In this document: one piece after another, positions 1 through 64,000 of the stretch
Position numbering within the stretch: position 1 is the stretch's first letter
Layout of the letters: every line of letters begins with the position of its first letter
Origin: Malacoraja senta
Lineage: Eukaryota
DNA length: 64,000 nucleotides
Direction of reading: 5' to 3'
NCBI GenBank assembly: GCA_038087875.1
Contig: CM075995.1
Coordinates: 4,714,001 to 4,778,000, forward strand
Program-made: the position numbers and the translations under genes
The notes under the pieces: model-generated
What the model saw: the letters and a program-made list of their open reading frames with translations, nothing else
The model's database searches: none
Told to the model about the DNA's origin: nothing

Positions 1-277
1 TCTATTTGTGTTTCCGTTTCCAGCATCTGCAGTTTTATTTGCACCGTAGCTGTAACAATAAGTTTCTCTTTGCACAGATGAGTGATTGCAGCATCTTATG
101 TTTCTCTGAGTGAAGCGTGGGGGTTTTCGCTGCAACAGAGGGCGTGTTGTATGATCTGGGGGCAGGTCAATCACCGGGAGTGTGCGTCCCGGATTCTCAT
201 CTGCTGCAGGAAGAGGTTTGCCTGCAACCCCTGATCACCTTCCCCGGCAAACAGCAGCCCGAACCAAATATCTGCCC

Positions 278-361
278 ATGGCTGGGTCGTCTTTGAACAC
301 TCTTCGACAGATCGTCCGGGCTTTGACGGGAGGAACCGGCTTCGATCGAATCTTGAATAAG
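278..361 (+). CDS. ACOT13: Acyl-CoA thioesterase 13 (THEM2), coding exon 1
   Basis: ATG at 278 encodes MAGSSLNTLRQIVRALTGGTGFDRILNK and ends at AAG|GTGAAT, a phase-0 donor. GFDR.L.K matches the ACOT13 N-terminus. Confidence 0.9.
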
Positions 362-1209
362 GTGAATTGCTGACGGCCCTGTGCCAGCAGTGAGCATGCA
401 AACATCACCAGCATTTACTCAAGGGCATTGCAAGAAACTCCAATATATACGCCGAATGCCTGCAAAGAAAGCTCGACTTTGCATTTATGCTTTCATACGT
501 TTTTTTTGTAATCAAAATATTGTTCCTAGTTGTCAAGGCAGTTGCTCCGCCTGCTCTAAACTGCTAAGGGGATTTCTGCAAGGTGAGAGATTGGCCTTTC
601 TTCACACCTCACACCTATCATTCTTTTAGCTGGGAATGGACACAAAATGCTGGAGTAACTCAGCGGGACAGGCAGCATCTCTGGAGGGAAGGAATGGGTG
701 ACGTTTCGGGTAGCGACCCTTCTTCAGACTCCTATTCTTTCTATCAGGCTTTTGTTCCAATCATCTGCCTGTCACTAAACCCCCCTCGCCTGTGTCGACA
801 TATTGCCTGCCACGCTTTGTCCTGCCTCCCCTTTTCCAGCTTTCTTCTCCCTCCCCCCCCCCCCCACCATACAATTACTGAAGAAAGGTCACCTATCCAT
901 GTTCTCCAAAGATGCTGTCTGCCCTACTGAGTTACTCCTGCACTTTGTATATTAACCAGCATCTGCAGCTCTTAGTTTCTAGATATTTTACTAAAACGCG
1001 AGCATGGATCCGGTTCTTTTGACGTCCATAATCATCCATTTATTTGATACCATATTTAAAAACATGGTTTCAGTGTTGAAAGCACTAAACATGACAATTT
1101 GTTAGTAGAAAGACACCAAATATATGCTGGAGTAGCTCTGGAGGACATCTTGGTTGGCACGGGTGAGTTGGGCCAAAGAGCCTGTGTCCGTGCTGAATGA
1201 CTCTCTGTA

Positions 1210-1735
1210 ATAGAAACACAGAAAATAGGTGCAGGAGTAGGCCATTTGGCCTTCGAGCCAGCACGCCATTCAATATGATCATGGCTGATCATCCAAAATC
1301 AGTACCCCGTTTCTTCTATCTCCCCATATACCTTGATTACGTTAGCCCTAAGAGCTAAATCTAACCCTCTCTAGAAAACATCCAGTGAATTTGCCTCCTG
1401 TGGTAGTGAATTCTTCAGATTCACAACTCTCTGGGTGAATTGGCCTCGACTGCCATCTGTGGTAGAGAATTCCACAGATTCACAACTCTCTGGATAAAAA
1501 AGTTTTTCTTCATCTCAGTCCTAAATGGCCTACCCCTTATTCTTAAACTGTGACTCCCCCAACATCGAGAACATTTTTCCTACATCTAGCCTGTCCAATC
1601 CCTTAAGAATTATATATGTTTTTATAAGATTCCCCCTCATCCTTCTAAATTCCAGTGGATACATGCCGAGTCGATACATTCTTTCATCATACATCAGTCC
1701 CGTCATCCCAGGAATTACCCTGGTAAACCTACACC
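1210..1735 (-). mobile_element. CR1-type LINE 3' fragment in ACOT13 intron 1
   Basis: Matches the CR1 3' UTR and ORF2 end, with a short internal duplication near 1385-1495. Confidence 0.85.
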
Positions 1736-2263
1736 CCCTTGTGTTTCAACAGTATCCAAAGCCTTTCTCTCCAAGCTGATAAAACTGGAACCATCCTCCA
1801 AGTAATATATTAACAGCTGCAAAACGTCAGGCTGAGTCTCCCACAAGCAGCCAGAGCAGGTAGTTCTTATCCTGAGGATGATCTTAGTATCTCTTAACCA
1901 GTCAGTCACCAAGATTGGAATTTCCTCTGATTTGAATGTTGCATTTTTATTTTCTTGTATTTCATCCCACTTCCCACTTCACTGTCAACCATTCAGAGAC
2001 TCATTACTCACGGATTAATTTCTCGAACACACTCCTTAACAGCCACCAATTACTATCTCAAAAATTTCAGAAATCTCAGTCCAATCCTTAAGACCATCCC
2101 GCATTTGAAAAGCCACAAGTGCTTTTAAAAAAAAAACATCTTTCGTACTAAAATCTCCTTTTTAACAACACTTTCTATTCTAAGAACAGCACTCACATTA
2201 TTTAGTATAGCACGGTATATTTTAAAAGTCAGTGTAATGAAATTGCAATTTTCCTTTTTCTAG

Positions 2264-2448
2264 ATGGCTGTTGTTTCAGCCGGTCCGGGGAAAATCGTCT
2301 GTGAAATGAGAGTGGAAGAGGAACATGTGAATCGTGCAGGCAACCTGCATGGTGGACTGACAGCTACTCTAATTGATGTGGTATCAACGACGGCTTTACT
2401 TAACACGGAACGGGCATTACCGGGAGTTAGTGTAGACATGAATATAAC
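2264..2448 (+). CDS. ACOT13: ACOT13 coding exon 2 (hot-dog fold active site)
   Basis: Acceptor TTTTTCTAG. Encodes MAVVSAGPGKIVCEMRVEEEHVNRAGNLHGGLTATLIDVVST...GVSVDMNI, containing the HGG motif. Donor AC|GTAAGT; 185 nt. Confidence 0.97.
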
Positions 2449-2537
2449 GTAAGTTCAAGTTTTAGTATCTTGGAAAACATAACCATACTGTGCTTGATTC
2501 TGCACGAACAGAACAGAAAAATAGATGCACAATTAGG

Positions 2538-2850
2538 TTCGGAGTGGCACAGCGGTAGAGTTGCTGCCTTGCAGCGCCAGAGACCCGGGTTCGATCCTGA
2601 CTACGGGTGCTGTTTGTATGGAGTTTGTACGTTCTCCCCTGTGACCGTGTGGGTTTTCTCCAGGTGCTCCAGTTTCCTCCCACGCTCCAAAGATGTACAT
2701 GTTTGTAAGTTAATTGGCTTCTGTGATATGTAAATTGTCCCTAGGGTGTAGGATAGTGCTAGTTTACGGGATGATCACTGGTCGGCATGGACTCGGTGGG
2801 CTGTAGGGCCTATTTCCATGCTGTATCTTTCTAAAGTAAAGTCTAAACTA
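2538..2850 (+). mobile_element. tRNA-derived SINE (HE1/V-SINE-like)
   Basis: Box A TGGCACAGCGG, box B GGTTCGATCC, V-domain-like GTGTGGGTTTTCTCCAGGTGCTCCAGTTTCCTCCCA, and a CR1-like 3' end with a (CTAAA) tail. Confidence 0.88.
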
Positions 2851-3344
2851 AATTCACTGCAAATGATTTTTTAGCATCCACATATATATTGTTTTCAAGT
2901 CCAAGACGTGGTTGCGAACTCTGTTCATTTACGGCGTATTTATCAGTGGCACAGAAGAGAGCATTCTGGCCTTATTTGCCAGTGTTAGCTTCTTGAAAGA
3001 TATATCAAATTAGTCACAATACTAATGTGGAAAAGTGCCAGTGCCTGAAGAAGCATCCAGACCCAAAATGTCACCTATCCATGTTCTCCAGGGATGCTGC
3101 CTGACCCCCTGGGTTACTCCAGCATTTTGTGTTCCCTTGTTAAATCAGCATCTGCAGTTCCTTGTTTCTACATGTCTCAAATGTTGTCCTCCGAATAGTG
3201 CTCTGGTCTGTTTTGCAGCAAGCAGTTCCTTGGTGCAACATTGAATGTGTCAGGCCAGACTGTGTGCTCATATCTCAGGTCTCAGTTTTGAAAAGAACCT
3301 ACCACATTTCAAGAGGAAACAGGAGGAACTGAATCTGAAGTGTG

Positions 3345-3642
3345 AAAACGCACACCTCCAGATTCAGGGACAGTTTCTTCCCAGCTGTTATCAGCTGACT
3401 GAATCATCCCACCACAACCCGAGAGCTGGGCTGAACTACTATCTACCTCATTGGTGACCCTCGGACTATCCTTGATCGGACTTTACTGGCTTAACCTTGC
3501 ACTAAACGTTATTCCCTTATCATGTATCTACATACTGTAAATGGCTCATGTAATCATGTATTGTCTCTCTGATGGCTGGAGAGCAAGCAACAAAAAGCTT
3601 TCACTGTACCTCGATATATTTGACAATAAACTAAACTGAACA
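3345..3642 (+). mobile_element. LINE-derived 3' tail repeat (Rex1/Babar-like, tentative)
   Basis: CCAGATTCAGGGACAGTTTCTTCCCAG...GACAATAAACTAAACTGAAC. Related copies near 11512-11795, 14035-14290, 38390-38485 and 63715-63850. Confidence 0.55.
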
Positions 3643-4727
3643 GATGTTGAAATCTTGAGCAAAACACTTTTCAAGTTAGGCATGAGTATGACCAACTAAG
3701 CCATGAGCTGACAATCATTGTTAACCTGGCATATATTTATCTTCCAAGTCAATACTATGTGGAGATTGGCTACTTCCATATTGTTCAAGAACAACAGGTA
3801 TATTATCAACCAAAGTTCAATCCCTGGAGTAACCTTGCTGAAAATACAAATGAGTAAGACCATAAGAACTGTGTAGGAAAGAACTGCAAATGCTGGTATA
3901 ATGGCAGTTTTTACAATGTTCTCAAAGTCCAACCGATAGCCATTAATTATCAGAGATGATTTGGAGGTATAGCCTAACGCACTCACGACACACATAAGAC
4001 AGCAAAGATGAATCTTCCATACGTCGTTTCTTGATTAATTGCTTTTTTTATTGAAGTAATACAAAAAGAAATAACTCATAACTTTCCGTTCTTAATCGCT
4101 GTTCCATTCACATCATATAAATCACATAAAAGCTTCTTCTTATAAAGGTATGTTGTCTCGTAACGTGTGTGCCTTGATCATGGTAGAAAACTGTTTCCCC
4201 TCATTCTCCAACACCAAACTGAAACTTCTAATTTGAGAGCCTGCGCCAGACACCTCTAACAAAACAACACAACCCTACTACGTATCAAATCCCACCTACA
4301 AAAGTACAGGCAGATAAAAACTAAAACTAAAAATATCAGACATGATAATAATACTGACAAGCTTAATGGCTCCTACAGCTGGTTTAAATCGAAGGTAGAC
4401 ACAAAATGCTGGAGTAACTCAGCAAATCAGGCAGCATCTCTGGAGAGAAGGAATGGGTGACGTTTCGGGTCGAGACTCTTCTTCAGACTGGAACTACAGA
4501 TGCTGGTTCAATATCTCTCCACATCACTGTCTATGTCTCTCGTTTCCCTTTCCCCTGACTAGTCTGAAGAAGGGTCCCGACCCGAAAGGTCACCCATTCC
4601 TTCTCTCCATAGATGATGCCTGACCCGTTGAGTTACTCCAGCATTTTGTGTCTATCTGCAGTTTGTTGATATGCAATTACTTTCTTGACAGCTGCAAATG
4701 TAGTGTGTCACCTATTACTCCTTTCAG

Positions 4728-4884
4728 GTACATGAATGCAGCAAAACTGGGAGAGGACATTATCATAACAGCTCAGGTGTTGAAGGAAGGTAAATCGCTT
4801 GCCTTTACCACTGTGGACGTGACAAGCAAAGTAACAGGGAGACTCTTGGCTCAAGGACGGCACACCAAGCATCTCGGCACTTAA
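4728..4884 (+). CDS. ACOT13: ACOT13 coding exon 3 (last)
   Basis: Acceptor CTTTCAG. Encodes (T)YMNAAKLGEDIIITAQVLKEGKSLAFTTVDVTSKVTGRLLAQGRHTKHLGT*. The spliced CDS is 426 nt, or 141 aa. Confidence 0.97.
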
Positions 4885-4888
4885 CAAA

Positions 4889-5521
4889 GGTTAAGGAGCA
4901 GAATTAGGCCATTCGGCTTATCAAATCTACTCCGCCATTCAATCATGGCTGATCTATCTTTCCCTCTTAACCCCATTCTCCTGTCTTCTCCCCATAACCC
5001 GTGACACCCATACTGATCTAGAATCTATTTTGGGCTTAAAAATACCCATTGACTTGGCTTCCACAGCCTTCAGTGGCAATGAATTGCACAGATTAACCAC
5101 CCTCTGACTAAAGAAATTCCTCCTCAGCTCCTTCCTAAAGGAATGTCCTTTAATTCTGAGGCTGTGCCCTGTGGTCCTAGACCAGGGGTCGGCAACCTTG
5201 TTCTGCATAGGGGCCAGGACGCATGTCTGTGAGCGGATGGTGGGCCAGATCTATCACATGTACACATGGATCCTGCCCCGGATGGCAGACAACAAATCAC
5301 GTGTTCACAGAAGGTGCGCGGCCGCGCGTCGGATGCGGTACAGCCAGAGCTCGGCGCTCGGCGGGCCGGATGATTATGGGGGGGAAATCTGCCTGCGGGC
5401 TGGATGATTTCGGGTTACGGGCCACATTCGGCCCGGGGCCGTTGGTTGCCGACCCCTGTCCTAGACTCTCCCACTAGTGGAAACATCCTCTCCACATCCA
5501 TCCTATCCAGGCCTTTCACTG
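4889..5521 (-). mobile_element. CR1-type LINE 3' fragment immediately after the ACOT13 stop codon
   Basis: Encodes GHSLRIKGHSFRKELRRNFFSQRVVNL on the minus strand. Hosts a MITE. Confidence 0.85.
5183..5458. mobile_element. hAT-family MITE (Charlie-like)
   Basis: 15-bp TIRs CAGGGGTCGGCAACC / GGTTGCCGACCCCTG and a perfect 8-bp TSD TCCTAGAC. Confidence 0.92.
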
Positions 5522-5699
5522 CAACAATGAAACATTGTTTCAATGTAAACTATTTTTGTATGATGGAATTACTGTATTTGTGGAAAATGTAACAAATTAA
5601 AGAATTTTATTTCAAATTTTGTAGATTGTACTTTTAATTCGATTATCAGGAGTCCATCGTTAGTTTGCCTTAAAATTAAAACCTGTACTGCAGACCAAA

Positions 5700-7525
5700 T
5701 TCCTTTACAAAAAAACTGTCAGATGGTTCTCTAGTAATATTTCAGTACACTAAGATGCTTTAAATCAGACAAGGCATTTGAGGAATATTAAGAAAGCAGG
5801 AAAGAACTCAAGGCAGGGATTATGAGGCCAGGAAGGAGCCATGAGATATAATTGGCAAGTCAGATTAAAGAGAATCTCAAGACATTTTATCCATACATTT
5901 AAAATGAGGGTAACGCGGGAAGGCATAGAATTACACAAGGATAAAGGAGGGAATTTAGGGATGAAGTCAGAGGATGTAGGCGAGGTACAAAACGAGTATT
6001 TAGTATCAGGTTTCACAAAGGAGGATATGTAGCATGGTGTGGGGAATACTAATATCCTGGGGAATTTTGAGATCGAGAAGGTGGTGATGTTAGATCTCTT
6101 GAAGAGAATGTATTCATTAGTGACAGCAGAGCTGTGTGCCAGTAGGTCATATCGTGTCAAATTTGATAGAGCTATTTTTTTATGGTGTAAGATTGATGAG
6201 AGTAGGGCAGTGAATGTTATCTATGTGAGTTGGCGTGACGAGGTGGTGCAGCGGTAGAGTTGCAGCCTTACAGCAATTCAGCAATGCAGCGCCAGATACC
6301 CGGGTTTGATCCCGACTATGGGTGCTGTCTGTACAGAGTTTGTAGGTTCTCCCCGTGACCGCATGGGTTTTCTCAGAGATCTTCAGTTTCCTATCAAATT
6401 CCAAAGACGTATTGGTTTGTATGTTAATTGCCTTGGTATAAATGTAAGTTGTCCCTAGTATGTGTAGGATAATGTTAATGTGCGGGGATCACTGGTCGGC
6501 GCAGACTCGGTGGGCCAAAGAGCCTGTTTCCGCGCTGTATCTCTAAAATAAACTAAAATTTGACAAGGTACCTCACGGTAGGTGATCCAGAAGATTAAGA
6601 TGCATAGGATCCATGGTGACTTGGATTAAGAAACAGCCTCTCCATAGAAGGTAATGGGTAGACCTGGTTGGGTGTCATTCTGGCTAGAGATCTGTGATCA
6701 GTGGTGTTCCACAAGGATCAGTGCTGGGATCTGGGTTGTTTGTGATACAAATAAATTACTTGGATGAAAGTGTAGATGGGTTGATTCATAAGTTTGCAGA
6801 TGACACCAACATTGGTGGAGTTGCAGATAGTGAAGAAAGCTATGAGGATACAGCAAGATATAGATCAATTACAGATTTGTAGAGAAATGGCAGATGGAAT
6901 TCAATCCAGCTAAGTGTGAAGTGCTGCACTTTGGGAGGTCAAATATGAGGAAAGAATACACTTAATGATAGAATCCTTAACAGCATTAATGTACAGATGG
7001 ATCTTGGAGTCCAACTCCATAGCTCCCTAATAGAATGATATAGAATGCTTGCCTTCATCGGTAAGGACATTGAGTACATGAGTTAGCTTGTCGTATTGCA
7101 GCTTGATAAAAGTTTGATAGGCCGTATTTCGATATTGTGTGCAGCTGCCCCATTACAGGAAGGATTAGAGTATTAGGTGGAAGAAGGTTTGAAAAACTTG
7201 GATTGATTTCTCTAGAGCCTGAGAGTCTGAGGAGATCTGATCGAAGTTTATAACTATGTGAGGCCGAGATGGGTGGACAGTGAGAATCGTCTTCCCAGGG
7301 TGGAAATGTCAAACACTAGAGGGCATAGTTTTAAGAATGGGGAAGTTGAAAGATGTGCGGGCAAGTTTTTTTTAACACATAGTGGTAGGTGTCTGGAACA
7401 TGTTCTCAGAGCATGTGGAAGCAGGTACAATAGTGTTTAAAAGGCTTTTTAAATAGGCACATTAATAAGCAGGGAATGGAAGGATAGTGATCATGCAAAC
7501 AAAAGGGATTAATTTAATTGGCATC
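5700..7525 (+). mobile_element. Old CR1-type LINE interrupted by a SINE
   Basis: Degenerate RT motifs ([14 protein letters not shown]). A SINE is inserted at about 6230-6557. Confidence 0.8.
6230..6557 (+). mobile_element. tRNA-derived SINE, same family
   Basis: Homologous to 2538-2850. Confidence 0.85.
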
Positions 7526-7526
7526 A

Positions 7527-7785
7527 TAGCAGCACAGTGGTAGAGTTGTTGCCTTACAGCACCAGAGACCTGGGTGTGATCCTGGCTAAAGGTGCCGTCT
7601 GTACGTTCTCCCCCTGATCTGCGTGGGTTTTCTCTGGGATCCTCGCACTCTCCAAAAACCTACAGCTTGGTATAATTGTAAATTGTCCCTAGTGTGCAGG
7701 ATAACGTTAGTGTGCGGGGTTCGCTGCTTGGCACAGATTCAGAGGGCAAAGGGCCCGTTTCCACGCTGTATCTCTAAACTAAACT
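7527..7785 (+). mobile_element. tRNA-derived SINE, same family, internally deleted
   Basis: Homologous to 2538-2850. Confidence 0.8.
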
Positions 7786-8578
7786 GAGACACTGTGGATC
7801 AAATGTCCTTTTCTGCTGATAAACAGTTTCAGGTCTTTAGCGCATTGCAGAAGAACAGCATTCAAGTGGCAGTACAATATTGGATTGGAGCTGCAGTCAG
7901 AGGTGTCATCATTTTGATACATTAAGATCTCATTGTCATTCTGGTGAACATTTAAATAACTTACTCTGTTCAGAGTTCTCTCACCCATCCTTTTGAACAA
8001 CCTGCATTCAATGGTAACGCGGTGATTGCCATTGTGGGATATTTCCAGATGCCATCAGTGGCTACATGCCAAAATTCCTTATTCTTTCGGCTCCCAACCC
8101 ATTTAAAACCATCGTGCTGAATTTCAGAAGTATCTTGAATCTGCATTTAATTGTTAATTGCTTCAATGTAATTTGCTCCATTCCTTGAGTGGGTTCTTTC
8201 CTTAAGTCTACTGATGAACAGTGAATTGTGAGAAGTGAAAGATTAGATCTCGATCTGTAATCTGAAAACCTAACCTTTTATTCCACTGCACCCTTGAAGT
8301 ATGTTGCACAATAAAAATTCACGTAAAACTAATCCCTCAAAGGAAGTATAAACTCATAGGAACTTATCGAGTCAAGGCCGCCCTGTTCCTTGCATAGTTT
8401 TAACAAATGTCATGATTCCACAAACTATTTCATCTTGAGCTGCTAGATTTGCAATTGATTCCTTATTTCTTACTTTTCCTTAATTACCCAATAGTGGCTA
8501 AATTTACTCTTATTTACTGGGATATCAATAGCATGTGGTTACAGAAGACATAGAATTAAACTAATTGAAATATACTTT

Positions 8579-8873
8579 CTGGCGGCACAGCAGTAGAGTT
8601 GCTGCCACTTTCAGCTCCAGAGACCCGGGTTCGATTTGGACTATAGGTGCTGTCTGTACGGAGTTTGTACGTTCTTCCCCATACCTGTGTGGGTTTTCTC
8701 CAGGATCTCTGGTTTCCTCCCAAAATTCCAAAGACATACAGGTTTGTAGGTTAATTGGCTTGATATAATTGTAAATGGTCCCCAGTGTGTGTAGTATAGC
8801 GTTAGTGTGCGGGGATCGCTGGTCGGCACGGACTCGGTGGGCCGAAGGGCCCGCTTCTGCACTGTATCTCTAA
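8579..8873 (+). mobile_element. tRNA-derived SINE, same family
   Basis: Homologous to 2538-2850. Confidence 0.85.
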
Positions 8874-9099
8874 AAGAATCCTTAGTGACTGCCATCCACG
8901 CAGACCTGTTTCACTGCTGCCTCCATTCAATCACCTTTGAGATTTTTTTTAGTGGAATTTACCTTCCTGCGAGATGCTTAACACACATTTTGGTGTGGAA
9001 TGACAGGATTTTAAACAATATTTCTAGAGCTGGTTGTGAAATAGTGTACCTACCATAACTACAGTATTTTTCAATGATTAAAAAAAATCACAACTATGA

Positions 9100-10322
9100 T
9101 GTGGATTAAAGATTTATTTTCATTTTCCCAATTCCAACAGGCGAATACAAATTTGCTATTGATTAGCACTGTTCTTAACTGAAGTGGCAGGCATGCATAA
9201 ATAACCCCAGAAAGCTCAGACTTCTTACAGCTCCAAAGAAACGATTTTCTCCACTTTTGATTTTTCTCGGCAGCCTGCCTTGCGTTAATTGCACAAGTTC
9301 AAAATCAAGTCTTACAAATAATGCCCTTAATAACCCAATTGAAACACTCCAGAAGATTTTTTTAAAGCAATTTTAGATGCATTTTCTTGAATGCAAGTAT
9401 GGTATTTCTTCATTATTTTATTAACTTTACACAGTTGTATCAGCAACCAGCATTTTTTTCACATCAAAAACTGACTTTCTACCTTCATTTGTTTTTAGTC
9501 CCAACCTTCCTTTCTAGGTAAATAAGCTATTCAGGAAAGCTTGTTAAACTTCCAGTAACATTGAACTTCAGTGACAATCGTGTAGCCGCTTTGCTACTTT
9601 AAGACTCCAGTTATTTGCAGAATCTACCCATTATTAACCTGCTCAAGTCTCCCCAAAGAATAGAAGAAAAACTCCTTTGTACATTTATAGAGCAAATTAG
9701 GGAATGAGATCCAAAAAGAACATGCCAGCAAACTCAAATGTAGACCATATGGTTATGATAGACTACATTACTCAGATACCAAAATGGTATTTAAAGATTC
9801 CTTCCCCTACTAACTCTTTCCGTTGCTTTTTTTTTTGGAACAGTTTATGCCCAGTAGCAATGCATGTCAGGACCATGTGTTATTCAGCTTTAAAGCCCTT
9901 CATTTGTACATACCCAAGTTGAATCCTTTAATTGATGGAACCTTTATTAAATGCAGAACTCACCCAACATTACATCTTAAAACAATGGAGTGGCAGGTTA
10001 CATAACCAGCGCAAACCAGATTAATATGTACTTTTCAGGTATCTATGCAGAGATAACAATCAAATTTCACCTTTTTTCCATGTGGAGCTGACAAATGCAG
10101 ATCTAAGCAGCCTATTGGTGAATGTGCAGGCAGTAATTTAAAAGAAAATAAAGTTCTGAGATATGCATGACTGGAAAGAAATTTTCAAGTGGAATATGCT
10201 TTGTAACAAACAGACTGTTCTTTTCATGAGTGGATAATCATCTTGAACTCAGGAATAAAGATGAAATACAAGTTCACTGTTGTTGACTCTTTTGGTCTCC
10301 CCTATATTGCTGGCCCTTGCCC
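9100..10322 (-). other. C6orf62: Probable C6orf62 3' UTR
   Basis: AT-rich stretch with no recognisable TE after the stop codon. Minus-strand AATAAA signals near 9417 and 9113. The true end is uncertain. Confidence 0.55.
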
Positions 10323-10448
10323 CTAATCTGGCATGTAGGGACGGAGATGGTCCTCAATGGTTCCAACTCCCCAGTGGGTGAGCTGATCCTGTGGCAGGTA
10401 TAGACAGACGCTGCATAACTTGAAAATTATGGCCTTGGTTTTTGGAGT
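10323..10448 (-). CDS. C6orf62: C6orf62 coding exon 5 (last)
   Basis: Acceptor TTTTGCAG. Encodes [41 protein letters not shown] (TAG). Total protein 230 aa. Confidence 0.95.
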
Positions 10449-12452
10449 CTGCAAAATAAAACATGACACCTTCGTAGTTCACCATTATGCCAAAGAAACC
10501 ACAATAAATCTGTAATACAGCTGTGCAATAAATAAAACAAACCTTATTGGTGTATTTAAAATTGAGAGTTCAGAGGTTGTTTTAAGTCCTCAACAGTGGC
10601 ATATTTTCAATGTCACCCATAAATTGTTTATGCAAATTTAGTTTGACAAGGTTTTTTTTTTAAACCTCACAGGGAAGACATTTGAAGATTGTGCTTTTGA
10701 ACTTCCTCAGATCTATTTTGAGGTCAAGGTTATCAACATATCACATTTTTCATATTGGACAAATGATGAGTTTAAAAAAAAAAGAGATATGAAAAATAGC
10801 CACATTTACTGCTCTGGAAGGGAAAAGCAAGGCCTTGGAGGGTGAAGGTATGCCACCTCTGGCCTGCAAATCCTCAGACTTACTCTTATCAGTCATCAGA
10901 AACTAAACTTCAAAACCCCATCCATGGAGAAAAAATAATAATTGGAAGGCTGGAGTACAAGATAAATTTAAACTAGACACTTGAATCAACCCGGTTCAAA
11001 ATCATAACATGGTTACTCGATTACATCGGCAATTTCTTGAGCTTTGATGTTTGGTTTGTCTCCACTAATAAATACACAGAGCACCCACACATTCAAGCGT
11101 TTCCTTCAGAGTTTTAAATAGCATGCAGGCCACAAGCCTCAAATAAAATGTAATAGTAGGTAATAACACTGTTTATGGCAATACTTAGTTGACTTTTAAA
11201 CATGGTTTATAATTTCTAGGTGTATTAAAAATCCCCACATTACACTGAATTCATGTCGTCAAGAATTTAAAATTCCTTCATTTCATTTTTTCCCCCCATC
11301 ACCTTTACACTTCAAGCACATCTTTATATCTTAGTCTAGAAATCTCTCTCGACAATGCTGCATCATTGCGCTGACATTGTCGGTATTTCACGCAGCAATC
11401 TTACTCCTCACTTCTAAAATGAGAAGCCCTTCAACCTATGGCAATTACACCTCAGAAATAAAATCAACAGGGCCTCAGTAATCAAGCTTCAGTATGCTGA
11501 TGACACTTGCACATACTCCAGATTCAGGGACAGTTTCTTCCCAGTTATTAGGCAACTGAACCACCCTACCAACAACGAGAGCAGTCCTGAACTATTATCT
11601 ACCTCATTGGGGACCCTCGAACTTTGATCGGACCTTACTTGCTTTATCTTGCGTTAAATGTTATTCCCTTATCATGTATTTGTACACTGTGAATGGCTCG
11701 ATTGTAATCATGTATTGTCTTTCCGCTGTCTGATTTGCACGCATCAAAAGCTAAAAGTGATAACAAACAATCTAAAAACTAAAACTGAACTGAAATAGCT
11801 TATTTCTCAGTTATCAGCCTTCTGAACGGTCCTTCCATAAACTAGGGTACATAAACTTTGTCTAGTGGAATGGGCATGCTACAATCCTGAGGACTATATT
11901 TTGCACTATCTTCCCCTTTGCTTTATCCAGTGTAGCAGAGTTTCACTTGATTGTATTTATGGATGGTATATCTAATCAGTTTGGATAGCATGCAAAACTA
12001 AGCTTTTCACTGTACCACGGTACACATGACGATAATAAACTTAAATCTAATTTGAGACTAGTGCTAAGATTATTCCCACACACCGAATGTGAAAACTGTA
12101 TCCCCAAAAGTATTTAAAGCATGGATTCTGCAAAATCAAGGGTGATCTCAAACCTTCAACAGCTCAAATCAATCAATGCATTCAAATTGTAATAGTCTTG
12201 AATAGATCTTAAATGTAAATCTAGCAAGAATTGTAAGCAACCATGCAGAGAACCACCAATGAATGACAGTCATTGTATGTAATAGTTCGTAAAATATTAT
12301 TTCAAGAAATTAGAACAAGGCAAAAGAAGAATCACATTCATATCATGGCAATCAAAGCAAATACATCAGGCAATTTTCACATGTTCTTAAAACAAATAGA
12401 AGATGGAACCAAATATCTTTAGGAGAAATAATGTCCTCAGAATTATAATCAC

Positions 12453-12587
12453 CTGCAAGTGCTGACGATTAATGAACAGAAAGATGGACTGGGTAGGGTT
12501 GTTTACGATGAGTCCTGCCTTATCCTTCCGGCTAAGTAAGTGCAGAAACTGTTTCTCATAATCGCCATGATGAAACTCAAACTTGGC
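12453..12587 (-). CDS. C6orf62: C6orf62 coding exon 4
   Basis: Acceptor TGCAG. Encodes [45 protein letters not shown]. Donor GTGATT; 135 nt. Confidence 0.95.
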
Positions 12588-13269
12588 CTGCATACAAAAA
12601 CAAGTACTTGCAAATATTAGAAAACAAGATATGTTGCTTAATTACATGTTCAGAAAGCACTCAGTAAATGTCAGTTTGGATCAGATGTATTTAACCTTTT
12701 AGGTTTATTAGACACTGAGGTTTTATAATTGATTTTAGCATTTTTGCTCAGATTTGACAGAACCCCTACTGCCGGTCCATCCAGCATCCTCACTTCAAAT
12801 GCTCATAGATTCCTGGTACCCAAAATGCCCAGGCTTGGTTCTGAAGTACCACAGACAAACGATAAGGTTGTAATTTATCAAGCTCTACATATAAATAATC
12901 AATTTTATTGGCATGTGGTACCAGCACCTACAAATGAATCCAGCAATGTGTCAATTGTACGAGAAGTAAAAACAAGAAAATAAGACATCTACAAGGAAAA
13001 GTCAAGGTCCATATAACCCATCCAGATATCTCATTATTCTGTTGATAAGAGTGATAATTAAAATTAAATCCATATAGTCATTAAGAACTAATTACAGTAT
13101 TAATCCAATAGTTGAAAATATACCATGTTTGTGCAAAACCCAAGATCAATGCAAATCAAACTAACCAGAGTAGCAAGTCAAAAGCTTGGCAAACTGCAAA
13201 TCAATTGTGATAATGTACATATAAGCATGGGAAAAACATGTTCTATAACAATGAGTGAAGAAATAGTAC

Positions 13270-13395
13270 CTGAACAGGCCTGAAAGGCTCACCATCTGTA
13301 CCCTTCCACTTGGAGAACAGGAGACAGACCACCTTTTCTATATCATTCCGAGGCCAAAGGATAAAGTCCATCTCCTGTGTACAGCCGATTACATC
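13270..13395 (-). CDS. C6orf62: C6orf62 coding exon 3
   Basis: Acceptor TTTTTAG. Encodes [42 protein letters not shown]. Donor GTACTA; 126 nt. Confidence 0.95.
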
Positions 13396-13654
13396 CTAAA
13401 AAGGTCAGAGATTTAGAGAAATTTACATACAGATATTAAACGAATTGCCTATCAGAACTACTAGGATTCTGATCTTGTTAAGTTTGCTAACTTTGATTGT
13501 GGCTCAAGAGTTACATGGTATTAAAGTACAAGGAAAGCAAGACTAAAGCATATGCATTTCTAATGACTGCTTCCAGGGTCTATCACTATCCTTTGAACTA
13601 AACAGCTGAAAGCATCTTGTCTTTCAGTCTAATGTCTCGTCACATTAGACCGTG

Positions 13655-13878
13655 AGGTAGACACAAAATGCTGGAGTAATTCAGCGGGTGAGGCAGCATC
13701 TCTGGAGAAAAGGAATGGTCGACGTTTCGGGTCAAGACCCTTCTTCAGACTGAAGAAGGGTCTCGACCCGAAACATCACCCATTTCTTCTCTCCAGAGAT
13801 GCTGCCTCACCCACTGAGTTACTCCCGAATGTTGTGTCTACCTTCAATTTAAACCAGCATCTGCAGTTCTTTCTTACA
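13655..13878. mobile_element. Palindromic Penelope-derived terminal-repeat element (representative copy)
   Basis: Arms of about 90 bp: ACACAAAATGCTGGAG...CCCTTCTTCAG and CTGAAGAAGGG...TGTGT. Related copies near 640-975, 3046-3170, 4378-4660, 15692-16340, 19430-19678, 21635-21840, 24180-24560, 38857-39055, 46600-46940, 55130-55360 and 63585-63690. Confidence 0.85.
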
Positions 13879-15137
13879 CATTAGACTGTGACTTGCATGC
13901 AGAGATTAATTTAATTTATGCATTTCTGCAGAGAATCAGTACTGTCTTCCCACAATTAGTAGGGGCACCTGAGCAACTTAAAAACCTAATAAATAAGGCT
14001 ATATTTACATCCATTTGCAATGACATGCCTATAACGTTCAGGTTCAGGAACAGCTTCTTCCCTACAGTCATTAGGCTATTAAACACTACAACCTCCGAAC
14101 TACATCGACTACTATTGTTATTATTGCACTATTATTGTTTCTATGTTTTTTGTGTACATATTTTTACACATTGAACTATTTTTTCTCATTTATTATATTG
14201 TTTACAGTGTACTATGTTTACATATTCTGTTACGCTGCTACAAGTAAGAATTTGTAGGGGCATCTGACAGTAAAACACTCTTGACTCTTGAAGACATTTT
14301 ACATCATAACATTTAAGCATGAATTGATTTACAAATCAGAAACTTGTCAATAAAATGACACGGTTAATATTTTAACAAAGCACTTTTGGGAAACTTTTTT
14401 GTTCATGAAATACTCTGCCAGTCAAACCTCAAACCGAAATCTTTGGTTTTCCAACGAGAAATGTGCACCACAGGAAGCTGCCATGCAGTCTATTGTGCCA
14501 CAACTTTGAAACAAGCAATTGCCCTTAACGCAACAACCCTGAATGTAACTTAGGTTCCTCATTTTTGTTTATCTGCAAGTGAATATTTCCTAATTCATCC
14601 CCAAGTTATGATTATTTTGTATCTATGAATTGTTATCAAATGCAAGTCATAGGGAATAATTTTTCTTGTTGTCAGAAATTCTGATTTAAAACTTAAATTA
14701 GTTCATAAGTTCCAAGGCAGACAGCTTTTTAGTTAACATTAAGGGAGTGCAGGAAACTTAAAACAAAATGTTAAGAAAATTACATTTGCTGCTCATCAAT
14801 AAATTTAATAAATTGAACGATTAGAAATATTATCAGCCTTCAGCAAGTTAATTCCATATTAAGCCGCAAAAATAAAAAAAACATTTTACTACTCAATAAA
14901 TTTAATAAATCAAATTATTAGAAATATTAACAGCATTCTGCAAGCAAATTCCATATTAGTATGATGCAAAAATCTCAGCCCAAATTACAATACTTTTCAT
15001 TTTAACATAATGATTGTTATTATTCAAACTCTTGAATATTTGGGTTTCCTATCTTTAGATCAATTTATAGCATGATGTCCAGATAAACCATAGAATAAAC
15101 AAACTGAAACCTTTTAGGTTTCAACCAAAGCACTTAC

Positions 15138-15314
15138 CCTGCGCATGGATTGGTAGCGGGGTGCGTGAAGCTGCACTACATCCTTCTGCAGCAGCTCTAT
15201 GGAACTGTCCAGGGAGTAGCTGGACTCCCGAACACCTTTGAGGATATTTTCTTCATAGTTATTGGTCATAACTGGTACCACTTCAGCCACTTCGAATAGT
15301 GCCGACTTTTTCTT
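15138..15314 (-). CDS. C6orf62: C6orf62 coding exon 2
   Basis: Acceptor TTTTAAG. Encodes [59 protein letters not shown]. Donor GTAAGT; 177 nt. Not in the ORF track. Confidence 0.95.
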
Positions 15315-15800
15315 CTTAAAATCATATCAGAATTACAATTCTTGATAAAGCATTTTCTATCTACACCATTATTTTTCTATTAATTTATTACAATCAAGGT
15401 GAATTTCTGAGATTAGATTTATAATATTAAGTTTGAATGATGCCCAACAGATTCTAAGAATGTAAGCTCTACATTTAACATTGAAGAGTAATGTAAAACG
15501 GTCTTTTCATCAAGAAAAATGTCACGTTGCCTGGAACACAGAGTACAGGGACTATACAAACTGTTTCATTCATGTACAAAATCCTTATTTCTGAAGGAAT
15601 AAATTAAAAAAAATCAAGCCGACAAATCATTTAAAAAAAATTGAATGAAAAAATTTAAATGGTAAAAAGAAACACCTAGGAAATAAAAACGTAGAAACAA
15701 AGAACTGCAGATGCTGGTTTATACCAAAGATAGACACAAAGAACTGGAGTAACTCAGTGGGTCAAGCAGCCTCTCTGGAGAAAACAGATGGGTGGCATTT

Positions 15801-16228
15801 AACATAGAAACATAGAAAATAGGTGCAGGAGTAGGCCATTCGGCCCTTCGAGCCTGCACCGCCATTCAATATGATCATGGCTGATCATCCAACAGTATCC
15901 CATACCTGCCTTCTCTCCATACCCCCTGATCCCCTTAGCCACAAGGGCCACATCTAACTCCCTCTTAAATATAGCCAATGAACTGGCCTCAACTACCTTC
16001 TGTGGCAGAGAGTTCCAGAGATTCACCACTCTCTGTGTGAAAAAAGTTTTTCTCATCTCGGTCCTAAAGGATTTCCCCTCTATCCTTAAGCTGTGACCCC
16101 TTGTCCTGGACTTCCCCAACATCGGGAACAATCTTCCTGCATCTAACCTGTCCAACCCCTTGAGAATTTTGTACGTTTCTATAAGATCCCCCCTCAATCT
16201 CCTAAATTCTAGCGAGTACAAGCCGAGT
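15801..16228 (-). mobile_element. CR1-type LINE 3' fragment inside a palindromic element in the first coding intron of C6orf62
   Basis: Nearly identical to the 3' end of the 25.3-kb copy. Confidence 0.9.
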
Positions 16229-19200
16229 TTCAGGTCAGGTCCCTTCTTTGACTCTGAAGAATGGTCCCGATCCAAAATGTCACCCATCCCTTTTTTCCAG
16301 AAATGCTGCCTGACCCACTGATTTACTCCAGCACTTTGTATCCAACTTAGGAAGTAAAAATATTATTTTCACTCAAATTTAAATAAGCTATATTAAATGT
16401 GCAAGGCACATAAGCATAAACGTAAGCCACCTTCAAATTACTGTTATCAGTAGACAGTTAGAAGGGATTAATATGGTGGAAAACTAAAAACGAATCAAAT
16501 GTTGGAGGGTTGGAGAATGGAAGTTGGTCTCCTAACCTAACTAGTCTATGTTAAGTTACCTTTCACATGCATGGTAGTACTATTACCAGGTGCCAATTCC
16601 ATTACCAAATAGTTTTATTTCCTTTTACCTTCAACTGCCAGCCGATCCCTATTAAAAACACTGATGCAACATTCAACTCATTATTTAGATCAAAGCTTTA
16701 AGGGAGCACTCAATTCAGATGCTTCCAATCCCTCCAGTACGTTTTCATGAGCAGATCCCTACTGTTATTTTAAGAGTCAATCACCAAATCAAAAAAATGA
16801 TAGAAGACTGACACAAAACAGAAACACCAGCAGCTGGCAGAAACAAGAGTGATTTTGATCAAACAAAATTGGACAATGATAAAGAATTGCAAAGAAGACC
16901 AGTGGATCAATAATATATCCATTTTGATACTGTTCAAGATACAACAGTATATATTTTTGTTGCACTTTGAGGTGTCTCTAAAGCATTGGTGAATTCAAGT
17001 TTAACATAATTGTAAGTGGCCAAGGAACCACAGAAATGAAATTATGGACAAGCACTGAGGTCCGGCAGGAAAATAGAAGGAAGTGGGGTGGAGCATACGC
17101 CCCAGTCTGCATCAACAGTGCTGAAGTAGAGATGGTCGACAGCTTCAAGCTACGAGATGAAAATATCACCAATCATTTGATTGGGTCCAACCACATCAAT
17201 ACGACCAAGAAAGGACTCTTATTTGCTTCGTTTTTAAGAAACATCAGCACACCCTCATGATTCTTACCAATTTCTACATGTAGAGGATAGAAGGCATCCC
17301 ATCCACATGCACCATAGGCTGCTATGGCAACTGCTCCATCCAAGACGGCAAGAAGCTGCGGAACTGTGGGCACAGCCCAGTGCATCACGTATATCAGCCA
17401 CCCCTCCCCCCTCCTCCAATCGACTCCACCTTCACTTCATGCAGTTGCGGAAAAGCACCAACAATATCATGGACAACCCTCATTCCCTCTTCTCCAGTCA
17501 GGCAGATGATGCAATAGCTTCTAAGCACATACCACCAGATTCAAGAACAGCTTCTTCACCACTGCGAACAGACGATCGAATGGTCCTCTCATATGCTAAG
17601 GATGGATTACCGATCATTTCAATCTAACTCGCAGCAGCCCCTGCACTCGATACTCACCAGGGCCTAAACTCGTGCATTTCTTTCATACTCATCTCATTCC
17701 CTTTCTTGTGCTTACTTTAAAGTCACCAGGTTTGTTGGAAACATTATTCCACTGCGACAGATTTTCTGGGCAATCAAATGTTATTCTATTAATACATTAA
17801 AACACTTTTGGTATTAGTATATTATTGTCATGTGTACCAAGATATAGTGAAGAACTTTATAAAGGTATGACCTGCTTGAACAGCATGCAAAACAGCTTTT
17901 CCACTGTATCTTGGTGCACACGATAATAATAAACCAATACCAATAGTGTGTTAGTATATTAATAGAATAACATTTGATAGTCTAGAAAATCTGCTTGGGC
18001 AGTACCAAAGGCAGTAACAAACTACATTAACAGAGCTTTACAGTAGTGGGTTGAATCATGGCAGAAGAAACAATTATTCATCACTTAACAAAATTACAAT
18101 TATTTTATTATTCTTTAAACAAATGTGTTTTACCCAGAGTGGGGGAATCAAGAACCAGAGGACATAAGTTTAAGGCGAGAGGGGAAAGATTTAATAGGAA
18201 ACCGAGTAGCAACCTTTTCATACAGAGGGCAGTGGCTATTTGGAATCTACTACCAGAGGGGGTAGGTGAGGCAAGTACTATTACAATATTTAAAAGGCAT
18301 TTAGACAGTTACATGGATAGGAAAGAATGAGAGGGATATGGACCAAATGCAGGCAAGTGGGACTAGTGTAAATGGGGTATTCTGGTCAGCATGGGCAAGT
18401 TGGGCCTGTTTCCATGCTGTATGACAGACTAATATTCAATATTCCAGTCCAGTATGACTGCCAGATGATCTATGCCTGAGCTAGTAATGGAAAGCACTCC
18501 ATGTGCCCTTTTAAGATTCATTATCTTTAACAGACAGCGATTATGCATCCAAACACACCTCCATACTGATTATCGTCCCATTTATTGTGCAATCCTCTGT
18601 TGCAGCTTCACAAATGCATTTCTTCACACTATTCTGGATTAAGTTCCATTTGTCACTTTTCCATCCAGCTAACCAGACCATCCATATCTTCCTACTTTCC
18701 TCCTTGCAGTCAAGCACTCTGCCAGGTTTTGTATTTTCTGCTAATTTATTTTATCATGCCTGCTACATAGAAACCTCAATTATTAATATAGAATTACAAA
18801 ATGTAAGGGACCAAATATCAAACTTGTGGTACTCCACTGATTATTTGTTTTCCAAAGCCAATTATGCACCCAATTTGCCATTATGCAATCCCATTTGACC
18901 TGTTTGCCAAATGGGACTAAGTCAAAAGCCTTGCACTGCTCAAGGTCACTCTGCATGAGCATCAGCCAACATTAATGTGGCCCTGCAGCATTTCAGTCAT
19001 CCAGGAACTGTCCTGCAAATACACTATAGACCATCTTCTCATTCCACATGTAACAATTCCACTATTGGCAACTTCATAAGTGATAGGAGCAGAATGAGGC
19101 CATTCAGCCCATCAAGTCTTCTCCACCATTCAATCATGGCTGATCTATCATTCCCTTCAACCCCATTCTCCTGCCTTCTCCCCATAACAGCCGACACCCA

Positions 19201-19687
19201 TATTAATCTAGTATCTTACACGTCCCCACTGATAAATATGATTTACTGTCTTGCAAAATTAATAAACAATTTATGTGTAGGCTATTGTATAATTTGTGTG
19301 TTGTCTGAGTCTGTGCCCATGATGCTGTTGATAGATTTCCATAGTGTCTACCTCACCATCCATACCTGTGCATATGACAATAAACTCGACAATGTGTCAA
19401 GACAAGAAGGAAAAAAATGTTATATTAGGAAAAACATAAAATGCGGAGTAACTCAACAAATCAGGTAGAATCCCTAGAGAACATGGATAGGTGACATTTC
19501 AGGTCAGGAACCTTCCTCAGACTCAACATGGATAGGTGACGTCTTGATTCTGAAAAATGCCCCAACCCGAAACATCACCTATCCATGTTCTCTAGGGATG
19601 CTGCCTGACCCGCTGAGTTATTCCAACATGGTGTGTCATTCCTTGGTAAATCAGCATCTGCAGTTCCTTGTTTCTACAAAATCTTAC

Positions 19688-19816
19688 CTTATCTTTGAAT
19701 ACAAAGGCAATGTACATCTTGAAGTCAAACTGATCTGCCAGAGATTCTTTCTTCTTTCTAAGTTGAGCACGCAGTCGATTTAAAGTCTGGTTCTTCCGAG
19801 AGTGTGGGTCACCCAT
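19688..19816 (-). CDS. C6orf62: C6orf62 ortholog, coding exon 1
   Basis: Encodes [43 protein letters not shown], followed by donor GTAAGA. Nearly identical to the human C6orf62 N-terminus as I recall it. Confidence 0.95.
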
Positions 19817-20759
19817 TTTGTTTGGGTGTGTGGCAACCCTCTTTTTAGCTTACGAAAAACTGACAAAATCTAACATGGGCAATTTCTCTCAAAAGAAAAC
19901 AGTGCAACAGAACATGTCTGGTAGCACTAACTTAAAAAAAAAAAATAACTACCACAACTACTAGTCCAGAAACTCTAAAACTGTGTTGTGCAAAAACTTA
20001 GGATAAATGTTGGCCAGAGTCCAGTCATGATAACAATCCCTATATATACATGGTCACATCAGAGTGCAGAGAATTAAACTCACTTTTTAATTCACATTAA
20101 CAAAACCTACAAACCAAAGCAATCCAAATTAGAGCTAAATTTTAACCCGATGAACTAAAACTAGATTACAATGATGGATGCTAATGGATCTAACCAACAA
20201 ATTAAACACCTAACTGTAATTCATGTGTGCCCAAAGATGACACAGAAATGATGCAGCCAAATCCCATGTTTACATACAAGCCAGGTTTTTGCCTTTTTAC
20301 ACAAAAAATAGCCGGAAAATTCTACCTGCAGCCTCTGACACAGCTGTCTTCAAACATATTGGAGTCGGTGATTTTTTTTTTCCTTTTTAGTTTTTGCTTT
20401 AAGGACAGACAATAAAAGAGAAATAGGATTGCACTGGCACATCAACTACATGGCGCGGCTCATTGGCACATGGGCAGAAACAAACAAAATACCAAGCAAA
20501 AGGCATTTCTGACTTTATCAATGACTCGGGTTCAATCAACACCATGGTGGCAAACCTTTACCCGGTTTCCTGACATCGCCCTACACAAAGAAAACGAAAA
20601 ATTAAAATCACTTGTTTATCATGTTTGCTTCTTCAGATCGGCTCACAGGCTCGTCTGCTGGCAGTTTCTGCTGCGTCCTCTCGCTTTCTCGTTTTAGGGG
20701 TTTCTACCTTAACTCCTTTTCCTAAGCAGTTGATATTGAACATATATATGTGATAATTA

Positions 20760-20956
20760 GCAGAACCAACGCTGAGTGTCACTGCCCGCCCATGTCAAGA
20801 AGAGACCACGAAGCCGGTCAGAGCCGTCAGTGTGAGCGAGCCGCGCTCCCTGCGCTCTCGGTCACCCATCACTCGTGAAGCGGGCTCCTGGCGTGAGAAA
20901 ACCGCACCAAGCAGCGGGCCTTCCGCTCGGGTGCTGCTGCCGCTCGCCCGCTACCC

Positions 20957-20991
<35 letters not shown>

Positions 20992-21480
20992 CGTACCTCC
21001 CTTCACACAACGACAGCTACACGGCCTCGACTTTGCCCCCTCCCCTCTCCCCGCTAACTGTCCGCCGGCCTCCCGCTGCCTGTGTGTGTCTCTCTCTCTC
21101 TCTCTGGCCGCTTCTGCCGCCACCACCTCCACCTCCTTCACTCGGACGCCGCCGACAGCACAAGATGGCCGTCCCTACGTCACACGCTTCATACGTCACA
21201 AGCCTCCTAACGTCACGCCTCCCCAAACGTCACACCCCTTACGTGACAAGCCCAATGCGTCACAGGCGCCTTACGTCACAAGCCCCCCCTCTCCAAAGCC
21301 ACTACGTCACAAGCCCCCTACGTGACGTCCCCAACATCACAAGCCCCCCTACGTCACAAGCCCCCCCCCCACAAGCCCCCTACATCACATGCCCATTGTG
21401 TCAAGCCACAATGTCAAAGGTCCCGTACGTCACAAAGCCCCGCACGTCACAAGCCCCCTATGTCACGCCCCAGAGCACTG
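20760..21480 (-). promoter_or_regulatory. C6orf62: C6orf62 CpG-rich promoter and 5' region
   Basis: CpG-dense. YY1-like CAAGATGGCC at 21161-21170 (GCCATCTTG on the gene strand), followed by a tandem array of CRE-like motifs. Confidence 0.7.
21175..21470. repeat. About 16-bp minisatellite, consensus CCCCTACGTCACAAGC
   Basis: About 15 degenerate units, most containing ACGTCAC (GTGACGT on the minus strand). Confidence 0.85.
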
Positions 21481-22558
21481 TTTTTGATGAATAAAGTTTT
21501 TATTACCTTGCACCCGGTTCCACATTTCAGCACTAGCCGCGGAGAAAAAAGGATCATTTTCCAATTTTCAGTTTAGCTTGAAATTACATGAACACGCGTC
21601 ACGTGGTCTGCTCCCTGCGACCTCCCTGTCACGTGTGTAGGAAGCAACTGCAGATGCAGGTTTACACCGAAGATAGACTTAAAATGCTGGAGTAACACAG
21701 CGGGACGGGTGATATCTCTGGAGAGAATGAATGGGTGACATTCGTTTCGGGTCTGAAAAAGGATCTCGGCCCGAAACATCACCCATTCCTTCTCTCCAGA
21801 GATGCTGCCCATCCCGCTGAGTTACTCCAGCACTTTGTGTTTGTCCTCCCCATCACATGGTCTGTTCCCTGTGACTTCCCCATCACGTGGTCTGTTTCCT
21901 TTTGCCCTCTCACGTGGCCTGTGGCCTGTTCCCTATTGCCCCGTCACGTGGTTAGTTTCCCTATTGCCCACCATCATGTGGTCTGGTCCCAATTAACTCC
22001 CCGTCAAGTGGTATGCTCCCTATGACCTCACCCCCAACTCCCCCCCACTCCCTACAGTAGTCTAAGTGGTATTTACACTTTCTGATGAAGACTCTGCTCC
22101 AGATGTTTAGACCATATTTCTATATTATTAATTCAGGGCTCCCAACTCTCACGCATTGAGCGTGAGTCTCACATATTTCACGAAATTCTCTCGCTCTCAC
22201 GCTGATCACAGAATTTCTTTTAAATAAATAAGGTCACGAACAATTCAATTCACCCAAGGCTTCCAGATCTCCTCCACACTCACCAATGTGAATAGTTTTC
22301 TGTCGGCGGGTTTCCCGTAATGAACGAGCAATTTGATTGTCTTAAGCCCATCGCACACTATTTAAAATGGCAATGTAACTGCAGTAATAATGATTCCATT
22401 TGACATTCGTGGAACCAAAATCTGTAGGTGCTGGAAATTCAAAATAAAGCAAAAATTGTTTTAGAGGTGAGTAAAAACCATGAGGGAATATATAAGGTGA
22501 ATGCATGGTCTTTTTCCCGGGATATGTGATTCATGAACTAGAGGGCATTGGTTTAAAG

Positions 22559-23715
22559 CAGGGGTGTCAAACTACCGGCCTGCGGGGCGCATTCGGGCCA
22601 AGAAGGGGTCCAATCCGGATGATTTGGGGAAAATAAAAGTAGTTTAGTTAAGAGTCTAAACTAAACTACACATTCCCGAGCAGATGGTGTGATAGGTGAG
22701 ACACGGCGGTGGTCCCAGCACTGACCCCTGAGGCACCTCCCACCCGCACCTCCGGCGGCTCTGTATCCGTCGGCCGCTCTGTCCAGACCCCATGGAGTTT
22801 TAACCCCGGCCTGGAGCCAGGAGCGGACCGGGAGAGTGGGGGCGTCGGTGCCGCCTCCGGAGCCGCGGGGATGAATCTCGTCTAAGGCTCCGTTCCGATG
22901 CCCGACCCCCGGGTCACTGACCCTCACCTCCCCCGGACCCCAGCTGGACACAGAGCACCTGGGGTGGCCCGCATTCACAGGGGGCAGGGGTGAGAGGGTA
23001 ACGCTGCCCGGACATCGCCAAGTCTCCGCTCACTCTGGGTATTGTCGCCGCTTCACTGACACACTCTCACTCACAACCTAACACACACTGAACCACACCC
23101 TGGCACACACACTCTCGCACACACCCTCACACATACATTCTGACACACAATCTCACACCCTCACACGCACCCTCACAAACACTCTCACAAACACTTACAC
23201 ACACACTCACACACCCTCACACATACACTCTCACACATACTGACACACACCCTCACACACACTGACACACGCTCTCACACACACTCTCACACACACTGTC
23301 ACACACCCTCTCACACACCCTCTCACACACTGACACACACTCTCGCACATACTGACACAAACTCTCACACACACTGACACACACCCTCACACACACCCTC
23401 ACACACACCCTCACACACACCCTCACACACACTCACACACACTCACACTTCAATCACTTCAATAAAAATTAAAGGCTAACTGTGTTCATTGTCTGAGTTT
23501 GATTGCTGGAAGCAGGCTAACAAAAATTCGGTGCAGTTGTGTAGCCTACATTTACAATTTGTTTTGTTAGGTCTACATTTGTGTCTGCTAAAGTTCGATT
23601 TCAAATGGTTTATTAATGGAAAGGACGCGTTCGCGATTGCACAACTGATCCGGCCTGCATGAAGTCGCATTTTGCCCAATCCGGCCCATGACCTAAAATG
23701 GGTTTGACACCCCTG
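22559..23715. mobile_element. Non-autonomous hAT element with GC-rich and (CA)-rich interior
   Basis: 14-bp TIRs CAGGGGTGTCAAAC / GTTTGACACCCCTG and an 8-bp TSD GTTTAAAG/GTTTAAAA. Inserted in a CR1 fragment (about 22480-23980). Confidence 0.88.
23060..23450. repeat. Degenerate (CA)n-rich repeat inside the hAT element
   Basis: Seen directly. Confidence 0.95.
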
Positions 23716-24644
23716 GTTTAAAATAAGAGAGGAATGATTTAACAGCAACCTGAGGGACAACATTTTCACGCAGAGGATGGTGGGTATGTGCAACGAGCTG
23801 CCTGGGAAAGTAGGCCGGTAAAATGACAACATTTAAAAGACATTTTGACAGGTACGTGGACAGGAAAGGATTAAAGGGATATGGGCCAAATGCAGATAAA
23901 TGGGACTAGTTTAGATGGGCACCTTGATCTGCATGGACAAGTTGGGATGATGGGCCTGTTTCCATGCTGTAAGACTATGACTCATTGTAGAAAGGGTGCA
24001 ATTGCTCTGGAGAAGATCCAGGGGCGATTTATGAAGATGTTGGCAGGGCTGGAATTTTGTTTTCACTTTGAAGAAAGATTTGATAACTGGGATTCTCTGT
24101 AGCAACGGAGGTGAAGAAAATACTTAGTTGAGGTGAATAATATTATGAGAATAGGACCTGTTTCACTTAACAAAGTGTGTTGGAAGTAACTGCTGGTTTA
24201 AACTGAAGATAGACTCAAAAAGCTGGAATAACTCAGCAGGACAGGCAGTATCTCTGGAGAGAAATAATGGGTGATGTTTCGGTTTGAGACCTTCAGACTG
24301 ATGAGGTTGAAAACCAGCCATATAGATGTGAAACACAATGACTGGAGATAGACAAAAGTGCTGGAGAAACTCAGCGGGTGCAGCAGCATCTATGGAGCGA
24401 AGGAAATAGGCAACGTTTCGGGCCAAAACCCTTCTTCAGACTGATGTAGGTTGGGGGGGGGGGCGGGGAGAAGAAAGGAGAAAGGAAGAGGAGGAGCCCG
24501 AGGGCCGAGGGAGAGCTGAGAAGGGGAGGAAACAGCAAGGGCTACCGGAAATTGGAGAAGGGCAGAAATCAGAATCATGTGTTCATCTTTATTGACGTGA
24601 CACCATAATAAATATTATTATGACACCAGCAAAAAGAATTTAAT

Positions 24645-24915
24645 GGGGTGGCGGGGTGGCTCAGCGGTAGAGGTGCCTTACAGCACCACAGACCAGATTT
24701 GATCATGATTACGGGTGCTGTCTGTACAAAATTTGTACATTCTCCCTATGACCACATGGGTTTTCTCCAGACATTCCGGTTTCACCCACATCCGAAAGAA
24801 GTGCAGGTTTGTAGGTTAATTGGCTTCTGTAAATTGTCCCTGGCGTGCAGGATAAAACTGGTATATCGTAGATTGCCGGTCAGTGTGGACTTGGTGGGCC
24901 GAAGGGCCTGTTTCA
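24645..24915 (+). mobile_element. tRNA-derived SINE, same family
   Basis: Homologous to 2538-2850. Confidence 0.8.
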
Positions 24916-25291
24916 ATATATATGTTTTACATATATGTCTTAATTTCATTGAACCATATACTTGGTTGAATATGTGGTGTTATTTTCATCTTGTTTCTAT
25001 ACTCAAAGGGTAAGGTTGATTAATTTATTTGTGCAGAACAGTGATAGAAGTCTGACTCCTCTTGCCTTGTTTCTATTTATTTTTCTCTATATATATATGC
25101 ATAACAGCATGAATTATAATCTGATTTCCATACATGAATATACTAAGGTCATTTGTGCTGCACCTGTTGATCAGAGCCTGGCTCTACTGTGGAATGTAAT
25201 TAGGAATGTAATTTAGCCTAACCTTATTCATACCTAATCCAATTTAAAGCATAAATGATAGATTCAAGTGTAAGTTAAAAGACTCGCTACA

Positions 25292-26908
25292 GTATAGAAA
25301 CATGGAAAATAGGTGCAGGAGTAGGCCATTCAGCCCTTCGAGCCTGCACTGCCATAATATGATCATGGCTGATCATCCAACTCAGTATCCTGTACCTGCT
25401 TTCTCTCCATACCCCCTGATCCCTTTAGCCACAAGGGCCACATCTAACTCCCTCTTAAATATAGCCAATGAACTGGCCTCAACTACCTTCTGTGGCAGAG
25501 AATTCCAGAGATTCACCACTCTCTGTGTAAAAAATGTTTTTCTCATCTCAGTCCTAAAAGATTTCCCCTTTATCCTGAAACTGTGACCCCCTTGTTCTGG
25601 ACTTCCCCAACATCGGGAATAATCTTCCTGCATCTAGCCTGTCCAACCCCTTAAGAATTTTGTAAGTTTCTATAAGATCCCCCCTCAATCTTCTAAATTC
25701 TAGCGAGTACAAGCCGAGTCTATCCAGTCTTTCTTCATATGGAAGTCCTGACAACCCAGGAATCAGTCTGGTGAACCTTCTCTGTACTCCCTCTATGGCA
25801 AGAATGTCCTTCCTCAGATTAGGAGACCAAAACTGTAAGCAATACTCCAGGTGTGGTCTCACCAAGACCCTGTACAACTGCAGTAGAACCTCCCTGCTCC
25901 TATACTCAAATCCTTTTGCTATGAATGCTAACATACCATTTGCTTTCTTTGCTGCCTGCTGCACCTGCATGCCTACTTTCAATGACTGGTGTACCATGAC
26001 ACCCAGGTCTCGTTGCATATCCTCTTTTCCTAATCGGCCACCATTCAGATAATAGTCTACTTTCCTGTTTTTGCCACCAAAGTGGATAACCTCACATTTA
26101 GCCACATTATACTGCATCTGCCATGCATTTGCCCACTCACCCAGCCTATCCAAGTCATCTTGCAGCGTCCTAGCACCCTCCTCGCAGCTAACACTGCCCC
26201 CCAGCTTTGTGTCATCCGCAAACTTGGAGATGTTGCATTCAATTCCCTCGTCCAAATCATTAATATATATTGTAAATAGCTGGGGTCCCAGCACTGAGCC
26301 TTGCGGTACCCCACTAGTTACTGCCTGCCATTCTGAAAAGGACCCGTTTACTCCTACTCTTTGCTTCCTGTCTGCCAGCCAGTTCTCTATCCACATCAAT
26401 ACTGAACCCCCAATACCGTGTGCTTTAAGTTTGTATATTACTCTCTTAGGTGGGACCTTGTCGAAAGCCTTCTGAAAGTCCAGATACAACACATCCACTG
26501 GTTCTCCCTTATCCACTCTACCAGTTACATCCTCGAAAAATTCTATAAGATTCATCAGACATGATTTATCTTTCATAAATCCATGCTGACTTTGTCCAAT
26601 GATTTCACCATTTTCCAAATGTGCTGCTATCCCATCTTTAATAACTGACTCTAGCAGTTTCCCCACTACCGAAGTTAGACTAACTGGTCTGTAATTCCCC
26701 GTTTTCTCTCTCCCTCCCTTTTTTTAAAGTGGGGTTATATTAGCTACCCTCCAATCCTCAGGAACTACTCCAGAATCTAAAGAGTTTTGAAAAATTATCA
26801 CTAATGCATCCACTATTTCTGGAGCTACTTCCTTAAGTACTCTGGGATGCAGCCTATCTGGCCCTGGGGATTTATCAGCCTTTAATCCATTAAATTTACC
26901 TAACACCA
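25292..26908 (-). mobile_element. CR1-type LINE, young 5'-truncated copy
   Basis: Uninterrupted 370-aa RT ORF ([23 protein letters not shown]) with a 3' UTR and (ATGTTTCT) tail. Confidence 0.95.
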
Positions 26909-27519
26909 GATTGCACTATATCAAGCTGAAAAATGAAAAAGCTCCTTACCTTAGGAGGGGGGATACACCCCTCCCACACCCTCCCCCCCTCGGTCGCTCT
27001 GCTCCCTCGCAATTTCTCACTCTTAATTCTCACCCATTGTTGACAGCCCTGCTATATTGACGAGTTTTATTTGAAACATATATTTGAAACGTCGAAAGGA
27101 TCTACAGGAGCCCCTGCCTGAAAAAAACACCTAATCAGCACTCCAGTCTTTGATGACACACCGACCTGGCAATGCTCCGATCTCACTTCTACCATCAGGA
27201 AGAAGGTGCAAGGCCCTGAAAATATTGACCTCCAGGTTCAAAAATAGCTTATTCCCAGCAACCCTTCAGACTCTTCAACAATAAACCACGCTATCTACAA
27301 CCCGACGTCAGCAACTATGATCTACTATGGACATTGTTTTAGTTGCTCTACGGACTTCGGTATTATGGTCTGGTCCAAGAATCAAGAGTGCTTAACAGTC
27401 ATACCTTTTGACAATAGAAAAATGAAATTCTTAATTGCTGCAGCTAACAGGCCTGTAAACACAATATACACAGATAATCTACCACAATATACAATAAACA
27501 GTAAGCCTGTCTTACTCAT

Positions 27520-28505
27520 GGGAGACAAGAGGGTTGTGATTGAGGATGTAATTTTGGCTGGAGTTCTGTGATCAGTGGAGTTCCACAAGGATCCCTGCTG
27601 GGATCTCTGTGATATAGAAACATAGAAACATAGAAATTAGGTGCAGGAGGAGGCCATTAGGCCCTTTGAGCCAGCACCGCCATTCATTGTGATCATGGCT
27701 GATCGTCCCCAATCAATATATACAAATGACTTGGACATGAATGTACAGGGGTTGGCTAGTAAGTTTGCAGATTACACGAAGATTGCAGTAATTGTGGACA
27801 CTGAGGAAGGCTGCCAAAGTATGCAATGGGATGCAAAGGTCAGCTACAGAAATGTGCAAAGAAATGACAGATGGAGTTTAATCCAAGTGAATATGTGGTG
27901 ATGCACTCGGGGAGGTCAAACGTAATGGGAAAGTATACAGTTATTGGCAAAACCTTTTATTGGGCAATGAGCATAAGAGATAAGAAGTCGTGATGCAGAT
28001 CTATAAATCTTTGGTGAAGCCACATGTGGAGTATCGTGTGCAGTTCTGGTCACTTCATTACAGGAAGGATGCGGATGCTTTGGAGAGGGTGCAGAAGTGG
28101 TTTACAAGAATGTTCCATGGATACAGGAGCATTCAGTGCAAGGAATGGTTGGACAGACTTGGAATGTTTTCTTTGGAGCACTGGAGGGTTGAGGGGAGAC
28201 CTGATAGAAATATATAAAGTTATGAGAGCCATAAATTGGGTAAACAGTCAGAACCCTTTTCCCAGAGTGGAAATGTCAAAGACTAGAGGACATAGGTTTA
28301 AGGTGACAGGGGCAAGTTTAAAGGAGATGTGCAGGACACATTTTTTATACAGAGGGTGGTGAGTGCTTGAAGTGTGTTGCCAGGGGTGGTGGTGGGAGCA
28401 GATCAAACAGTGGGAGTTAAGAGTCTTTTAGATAGGCAGGAAATGAGTTTACCTTGGCATCATGTTCTGTACATATACTATAGGCTTGTTCCTGTAGTGT
28501 ACTTT
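27520..28505 (+). mobile_element. Old CR1-type LINE fragment with a small nested antisense tail
   Basis: Contains SKFADYTK and KPHVEYRVQFWS motifs. Confidence 0.8.
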
Positions 28506-29869
28506 TACATTTTTTTTAAATGGATAACTTAATAACCATAACACGAGTGCAAAAATCAAAGTCCTTAGTGCGAACAAAGACAGTCCATTGAAGTTCATAC
28601 GTGGTTGCTGACGTTAGTGTTGTGTTCAAGAGCTTGATGGTCGTTGGGAAGAAGCTATTCTGGAACCTTATTGAGGTGGCCTCTCCTATAGATCCCTTCA
28701 GTGGTGGGGAGGTCAGTACCTGTGATGGACCAGGCAGTATCTACTACTCTCTGGAATCTCCGTTATTCCTGAGCATTCAAGTTGCTGAAGCAGGCCATGA
28801 TGCAACCAGTCAGTATGCTCTCCTCCATATACCTGTAGAAGTTCAATAGAGCACTCTTCGGCATAACAAATTGCCTCAATATTCAGTATTCAGAAGTAAA
28901 GGCGGCGTTAACTTTCTTTGTGTTTGCATCAATGCCCTGGACAGATCTTCAGAGATATGTTGCCCAGGAATTCAAAGCTGTTGACTCTCTTCTATACTGT
29001 CCCATCAATTAAGGCAGGTTCATGGATCTTGGCTTTCCCCTCCTGGGGTTCAGATCTTTGGTCCTGCTACCATTGAGAGCAAAATTATTGTTCTGGCACC
29101 ATTCAATTGTTTCCTCCCTCCTCTAGTGACTAGTCTGACTCATCATTACCAGTTATTCGTACACCAGCACTGATGTTGTTATTTAAATTTACAGATGGCT
29201 ATGGAACTGTGTCTGGCTCTACAGTCATGGGTGGAGGCAGGGTGGAGCAGGAGAGTGAGCACACAGCTTTGAGATGTTTCTGTGCTGATGGTTGTCAAGG
29301 AGAAGGTGCCAATAATCAGTGTCAATAATCAGTGCCAATAATCAGCATCTCTGGAGAGAATTCCTTCTCTCCAGAGATGCTGCCTCACCCGCTGAGTTAC
29401 TCCAGCATTTTGCGTCTACCCAAGCATCTGCGGTGGGAATGGACAGGTGACGTTTTGGATCGGGATCCTTCTTCAAACGGTGGATGTTGGTCTCACAGTA
29501 GTCTGCCCTCTGCCACCATTACAGGTTGGTATTACCCAGTTCAGAGAAGGGCGAGGCTTGTAACCCATGTCATTCACAGAGATAAACTTCAGTGATCAAA
29601 GTTTATCAGCGTAGAGGCTGAACAAGGTTAGTTAGAATAGATCTTTGGAGACAGTTCATTCTTAGTTTACTCCAAGGACTCATTTTCTCATCCATGGGCA
29701 CCTGGAAATGTCTGCCTTAGGAAAGTGTTTCAATGACACCAATAAACTATTGCAGAGACTCTTGATAGCATAATGAGCAGACCCATTTACCCATGGCATC
29801 TGCTGCAGTGGTCAAGAAATGTGGTGCCTATTTTTAGATTCGTTTTTTGTGAATATGATCTCTGCTTGA

Positions 29870-31105
29870 TCGAGTTGGTGAGGCTGCATTTAGAGTATTG
29901 TGTTCAGTTCTGGGCACCGTGTTATAGGAAAGATGTCAAGCTGGAAAGGTTACAGAAAAGATTTACGAGAATGTTGCCAGGGCTAGATGATGTGAGCTAT
30001 AGGGAGAGGTTGAGTAGGCTGGGACTCTATTCCTTGGAGCACAGGAGGATGAGCGGTGATCTTATAGAGGTGTATAAGATCATGAGACGAATAGATCGGG
30101 TAGATGCACAGGGTCTTTTGCCCAGAGCAGGTGAATTGAGGACCAGAGGACATACAGTAGGTTTGAGGTGGAGTGGAAACAATTTAATAGGATTCTGAGG
30201 GGTAACTTTTTCACACAAAGGGTGATGAATGTATGGAACAAGCTGCCAGAGGAGGTAGTTTTGGATCGGGATCCACGCTGGTTTTATGTGCGGATAAAGA
30301 GGGTCAACATTTATTTTGTGTGCCTCATGAAGTGAGCTGAACAAGAGACTTAAAGGCCCCTGCCTCATCTGTGATTATACTCTGACAGTGAGCCCTTGTA
30401 AAGTTCTGCAAGAAGCACAAACCTAACAATATCACCAGTCATCAAGACAGGAGCTCTTAAAGCGGAATAGATGCCTCATTCTCGTATGGCCAAATAGGAA
30501 CTGGGACCACAGGATGAGGAATTCTGTAGTCTGGATCCCTCCAACGAAGAGAAGGACAGATGGCAATGTATTCAGGATTGAGTTGGATATAGCTCTTAGG
30601 GCTAACGGAATCAAGGGATATGGGGAGAAAGCAGGAACGGGGTACTGATTCAAGATGATCAGCCATGATCATATTGAATGACGGTGCTGGCTCGAAGGGC
30701 CAAATGGCCTGCTCCTGCACCTATTTTCTATGTTTCTATGTAGTTGACGCAGGGATTATCCCAACATTTAAGAAACAGTTCGACAGGTACATGGATAGGA
30801 CAGGCTTGGATGGATATGGACCAAATGCAGGCGGGTGGGACTAGTGTAGCTGGGTCATGTTGGCCGGTGTGGCCAGGTTGGGCCGAAGGGCCTGTTTCCA
30901 CACTGTATCAATAGACAATAGACAATAGGTGCAAGAGTAGGCCATTCGGCCCTTCGAGCCAGCACCACCATGGGTGACCATCCACAATCAGTACCCCGTT
31001 CCTACCTTCTCCCCATATCCCCTGACTCCGCTATCTTTAAGATCTAGCTCTCTCTTGAAAGTATCCAGGGAACCGGCCTCCACCGCCCTATGATACTCTA
31101 TGACA
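29870..31105 (+). mobile_element. CR1-type LINE 3' fragment with nested insertions
   Basis: Encodes LHLEYCVQFWAP...GDLIEVYK. Interrupted at 30261-30739 and about 30908-31090. Confidence 0.8.
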
Positions 31106-31887
31106 CTGGATACTTAGTTTTGTAATTTGACCACAGCCGAGTTGATCAATGTTCAAGATACTCTCCATGTCTGGGTTTCATTGGAGAATTAAATCCCTGT
31201 GGAATTTGAAATGATCAGATAATAGTGATATTGGATGGTAGCCACAAACCGGTTCTGGGACTTCACAAAGTATTTGAAACCAGGTAACATTTCTCGTGTG
31301 CCAGATATTTGGAAGTCTTTTAAGAATATTTCAGAACTCAGGAGAGATGCCATTGTAACCAGAGACAGTGCTAGACTTGCTGTTAGAAGTGTGAAAGGGT
31401 TGAGACAAGTTTTGCTTTTGAAGGACTTTCCACTCTCTAGATTTCACAATTCTCTCAATTTTTCTCCGTATTTTGTGCAAAGCAGCTGAATAACTAAATG
31501 TTTAGAAGTCACTTAAATGCATTTTCATGTCATTGGCCATTGAGCTCCCAGGTTTCTCTGGAATGCCAGAGGTTGATGGGAAACCCGATTGAAATATATA
31601 AAATTAAGACAGAGGCATAGATAGGGAAGAGAGTCAGGACCTTTTATCCAGTATTGGGTACTGGGTATGTGTAAGCCGGGTATGTTAGCGGGTATGTGTA
31701 TGGGTATGACGATCAGCCATGATCGCAATGAATGGCGGTGCTGGCTCGAAGGGCCGAATGGTCTCCTCCTGCACCTATTTTCTATGTTTCTATGTAAGAA
31801 AGAACTGCAGATGCTGGTTTAATCTGAAGATCGATACAAAAAGCTGGAGTAACTCAGCGGGACAGGCAGCATCTCTGAAGAGAAAGA

Positions 31888-32300
31888 TTTTTTTTTTAAT
31901 TTCAAAATAGACTTTATTCAAGTAATAAATATATACAATACATGAACCGTGCAAAACATTCATCCAATATTTTCGGAGGCTATACAAACATTCAATACTG
32001 TCTTCACACAATGCTCAAATTTCACAAATTTATCCCCCATCCTTGCCACTCATGTGGCCCAGTGGCGTGGAATCCCTTCCCTTATTTTTGAGGGGCGTCT
32101 CCACCACACCCTGCCCCCCATATCCAGCAACGCAAGGACCTTAGACTGTGGTCTTCCCCCACAGAGCCTTGGCGTTGGCTGCACCAAACTTCAGTGCGTC
32201 CCTCAGCACGTACTCCTGCAGTCTGCAGCGGGCCAGTCTGCGACATTCCCCGACGGACATCCCTCTCCGCTGGGAGGTCAACAAAGCTCGGGCAGACCTT
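31888..32300 (-). mobile_element. 3' fragment of an L1/Tx1-like LINE
   Basis: Poly(A) tail with AATAAA on the minus strand. The ORF ends RCRLQEYVLRDALKFGAANAKALWGKTTV, resembling Tx1-type ORF2 termini. Confidence 0.6.
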
Positions 32301-32326
32301 TGGAGAGAAGGAATGGGTGACATTTC

Positions 32327-33519
32327 AATAGACAATAGGTGCAGTAGGCTATTCGGCCCCTCGAGCAAACACTGCCATTCAATGTGACCATGGCTGATCA
32401 TCCACAACCAGTACCCCGTTCCTGCCATCCCCCATAACCCTTGACTCCACTATCTTTAAGAGCTCTGTCTAGCGCTCTCTTGAAAGCATCCAGAGAACCA
32501 GCCTCCACCGCCCTCTGAGGCAGAGAATTCCACAGACTCACAACTCTCTGTGAGAAATAGTGTTTCCTCGTCTCCGTTCTAAATGGCTTACCCCTTATTC
32601 TTAAAATGTGGCCCCTGGTTCTGGACTCCACCAACATCGGGAACATGTTTCTTGCCTCCAACGTGTCCAAACCCTTAATAATCTTATATGTTTCAATAAG
32701 ATCCCCTCTCGTTCTTCTAAATTCCAGAGTATACAAGCCCAGCCGCTCCATTCTATCAACATATGACAGTCTTGCCATCCCGGGAATTAACCTGGTGAAC
32801 CAACGCTGTCCTCCCTCAATAGTAAGAACCTTCCTCAAATTGGGAGACCAAAACTGCACACAATACTCCAGGTGTAGTCTCACTAGGGCCCTGTACAACT
32901 GCAGAAGGACCTCTTTGCTCCTATACTCAACTCCTCTTGTTATGAAGGCCAACATGCCATTTGCTTTCTTCACTGCCTGCTGTACCTGGATGCTTACTTT
33001 CATAGACTGATGAACAAGGACCCCCAGATCCCGTTGTACTTCCCCTTTTCCCAACTTGACACCATTTAGATAATAATCTGCCTTCTTGTTTTTGCCACCA
33101 AAGTGGATAACCTCACATTTATCCACATTAAACTGCATCTGCCAGGCATCTGCCCATTCACCCCTGTCCAAGTCACCCTGGATCCTCATAGCATCCTCTT
33201 CACAGTTCACACTGCCACCCAGCTTTGTGTCATCAGCAAATTTGCTAATGTTATTTGTAATCCCTTCATCTAAATCATTAATGTATATTGTAAATAGCTG
33301 CGGTCCCAGCACCGAGCCTTGCGGTACCCCACTAGTCACTGCCTGCCATTCTGAAAGGGACCCGTTAATTCTTTGTTTCCTGTCTGCCAACCAATTTTCT
33401 ATCCATGTCAGCCAATACCATGTGCTCTAATTTTGCCCACTAATCTCCTATGTGGGATCTTATCAAATGCTTTCTGAAAGTCCAGGTACACTACATCTAC
33501 TGGCTCTCCCTTGTCCATT
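32327..33519 (-). mobile_element. CR1-type LINE, 5' truncated
   Basis: 330-aa RT ORF with FADD and an ATTGTCT tail. Inserted in a Penelope terminal repeat. Confidence 0.93.
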
Positions 33520-36085
33520 TTCGGGTCGAGACCCTTCTTTAGACTGGTTAGGGATAAGGGAAACGAGAGATATAGATGGTGATGTGCAGAGATAAAGAAC
33601 AATGGATGATATGCAAAAAAGTAACAATGATAATAGAAACAGGCCATTGTTAGCTGTTTGTAGGGTGAAAATGGGAAGTTAGTGCGACTTGGGTGGGGGA
33701 GGGATAGAGAGAGAGGGAATGCCGAGGCTACCTGAAGTGAGAGAAATCAACATTCATACCACTGGGCTGTAAGCTGCCCAAGCGAAATATGAGATGCTGT
33801 TCCTCCAATTTATATTTAGCCTCACTCTGACAATGGAGGAGGCCTGTGTAAGAATGGGAAGGAGAAGTAGTCCAGCAACCGGGAGATCAGGTTGGTTCAG
33901 GCGGCTAAGCGAAGATGTTCCGTGAAACGATCGCCCATTCTGCGTTTGGTCTCGCCGATGTATAAGAGTCAACATCTTGAAGAACGGATACAGTAGATGA
34001 GGTTGGAGGAGGTTCAAGTGAACCTCTGCCTAACCTGAAAGGACTGTCGGGGTCCCTGGGCAGTCGAGGGAGGAGGTATAGCGACATGTGTTGCATCTTC
34101 TGCGGTTGGAGGGGAAGGTACCTGGGGAGGGGGTGGTTTGGGTGGGAAGGGATGAGTTAACCAGGGAGTTACGGAGGGAACGGCCTTTGCGTAAGGCGGA
34201 AAGAGGTGGAGATGGGAAAATGTGGCTAGTGCTGGGATCCCATTGGAGGTGGTGGAAATTTTGGAGGATTATGTGTTGTATGCGTTGGCTGATGGGGTGG
34301 AAGGTAAGGACTAGGGGGACTCTGTCTCTGTTGCGACTCGGGTGAGGGGGAGCAAGGGCGGAGCTGTGGGGTACCGAGGAGACACGAGTGAGGGCCTCAT
34401 CTATGATGGGAGAGGGAAACCCCCGTTCTCTAAAGAATGAGGACATTCTTCTAGTATGGAACACCTCATCTTGGGTGCAGATGCGGCGCAGACGGAGGAA
34501 TTGGGAATAGGGGATAGAGTCTTTGCAGGAAGCAGGGTGGGAAGAAGTGTAGTCAAGATAGTTGTGGGAGTCAGTGGGTTTGTAATAGACGTCAGTCAAT
34601 GGTCCATTTCTTGTGATGGAGACTGTGAGATCAAGAAAGGGGAGGAAGGTGTCGGAGATGGTCCAAGTAAATTTGAGTGCAGGATAAAAATTGGAGGTGA
34701 AGTTGATGAAGTCCATGAGTTCTGCATGGCTGCAGGAGGTAGCACCGATACAGTCATCAATGTAACGGAGATAGAGGCAAAGAGGCAAGCATAGCTGGGG
34801 CCCATGCAGGTGCCCTAAGCCTTGTACTTAGAGGAAGTGGGAGGAGTCAAAGGAGAAGTTGTTGAGGGTGAAGACCAGCTCTGCTAGGCAGAGTACAGTG
34901 TTAGTAGAGGGAAATTGGATGGTTCTGCGGTCGAGGAAGAAACGGAGGGCTTTAAGGCCTTCCTGGTGGGAGATGGAGGTGCAGAGTGACTGAACATCCA
35001 TAGTAAAGATGAGGGAGTGGGGGCTCGGAAAGCGGAAGTCATTAAAGAGACGAAGGGCATGTGCGGCATCTTGGACATAGGTCGGGGGATATTGGACCAG
35101 GGGGGATAGGATAGGGTCGAGGTATGTGGAAATCATTTGTGTGGGACAGGAGCAGGCAGAAACAATGGGTCAACCAGGGCAGTTGTGTTTGTGGATTTGG
35201 GGAGAAGGCAAAACCGGGCTGTTGAGACGGTTGATGTCACGCCGGCAGTTAGAAATAAAGAGGTCTAGAGAGGGTAGAAGGCCGTTCTGGGGAGTCCAAG
35301 AGGGATGGGACTGGTGGAGACGGGAGAAGGGGTCATCACTAGGTGGTGAGGACTCCTTCCCATAGAAAAAGGCATAGAGGCAGAGGCGACGGAAGAAAAG
35401 CTCTATGTGGTGGCGGACCCGGAACTCGTTGAAGTAGGGGTGGAGGGGAACGAAGGTGAGGCCTCTGTTGAGGACATACCATTCCGTATCAGAAAGGAGG
35501 AGCTCAGGGGGGATGGTGAAGACATGACATGGGTGGGGGCTAGGGTCAGAAGAGGGCCGGAGAGTGGACAGAAGCCGAAGCTAGGACTTGGTGGGTGGAT
35601 GGTGGGTGTTCAGAGAGGAGGTGGGGCCTGAGGACTATTGTATCGGTTGGGTGTGGTTGGGGTAACCTGGTTAAAAGAGGGGGAAGGGGATGACCCATCA
35701 CTACTGAGGCTCCCTGTAGGAGTAGTAGGACCTAGCAGTCAGACCACGTGGTGTTGGAGTCTGCATCGTGGAGGCTGTGGGCCTGGTGGCTGAGCCTAGA
35801 ACTCAGGTGAGGCGAAGGCTTGGGCCCGCTGGTGGGCGGTGGAGAGGTGAGGGTCGGTGGAGTCGCTGGTGGTGGCCTGTGGGAGGCTGAAGTAGAGATA
35901 CGGGTCGGCAGCATCAGCGTCGGTGTTCCCGGGGAGACAGTGAAGGTCGGCGGCAGCAGCGGCGGAGGGCTCAGGGAGGTGGTAAGAGTCGGCAGCAGTG
36001 GCAGCCTCGGTGGTCTAGGCCTGGGTTCGGTCGGGAAGGTGGTGAGGGTCGGAGAGGCAGTGGATGTTGGTGCTGCTCCTCAGAC
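33520..36085 (-). mobile_element. Penelope-like element (RT plus GIY-YIG region), degenerate
   Basis: Frameshifted ORFs with FTMDVQSL, MGPSYACLF, LRYIDDC, YYKPTDSHNYLDYTSSHP and a Cys-rich linker. A hammerhead-like 3' terminus lies at 33520-33545. Confidence 0.9.
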
Positions 36086-36571
36086 ACGGAAATCGCTATC
36101 AAAACATGGAGGGGGCGGGGGTATGTGACACAATTTCTTGACACACACACACACATGCAAATCAAGTTCCGCTCTGATCTTTGCCCCACGGACGTCTCCC
36201 TCCTCCAATCCACTCAGTCCCACCCCCCTACTTCCGCCTCTGACTGACACATCCCTCCTCTAATCATCGCGCTGAATTATCATGGTCACGCCCCCATTGC
36301 CTGCTGACCGACGTCTCTCTCGTACAATCAGTGCCCTCGACCAGCAGTCCCACTGTCTAGCGGAAAGCGGAGATTTCACGGAGTTTTAAAATCCGGATTA
36401 CGAAAAATGGGGGGGGGATCGTCCTCCACCTCTCAAAATAGGGGGGGGGGGGGGGGTGTGTGTCCCCTGCCCCCCCCGGATTTCAGCCCCTGCTGCTCCT
36501 CGTGGAGTCGATGGCGTCACGGGTCTCGACCCCGTGGTGGTCGGGCAGGTGGAGAAGTCCAACGGTGGAGC

Positions 36572-37625
36572 CATATAACATATAACCATATAACAATTAC
36601 AGCACGGAAACAGGCCATCTCGGCCCTTCTATTCCGTGCCGAACACTTACTCTCACCTAGTCCCATCTACCTGCACTCAGACCACAACCCTCCATTCCTT
36701 TCCCGTCCATATACCTATCCAATTTATTTTTAAATGATAAAATCGAACCTGCCTCCACCACTTCCACTGGAAGCTCATTCCACACAGCTACCACTCTCTG
36801 AGTAAAGAAGTTCCCCCTCATGTTACCCCTAAACTTTTGTCCCTTAATTCTCAAATCATGTCCTCTTGTTTGAATCTTCCCTACTCTCAATGGAAAAAGC
36901 TTATCCACGTCAACTCTGTCTATCCCTCTCATAATTTTAAAGACCTCTATCAAGTCCCCCCTTAACCTTCTGCGCTCCAAAGAATAAAGACCTATCTTGT
37001 TCAACCTTTCTCTGTAACTTAGGTGCTGAAACCCAGGCAACATTCTAGTAAATCTCCTCTGTACTCTCTCTATTTTGTTGACATATTTCCTATAATTTGG
37101 CGACCAAAATTGTACACCATATTCCAGAATTGTCCTCACCAATGCCTTGTACAATTTTAACATTACATCCCAACTTCTATACTCAATGTTCTGATTTATA
37201 AAGGCCAGCACACCAAAAGCTTTTTTAACACCCTATCTACATGAGATTCCACCTTCAGGGAACTATGCACAGTTATTCCTAGATCCCTCTGTTCAACTAC
37301 ATTCCTCAATTCGCTACCATTTACCATGTACGTCCTATTTTGATTTGTCCTGCCAAGATGTAGCACCTCACACTTATCAGCATTAAACTCCATCTGCCAT
37401 CTTTCAGCCCACTCTTCCAAATGGCCTAAATCTCTCTGTAGACTTTGAAAATCTATTTCATTATCCACAACACCACCTATCTTAGTATCATCTGCATATT
37501 ACTAATCCAATTTACCACACCATCATCCAGATCATTGATGTACATGACAAAGAACAGTGGACCCAACACAGACCCCTGAGGTACCCCACTAGTCACCGGC
37601 CTCCAACCTGACAAACAGTTGGACC
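36572..37625 (-). mobile_element. CR1-type LINE, second subfamily
   Basis: 184-aa ORF2 C-terminal ORF (LEYGVQFWSP...LERRRLRGDLIE) with a (TTATATGG)-type tail. Confidence 0.9.
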
Positions 37626-37639
37626 TGACAACCTGACAA

Positions 37640-38140
37640 ACAGGCCTGCGGGCGTTCGAGTCGTGTCGGTGGAGGAACCGGTCTGAAGGCGAGCAAGCTT
37701 GTGATCTTTAGTAGAGTCCAGGTAGGCGAGGAAGCATTTGGCGATGAATGAAGTACAGTTGGGGTCCGTTGCAGGTGTGGGTGAGGCCCGTAGCTGCGGG
37801 AGGGTGAGAGCGAAGACCTGCTGGTGCCGGCGCATCACAGCCAGTGTAGAACGCAGGCAACGGAAGGAGAACTATTGCGAAAAGCGGCAGTTCGACTGTT
37901 GGTACCTGTAATCCGGGTTGGGTCCGAACTGGGATGTCTGGAATCGGAGCTGGAATCTACGTGGTAGAAGATGGAGGCACAGGCAAGCACCGAGAAAACA
38001 CTCTGATCCCAACACGGATCCCTGAGGCAAGATCAAACAAACAGTCTGAAGAAGGGTTTCGGCCCGAAACGTTGCCTATTTCCTTCGCTCCATAGATGCT
38101 GCTGCACCCGCTGAGTTTCTCCAGCATTTTTGTGTACCAC
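37640..38140 (-). mobile_element. 5' part of a Penelope-like element with an inverted terminal repeat
   Basis: GC-rich ORF-like sequence upstream of the 33.5-36 kb element. It ends in a plus-orientation CTGAAGAAGGGTTTCGGCCCGAAACGTTGCC terminal repeat (38045-38140). Confidence 0.6.
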
Positions 38141-39629
38141 CGAGAAAACACAAGTGGCTGTGGTAGCGAGTCTGGGGTAAAACCTGATCGGAGAGTCGGA
38201 GAGCAGGAGGAATCTCCCATCGGAAAATGCTGCTTGACCCACTGACTTCCTCCAGCATTTCATTGATTGACCCCGATATATGCAATCACGCAGGCATATT
38301 CAAATTCTTCCACACATCATAGCATGCATTTACAAAGTATGCTTAATAAGCAAGCAATAGAAGCAGAGATGAGAGGGCAGTGAATGACAATTGTAATCAT
38401 GTATTGTCTTTCCCCTGGCTGGTTAGGAGGCAACAAAACTTTTCACTGTACCTCCGTACACGTGACAATAAACTAAACTGAACCAAACTCCACAGTGATT
38501 ACTAGTTTATTGAAATTTTATTTATTATATCTGTTTGTATTTGGCTTGCAAATCTGTTATTTTGCTGTAAGTAACAATTTCAAATCATTATAATCATAAT
38601 CATACTTTATTAGCCAAGTATGTTTTGCAACATACGAGGAATTTGATTTGCCATAGTAGTCATACCAGTAAAGAACAAGACACCCAAAATACATTTTAAC
38701 ATAAACATCCAACCCAGTGACTCCTCCACTGTGATGGAAGGCGAAAAAAAGTTCAATCTCTTCCCTTCTTTGTCGGGGTCCTCGAGCCTTCCGTTGACGG
38801 GAAGATCTTGGCTCCTATAGCTGGCGGGAGCCAAGATCAAACAAACAATTTGATCGTGTAAGAAAGAACTGCAGATGCTGGTGAAAATCAAAGGTAGACA
38901 CAAAATGCTGGAGTAACTCAGCGGGTGAGACAGCATCTCTGGAGAGAAGGAATGGGCGACGTCTGAAGAAGGGTCTCGACCCAATATGTCGCCCATTCCT
39001 TCTCTCCAGAGATGCTACCTCACCCGCTGAGTTACTCCAGCATTTTATGTCTACAAACAATTTGATTGTTCCATTGTCAGCACATCTGACATTTGAGCAC
39101 TATTGATCTTGAAATGCTGGAGAGATCCTTGTATCCAACAGTAAACTCTAATGTTGACACTGACCAATGTCAATTATGTGACCTTGCTTCAACAAGCTTC
39201 TTTATCCCATGGTTTCCACCATATATCTGTAATTTCCTCAAACGAGCGGCAAGGGTGTTTTGTTTAAAGATAGGTGTAAACACTACTGAGTATGACACTA
39301 TTGAATGAAATACTGAGAATGATTGGAGAGTTTTTTTACATGGTGTTTATTTTGTGTATTTTTTATACTGAGGATAGTTTATTTTTGAAATAAAAAATAA
39401 AATGTGCATTGAAGTGTTTTGCATAATTAATTGCAACTTTTGCTAGATTCACCACTTTTACTTATTTCTGCACAGAATTTATCATAATTCTGACTTTTTG
39501 CCATGGGGAAGAGGGGAGGGGGTGAAATCAATAATAGTTTAATTTCTCTTTAGCCTTATTAAACAATGTGGACGTACTAATCAAAATGTACAAAAATAAC
39601 TGGTACTAGTTTAGTTTAGTTGGAGAGAG

Positions 39630-39826
39630 CGACCAATGCCCACCCTTTCCATTGGCCGCTCTCTCCATTGGCCCATCACTCCATTGACCACAGTCTTCAA
39701 TGGCCTCTCATGCTATTGACCGCTCTCTCTCTCTCTCTCCCCATTGCTCTCTCTCTCTCTCTCTCTCTCCCATTTCTCTCTCTCTCTCTCTCCCCATTTC
39801 TCTCTCTCTCTCTCTCTCTCTCCCCA

Positions 39827-39857
<31 letters not shown>

Positions 39858-39880
39858 CCCATTTCTCTCTCTCCCCATTT

Positions 39881-39913
<33 letters not shown>

Positions 39914-40120
39914 GTCTCTCTGTCTCTCTGTCTCTCTGTCTCTCTGTCTCTCTGTCTCTCTGTCTCTCTGTCTCTCTGTCTCTCTGTCTCTCTGTCTCTC
40001 TGTCTCTCTGTCTCTCTGTCTCTCTGTCTCTCTCTCTCTCCCCATCAGCCCCTTTCTCTCCCCATTGGTCTCTCTCCCTCTCCATTGGCCACTCTCTCCA
40101 TTGGCCTCGCTCTCTCCCCA
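39630..40120. repeat. (CT)n/(CTCTCTGT)n simple repeat interspersed with CCATTGG-like units
   Basis: Seen directly. Confidence 0.95.
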
Positions 40121-43100
40121 TGCAGCTAATGGGAAAGATAGTGCAGGAAAGGTCACGTTTAAACTAACAGGCAGAGGGATGGGAACCAATGCAAGGAGAC
40201 AGAGGGCCATAAAATGACAGAAGCAAAAGACAGAAGGGAGATAAGAAAAATAAACCTGAAAGCTTTGTGCCTTAATGCGAGGGGCATTCGAAATAAGGTG
40301 GATCAATTGAATGCGCAGTTAGTGGGATATGATATAGTTGGAATTACGGAGACATGGCTCCAGGGTGACCAAGGCTGGGAGCTAAACATGCAGAGGTATT
40401 TGATATTATAGACAATAGAGAATAGGTGCAGGAGTAGGCCATTCGGCCCTTCGAGCCAGCACCGCCATTCAATGTGATCATGGCTGATCATCCCCAATCA
40501 GTACCCCGTTCCTGCCTTTTCCCCATATCCCCTGACTCCGCTATTTTTAAGAGCCCTATCAAGCTCTCTCTTGAAAGCATCCAGAGAACTGGCCTCCACC
40601 GCCCTCTGAGGCAGAGAATTCCACAGACTCACCACTCTCTGTGAGTATTCAGAAAGGATTGACAGAAAGGAAGAGGAGGTGGGGTGGCATTGCTGGTTAA
40701 AGAGGAGATTAATGCAATAGCAAGGAGAGACATTAGCTTGGATGCTGTAGAATCGGTATGGGTAGAACTGCAAAATACCCAAGGGCAGAAAACGCTTGTT
40801 GGAGTGGTATACAGACCACCAAACAGCAGTAGGGAGGTTGGGGATGGCATCAAGCAGGAAATTAGGGATGCGTGTAGCAGAGGTACAGCAGTTATCATGG
40901 ATGATTTTAATCTACTTATAGATTGGGCCAACCAAATTTGTAACAGTGTTGAGGAGGAGGATTTCCTGGAATGTATAAAGGATGGGTGTGCAAACCAATA
41001 TGTACAGAGGAACCGACTAAAGAACAGGCCATTCTAGACTGGGTATTGTGTAATGAAGAAGGATTAGTTAGCGATCTTGTTGTGCAAGGCCCCTTGGGCA
41101 ACAGCGATCATAATATGGTGGAATTCTGCATTAGGATGGAGAGTGACACGGTTAATTCAGAGACTAGGGTCCTGAACTTGAATAAAGGAGACTTTGAAGG
41201 TATGAGATGGTAATTGGCTTGGGTAGACTGGCAAATTATACTTAAAGGGTTGACAGTGGAGATGCAATGGCAAAGATTTAAAGATTTGGATGAACTCCAG
41301 AAATTGTTCATCCCTGTCTGGCAAAAAAATAAAACTGGGAAGGCGGTTCAACCGTGGCTGACGAGGGAAGTCAAGGATAGTGTTAAAGCCAAGGAAGAGG
41401 CATATAAATTGGCTAGAAGAAGCGGCAAACCAGAGGACTGGGAGAAATTTAGAATTCAACAGAGGACAAAGGGGTTAATTAAGATGGGGGAAAAAGAGCA
41501 TGAAAGAAAGCTTGTGGGGAATATAAAAACTGACTGTAAAAGTTTCCATAGGTATGGAAAATGGAAAAGGTTAGTGAAGACGAATGTGGGTCCCGTACAG
41601 TCAGGGACAGGTGAATTTATAATGGTAAAACAAGGAAATGGCAGAACAGTTAAATGAGTACTTTGGTTCTGTCTTCACAAAGGAAGACACAATCTCCCAG
41701 AAATAATAAGGGACCGAGGTTCTAGTGGGAGGGAGGAACTGAAGGGAATCCACATTAGTCAGAAAATGGTGTTAGGTAAACTGTTGGGACTGAAGGCAGA
41801 TAAATCCCCAGGGCCCGATGGTCTGCATCCCCGAGTACTCAAGGAGGTGGCCCTAGAAATCGTGGATGCATTGGTGATCATTTTCCAATGTTCTCTCAAC
41901 TCTGGATAGGTTCCTGTCGACTGGAGGGCAGCCAATGTAACTCCACTTTTTAAGAAAGGAGAGAGAAAATGGGGAATTATAGACCAGTTAGCCTTACATC
42001 GGTAGTGGGAAAGATGCTGGAGTTATTATTAAAGATGTTATAGCAGCGCATTTGGAAATCAGTGACAAGATCGGTCAAAGTCAGCATGGATTTATGAAGG
42101 GGAAATCATGCTTGACTAATCTTTTGGAATTTTTTCGAGGATGTAACAAGTAGAATGGATAAGGGAGAGCCAGTGGATGTGGTGTATCTGCACTTTCAAA
42201 AAGCCTTTGACAAGGTCCCACACAAGAGGTTAGTGTGCAAAATTAGAGCACATGGTATTGGGGGTAGGGTATTGTCATCGATAGAGAACTGGTTGGCAGA
42301 CAGGAAGCAAAGAGTAGGAATTAATGGGTCCTTTTCAGAATGTCAGACAGTGACTAGTGGGATGCTGCAAGACTTGATGCTCTGACCCCAGTTATTTACA
42401 ATATATATTAACGATTTAGACGAAGGAATTAAATGTAACATCTCTAGGTTTGCAGATGGTACAAAGCTGTGTAGCATTGTGAGCTGCGAGGAGCATGCTA
42501 CGAGGCTGCAGGGTGACTTGGGTAGGGTGGATGAGTGGGCAGAAGCATGGCAGATGCAGTATAATGTGGATAAATGTGAGGATATCTATTTTTGTGGCAA
42601 GAACAGGGATGGCAGATTATTATCTGAATGGTGTCAGATTAGGAGAAGGGGAGGTGCAATAAGACCTGGGTGTGCTTGTACACCAGTCACTGAAAGTAAG
42701 CATGCAAGTACAGCAGGCAGTGAAGAAAGCCAATGGCCTTCATTGCGAGAGGATTTGAGATTCGGAGCAAGGAGGTCCTACTGCAGTTGCACAGGGTCCT
42801 GGTGAGACCGCACTTGAAGTATTGTGTGCAATTTTGGTCTCCTAACTTGAGGAAGGACTTGACTTGACTTGATTACTCTTGAGGGAGTGCAGCGCAGGTT
42901 CACCAGGTTAATCCCGGGGATGGTGGGACTGGTGTATGATGAAAGAATGGGTCGACTGGGCTTGTAATCGCTGGAATTTAGAAGGATGAGAGGGTATCTT
43001 TTAGAAACATGTAAAATTCATTGGACTGGGTAGACGCAGGAAAAATGTTCCCGATGTTGTGGGAGTCCAGAACCAGGGTTCACAGTTTAAGAATAAGGGG

Positions 43101-43368
43101 TAGGCCATTTAGGACTGAGATGAGGAAAAACGTTTTCATGCAGAGAGTTGTGAATCTGTGGAATTCTCTGCCACAGAAGGCAGTGGAGGCCGATTCACTG
43201 GATGTGTTCTAGAGAGAGATTTAGCTCTTCGGGCTAACGGAATCAAGGGATATGGGGAAAAAGCTGGAACGGGGTACTGATTTTGGATGATCAGCCATGA
43301 TCATATTGAATGGCGGTGCTGGCTCGAAGGACCGAATGGCCTACACAGGCACCTATTTTCTATGTTTC
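40120..43368 (+). mobile_element. CR1-type LINE covering endonuclease through RT and 3' tail, degenerate
   Basis: APE endonuclease motifs (CLNARGIRNK, VGITETW, VVYRPP, SDHN), RT motifs and a TTCTATGTTTC tail. An antisense CR1 3' fragment is nested at about 40408-40645. Confidence 0.93.
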
Positions 43369-43529
43369 TCTCCATTGGCCTCTCTCTCTCTCTCGCCACT
43401 GGCCGCTGACGTCATTGGCCGCTGACGTCATTGGTCGATGACGTCATGGGCCTCACTCCCCCCCCCCCCCCCCCGGGCCATTGGCCGCTCGTGCCGCGCA
43501 TGCTCCACGAGCCGCAGCGATCCGCTCGG

Positions 43530-43580
43530 TTTAAATTGTCCGCGCGAGCGTCTCCCTCCTGCGGTCTAAAGATTTTACAG
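43530..43580 (+). other. GMNN: Probable non-coding exon 1 of GMNN
   Basis: Lies just downstream of the promoter motifs and ends at donor ACAG|GTAAAA (GT at 43581). The start is approximate. Confidence 0.6.
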
Positions 43581-43776
43581 GTAAAAAAAACACAGTCGCC
43601 TCACCCTCACATTGCGCCGCGTTCTTATGTGTGTTTTGTAGAGTCGGGTGTAGGGAGCGTTTTTATTTTTAAAAGCGAGGACGTATTTGGTGGGGAAGAG
43701 GAATGGGGGGGAGAGAGGGAGGGAGAAGGGTTGACTTCCCGCCAACCTGTGCCGCCCCACAATACCGTTCGCTCTC

Positions 43777-43960
43777 CCCCGGCACGTGACAGGGGATACA
43801 TCTCCGCCCACCCCCCGGCACGTGACAGGGGATACATCTCCGCCCACCCCCCGGCATGTGACAGGGATACATCTCCGCCCATCCGGCACGTGACATGGCT
43901 ACATCTCCGCCCCCGGCACGTGACAGGGATACATCTCCGCCCACCCCCGGCACGTGACAC
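43777..43960. repeat. About 33-bp minisatellite CCCCGGCACGTGACAGGGATACATCTCCGCCCA
   Basis: Five full units and one partial unit, seen directly. Confidence 0.9.
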
Positions 43961-45529
43961 GGAGATATTTTAACCTCCAGCCGAAGGCGCCAAGAGGAAA
44001 CTTTCGGGAGAAGCGCGCGGCTCCGGGTCTAAACGCGGCGCCAGACTCCCGGCTGAGACAGAGAGGGAGACAGCGACAACGCGGAGACGGTGAGGCGCCA
44101 GACGTCCCGGCGTTTGACCTGGAGGGTGGCGGCGGTGGTGAGGAGCCAGACTCCGGGTCTGACTGACCCACGGCTGCGACCTAACCTGTTGGTGGCGGCG
44201 AGGTCTGGCTGCGGGGAGCGGGCGGCGAAGCTGCCCTGCGTCGTCACGACGGAGCGGGGGGGAGATCTCCCGGGGTTAAAAGGGGGGGAAGATTCCCTGG
44301 GTTCATTAGGGGAGGATGATAATTCCCCGCCGGTAACGGGGGGATTCCCCGGGGATAAAAGGGGGGGGAGGAAGGAGGAGGATTCCCCTCGGTTAAAGAA
44401 GGGGGGGGAGAAGGTGAGGGTTATGTGAGAATTTGATTATACTTCATTTTGACTTTCTCTTAAATTGTTACTTGTAAACAATTAGAGTTACATCGAACCA
44501 TTAATAATGAACCATTGAACATTATCGCAGTCCACCCCATCCAACATCGATACGTTAAAATTACTTCTCTGAACCCTTCTCCTGATGTGTTTAAATTGGG
44601 TCGACTGGGTACATATTTTAAAATTTGAATAATATTTTGACCATTATGGGATGTTCAGACCTTGCTTGCTTCCTTTCGTCTTTGTTTATGAAATGCTAAA
44701 TTGAATTTCCATTCGAGTGCATATTGTGTCTGGCATATCAGTGCATCAGATGCTTTGGCATCGTGCTGGGGTACAAAGCTGCTATTCAATCCAAACAATA
44801 TGCTTTTGAGTTCTAGTTCCCTGCAAAGCTAAGTAAATAGTATCAGATTTGCTCTGTCTGAAATTTCAATCGGGGGTGGATGGTTTGTGATTATCCAAGG
44901 CATTTTTGACCACTGCATAAGACCAATTTTAGTGCTGATCTGAGCATTGACAGGATGGTGTTGCAAACCATGACCTACCTCTCTGGGGACTTGAAGGTGT
45001 AAAACTGATGAATGATTACAAAGAGCAGGCTTGCCTTTGTTTTGGGGAAATTAGTTTTTCCAGAAAGAGAAGCATGCAGTGACGAGTCATTGCGGTACAG
45101 TGAATACATCTTTTTTAGAATATTGGACTTGGGAGACCAAATTACGTCTCTGAACCCTTCTCCTGACACAAGCCTGCTCTTTGTTTAATGGGATGTATGA
45201 TTTTGTAAGCATCAAGGTTGAGTGGAGTCAGTTTATCATAACCGGTAGCTATGGCTATTTATGGCTGCAGTTCACAGCTATCATAACATCATTAAGCTTA
45301 GTATACCTCCAGGTGAGAATATAAGATAAAGTAATCGATGGAGGAAAGAGAAAGGGTTGGTTATGGGAGCTGAAAGTCAGATACATTGCCTTGAGTTTGA
45401 GGGAATAACATTTAAAATGTATGTATGGATATGAAGGTTGAATGGGAAGTTTTATTTATACTGTTTAAATTGATTATTCGATTTTTTTTTTCATTTGTGA
45501 TTTCTATTTTGTCCTTCCTAGGTCTAACA

Positions 45530-45586
45530 ATGACTACGAATATAAAACACAGATTTGAGGCTGATAACCCCACACCAACAGTAAAG
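45530..45586 (+). CDS. GMNN: Geminin coding exon 1
   Basis: Acceptor CCTTCCTAG ending at 45521 and ATG at 45530. Encodes MTTNIKHRFEADNPTPTVK. Donor AAG|GTAACT. Confidence 0.8.
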
Positions 45587-48500
45587 GTAACTATTGGGCT
45601 TAATTATGCTATCATACAGTGGTTCTGATAGATTTTTTGCAATATGGGATGGCCTTTAACGGATAAATGAAAATATTCTTATTGGTAAACTTTAGGGTCC
45701 TGTGAATTTCTGTTAGCATGTTTTACTTTAAAATGTTGCTACATTAGTTCAGATTCTATAGTAAATGGCTGACTTTAAGCGGCTTTAAAAGTCAATCTGG
45801 CACAACGTGTACATAAAGTTGAAAACATGGCCTGCTGTTCACTTATTGTACTTCAGGTGCTGCTCTATAAGTGATGGGTTAACTGCTGAAACACCATTTG
45901 GCATCTGTTCACTTTAGGAAAAATAGCTAATCTGTATGGTTTAATCTTTAATGATGTCTACAACCTATTGTGCAGCACTTTCCCACGCTTGGTAAGGTGT
46001 GTCCTACACCACTGGAGTCATAATCTGTAGTGAAATAACTTTACCGTGGGAATTCTATTACAACACGTTACACAGTACAATATAAATTATTTTCCCACGC
46101 TTGTAGTGTAATGCTTGAATGCACCTAACATCAATACTAATCATGCCTTTAATCTACCTTTGTTTTCTATTTTATGGTGGAAGTTTAATCAATCATTAAA
46201 CAAGATGAATAGATTCCAACTTTGGTAAATAAAAGCTTTGTACTAGGTCAGGTACACTGATAGTGCTCCTGGATGGGACACTGGCTTGGTACCCTCCCCA
46301 ACCTTTGGGGCTATTGTCTTCTGAAGTATGCAACCTAGTTTAGGCTAGACAATTAAAATCAAGGTTGTATTTGGCTGATTAGTCGCATTAAAACAAAAGC
46401 AGCATATGCATGGTAAATGGTGGATTCTTATTTCTTATATTTAGTACTTAGGAACTTTGAAAGATTTGAATTGTTATTGCTGCCAATGATCTTTTATTTG
46501 GATCAAAGTTTATAATCATTCATTGGCTGCTTTCGTGCTGGTCAGTCAAATATTCACATCCATAAACGACTGGTAAAAGCAGAAATGAGCATCTTAATGT
46601 GTAGGAAGGAAATGCAGATGCTGGTTTAAACTGAAGATGTCAGAGGTAATGTGGGGAAAGGCAGGAGAATGGGGTTAGGAGGGAGACAGATCAGCCATGA
46701 TTGAATGGCGATGTGGACTTGATGGGCTAAATGGCCTAATTCTGGTCCTATTTTATGAAGATCGACACAAAGAGCTGGAGGAACTCAGCCGGTCAGACAG
46801 CATTTCCGGAGAAAAGGAACAGGTGATGTTTCAGGTCGAGACCCTTCTATAGTCTGAAGAAGGGTCGAGACCTGAAACGTCACCTATTCCTTTTCTTTTG
46901 GGATGTTGTCTGACCTGCTGAGTTACTCCAGTTTTTTGGTCTCCCAAGTCTAATATCTTAAACTGAGTTGATGAGGGCAAAGGCATAGACATTGTTTATG
47001 GACTTTAGCAATGCATTTAAGGCTCCACTTGGTAGGCTGCTCTGGAAGATTGTCACAAGAGATCCAGGGAGAGTTAGCAAACTGGTTACAGAATTGGCAT
47101 CGTGAAAGAAAGCCATGATTTGTGGTGGAAGGGTGTTTTTTGGATCAGGAGCCTGAGACTAGTGGGGAGCTTCACATTGATCAGTTTTAGGCACCCTCCT
47201 ACAGAGAGGATTTTGTTAAACTAGAAAGATTGCAGAGAAGATTTTGAAAATGGTGCCAGGACTATAAGGAGAGGTTTGGGGGTGGGCTTGCACGTGTATG
47301 AGGGGTTGAGAGGTAAAGATAGATCAGCCATGATTGAATGGTGGAGTAGACTTGATGGGTGGAATGGCCTAATTCTGCACCAATCACTTATGAACATGAA
47401 AATTGAGGGGAATAAACATGGTGAATGCAATGTCTTTTACCCAGAGTGGGGAACCAGGAACCATGGGTAATAGGTTTACGGTAAGAGAAAGGTTTGAGGT
47501 GAGAGATTTAATATGGACCTGGGCTGCAACGTTTTCACTTGGGATAAGGATGAAATGGAGCAAAAATTAGAATGATCTACCTTCAATGCAGCCTTTGATC
47601 TTGTGGGATTTGGAGGATATAGAGACCAGAAGGAGATGTCTTGGTGTACACAATTAGTCACGATCTGATTGAATAGCTGAGACTGTACGGTCCTCTATTC
47701 TGATTTTCATTATTGTATGGTATTTGAGTCTTGCTGTGTGCAAATTGGTTGCTAAAACTCCATGATGTGACCAAGTGGATGTGAAGATTGTCCTTGTGGG
47801 AGAATCTAAAACTAGGATGACAGTCAGAACACAAAGGGTGCAGCTTTTCATGGAGTCGGGAGTCTCTTTGGAGAAGTTCAAAGGGCTATCTAAGCGAACT
47901 GTGATTTTAAGATGGTCCTAGAATAATATCTGGTACAAAAGGAAGTAAAAGTTTACCATGGGTTGATAGGAAAGTTGGGTTCACATTGGCCAAATGGCTA
48001 TGATCTAAATGATGGAGTGGGCTTGCAGTACAGTTTGTATGTAAATCACCTGAATTCATGTTCGTATGTGGAATGATTCAACCCCTTTTTTGGTTTTTAA
48101 CTTGAATAGTGTAATTTTTTCTTAATAAAACAATCAAGCTACCTATGGTAAGCATTGTATTAGAATTGTGCAGCAATGACTGCTAAAAGCGGATTTGAAA
48201 TCTAAGCTTTATATAATTGCTTTGGTGTCGACATTGAAGTTTACCATCGTAATAATTGATTGGAACTGGAAAGGAATTGGTAGGCATTGTTCATGTGGGA
48301 ATTTTTTTTTGGTGATCTTTATAGCAGAGCACATGTTGTTAGTGTTGATATTTCATATTTGTGGGGAAAAGGTCCCACTTCCCTTTTTCTACCCATTTGC
48401 CATTTTGTCCTGATCTGCCCTGTTCCGTAGTACTCGTTGCTTATTTCAATTAAAATTTGTCTTGGATAGCTTGATGACATCCTTCAGCCAATTGAGATTT

Positions 48501-49193
48501 TTCTGGTTCTTGCAGCTTTCCAACCAGTTACCCCCACCCCCAACTACTTAATATGAAACTCAAATGCTGGAAGCACTCAGTAGTTCAAGCAGGCATGCCA
48601 ACTAGTTCGCACTGCTTGACCTACTGAGCACTTCCAGCATTTTCTGTTGTATCCAGTGTCTTTGTTACATGGACAAATGCTACATTTAAAAATGCTGCAT
48701 TCAGTCAGTTCCTACTCGAGTCTTTCGTAACAAAGTTGAATCTTAGTAAACAAGATGACTGAATGCCCAGCTCTTTCTTTGCTTTTCCTTTCCCATAAAC
48801 TGCCATTCATATAGGGTCTTATTTGAGGGTCCCTGAAAAGAGCACGACTGTCATTGCTGATTTTGGAGCCTTCTTTGCGTATTTGCTGCCTTGTTAAATA
48901 CAAATGATTCATGCAATTTATTAAATGTTGAGCAATTTTAGACAATTTGTCTTTGGGTCTAGAAGTAGACTTTGATGGAAATCGATATCTGCTCAATCTG
49001 TAATGTTGGTAAGATGAGGAAAGTTTAAATGGGATATATGTTCAGCACGGACTAGAAGGGTCGAGATGGCCTGTTTCCGTGCTGTAATTGTTATATGGTT
49101 ATATATTCCAAAATATCATTACCGTGATCCAGTTTTGCTCAAGTCCTGTAAAATTGTCTGATGGATAGATTATTGTTTTCCTGTTTCTACTAG

Positions 49194-49295
49194 AGCTTCG
49201 CCAGTGGAGTTGCCGGTAACGTGTCACTGAGACGAACATTACAAGTAATTCAACCTGTTGCTACTTCAAATCAACTTGTTGGCAGGATAAATGAG
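49194..49295 (+). CDS. GMNN: Geminin coding exon 2 (destruction box)
   Basis: Acceptor TACTAG. Encodes SFASGVAGNVSLRRTLQVIQPVATSNQLVGRINE, containing the RRTLxxIQP D-box. Donor GTGAGC. Confidence 0.92.
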
Positions 49296-49529
49296 GTGAG
49301 CAATGTGCAATTTCTCCCAAACCTGAATTATCAATGGTAATTGGGTTTGGTAGTTTAACTTTCATTAAAACAGTTTGAAACAATGAACTCTATTTTGATG
49401 CATACCTATTTTCCAGTCAGAAGTGCCAAATTGTCAATTACTGCAATTTCAAGATAGTGAATGGGAGTGATTTTTTAAAATTTAAAAGAAATAAAAGCAT
49501 GGGATAAAGGTGATCATTTGTACTTGCAG

Positions 49530-49689
49530 TCCCACAAGCAGTCTCCTAAACGAAAGCACAGGAATGACGATCAACCAAAGAGCTGCAAAAAATCACGCAC
49601 ACAGATTCCTCAAGGCAACACAGAGTGCAATAACGAGAACTTGGGAATTGATAGTATGACAAAAGAAGCTTACCAACTACTTGTTAAAT
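49530..49689 (+). CDS. GMNN: Geminin coding exon 3
   Basis: Acceptor TTGCAG. Encodes SHKQSPKRKHRNDDQPKSCKKSR...MTKEAYQLLVK, with basic NLS-like clusters. Phase-1 donor GTAAGT. Confidence 0.9.
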
Positions 49690-49786
49690 GTAAGTGTTCT
49701 GGTTTTGTTACAGCATTTGACTGCCAAAGCATCTTTGCTTTTTACATTGTGCAATGAATCTTGTTCATTTCAATTTTCATTTACAG

Positions 49787-49869
49787 CAAAACCTAGTTCT
49801 CAGTACTGGAAGGAGCTGGCAGAAGAGCGGAGAAAAGCCCTTTTCCAGATTTTGCAAGAAAATGAGAGG
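49787..49869 (+). CDS. GMNN: Geminin coding exon 4 (start of coiled coil)
   Basis: Acceptor TTTACAG. Encodes (S)KPSSQYWKELAEERRKALFQILQENER. Donor GTATGT. The preceding intron is 97 nt. Confidence 0.97.
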
Positions 49870-49929
49870 GTATGTACGATTGAGATTCATCTGATCAGTC
49901 ATTTCAAAGTACAAACATTTGGATACAAA

Positions 49930-50435
49930 CGTAGAAAATACGTACTGGAGTAGACCATTCGGCCCTTGCGGCCAGCACCGCCATTCAATATCACGGCTGA
50001 TAATCCAAAATCAGTACCTTGTTCCTGCTATCTCCCCATTTCCCTTGATTCCGTTAGCCCTAAGAGCTATATCTAACTTGAATACATCCAGTGAATTGGC
50101 CTCCACTGCCGTGGTGGAGAATTCCACTGATTCACAACTCTCTGGGTGAAAAGGTTTTTCCTTATCTCGGTCCTAAACTGTGGCCCCTGGTTCTGGACTC
50201 CCCTTACATCGGGAACATTTTTCCTGCATCTAGCCTGTCCAATCCCTTAAGAATGTTATGTTTCTATAAGATCCCCTCTCATCCTAAATTTCAGTGAATA
50301 TAAGCCCAGTCGATCCATTCTTTCATTACATGTCAGTCCTGCCATCCTGCGAATTAACCTGGTGAACCTACGCTGCACTCCCTCAATAGCAAGAATGTCC
50401 TTCCTCAAATTAGGAGACGAAAACGGCACACAATA
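49930..50435 (-). mobile_element. CR1-type LINE 3' fragment filling most of the intron before GMNN coding exon 5
   Basis: Homologous to CR1 3' ends. Ends about 30 nt before the acceptor. Confidence 0.85.
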
Positions 50436-50465
50436 TGATTGAAAAGGGGTGTTTTGAACTTGCAG

Positions 50466-50576
50466 CTACACAAAGAAATAGAACTTAAAGATGAAGACAT
50501 TTTGAAGTTGCAGAAAGAGAACCAAGATTTAATGGAGTTAGCAGAACATGTGCAGTACATGGCTGATATGATTGAG
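50466..50576 (+). CDS. GMNN: Geminin coding exon 5 (coiled coil)
   Basis: Encodes [37 protein letters not shown]. Donor GTAAGT; 111 nt. Confidence 0.97.
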
Positions 50577-52171
50577 GTAAGTAGATTCCTAATTTGGCCA
50601 GGTGGTGAGTCATTCATGTTAATTCCGTGTATTGCTACCTATTTAAAGCACTTAGGTTTAAATCTTGTGCCAGATCTTCTGTAATTTTCTATTTTGTTGG
50701 CACACCAGTCCACAAGTTATTGTCTTGTTGCTGTTATCGTTCATGGAAGAAGATTGTCTGTTCTCCAGCCTTCTGGCACCTTGCCTGTTGCCAAGGATAC
50801 TAAAATCTTGAACCCCCAGCAGCCTCCTCTTGTTTCCCTGGGTATCTTAGGATAGATTCCCCCCTTGTCCTCATTAATGTTTCTCAAGGCACCCCACACT
50901 GTCTGCTTAATATTGTCATAACCCTCAATTAATCTCACCATCATCCATGTCCCTGGTGAATACTGATGCAAAGTACTCATTGAAGACCTCGTCCAGTTCC
51001 CCTATTGTTGTCCTTGAGTGGACCCACCCTTGCTCTTCGACCTGTTCTCTAGTTCCTAATGTACATATAAAATGCATTGTATTTCTCCTTAATCCTACTA
51101 GCCAAGAACATTGATAATCCCTTTTTGTTCCAATTTCTTATTTCTTACCTGATTTTATATTCCTCAGACTATCTGATTTCATCTTCCTGAACATTGCATA
51201 TGTTTTGGTCAAACAATAATTCTTGCCATCGAGCATTCCTGAAGCTGTTATGTCTATTATCCTCTGGAATATGCTAGACCTGAGCTCTAATGAACTGGCA
51301 TTTAGGATTCCTCCTACATGTCGGATGTGGATTTACCCTCAAACAGTTGTTCCTAATCTACTTTCCCCACTTTCTGCCGTACACTTATAATTGGCGTTCC
51401 CCACTCTCCACCCAATTTAGTACCAAATTTGGAGCCCATCTGATCTATATCGATAACTACTATAAAACAAATTATGGTTTCAAAATGCTCCCCTACTGAA
51501 ACTTTGATAACTCTGTTCCCCCCAATAGCACAGGCCCATTCTTAGTTGGGTTATGTACATATTGCTTTGAGAAACTTGCCTGGGTGCACCAAGTCAATCC
51601 TGTCCCACTTACATTCCTGGCAGTAAAGGATTTCAATATTTGGGAAGTTAAAATGAGCTATGACAATAAGGTTTATCTTTCCATGATATGCCTACATGTG
51701 TTCCCCTAGCTCCAACTGGCTATTGTAGGGTGGTGTGGGGGGGAGGGGGGTGCATAATGATGCACCTTATACCCGAGTGCTACTTGTGGATTGCTATATG
51801 GGCCCTCAAAGATGCCTTAATGTAGCCATGACGTAATTCACATCTGAACCATCCATACCCTGGAATTTTAACTGTCTGGTCCTGCCTCTTAACTAAATTT
51901 CTATACTTGCTATAATGCCATAGCTTCATGTTCTCATCCAGGCTCATTTACTGTACTTATTATCCTTGTATTTAAAAATAAATAAAACAATAGTCCTATT
52001 GTCGGCATTATCCTAGCACTGCCAGATTTTCCTATCTGACTTGCTTGACTTCTACCATCTCAATCACTCCACCTGCCAACCTTTACCTTCTGTTCCCTCC
52101 CTAGTTTACACTCTCCTGAACAGCACCAGAAAACATTTTATGTTGCAACATTTTCTATCTTTTCTAAACAG

Positions 52172-52351
52172 AAACTGACTGGACAGAGTGCTGATGAATT
52201 GGGGCTGGAGTCTGAACAAGAAGGTGAGGAAGAACACAGTGCTGAAGAGTTGAAGCTCAATTTGCAACAGGAAGCAGAGTCCAAGCTGACAGCACAGGCT
52301 TTGGAAGATGAATCTGATGAATGTTCTGAGACTGAGAGCGAGGAAGATTAG
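52172..52351 (+). CDS. GMNN: Geminin coding exon 6 (last, acidic tail)
   Basis: Acceptor TCTAAACAG. Encodes KLTGQSADELGLESEQEGEEEHSAEE...SETESEED* (TAG). Total protein 230 aa. Confidence 0.88.
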   Translation, partial: KLTGQSADELGLESEQEGEEEHSAEELKLNLQQEAESKLTAQALEDESDECSETESEED

Positions 52352-52675
52352 GCACAATCATTTACTTGACACTTAAGCTGCTGACACCAAATGGGAGAGA
52401 GATTTTATTCTCCTTGTAGTTCTGGAGAACAACTCCAGTGATGCTGCAATGAACAATGCCAGTTGTAAGAACTGCCATCTTTGTCATCTCATGTACCAGT
52501 AATTGTGTGGGAAATTTTGTTCTGTTGATTGTATGGATGTTAGCTTTGTAACAATGTAATTACTGTATGTGATGGATAGGGTTATTAAATCTGCCTTTGG
52601 TATGTACATGCATTCCAAGAAGGTTATATATTTAAGAACTTGTGCTTTTAGTTGACATTTTAGTATGTACACTAT

Positions 52676-52681
52676 AATAAA
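52676..52681 (+). terminator. GMNN: GMNN polyadenylation signal
   Basis: AATAAA about 325 nt after the stop codon, followed by U- and GU-rich sequence. Confidence 0.7.
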
Positions 52682-54224
52682 TAACTTTTGTAAAGTTTTT
52701 TTTATTTTGCCTTTGGTATTTGGTGGTAAATTTCCTAATTGGCAGCCTGTAAGTCATTTATCACTTTCCAAAAAGCATTGTTTGTTCTTGTGTCCAAGAT
52801 TTTAAAGCAGTTGAGGGAATGCTTGTTTTCAAATATGTAAATAATGAACCATGTCCAATGTGCTGCATATAATTGGCATTATTTCTAAAAGTGAATTGAT
52901 TTTATAAATCTTACAGGGAGGGATTTATGTGACATTTGTATCGATTGTTAACAGTCAGTTCGAAAAGGAGGAGTAAATTTGGGTAGGCAGGTTAAGATAG
53001 AGGCAGAAAAGTCTAATGGTGAAATAGGTAAAAGCAGTCTACAGATGCTAGTATTTAAATTTGCAATATAAAACTGGGCATTTTTTCAGTCTGTTTTGAA
53101 AGATCAGTGTTTCAAATGGTTTGGTTATCACTCACTGATTGTGACTTTTTGGCTTTTTTCAATCTCATTGAGTTGGTAGAAGTTTAAGATCATGGGTACA
53201 AACTCAGTACATGGGGAGTGTGAATCATCAATTGCCCTTGAATGCTTTAGCTGTCTAGATATCCGGGGAATTAACCTAACTGAAGATGAGCAGAACATTC
53301 TGTCTCATTAATGCTCTTCACTCTAGATTCAGTTCAATTGTGTATTCGCAACTCACCAGTGTATATTAATGTCAGTTTTCCAATTCGGGTTCTTCCAGCT
53401 TTGCCTCATCAATTCAGTTCTGAGGCTTTATGTAATTTGATATTAAATTGCATTCAAAATATCAATGATCTGTATTTTCTTCACATTGATTTACTTTCCT
53501 CTTTATAAAAGAACAAGATGGCTTAAAGCATTGAAGGCATGGCTGTTTATTGGGCAAAAGACTATTGGGGTGCAATAGATTTGTGTACACAAGGCCACGG
53601 TTAGAATGACTGGCAGGATTAAAATGACATCTGTCCTTAAGATGGGAATAGCTTGTACCCAGGGTGCAATTTAAATAAAAAGCATTCATATATACCATTA
53701 AAGTTTGCAGAATGTGATTGGTTGATTTACCATGCATATGTAATGAAATATTGGTTCAGATTGAATTTTCTTTTTGCCTTGTTTTATAATAACCGTCTAC
53801 TCTGGCAACATTCAGTTAATTTTAAGTTTTAGTGCTATTAAGTCACTGTTAACTTGTGATTTGGTAAAATACAAGTGTTAAATAGTCTTCCCACTGAAAT
53901 CAAACTGGAATTCTTAAATGTTATGACTATTTAATTGCAATAATATAAACTTGGCTTTCCTCCTTTTTCCCTGAAATGGTGTTTTGATTTCTCACTTCAA
54001 AATGGTTTAAGAACAATTTATGAATAATTGCCCAATTTGGTCAGATTTTAGTGCAGCGAATGACTGTTTTGGATCACAAATATACACTGCATTTTGAATT
54101 TTTTTTAAATAAAGTGCTGGAGTAACTCAGTGGGTTAGGCAGCTTTTCTGGAGGTTATGGATAGGTGCTCTTTTGGATTGGATCTTCAGTCTGCATGTGT
54201 ATGGTTTGAATTGTACTTGTACGG

Positions 54225-55060
54225 TGTGATTTGATTGCAGCGTGTTAGTCTTTTCAACTTTTTTGGGTTTTTTTAGTGTGATTTAAAGTATGTTTTTAAT
54301 GTTTCTTTGTGTGTCGTGAGGGGGAAACCGTTTCGGTCGCCTCCTCCACGGAGAGGAAACTTTTTCCAGGTCGCCTCCCCCGTGGCCTAACATCGAGGAT
54401 CGGGCGGCCTTTCCCGGAGACGCGCACGGGGCTTCAGCAGCAGGCGCAGCGCGGACTCGGCGTGGAGCGGGCGAGCCCTCGCCGGAGGGGAGCGCTCTGT
54501 TTCGCTGGCCCGCGGCAGCCTGATGCCGCGGTCTGCGGAGCTCCAGCTGGCGCGGCATCCGCAGCCTGGAATCCCTCGTTGGGGACCCGGGAGAAGAAGA
54601 AGCCAACACTGCCGGCCCACGGCCTACTTCTACCGCGGGCCCGGCGTGGACTTACCATCACCCCTGGAGGGGAGCTTCGACCGGCGGCCCTGCGGTCTGT
54701 GGTGCTTCTGGCTGCGGCGCGGACTTTAAATCTTCGACCGCCGCCTGCGGCCTACACCAACCTAAAGCCGTGGTCTCCGGTGGGGAAGAGCCGACTCTGG
54801 ACGTACCTGGACTTTTACCTGTCTACATCTGGACGCCCGCAGTGACGGCTGCGGAGGGTTGAGGTCCCAACCACGGGGGAAAATGGAGGAGGACTGGCCA
54901 AATTTTGTGCCTTCCACCACAGTGATGAATGCTGTGGTGGATGTTTGTGTTAAATTTTTAGTGTGTTTTGGATGTTCTTTATCATTGTACCGCTGCTGGC
55001 AAATTCATTTCACTTGCACTTTATGTGCAATGTGACGAATAAAAACGTATTGTATTGATA
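54225..55060 (+). mobile_element. Unclassified GC-rich interspersed repeat with a LINE-like tail
   Basis: CpG-rich body. The 3' end (GCCTTCCACCACAGTG...TTTCACTTGCAC...GTGACGAATAAA) resembles that of 56345-57140. Confidence 0.55.
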
Positions 55061-56344
55061 GCATGCAAACAAGTTTTTTTTCCTCTTGATAGACATGGCA
55101 CTAAACCAATACCGATAAGGAGATGGCAACACGAGGAACTGCAGATGTTGGAGTCTTTGCTTTGAACAGTGCTGGAGTAACTCAGTTGGACAAGATGTAT
55201 CTGTAGAGGTCATGGATAGGTGACATTTTATGTTGGGCCATAATAGTTTATCTGAAGAAGGGTCTTCACCTGAAACTTCATTTATTCATGTCTGCCAGAG
55301 ATGCTGCCTAATCTTAGTTTCTCCAGCACTTTGTAAACTGGTATCTGCAGTTCCTTTTGTCTGTGTTTTTGAATGTTCATCTACTATATGACTAGTAACA
55401 AAAGTGTATCTGAATCAAATGAATAGTGTCCCAATTTAGCTTAATATGGACTAACTATGGTGGTAATATCTTGGTTTGTGCAAACTTTAGCAAATTATTT
55501 CATCATGGTAATAATGTAACATGTAATAGAACGGAGACGAGGAAACACTTCCTCACTAGATAGGCCTCTTTAAAAACAGCAGAGTCGGGATATAGGGAGA
55601 AGGCAGGAACAGGATACTGATTGGGGATGATCAGCCATGATCACATTGAATGGCTAGCTCGAAGGGCTGAATGGCCTACTCCTGCACCTATTGTCTATCA
55701 GTCATGACTAGATCTTAGTGTCGGTGGAGTTTAACTGAACTAGATATACTGTTGGACCAGCAGAATCCCTTGGTGCTTGCATTTGTGTGAAACCAAGTTC
55801 CTGTATAATTAGTCAACGGGTACATCTCGTACTTATCTGCCTAGTCTTTAGCTGCAATGTTTTTGTCTGCTTTTCTGCCAATTGCTAGGTATGCTGCCAA
55901 ACCAGTGGCTACAAATCTCCAAATTTGACCCAGTGTCCGTGTATTGCAAGCTGCCACAGCGTTGAAGATATTAAGAGTCCAGGATTCTGTTTCTTGCCAC
56001 ATTGTTTGATCAGGTAGAATTGGTTCCAAAGTAGTAAATGACGATTGAAACACCAGTGAGGACCATGAGTGAGGAAAAGATCGTTGCTGCCAAATATTGT
56101 TAAATATACAAATATTTGCATAAATAACATAGTTTCCTTAATAAAAATGGAGGTGGTTAGACTGCAAGAAAAAATGAATTGAGGTGATCCCTGCATTACG
56201 GAGGACTTGTTTTGAATTTATTCTTAAACAAAATCCAATTTCTCATTGATCACGATGTTATTAGCAGAGATGTTTCTACAGCATGGTTTTTTCTTAATAG
56301 TCATAATAATACTGCAACTGGTAGTTTATCATGGATGCCTTCTG

Positions 56345-57140
56345 AGTGGTGGTGCCATCGAGTGGCAGCCTTGCCTGCAGCTGTTCGTCCTTTCATCCTT
56401 TTTTATTTTTAGTCTGTCAAAGTTTTGCGTTGGATGTATTTGCGTTGGATGTATTTTTTATGTGGGGGAAGGGGGGAAACTTTTACACAGTTGCTACCTG
56501 GTCGAGGATGCGTCTTTCCTCCGAGCCGCATCTTCGCCTACCATCTGGATTAGCGTGGCGTTTCCTGCCAGAGACCGGCCAGAGCTTCAGCAGCGGCGCA
56601 GCACTGAAGTACCATCACGGAGCGGGTGATGACTTACCGAGGTCCCCGTGTTGGAAGTTCCGGAGTGCTGGGGCTGCCGACTTGAACACTGGAGCTGTGG
56701 TCTGCGGAGCTTCCAGCCGCGGGCGGTGCTGACTTGAACATCGCGGAGCCCTGGGATCTTTCGCCGAGGCCGTCGGTGTTGGAGCTCCGTCCAGCTCGGC
56801 CTGTGGATTTCGGGAGCGGCCGATTCGGAAACTCCAAGCCGCTGAGAGTGTTCTTCCGACGCCGGAGTTCCATCATCCGGCGAGAGGGCCTGAACATCGG
56901 GCCGCCCGTAGCGGCGACTGCGGAGGCCTCAATAGGTCCTGACCACGGGTGAACAAGAGGAAGAGGACGGAACTTTTATTGCCTTCCCTCACAGTGGGGA
57001 AATGTTGATTCTGCTGTTGGTGGGGGAGGGTTATGTTTAATGTTAAATTCTATAGTGTGTGTTTTATCTTATTTGTGTGCTGCATGGTAACTCAAATTTC
57101 ACTGCACCTATTGGTGTATGTGACAATAAATGTTCTTTAA
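56345..57140 (+). mobile_element. Unclassified GC-rich interspersed repeat related to 54225-55060
   Basis: Shares the 3' organisation (GCCTTCCCTCACAGTG...TTTCACTGCAC...GTGACAATAAA). Interrupts the LRR pseudogene. Confidence 0.55.
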
Positions 57141-59309
57141 GTTTCCAAAACCAGTCTCAAGTAGACACCAGCTGCTACTAATAAGTCACCATAGTTCTAT
57201 TAATCTGGAGCAAAAATACTGCTGGAACACTAAGGACCTTATTCCTAGGTAGTAAATTGTGGTTGAAAGATGACACCAGTGAGGACTGAAAAGTAGAGGA
57301 AAAGAACTATTGCTGTCAAACATTTGTAAGTTTACAAATATTTGCTTAAATAACATTTTCCTTTTTATTGTCACATGTATCAAGATCCAGTAGAAAACCT
57401 TGACTGATCAAGACAAATCATACCATCTAGTACATCAGCTAGTGCAAAAGAAAGAAATACACTACAGATTTTATTTAGGAAGTCAGATTTTTGGGTAGAA
57501 AATCCTGTAACGAAAACGACTTGCACACAATTGGCGAGGGGGAGTCACTTATACATGGTAGTTGTAATATTCTACCACCTATCCAATGAAGCTGATAATT
57601 TAACATCTTTTGTCTTGGTCTCTAGTGCAAATTGGAATGTAAATGGTGGTGTAGAGATCAACAAATTTACAAGCAGGGATCATGGCTGCTGTTTTTTAAT
57701 TCATTATTTGTTATGTGTATACTTAAGTTCTCTTAATGATTTATCATCAAGGGTTTTTCTGAACTCCAGACGTATTGGTTTGTTTGGAAATATTGCATGA
57801 GGAGATTTATTTTTTGTTTCTGCTGTATCTGGATTCTTATTGTGTTAAATTTTGGGGTCATTTAAATGCTGAAGTTTCTTGCTGCCCTCTCCTGGAGTAC
57901 CCAAGTCGAGTCCATTTTATTGTCATACGCGCAAGTACGATGAGGTACAGGCGCAATGAAAACCAGGGCAATGAGGCAGAGAGTTAGCCTTGCAGGGCGA
58001 AGGGCGTTGTGTTCGCCTGTCGAAGTGTTGGTGTAGAGCAGCACAAGTCCTTGCAGCAATCTGGGGTTCGATTAGATCGGGCGCTGCCAGTAGGGGCTGA
58101 GCTTGCAGGTTGGACACGGCCTGTGGCAGTGGAGGAGAGCATCGGCAACATTGCTTGGTTAGGCCACCCTGCACATTCTGTGTTCATGTGTTCAGGTCGG
58201 AGGGGAGAGTGGACGCTGGCGCGAAATGGTCGCCGCTGCTCTCTCCTCAAATTGTGTTTCTTATTTTCTTTTGGTGCTTTTGAAATTGAATTCTGTCCTT
58301 GATTTGTGTACTGTGGTGTTTTCTTATTTAATTTATTCCGATTATGTGTTTTCTGTTTTGTTGTGATTCTATGCAATGTAAGGTGTCCTTGGGTTTTAGA
58401 AAGGCGCCAGTAAATAAAATGATTATTATTATTATTATTATTATTATGTGTCTGTCATGTACATTGCTATCATATCTATGCTTCAGGTCTATGGTCTTGT
58501 ACCCTAAGATCTAACGATCCAGCTATTTACTGTGCCCTTTCCTCTAATATTTTATCTCCTGAAGTGCAACACCACACAGTTGTCCAGGTTAAACTCCATC
58601 TGCCATTTCTCAGCTCATATTTTTGATCTATATCCTGCTGCATCTGTTCGACAATCTTCCTCATTATCCACAACTGAATCCATGTATGATCCATAAAGGG
58701 CTCTGAGAAAACAATATGATCAAAAGAATGAAATGCCTGCTTTTGCTGAACTTTTATTTCCCCACACAACAAGCAAAATTGCTTCAGTAAGCTTTTAATT
58801 TACTTTGTTCAAGTAAATAAAGGACTGCCTTATTCAATTTTGACAATTATAAGTTGTTAGTGCCAGGTTAAAGTTGGCATTGTAGTCTGATACTAAACAG
58901 TTACCTTTGACGTAGCAACATAAATCCTTCTGATAAGGTCTGTAAAAATCACTGACCCTCAACGACAATGTGAGCAATTTTAGGTCCCATAAATGACCCA
59001 AGTGGTCATCAAACTTTGACAGCCTTCAATCTGTCAAATGCTTGTTTCTAAATGTCACAAAACAAAGTTAAACATTAATCAAACTGGTAAAACATTAAAG
59101 ATGTAGAAAAAATTAAAATGCAGATACAACTTTAGGATGGTGGAGAATGACAAATCGTATTCCAAAAGCTCCAGAAACACAGCTAACTTATTCCTTGGAG
59201 CTCAGGAGACGGGTGGTCTTATAGAGGTGTATAAAAACATAGAAAATAGGTACAGGAGTAGGCCATTCAGCCCTTTGAGCCAGCACTGCCATTCAATATG
59301 ATCATGGCA

Positions 59310-60840
59310 TGGAAGAAAGGAAGAGGAGGAGCCAGAGGGCTGAGGGAGAGCTGAGAAGGGGAGGAGATAGCAAGGGCTACTGGAAATTGGAGAAGTCAAT
59401 GTTCATGCCGCTCGGGTGATAACTGCCCAAGCGGAATATGTGGTGCTGCTCTGGCCATGGAGGAGGCGCAGGACAGAAAGGTCAGATTCGGAATGGGAGG
59501 GGGAGTTGAAGTGCTGAGCCACAGGGAGATCAGGTTGGTTAATGCGGACCGAGCGGAGGTGTTCGGCGAAACGATCGCCAAACCTACGCTTGGTCTCACC
59601 GATGTAGATCAGCTGACATCTAGAGCAGCGGATTCAATAGGTTGGAGGAGGTGCAGGTGAACCTCTCGTACCTGGAACGACTGCTTGGGTCCTTGAATGG
59701 AGTCGAGGGGGGAGGTAAAGTGACAAGTGTAGCATCTCTTGCGGTTGCAAGGGAAAGTGCCCGGGGAGGGAGTGGTGCGGAAGGGAAGAATTGACCAGGG
59801 AGTTACGGAGGTAGCGGTCTTTGCGGAAATCAGACCGGGGGGGACGGGGGGGAGGGGGGGGAGGAGATGGGAAGATGTGGCGAGTGGTGGGGTCACGTTG
59901 GAGGTGGCGAAAATGACGGAGGACTATTTGTTGAATGTGACGGCTAGTGGGGTGAAACTTTGTGAGGACTAGGGGGACTCTGCCCTTGTTGCGAGTGGGG
60001 GTATGGGGAGAGAGCAGTGTTACGGGGTATTGAAGAGACCCTAGTGAGAGCCTCATCTATAGTAGGGAAGGGGAACCCCTGTTCCCTGAAGAATGAGGAG
60101 ATTTCCAATGCCCTGGTGTGGAACACCTCATCCTGGGAGCAGATGCGGTGTAGACGGAGGAATTGGGAGTAGGGGATGGAGTTCTTACAGGAAGCAGGGT
60201 GGGAAGAAGTATAGTCTAGATAGCCATGGGAGTCAGTGGGTTTATAGTGGATGTCGGTCAGAAGTCTATCACCTGCGATGAAGATAGTGAGGTCAAGAAA
60301 TGGTAGGGAAGTGTTGGAAATGGTCCAGGTGTATTTGAGTACCTGATGGAAGTTAGTGGTGAAGCGGATGAAGTCTGTGAGTTGTATGTGGGTGCAGGAG
60401 GTAGCACCAATGCAATCATCGATGTAGCGGAGGTAGAGGTCGGGGATGGGGCCCTGGTACGTCTCGAACAAGGATTGTTCGACGTACCCTACAAAGAGGC
60501 AGGCGTAGCTGGGGCGCAAGCGCGTGCCCATAGCTGTACCTTGTATTGGCGGAAATGGGAGGAGTCAAACGAAAAGTTATTAAGGGTAAGGACTAGGCGA
60601 AGGAGAGTATCTGTAGACGGGGATTGGTTGATTCTCCAGTCGAGGAAGAACCGGAGGACTTTGAGATCCTCCTGGTGGGGGATGGAGGTGTAGAGTGACT
60701 GGACATCCATGGTGAAGATGAGGGGATGGGGGCCTAGAGATTGGAATGCCCGGAGACGACGGAGAGTGTCTGAGGTGTCTTGAGCATAGGTAGGGAGGGT
60801 TTTAACCAGGGGATAGGATGGAGTCGAGGTATGTGGAAAT
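59310..60840 (-). mobile_element. Penelope-like element, degenerate and 5' truncated
   Basis: ORFs with FTMDVQSLYTSIPH, PSYACLFVG, LRYIDDC, YKPTDSHGYLDYTSSHP and PCNRKRCYTC. Confidence 0.9.
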
Positions 60841-60915
60841 AAGTTCGGTAGGGCACGAACAGGCAGAGACAATAAGTTCGGTAGGGCACGAACAGGCAGC
60901 TCACTTTCAGTGGCT

Positions 60916-61054
60916 TCTTCTTTTTGCGTATGGCGTGCACAGCCTAAAGTTGTAGGACAACTTGTTCTATTTGATCTTATTTGACTGTGCACGCCGGGTT
61001 GATTGCATTATGCAAAACAGGGTGGACCACGTGAAGGTTGCAATCTTCCACCCC
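60916..61054 (-). mobile_element. Short non-autonomous retroposon with a 5' HDV-like ribozyme fold
   Basis: 13-bp TSD ACTTTCAGTGGCT at 60903-60915 and 61055-61067. 3' tail ...CATACGCAAAAAGAAGA. The 5' 54 nt fold into the HDV-type pseudoknot. Confidence 0.8.
61001..61054 (-). ncRNA. Minimal HDV-like self-cleaving ribozyme motif
   Basis: P1 GGGGUGG/CCACCCU with a G1-U wobble, P2 GAUUGCA/UGCAAUC, P3 ACC/GGU, L3 UUCACGU, and essentially no P4. J4/2 reads CAUAA. Confidence 0.7.
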
Positions 61055-61055
61055 A

Positions 61056-62113
61056 CTTTCAGTGGCTGATGTACAAGGACACCCAGGTCTCGTTGCACCT
61101 CCCCTTTTCCTAATCTGACAACATCCAGATAATTGCCTTGTTCTTGCCACCAAAGTGGATAACCTCATCCACATACTGCATCTGCCATGCATCTGTCTGT
61201 CCACTCACGCAACCTGTCAAAGTCACCCTGCAGCCTCATGGCATCCTCATCGCAGCTCACACTGCCACCCAGTTTTGTCATCTGCAAACTTGGAGATGTT
61301 TCATTTAATTCCTTTGTCTAAATCGTATATTGTAAATAACTGGGGTCCCAGCACTGAGCCTTGCGGCGCCCCACTAGTTGCTGCTTGTCATTCTGAAAAG
61401 GACCTGTCAATTCCTACTCTTTGCTTCCTGTCTGCCAACCAGTTCTCATTTCAATACCCTACCACCAATACCATGTGCTCTAATTTTGCACACTAATCTC
61501 TTGTGGGGGACCTTGTCAAAGGCGTTTTGAAAGTCCAGATACACTACATCCACTGGCTCTCCCTTATCCATTCTACTTGTTACATCCTCAAAAAATTCCA
61601 GAAGATTAGTCAAGCATGATTTCCCCCTTCATAAATCCATGCTGACTTTGACTGATCCTGTCACTGCTTTCCAAATGTGCTGCTATTACATCTTTAATAA
61701 TCACATTAAACATCTTCCCCACTACCGATGTCAGGCTAACTGGTCTATAAATCCCGGTTTTCTCTCTCCTTTCTTAAAAAGCAGGGTTACATTATATATC
61801 CTGCAGTCCACAGGAACTGATCCAGAGTCTATAGAACATTGGAAAATATCACCAATGCATCCACGATTTCTACGGCCACCTCCCTGAGTACTCTGGGATG
61901 CACGCCACCAGTTCCTGGAGATTTATTTGCCTTCAGTCCCAACAGTTTACCTAACACCATTTCCTGACTAATGTGAATTTCCTTCAGTTCCTCCCGCTAG
62001 ATCCTCGGTTCCCCTAGTATTTCTTGGAGATTGTGTCTACCTTAGTGAAGACAGAACCAAAGTGCTTGTTTAACTGGTCTGCCATTTCCTTGTTTCCTCA
62101 TTATAAATTCACA
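61056..62113 (-). mobile_element. CR1-type LINE fragment whose 3' tail is at 59238-59308
   Basis: RT region homologous to the 25.3-26.9 kb copy. The whole 59238-62113 block is flanked by TATAAAAA inside an older plus-strand CR1 fragment (59186-59237 and 62114-62495). Confidence 0.85.
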
Positions 62114-63060
62114 TTATAAAAAGATTATGAGGGGAATAGATAGGGTGAATGATGCAGACCAGTTAAACAGTCTTATTCCCACGGTAGCTGAGATCAAGTA
62201 CCACAGGACACAGATTTAAGGGGCGAGGGGATAGATTACATAGGAACCTGAGGGGCAACTTTTTCACACTGAGGGTGATGGGGATATGGAACGAGCTGCC
62301 TGAGTCGTTAGTTGAACCAGGTGCCATAACAACATTTAAAATACATTTGGATGGGTACATGGATAGGAAAGGTTTAGAGTGATATGGGCCAAAAATGGAC
62401 AGGTGGGCCTCATGTAGATGGGGCATCTTGGTCGGCATGGGCAGGTTGGGCCGAAGGGCTTGTTTCCATGCTGTAGGACTCAATGACTCTACTATGATAC
62501 TTTATTGTGACAAGCTAATTGCATTTTGTGAAATAGATTATGTAAACAAGACAGCCTGTAATACACAGCCGGTTCCAGCGCATTGTATGGGTAATTTAAA
62601 TGCTCTATTAATCCCTTTACTTCCCCCAACTATCAGTACTTCTTAAGATTATGGATATGGAAACCCAGACATTTGGGGGACAATTTACTAGTTTACTGTG
62701 TATTTATAATCCTGCAGATAGTCTAAAACCACAGGAATCCAGAGAAGAAGAAAAAACATGGCATGTTGGGATATTAAAGTTCTGTCAATTTCTGAGTATG
62801 TACCTCCACTGTACAGCTGTCAGCCCTACTAGCGTGGGTGGTTAGTCACTCACTATGTGGATATGACTATCAGGTTTCTCCATGATCTCACATTTATTTG
62901 AATACAAGAGCAGAAATTTCAAATGGAGAACATGAAATGCTGGAACAAAGTGCTGTGTTGGAGACTGAGATCCAAGATGGCGCTCAACCCAGGCGACTAT
63001 CAGTGTGCTCGCCACAGAAGTGGATCTGCAATCACTCATCACAATCGCTCCACACCTTTA

Positions 63061-63525
63061 CATAGAAACATAGAAAATATGTGCAGGAGTAGGCCATTCG
63101 GCCCTTCGAGCCTGCACCGCCATTCAATATGATCATGGCTGATCATCCAACTCAGTATCCCATCCCTGCCTTCTCTCCATACCCCCTGATCCTTTTAGCC
63201 ACAAGGGCCACATCTAACTCCCTCTTAAATATAGTCAATGAACTGGCCTCAACTACCTTCTGTGGCAGAGAATTCCTCAGATTCACCACTCTCTATGTAA
63301 AAAATGATTTCTCATCTCGGTCCTAAAAGATTTCCCTCTTATCCTTAAACTGTGACCCCTAGTTCTGGACTTCCCCAACATCGGGAATAATCTTCCTGCA
63401 TCTAGCCTGTCCAACCCCTTAAGAATGTTGTAAGTTTCTATGAGATCCCCCCTCAATCTTCTAATTTCTAGTGTGTACAAGCCAAGTCTATCCAGTCTTT
63501 CTTCATATGAAAGTTCTGCCATCTA
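63061..63525 (-). mobile_element. CR1-type LINE 3' fragment
   Basis: Encodes LSYEERLDRLGLY..., with a 3' UTR and CATAGAAA tail repeats. Confidence 0.9.
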
Positions 63526-64000
63526 AAGTTCTGCCATCTAAAGTCCTGCCATTTAAATCTCTACTCTTATAGCAACATTTCATACTGAAGAAGGGTGTCG
63601 TCCCAAAACGTTGCCCATTCCTTTTCTCCAGTGATGCAGCTTTTTGTGTCTATCTTCGGTTTAAATCAGCATCAGCGGTTCCTTCCTACACATTTTATAC
63701 TTCAACTATGATATCTGTACACTGAATGGCTCGATTGTAATCATGTATTGTCTTTCTGCTGACTGGTTAGCATGCAACAAAAAGCTTTTCACTCTACCTC
63801 GGTACACGTGACAATAAATAAGCTAAATTAAACCAAAACTAAATGAAGCTAACTCTGCGGGTCACCCAGCATCTCTTGAGGCAATGGGTAGCTGATATTT
63901 TGAGTCAAGTCCCTTCTTTAGACTTATGGGTAGTTTGGGGCAGAGAGCAGGAAGAAAGGTTGGGACAGGACAAAGCCTGTGGCAAGTGATAGGTGGATAC

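What the first reader, a model, noticed from the sequence alone, without database searches (positions are those of the whole stretch)
60903..61067. 139-bp retroposon whose 5' end is a minimal HDV-like ribozyme
Seen: an insertion flanked by a 13-bp direct repeat (ACTTTCAGTGGCT). On the minus strand it begins GGGGTGG-AA-GATTGCA-ACC-TTCACGT-GGT-CCACCCT-GT-TTTG-CATAA-TGCAATC. This gives P1 (7 bp with a G1-U wobble), P2 (7 bp), P3 (3 bp) and L3 UUCACGU, with almost no P4. It is followed by a 13-bp stem (GGCGTGCACAGTC/GGCTGTGCACGCC) enclosing AAGTTGT/ACAACTT, then an ...ATACGCAAAAAGAAGA tail. Known: this is the HDV/CPEB3 ribozyme topology; as I recall, the CPEB3 ribozyme L3 is also UUCACGU. HDV-like ribozymes define the 5' ends of R2, RTE and ingi/L1Tc retrotransposons. 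Inference: the element starts exactly at the predicted cleavage G1, so it looks like a non-autonomous SINE-like family with no tRNA head, processed by self-cleavage and possibly Vingi/ingi- or RTE-mobilised. J4/2 reads CAUAA rather than the canonical CGAA, so this copy may be impaired.
Basis: partly seen in the sequence, partly recalled or inferred. Interest (0 to 1): 0.85.

Follow-up and report, generated by a model that had tools for sequence, protein, structure and literature searches.

The report
Mini Vingi retroposon with ribozyme head
This is one of roughly 9,000 copies of a 139-base jumping element made of just the two ends of a Vingi-type LINE; it starts with a predicted self-cutting RNA of the hepatitis-delta/CPEB3 kind, RNA from a related species begins exactly at the predicted cut, and this particular copy has lost the base that would do the cutting.

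Summary
Observation confirmed. Window 60916-61054 (minus strand) sits between 13-bp target-site duplications and belongs to a family of about 9,000 copies (6,075 exact hits of one 17-mer). I found its partner: a roughly 3-kb single-ORF LINE (APE + RT, no RNase H; Vingi-type) that shares the first 77 and last 40 bases. So it is a bipartite non-autonomous LINE, not a tRNA SINE and not RTE-derived. The 54-nt head has the HDV/CPEB3 layout without P4. The catalytic-position C is kept in 27 of 27 sampled intact copies; the window copy has A there, plus a competing hairpin, and is likely dead. Four other Vingi-type LINE families in the same genome, and relatives in metagenomes, start with the same fold in different letters (compensatory changes in P1, P2, P3). 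One family passes Rfam's mammalian CPEB3 cut-off (64 bits against 35). In RNA reads of a related species, template-switch adapters join directly to G1. Cleavage itself is untested; an internal promoter could give the same 5' ends. Known kind (NARTc/SIDER, R2 SIDEs), new variant: vertebrate, Vingi-type, P4-less, and a lead on where the CPEB3 ribozyme came from.

The parts
61055..61067 (.). Target-site duplication, copy 5' of the element (13 bp, possibly 14)
   Evidence: TSD of 9 bp or more in 60 of 79 short copies against 1% of 300 mismatched flank pairs
61001..61054 (-). 54-nt HDV/CPEB3-type ribozyme fold without P4 (P1 1-7/30-36, P2 10-16/48-54, P3 17-19/27-29, L3 20-26, J1/4 GU, 5-nt linker, J4/2 44-47); predicted cut 5' of G1 = 61054
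   Evidence: RNA 5' ends at G1 in a related species
61008..61014 (-). Mutated cluster in this copy (C41T, A43C, C44A, G45T): catalytic-position C replaced by A at 61011; the changes create a hairpin (40-44 with 48-52) that competes with P2
60978..61054 (-). Part derived from the 5' end of the partner LINE (element 1-77; 88% to L247)
   Evidence: same head in LINE copies L206, L246, L247, L259, L261
60983..60995 (-). 5' arm of the outer stem (element 60-72), from the LINE 5' UTR
60956..60977 (-). Short A-rich joint (element 78-99) where the LINE interior was deleted; varies between subfamilies
60916..60955 (-). Part derived from the LINE 3' end (element 100-139; 87% to L247): last codons of the ORF with its TAG stop, 3' arm of the outer stem (111-123), CATACG motif and (AAG)n tail
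60903..60915 (.). Target-site duplication, copy 3' of the element
61068..61500 (-). Flank: decayed CR1-like LINE fragment into which the element inserted (label recalled)
   Evidence: translation
59947..60899 (-). Flank: decayed Penelope-like reverse-transcriptase fragment (label recalled)
   Evidence: translation

Best explanation
The element is an internally deleted, non-coding derivative of a Vingi-type LINE that keeps only the LINE's two ends, and its first 54 bases are a predicted P4-less HDV/CPEB3-type ribozyme that likely cuts the RNA free just before G1. Shown: family size, target-site duplications, shared ends with the LINE, the conserved fold, RNA 5' ends at G1. Inferred: a host read-through transcript folds the double pseudoknot and C44 cuts it at G1; the LINE's APE-RT protein, supplied in trans, binds the 3' end and (AAG)n tail and copies the RNA into a nick (target-primed reverse transcription); because the template is only about 140 nt and begins at G1, most copies are full length and carry a ribozyme, so no RNA polymerase III head is needed. 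The window copy inserted and then lost C44, and is likely inactive.
For: Copies: 6,075 exact 17-mer and 1,847 exact 28-mer hits, 0 for reversed controls; 20 of 30 overlap gives about 9,100. TSD of 9 bp or more in 60 of 79 short copies, ending within 1 nt of G1 in 51 of 61. Partner LINE shares positions 2-77 (88%) and 100-138 (87%); L247 runs from head to tail between a 10-bp TSD; APE and RT domains, no RNase H. Families B, C, D, E in the same genome and metagenome loci L280, L284, L335 begin with the same fold in other letters. On 11 aligned heads P1, P3 and positions 21-22/37-38 pair in 88% of 129 cells against 69% shuffled; 7 of 12 pairs change on both sides; slid controls 43-58%. Position 44 is C in 27 of 27 intact copies while 45 is G14/T6/A5/C2; at this CpG the C-to-T form has 241 copies and the G-to-A form 478. 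RNA reads of organism C, 4 runs, 2 studies: letters before G1 are the template-switch oligo in X21 (1,625 reads, agreement 0.79) and X22 (1,355, 0.76), partly in X23 and X24. Sister family B scores 64.2 and 57.1 bits, and L280 55.6 bits, on Rfam CPEB3 (cut-off 35).
Against: No cleavage assay. Family A itself is below every Rfam cut-off (15.7 and 17.5 bits; no ribozyme family listed for 6 whole loci). The head is no more stable than shuffles in a pseudoknot-free fold. Template switching marks any RNA 5' end, so a promoter starting at G1 (or at G2 with a cap-derived G) gives the same reads; the median loose length of 31 against a 30-nt oligo is unexplained; the reads are from a related species and there is no DNA control. 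LINE copies have ragged 5' ends: of 20 loci, 14 hold part of the head and only 5 start at positions 1-3. Of 20 metagenome loci inspected upstream, most show no clear fold (truncated, mutated, or different). The 241 vs 478 asymmetry could come from drift of one subfamily or from T-to-A changes in CUAA copies. The heads were chosen by descriptor, Rfam model or eye, and are related by descent. No intact partner ORF was seen among 45 scored candidates. No named Vingi protein was in the tree.
Confidence: 0.8

Rival explanations
1. Same bipartite Vingi-type element, but the G1 ends come from an internal promoter in the first 77 nt (like Pr77 of L1Tc); the P4-less fold is slow or vestigial as a catalyst.
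For: L1Tc's first 77 nt act as both promoter and ribozyme (PMC3383444, abstract start). Template switching cannot tell a cap from a cut. In this 5-nt linker a two-pair UUCG hairpin could tie up G37 and C44 (sequence inspection).
Against: The first J4/2 base stays C in every family whose P2 parsed correctly while neighbours vary; the start falls exactly at the G1 that the fold predicts in families A, B, C and D; minimal HDV-like ribozymes without P4 are active in vitro (PMC10879173); the junction consensus shows no extra G.
Confidence: 0.12
2. The fold is kept mainly as a structural 5' module (exonuclease shield, protein-binding site or translation start for the LINE), with cleavage secondary.
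For: For R2, the fold gives cap-like protection and has been proposed as an IRES (PMC13708176; PMC6765202). In the partner LINE an in-frame AUG overlaps J4/2-P2.
Against: The short element has no ORF, yet keeps C44; structural roles do not exclude cleavage and do not explain starts at G1.
Confidence: 0.06
3. A SINE mobilised by the genome's RTE family, or a tRNA-derived SINE, with a chance HDV-like head.
For: The RTE family also ends in (AAG)n.
Against: RTE 3' ends share no sequence with the element; ARAGORN finds no tRNA; both ends match the Vingi-type LINE; 0 descriptor hits in 6.9 Mb of shuffled DNA.
Confidence: 0.02

Closest known systems
NARTc / RIME / SIDER of trypanosomatids (non-autonomous L1Tc/ingi derivatives with an HDV-like ribozyme; PMC4035085, PMC3383444: search listings only)
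   Same: Short element made of a LINE's ends, 5' end formed by an HDV-like ribozyme, sister clade to Vingi
   Different: Vertebrate host, Vingi-type partner without RNase H, 54-nt head without P4, 139 nt in all, about 9,000 copies
Bipartite non-autonomous LINEs from Vingi, RTE, Ingi and R2 (Kojima 2018, PMC5786205: passages, section 23, one supplement passage; R2 SIDEs PMC3414825: listing)
   Same: Internal-deletion origin, keeps 5' and 3' ends, no RNA polymerase III head
   Different: [quoted passage not shown]
Mammalian CPEB3 ribozyme (Rfam RF00622)
   Same: Same L3 UUCACGU, J1/4 GU with a single C22-G37 pair, G1-U wobble, CGAA J4/2 (Rfam consensus); sister family B and L280 pass its cut-off
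   Different: Family A has different P1, P2 and P3 letters, no P4, does not reach the cut-off, and is mobile and multi-copy rather than a single intronic locus
Minimal HDV-like / theta ribozymes (PMC10879173: introduction and passages)
   Same: No P4; catalytic C first in J4/2
   Different: Those are from metagenomes and gut phages, linked to tRNAs; this one heads a eukaryotic retroposon

Membership tests
HDV-like ribozyme | P1 of 7 bp starting at G1 (G1-U/C), P3 of 3 bp, 7-8 nt L3 | tested here: met
   covariation across families
HDV-like ribozyme | P2 pseudoknot closing the fold | tested here: met
   7 of 7 pairs in family A; different paired letters in B, D, E, H, L280 (partner strand chosen by best pairing, so partly circular)
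HDV-like ribozyme | P1.1 (L3 with J1/4) | tested here: met
   One pair, C22-G37, as in the Rfam CPEB3 consensus; U22-A37 in family D; a second pair C21-G38 in L280 and L284
HDV-like ribozyme | P4 helix | tested here: not met
   5-nt linker only; minimal members lack P4 (PMC10879173), so this places it among minimal variants
HDV-like ribozyme | Catalytic C first in J4/2 - family | tested here: met
   27 of 27 intact copies in a position-ordered sample of 30; 17 of 17 long/other heads
HDV-like ribozyme | Catalytic C first in J4/2 - window copy | tested here: not met
   A at position 44
HDV-like ribozyme | Mg2+-dependent self-cleavage 5' of G1 | not testable with these tools
   RNA 5' ends at G1 are consistent but do not show chemistry
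Rfam CPEB3_ribozyme RF00622 / HDV-F-prausnitzii RF02682 | Score over gathering cut-off - family A | tested here: not met
   15.7 and 17.5 bits on RF02682 (cut-off 44); no RF00622 match listed
Rfam CPEB3_ribozyme RF00622 | Score over gathering cut-off - sister family B and L280 | tested here: met
   64.2, 57.1 and 55.6 bits, cut-off 35; 39 of 51 genome matches over cut-off
Bipartite non-autonomous LINE | Only the 5' and 3' ends of an autonomous LINE, no ORF, TSD, microsatellite tail | tested here: met
Vingi clade (partner LINE) | Single ORF with APE and RT, no RNase H (PMC13708176) | tested here: met
   RNase H found in the Nimb-like control but not in P0001, P0004, P0064
Vingi clade (partner LINE) | Groups with named Vingi proteins in an RT tree | tested here: inconclusive
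   One clade of 27 of 38 rows (98/99), apart from PHD/2A-bearing Ingi-like and Nimb-like rows, but no named Vingi sequence was available. Family B's head resembles the Vingi-2_Gav 5' end in Kojima's supplement by eye
SINE (RNA polymerase III head from tRNA, 5S or 7SL) | Small-RNA-derived head | tested here: not met
   ARAGORN 0 genes; no Rfam tRNA/5S/7SL match; head is LINE-derived
Named Repbase/Dfam family | Existing entry for this element | not testable with these tools
   No repeat library on hand

The most novel reading that the evidence does not exclude
HDV-like ribozymes of the CPEB3 type are the standard 5' end of Vingi LINEs across animals; they shrank to a 54-nt P4-less form at least twice in this genome and drive thousands of promoter-less mini-elements; and the single mammalian CPEB3 ribozyme, reported as not found outside mammals, is a domesticated Vingi 5' end whose living outgroups are these elements.
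Probability: 0.55. Interest if true: 0.82.

Novelty: new variant of a known kind. Interest (0 to 1): 0.68.

Why it matters
It extends ribozyme-defined 5' ends to Vingi-type LINEs and to a high-copy vertebrate mini-element, and offers a reason why this clade so readily spawns two-ended derivatives: the head travels with each copy and needs no promoter of its own. It supplies thousands of natural variants of a very small HDV-like fold. It also makes an open question testable: Bendixsen et al. 2021 (PMC8233481) could not go deeper than mammals for lack of CPEB3 outgroups, and sister elements here pass the CPEB3 model's cut-off. Vingi UTRs are in use as gene-writing templates (PMC13708176), where a self-cleaving 5' end would matter for design.

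Tried and rejected
PF14529 search returned Nimb-like, CR1-like and Crack-like LINEs, none sharing the element's ends. PF20049 search returned an RTE family with an (AAG)n tail but a different 3' end; all 19 copies compared were 5'-truncated. A descriptor pattern demanding a different P2 gave 8 hits, none an evident HDV fold; it missed families B-E. Rfam scan of 6 whole short-element loci listed no ribozyme family. No RNA holder on record among indexed runs: not evidence either way. Read-laying table 6 (places where many molecules begin or end) was empty; the signal is in the loose ends. Poly(A) after position 131 (242 and 222 reads) is not used as evidence, since oligo-dT can misprime on the A-rich tail. 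The automatic parse misplaced P2 or P1 for L410, L335, L326 and P1 for L284; its pooled J4/2 and P2 means are not relied on. End-to-end 5'-3' pairing test: p 0.04, 0.01, 0.17, 0.04 for families A-D, but cross-family duplexes were often as strong: inconclusive. Ruminski 2011, Kojima 2011 and Webb 2009 were not held. Earlier-findings look-ups by words and by sequence were empty.

Full report
OBSERVATION. The sequence is as described: a 13-bp direct repeat at 60903-60915 and 61055-61067 (14 bp if the preceding c is counted, so the boundary is G1 or G2) around 139 bases that read 5' to 3' on the minus strand. Numbering from G1 = 61054: P1 1-7/30-36 with G1-U36, P2 10-16/48-54, P3 17-19/27-29, L3 UUCACGU, J1/4 GU, a 5-nt linker in place of P4, J4/2 44-47. 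The outer 13-bp stem and inner 7-bp hairpin are in the MFE fold, z -4.1. Rfam gives only a sub-threshold HDV-F-prausnitzii match (15.7 bits, cut-off 44). It is the only copy in the window.

FAMILY. The window lies in a 1.94-Gb genome; its CR1-like and Penelope-like repeats suggest a cartilaginous fish (my recollection, not a call). A DNA search gave 372 candidates, the 40 scored being 92-100% identical. Exact patterns gave 1,847 (28-mer) and 6,075 hits (17-mer), reversed controls 0; 20 of 30 copies with the 28-mer also have the 17-mer, a rough total of 9,100. All 30 copies picked by the 28-mer are short elements with (AAG)n tails. TSDs of 9 bp or more were found in 60 of 79 short copies against 1% of 300 mismatched pairs, ending within 1 nt of G1 in 51 of 61 (these 79 are a biased mix). 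In a position-ordered sample of 30, 19 had such TSDs; 3 copies with a deletion through P3/P1 were set aside; the other 27 differ from column majorities by 6.3% on average and 23 have G at position 1. Near-identical sequence is in runs of 7 coded organisms, 11 studies.

THIS COPY. Position 44 is C in 27 of 27 intact copies, while 45 varies (G14, T6, A5, C2). The window copy has C41T, A43C, C44A and G45T. It fails my descriptor when C is required and passes when it is not, and the changes create a hairpin that takes up P2's 3' strand. HDV-like ribozymes put the catalytic C first in J4/2, and a C-to-U change inactivates them (PMC10879173, passages). The copy is likely dead. Genome-wide, the C44-G45 CpG appears as TG in 241 copies and as CA in 478; neutral decay predicts about equal numbers, so forms that keep C44 seem to spread more, though drift of one subfamily could do the same.

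PARTNER. Pfam-led searches found Nimb-like, CR1-like, Crack-like and RTE-like LINEs that do not share the ends. A pattern for the 3' end that excluded the short element's middle gave 884 hits, among them LINE tails ending in an ORF with a Cys/His motif. Of 24 such tails, L206 reached a 5' end with the same head. A search with the LINE 5' region gave 27 matches; of 20 loci fetched, 14 hold part of the head and 5 start at positions 1-3; L247 spans head to tail between a 10-bp TSD. The element matches L247 at 2-77 (88%) and 100-138 (87%), so it is an internal deletion product, and the two arms of its outer stem come from opposite ends of the LINE. The LINE has one ORF with APE and RT. An intact relative, P0001 (1,019 aa, 72% identical), has no RNase H, unlike the Nimb-like control. 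That is the Vingi architecture as given in PMC13708176 (passages). In an RT tree of 38 rows (L143 dropped as too short), the partner and five other families of this genome fall in one clade of 27 rows (98/99) apart from PHD/2A-bearing and Nimb-like rows; no named Vingi protein was available and the clade labels are mine. All partner-family copies among 45 scored candidates were broken; that search is a floor.

THE FOLD ACROSS FAMILIES. Four other Vingi-type families in this genome (B, C, D, E) begin with the same layout in different letters and with a long P4 region, and in B, C and D the TSD ends at G1. Among 80 metagenome loci, a strict descriptor found L280 and L335, with 0 hits in matched shuffles; L284 and the L289/L309/L326/L329/L336 group were recognised by eye, and most of the 20 upstream regions inspected showed nothing clear. 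On 11 aligned heads, P1, P3 and the 21-22/37-38 positions pair in 88.4% of 129 cells (shuffled 69.4 +/- 2.6), 7 of 12 pairs change on both sides, and slid controls give 43-58%; P2 could not be aligned by MAFFT and was parsed separately. Position 22-37 is C-G in 11 and U-A in 1 of 12 heads; 21-38 is U-U in 9, C-G in 2, U-C in 1. These heads were chosen by descriptor, model or eye and are related, so the shuffle count is not a probability.

RNA. Four raw RNA runs of organism C (two studies; it holds 70% of the sampled words) were laid on copy L048, where G1 is 1475. The letters before 1475 are the full template-switch oligo in the single-cell runs (1,625 reads, agreement 0.79; 1,355 reads, 0.76), and its 3' part dominates the consensus in the two bulk runs (556 and 692 reads, 0.42 and 0.44). 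Loose ends before 1474 are unrelated flanks (agreement 0.35-0.52). The oligo's three G's lie outside G1-G4, which argues against strand invasion at the G run. Single-cell reads are 3-4 fold sense-biased at the head. So discrete RNAs start at the predicted cut. This does not separate cleavage from initiation; the median loose length of 31 is unexplained; 891 loose-end rows were not shown.

MECHANISM. Shown: bipartite origin, copy number, TSDs, conserved fold, RNA starts at G1. Inferred: read-through transcription, cleavage at G1 by C44, binding of the 3' end by the LINE protein in trans, target-primed reverse transcription. Confidence 0.8. Rivals: internal promoter with a vestigial fold (0.12), structural module (0.06), RTE or tRNA SINE (0.02).

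WHAT IS KNOWN. [quoted passage not shown] Minimal P4-less forms were known from metagenomes and phages (PMC10879173, introduction). Searches for Vingi + ribozyme (6 papers), HDV-like ribozyme + SINE + retrotransposon (12), CPEB3 ribozyme + retrotransposon (21, 19 listed), CPEB3 + origin terms (5) and shark/skate terms showed no listing that links Vingi to a ribozyme or describes this element; I saw most as listings only. PMC3391268, PMC5753468, PMC3277949, PMC10274809 and PMC4494074 were seen as passages and added nothing on this point. Ruminski 2011, Kojima 2011 and Webb 2009 were not held, their supplements were unseen, and patents and repeat libraries were not searchable; any of these may already describe it.

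CPEB3 LEAD. Family B heads score 64.2 and 57.1 bits and L280 55.6 bits on RF00622 (cut-off 35). The genome has 51 matches, 39 over cut-off. Of the 25 inspected, 10 are followed directly by a Vingi-type ORF on the same strand and 6 more abut an inverted ORF fragment. [quoted passage not shown] Descent from a Vingi 5' end is the simplest reading, but I did not examine the mammalian locus.

VERDICT. Real; a new variant of a known kind; interest 0.68.

Noticed in passing
L426:1500-1560 (-), L428:1511-1570 (+), L399:4791-4854 (-): A second P4-less head with CPEB3-like P1/P3, a 5-nt linker and CCAA; L426 is a roughly 170-nt element with a TSD whose 3' end resembles LINE family F (L390, L397), suggesting an independent mini-element.
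   Followed up: partly
L386-L389, L393, L406-L416, L422, L425: Family B: Vingi-type LINE with a CPEB3-like head over the Rfam cut-off; two copies have about 1,000-aa open frames (G000 C8:934716, C4:35486717), so it may be recently active.
   Followed up: partly
L388, L389: Family B copies begin with 3-5 tandem repeats of the ribozyme's first 30 or so bases before the complete head.
   Followed up: no
L205, L212, L250-L253, L255-L257, L259, L262, L263; also L413, L417, L421, L423, L427, L429: Many LINE copies are 5'-inverted with the head at the junction and most of the interior missing (about 10 of 20 loci picked by the 5' region; 2 of 24 picked by the 3' end), as if a second primer often starts near the 5' end.
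   Followed up: partly
window 60983-60995 with 60932-60944; L261, L387: Bases just after the ribozyme are complementary to bases just before the tail (about 10 bp in family A, 9 bp in family B), although they lie 3 kb apart in the LINE; the shuffle test was inconclusive.
   Followed up: partly
window 61003-61015: The four clustered substitutions of this copy turn the region into a near-perfect inverted repeat, as a fold-back templated mutation would (inference).
   Followed up: no
L246:476-1363, L247:467-781: In the partner LINE the reading frame is open through the ribozyme and an in-frame AUG overlaps J4/2-P2; a second AUG lies about 60 nt downstream.
   Followed up: no
L097:2347-2395: The 3' 49 bases of the short element are joined directly to the tail of a Crack-like LINE over a few shared bases, like a template-switch chimera.
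   Followed up: no
L348, L351, L352, L103: A damaged copy (deletion or insertion through P3/P1, tail replaced by a C-rich tract) has been amplified inside another repeat.
   Followed up: no
L175, L176, L179, L186, L193; L172-L196: Several short subfamilies with different joints and CUAA in J4/2 suggest more than one deletion event or stepwise shortening of the LINE.
   Followed up: partly
window 60833-60900: A tandem duplication of about 34 bp at the end of the Penelope-like fragment, next to the element's TSD.
   Followed up: no
L293, L299, L301: Ingi-like relatives with Cys-rich N-termini, one with a 2A-like motif, group apart from the Vingi-type clade.
   Followed up: partly
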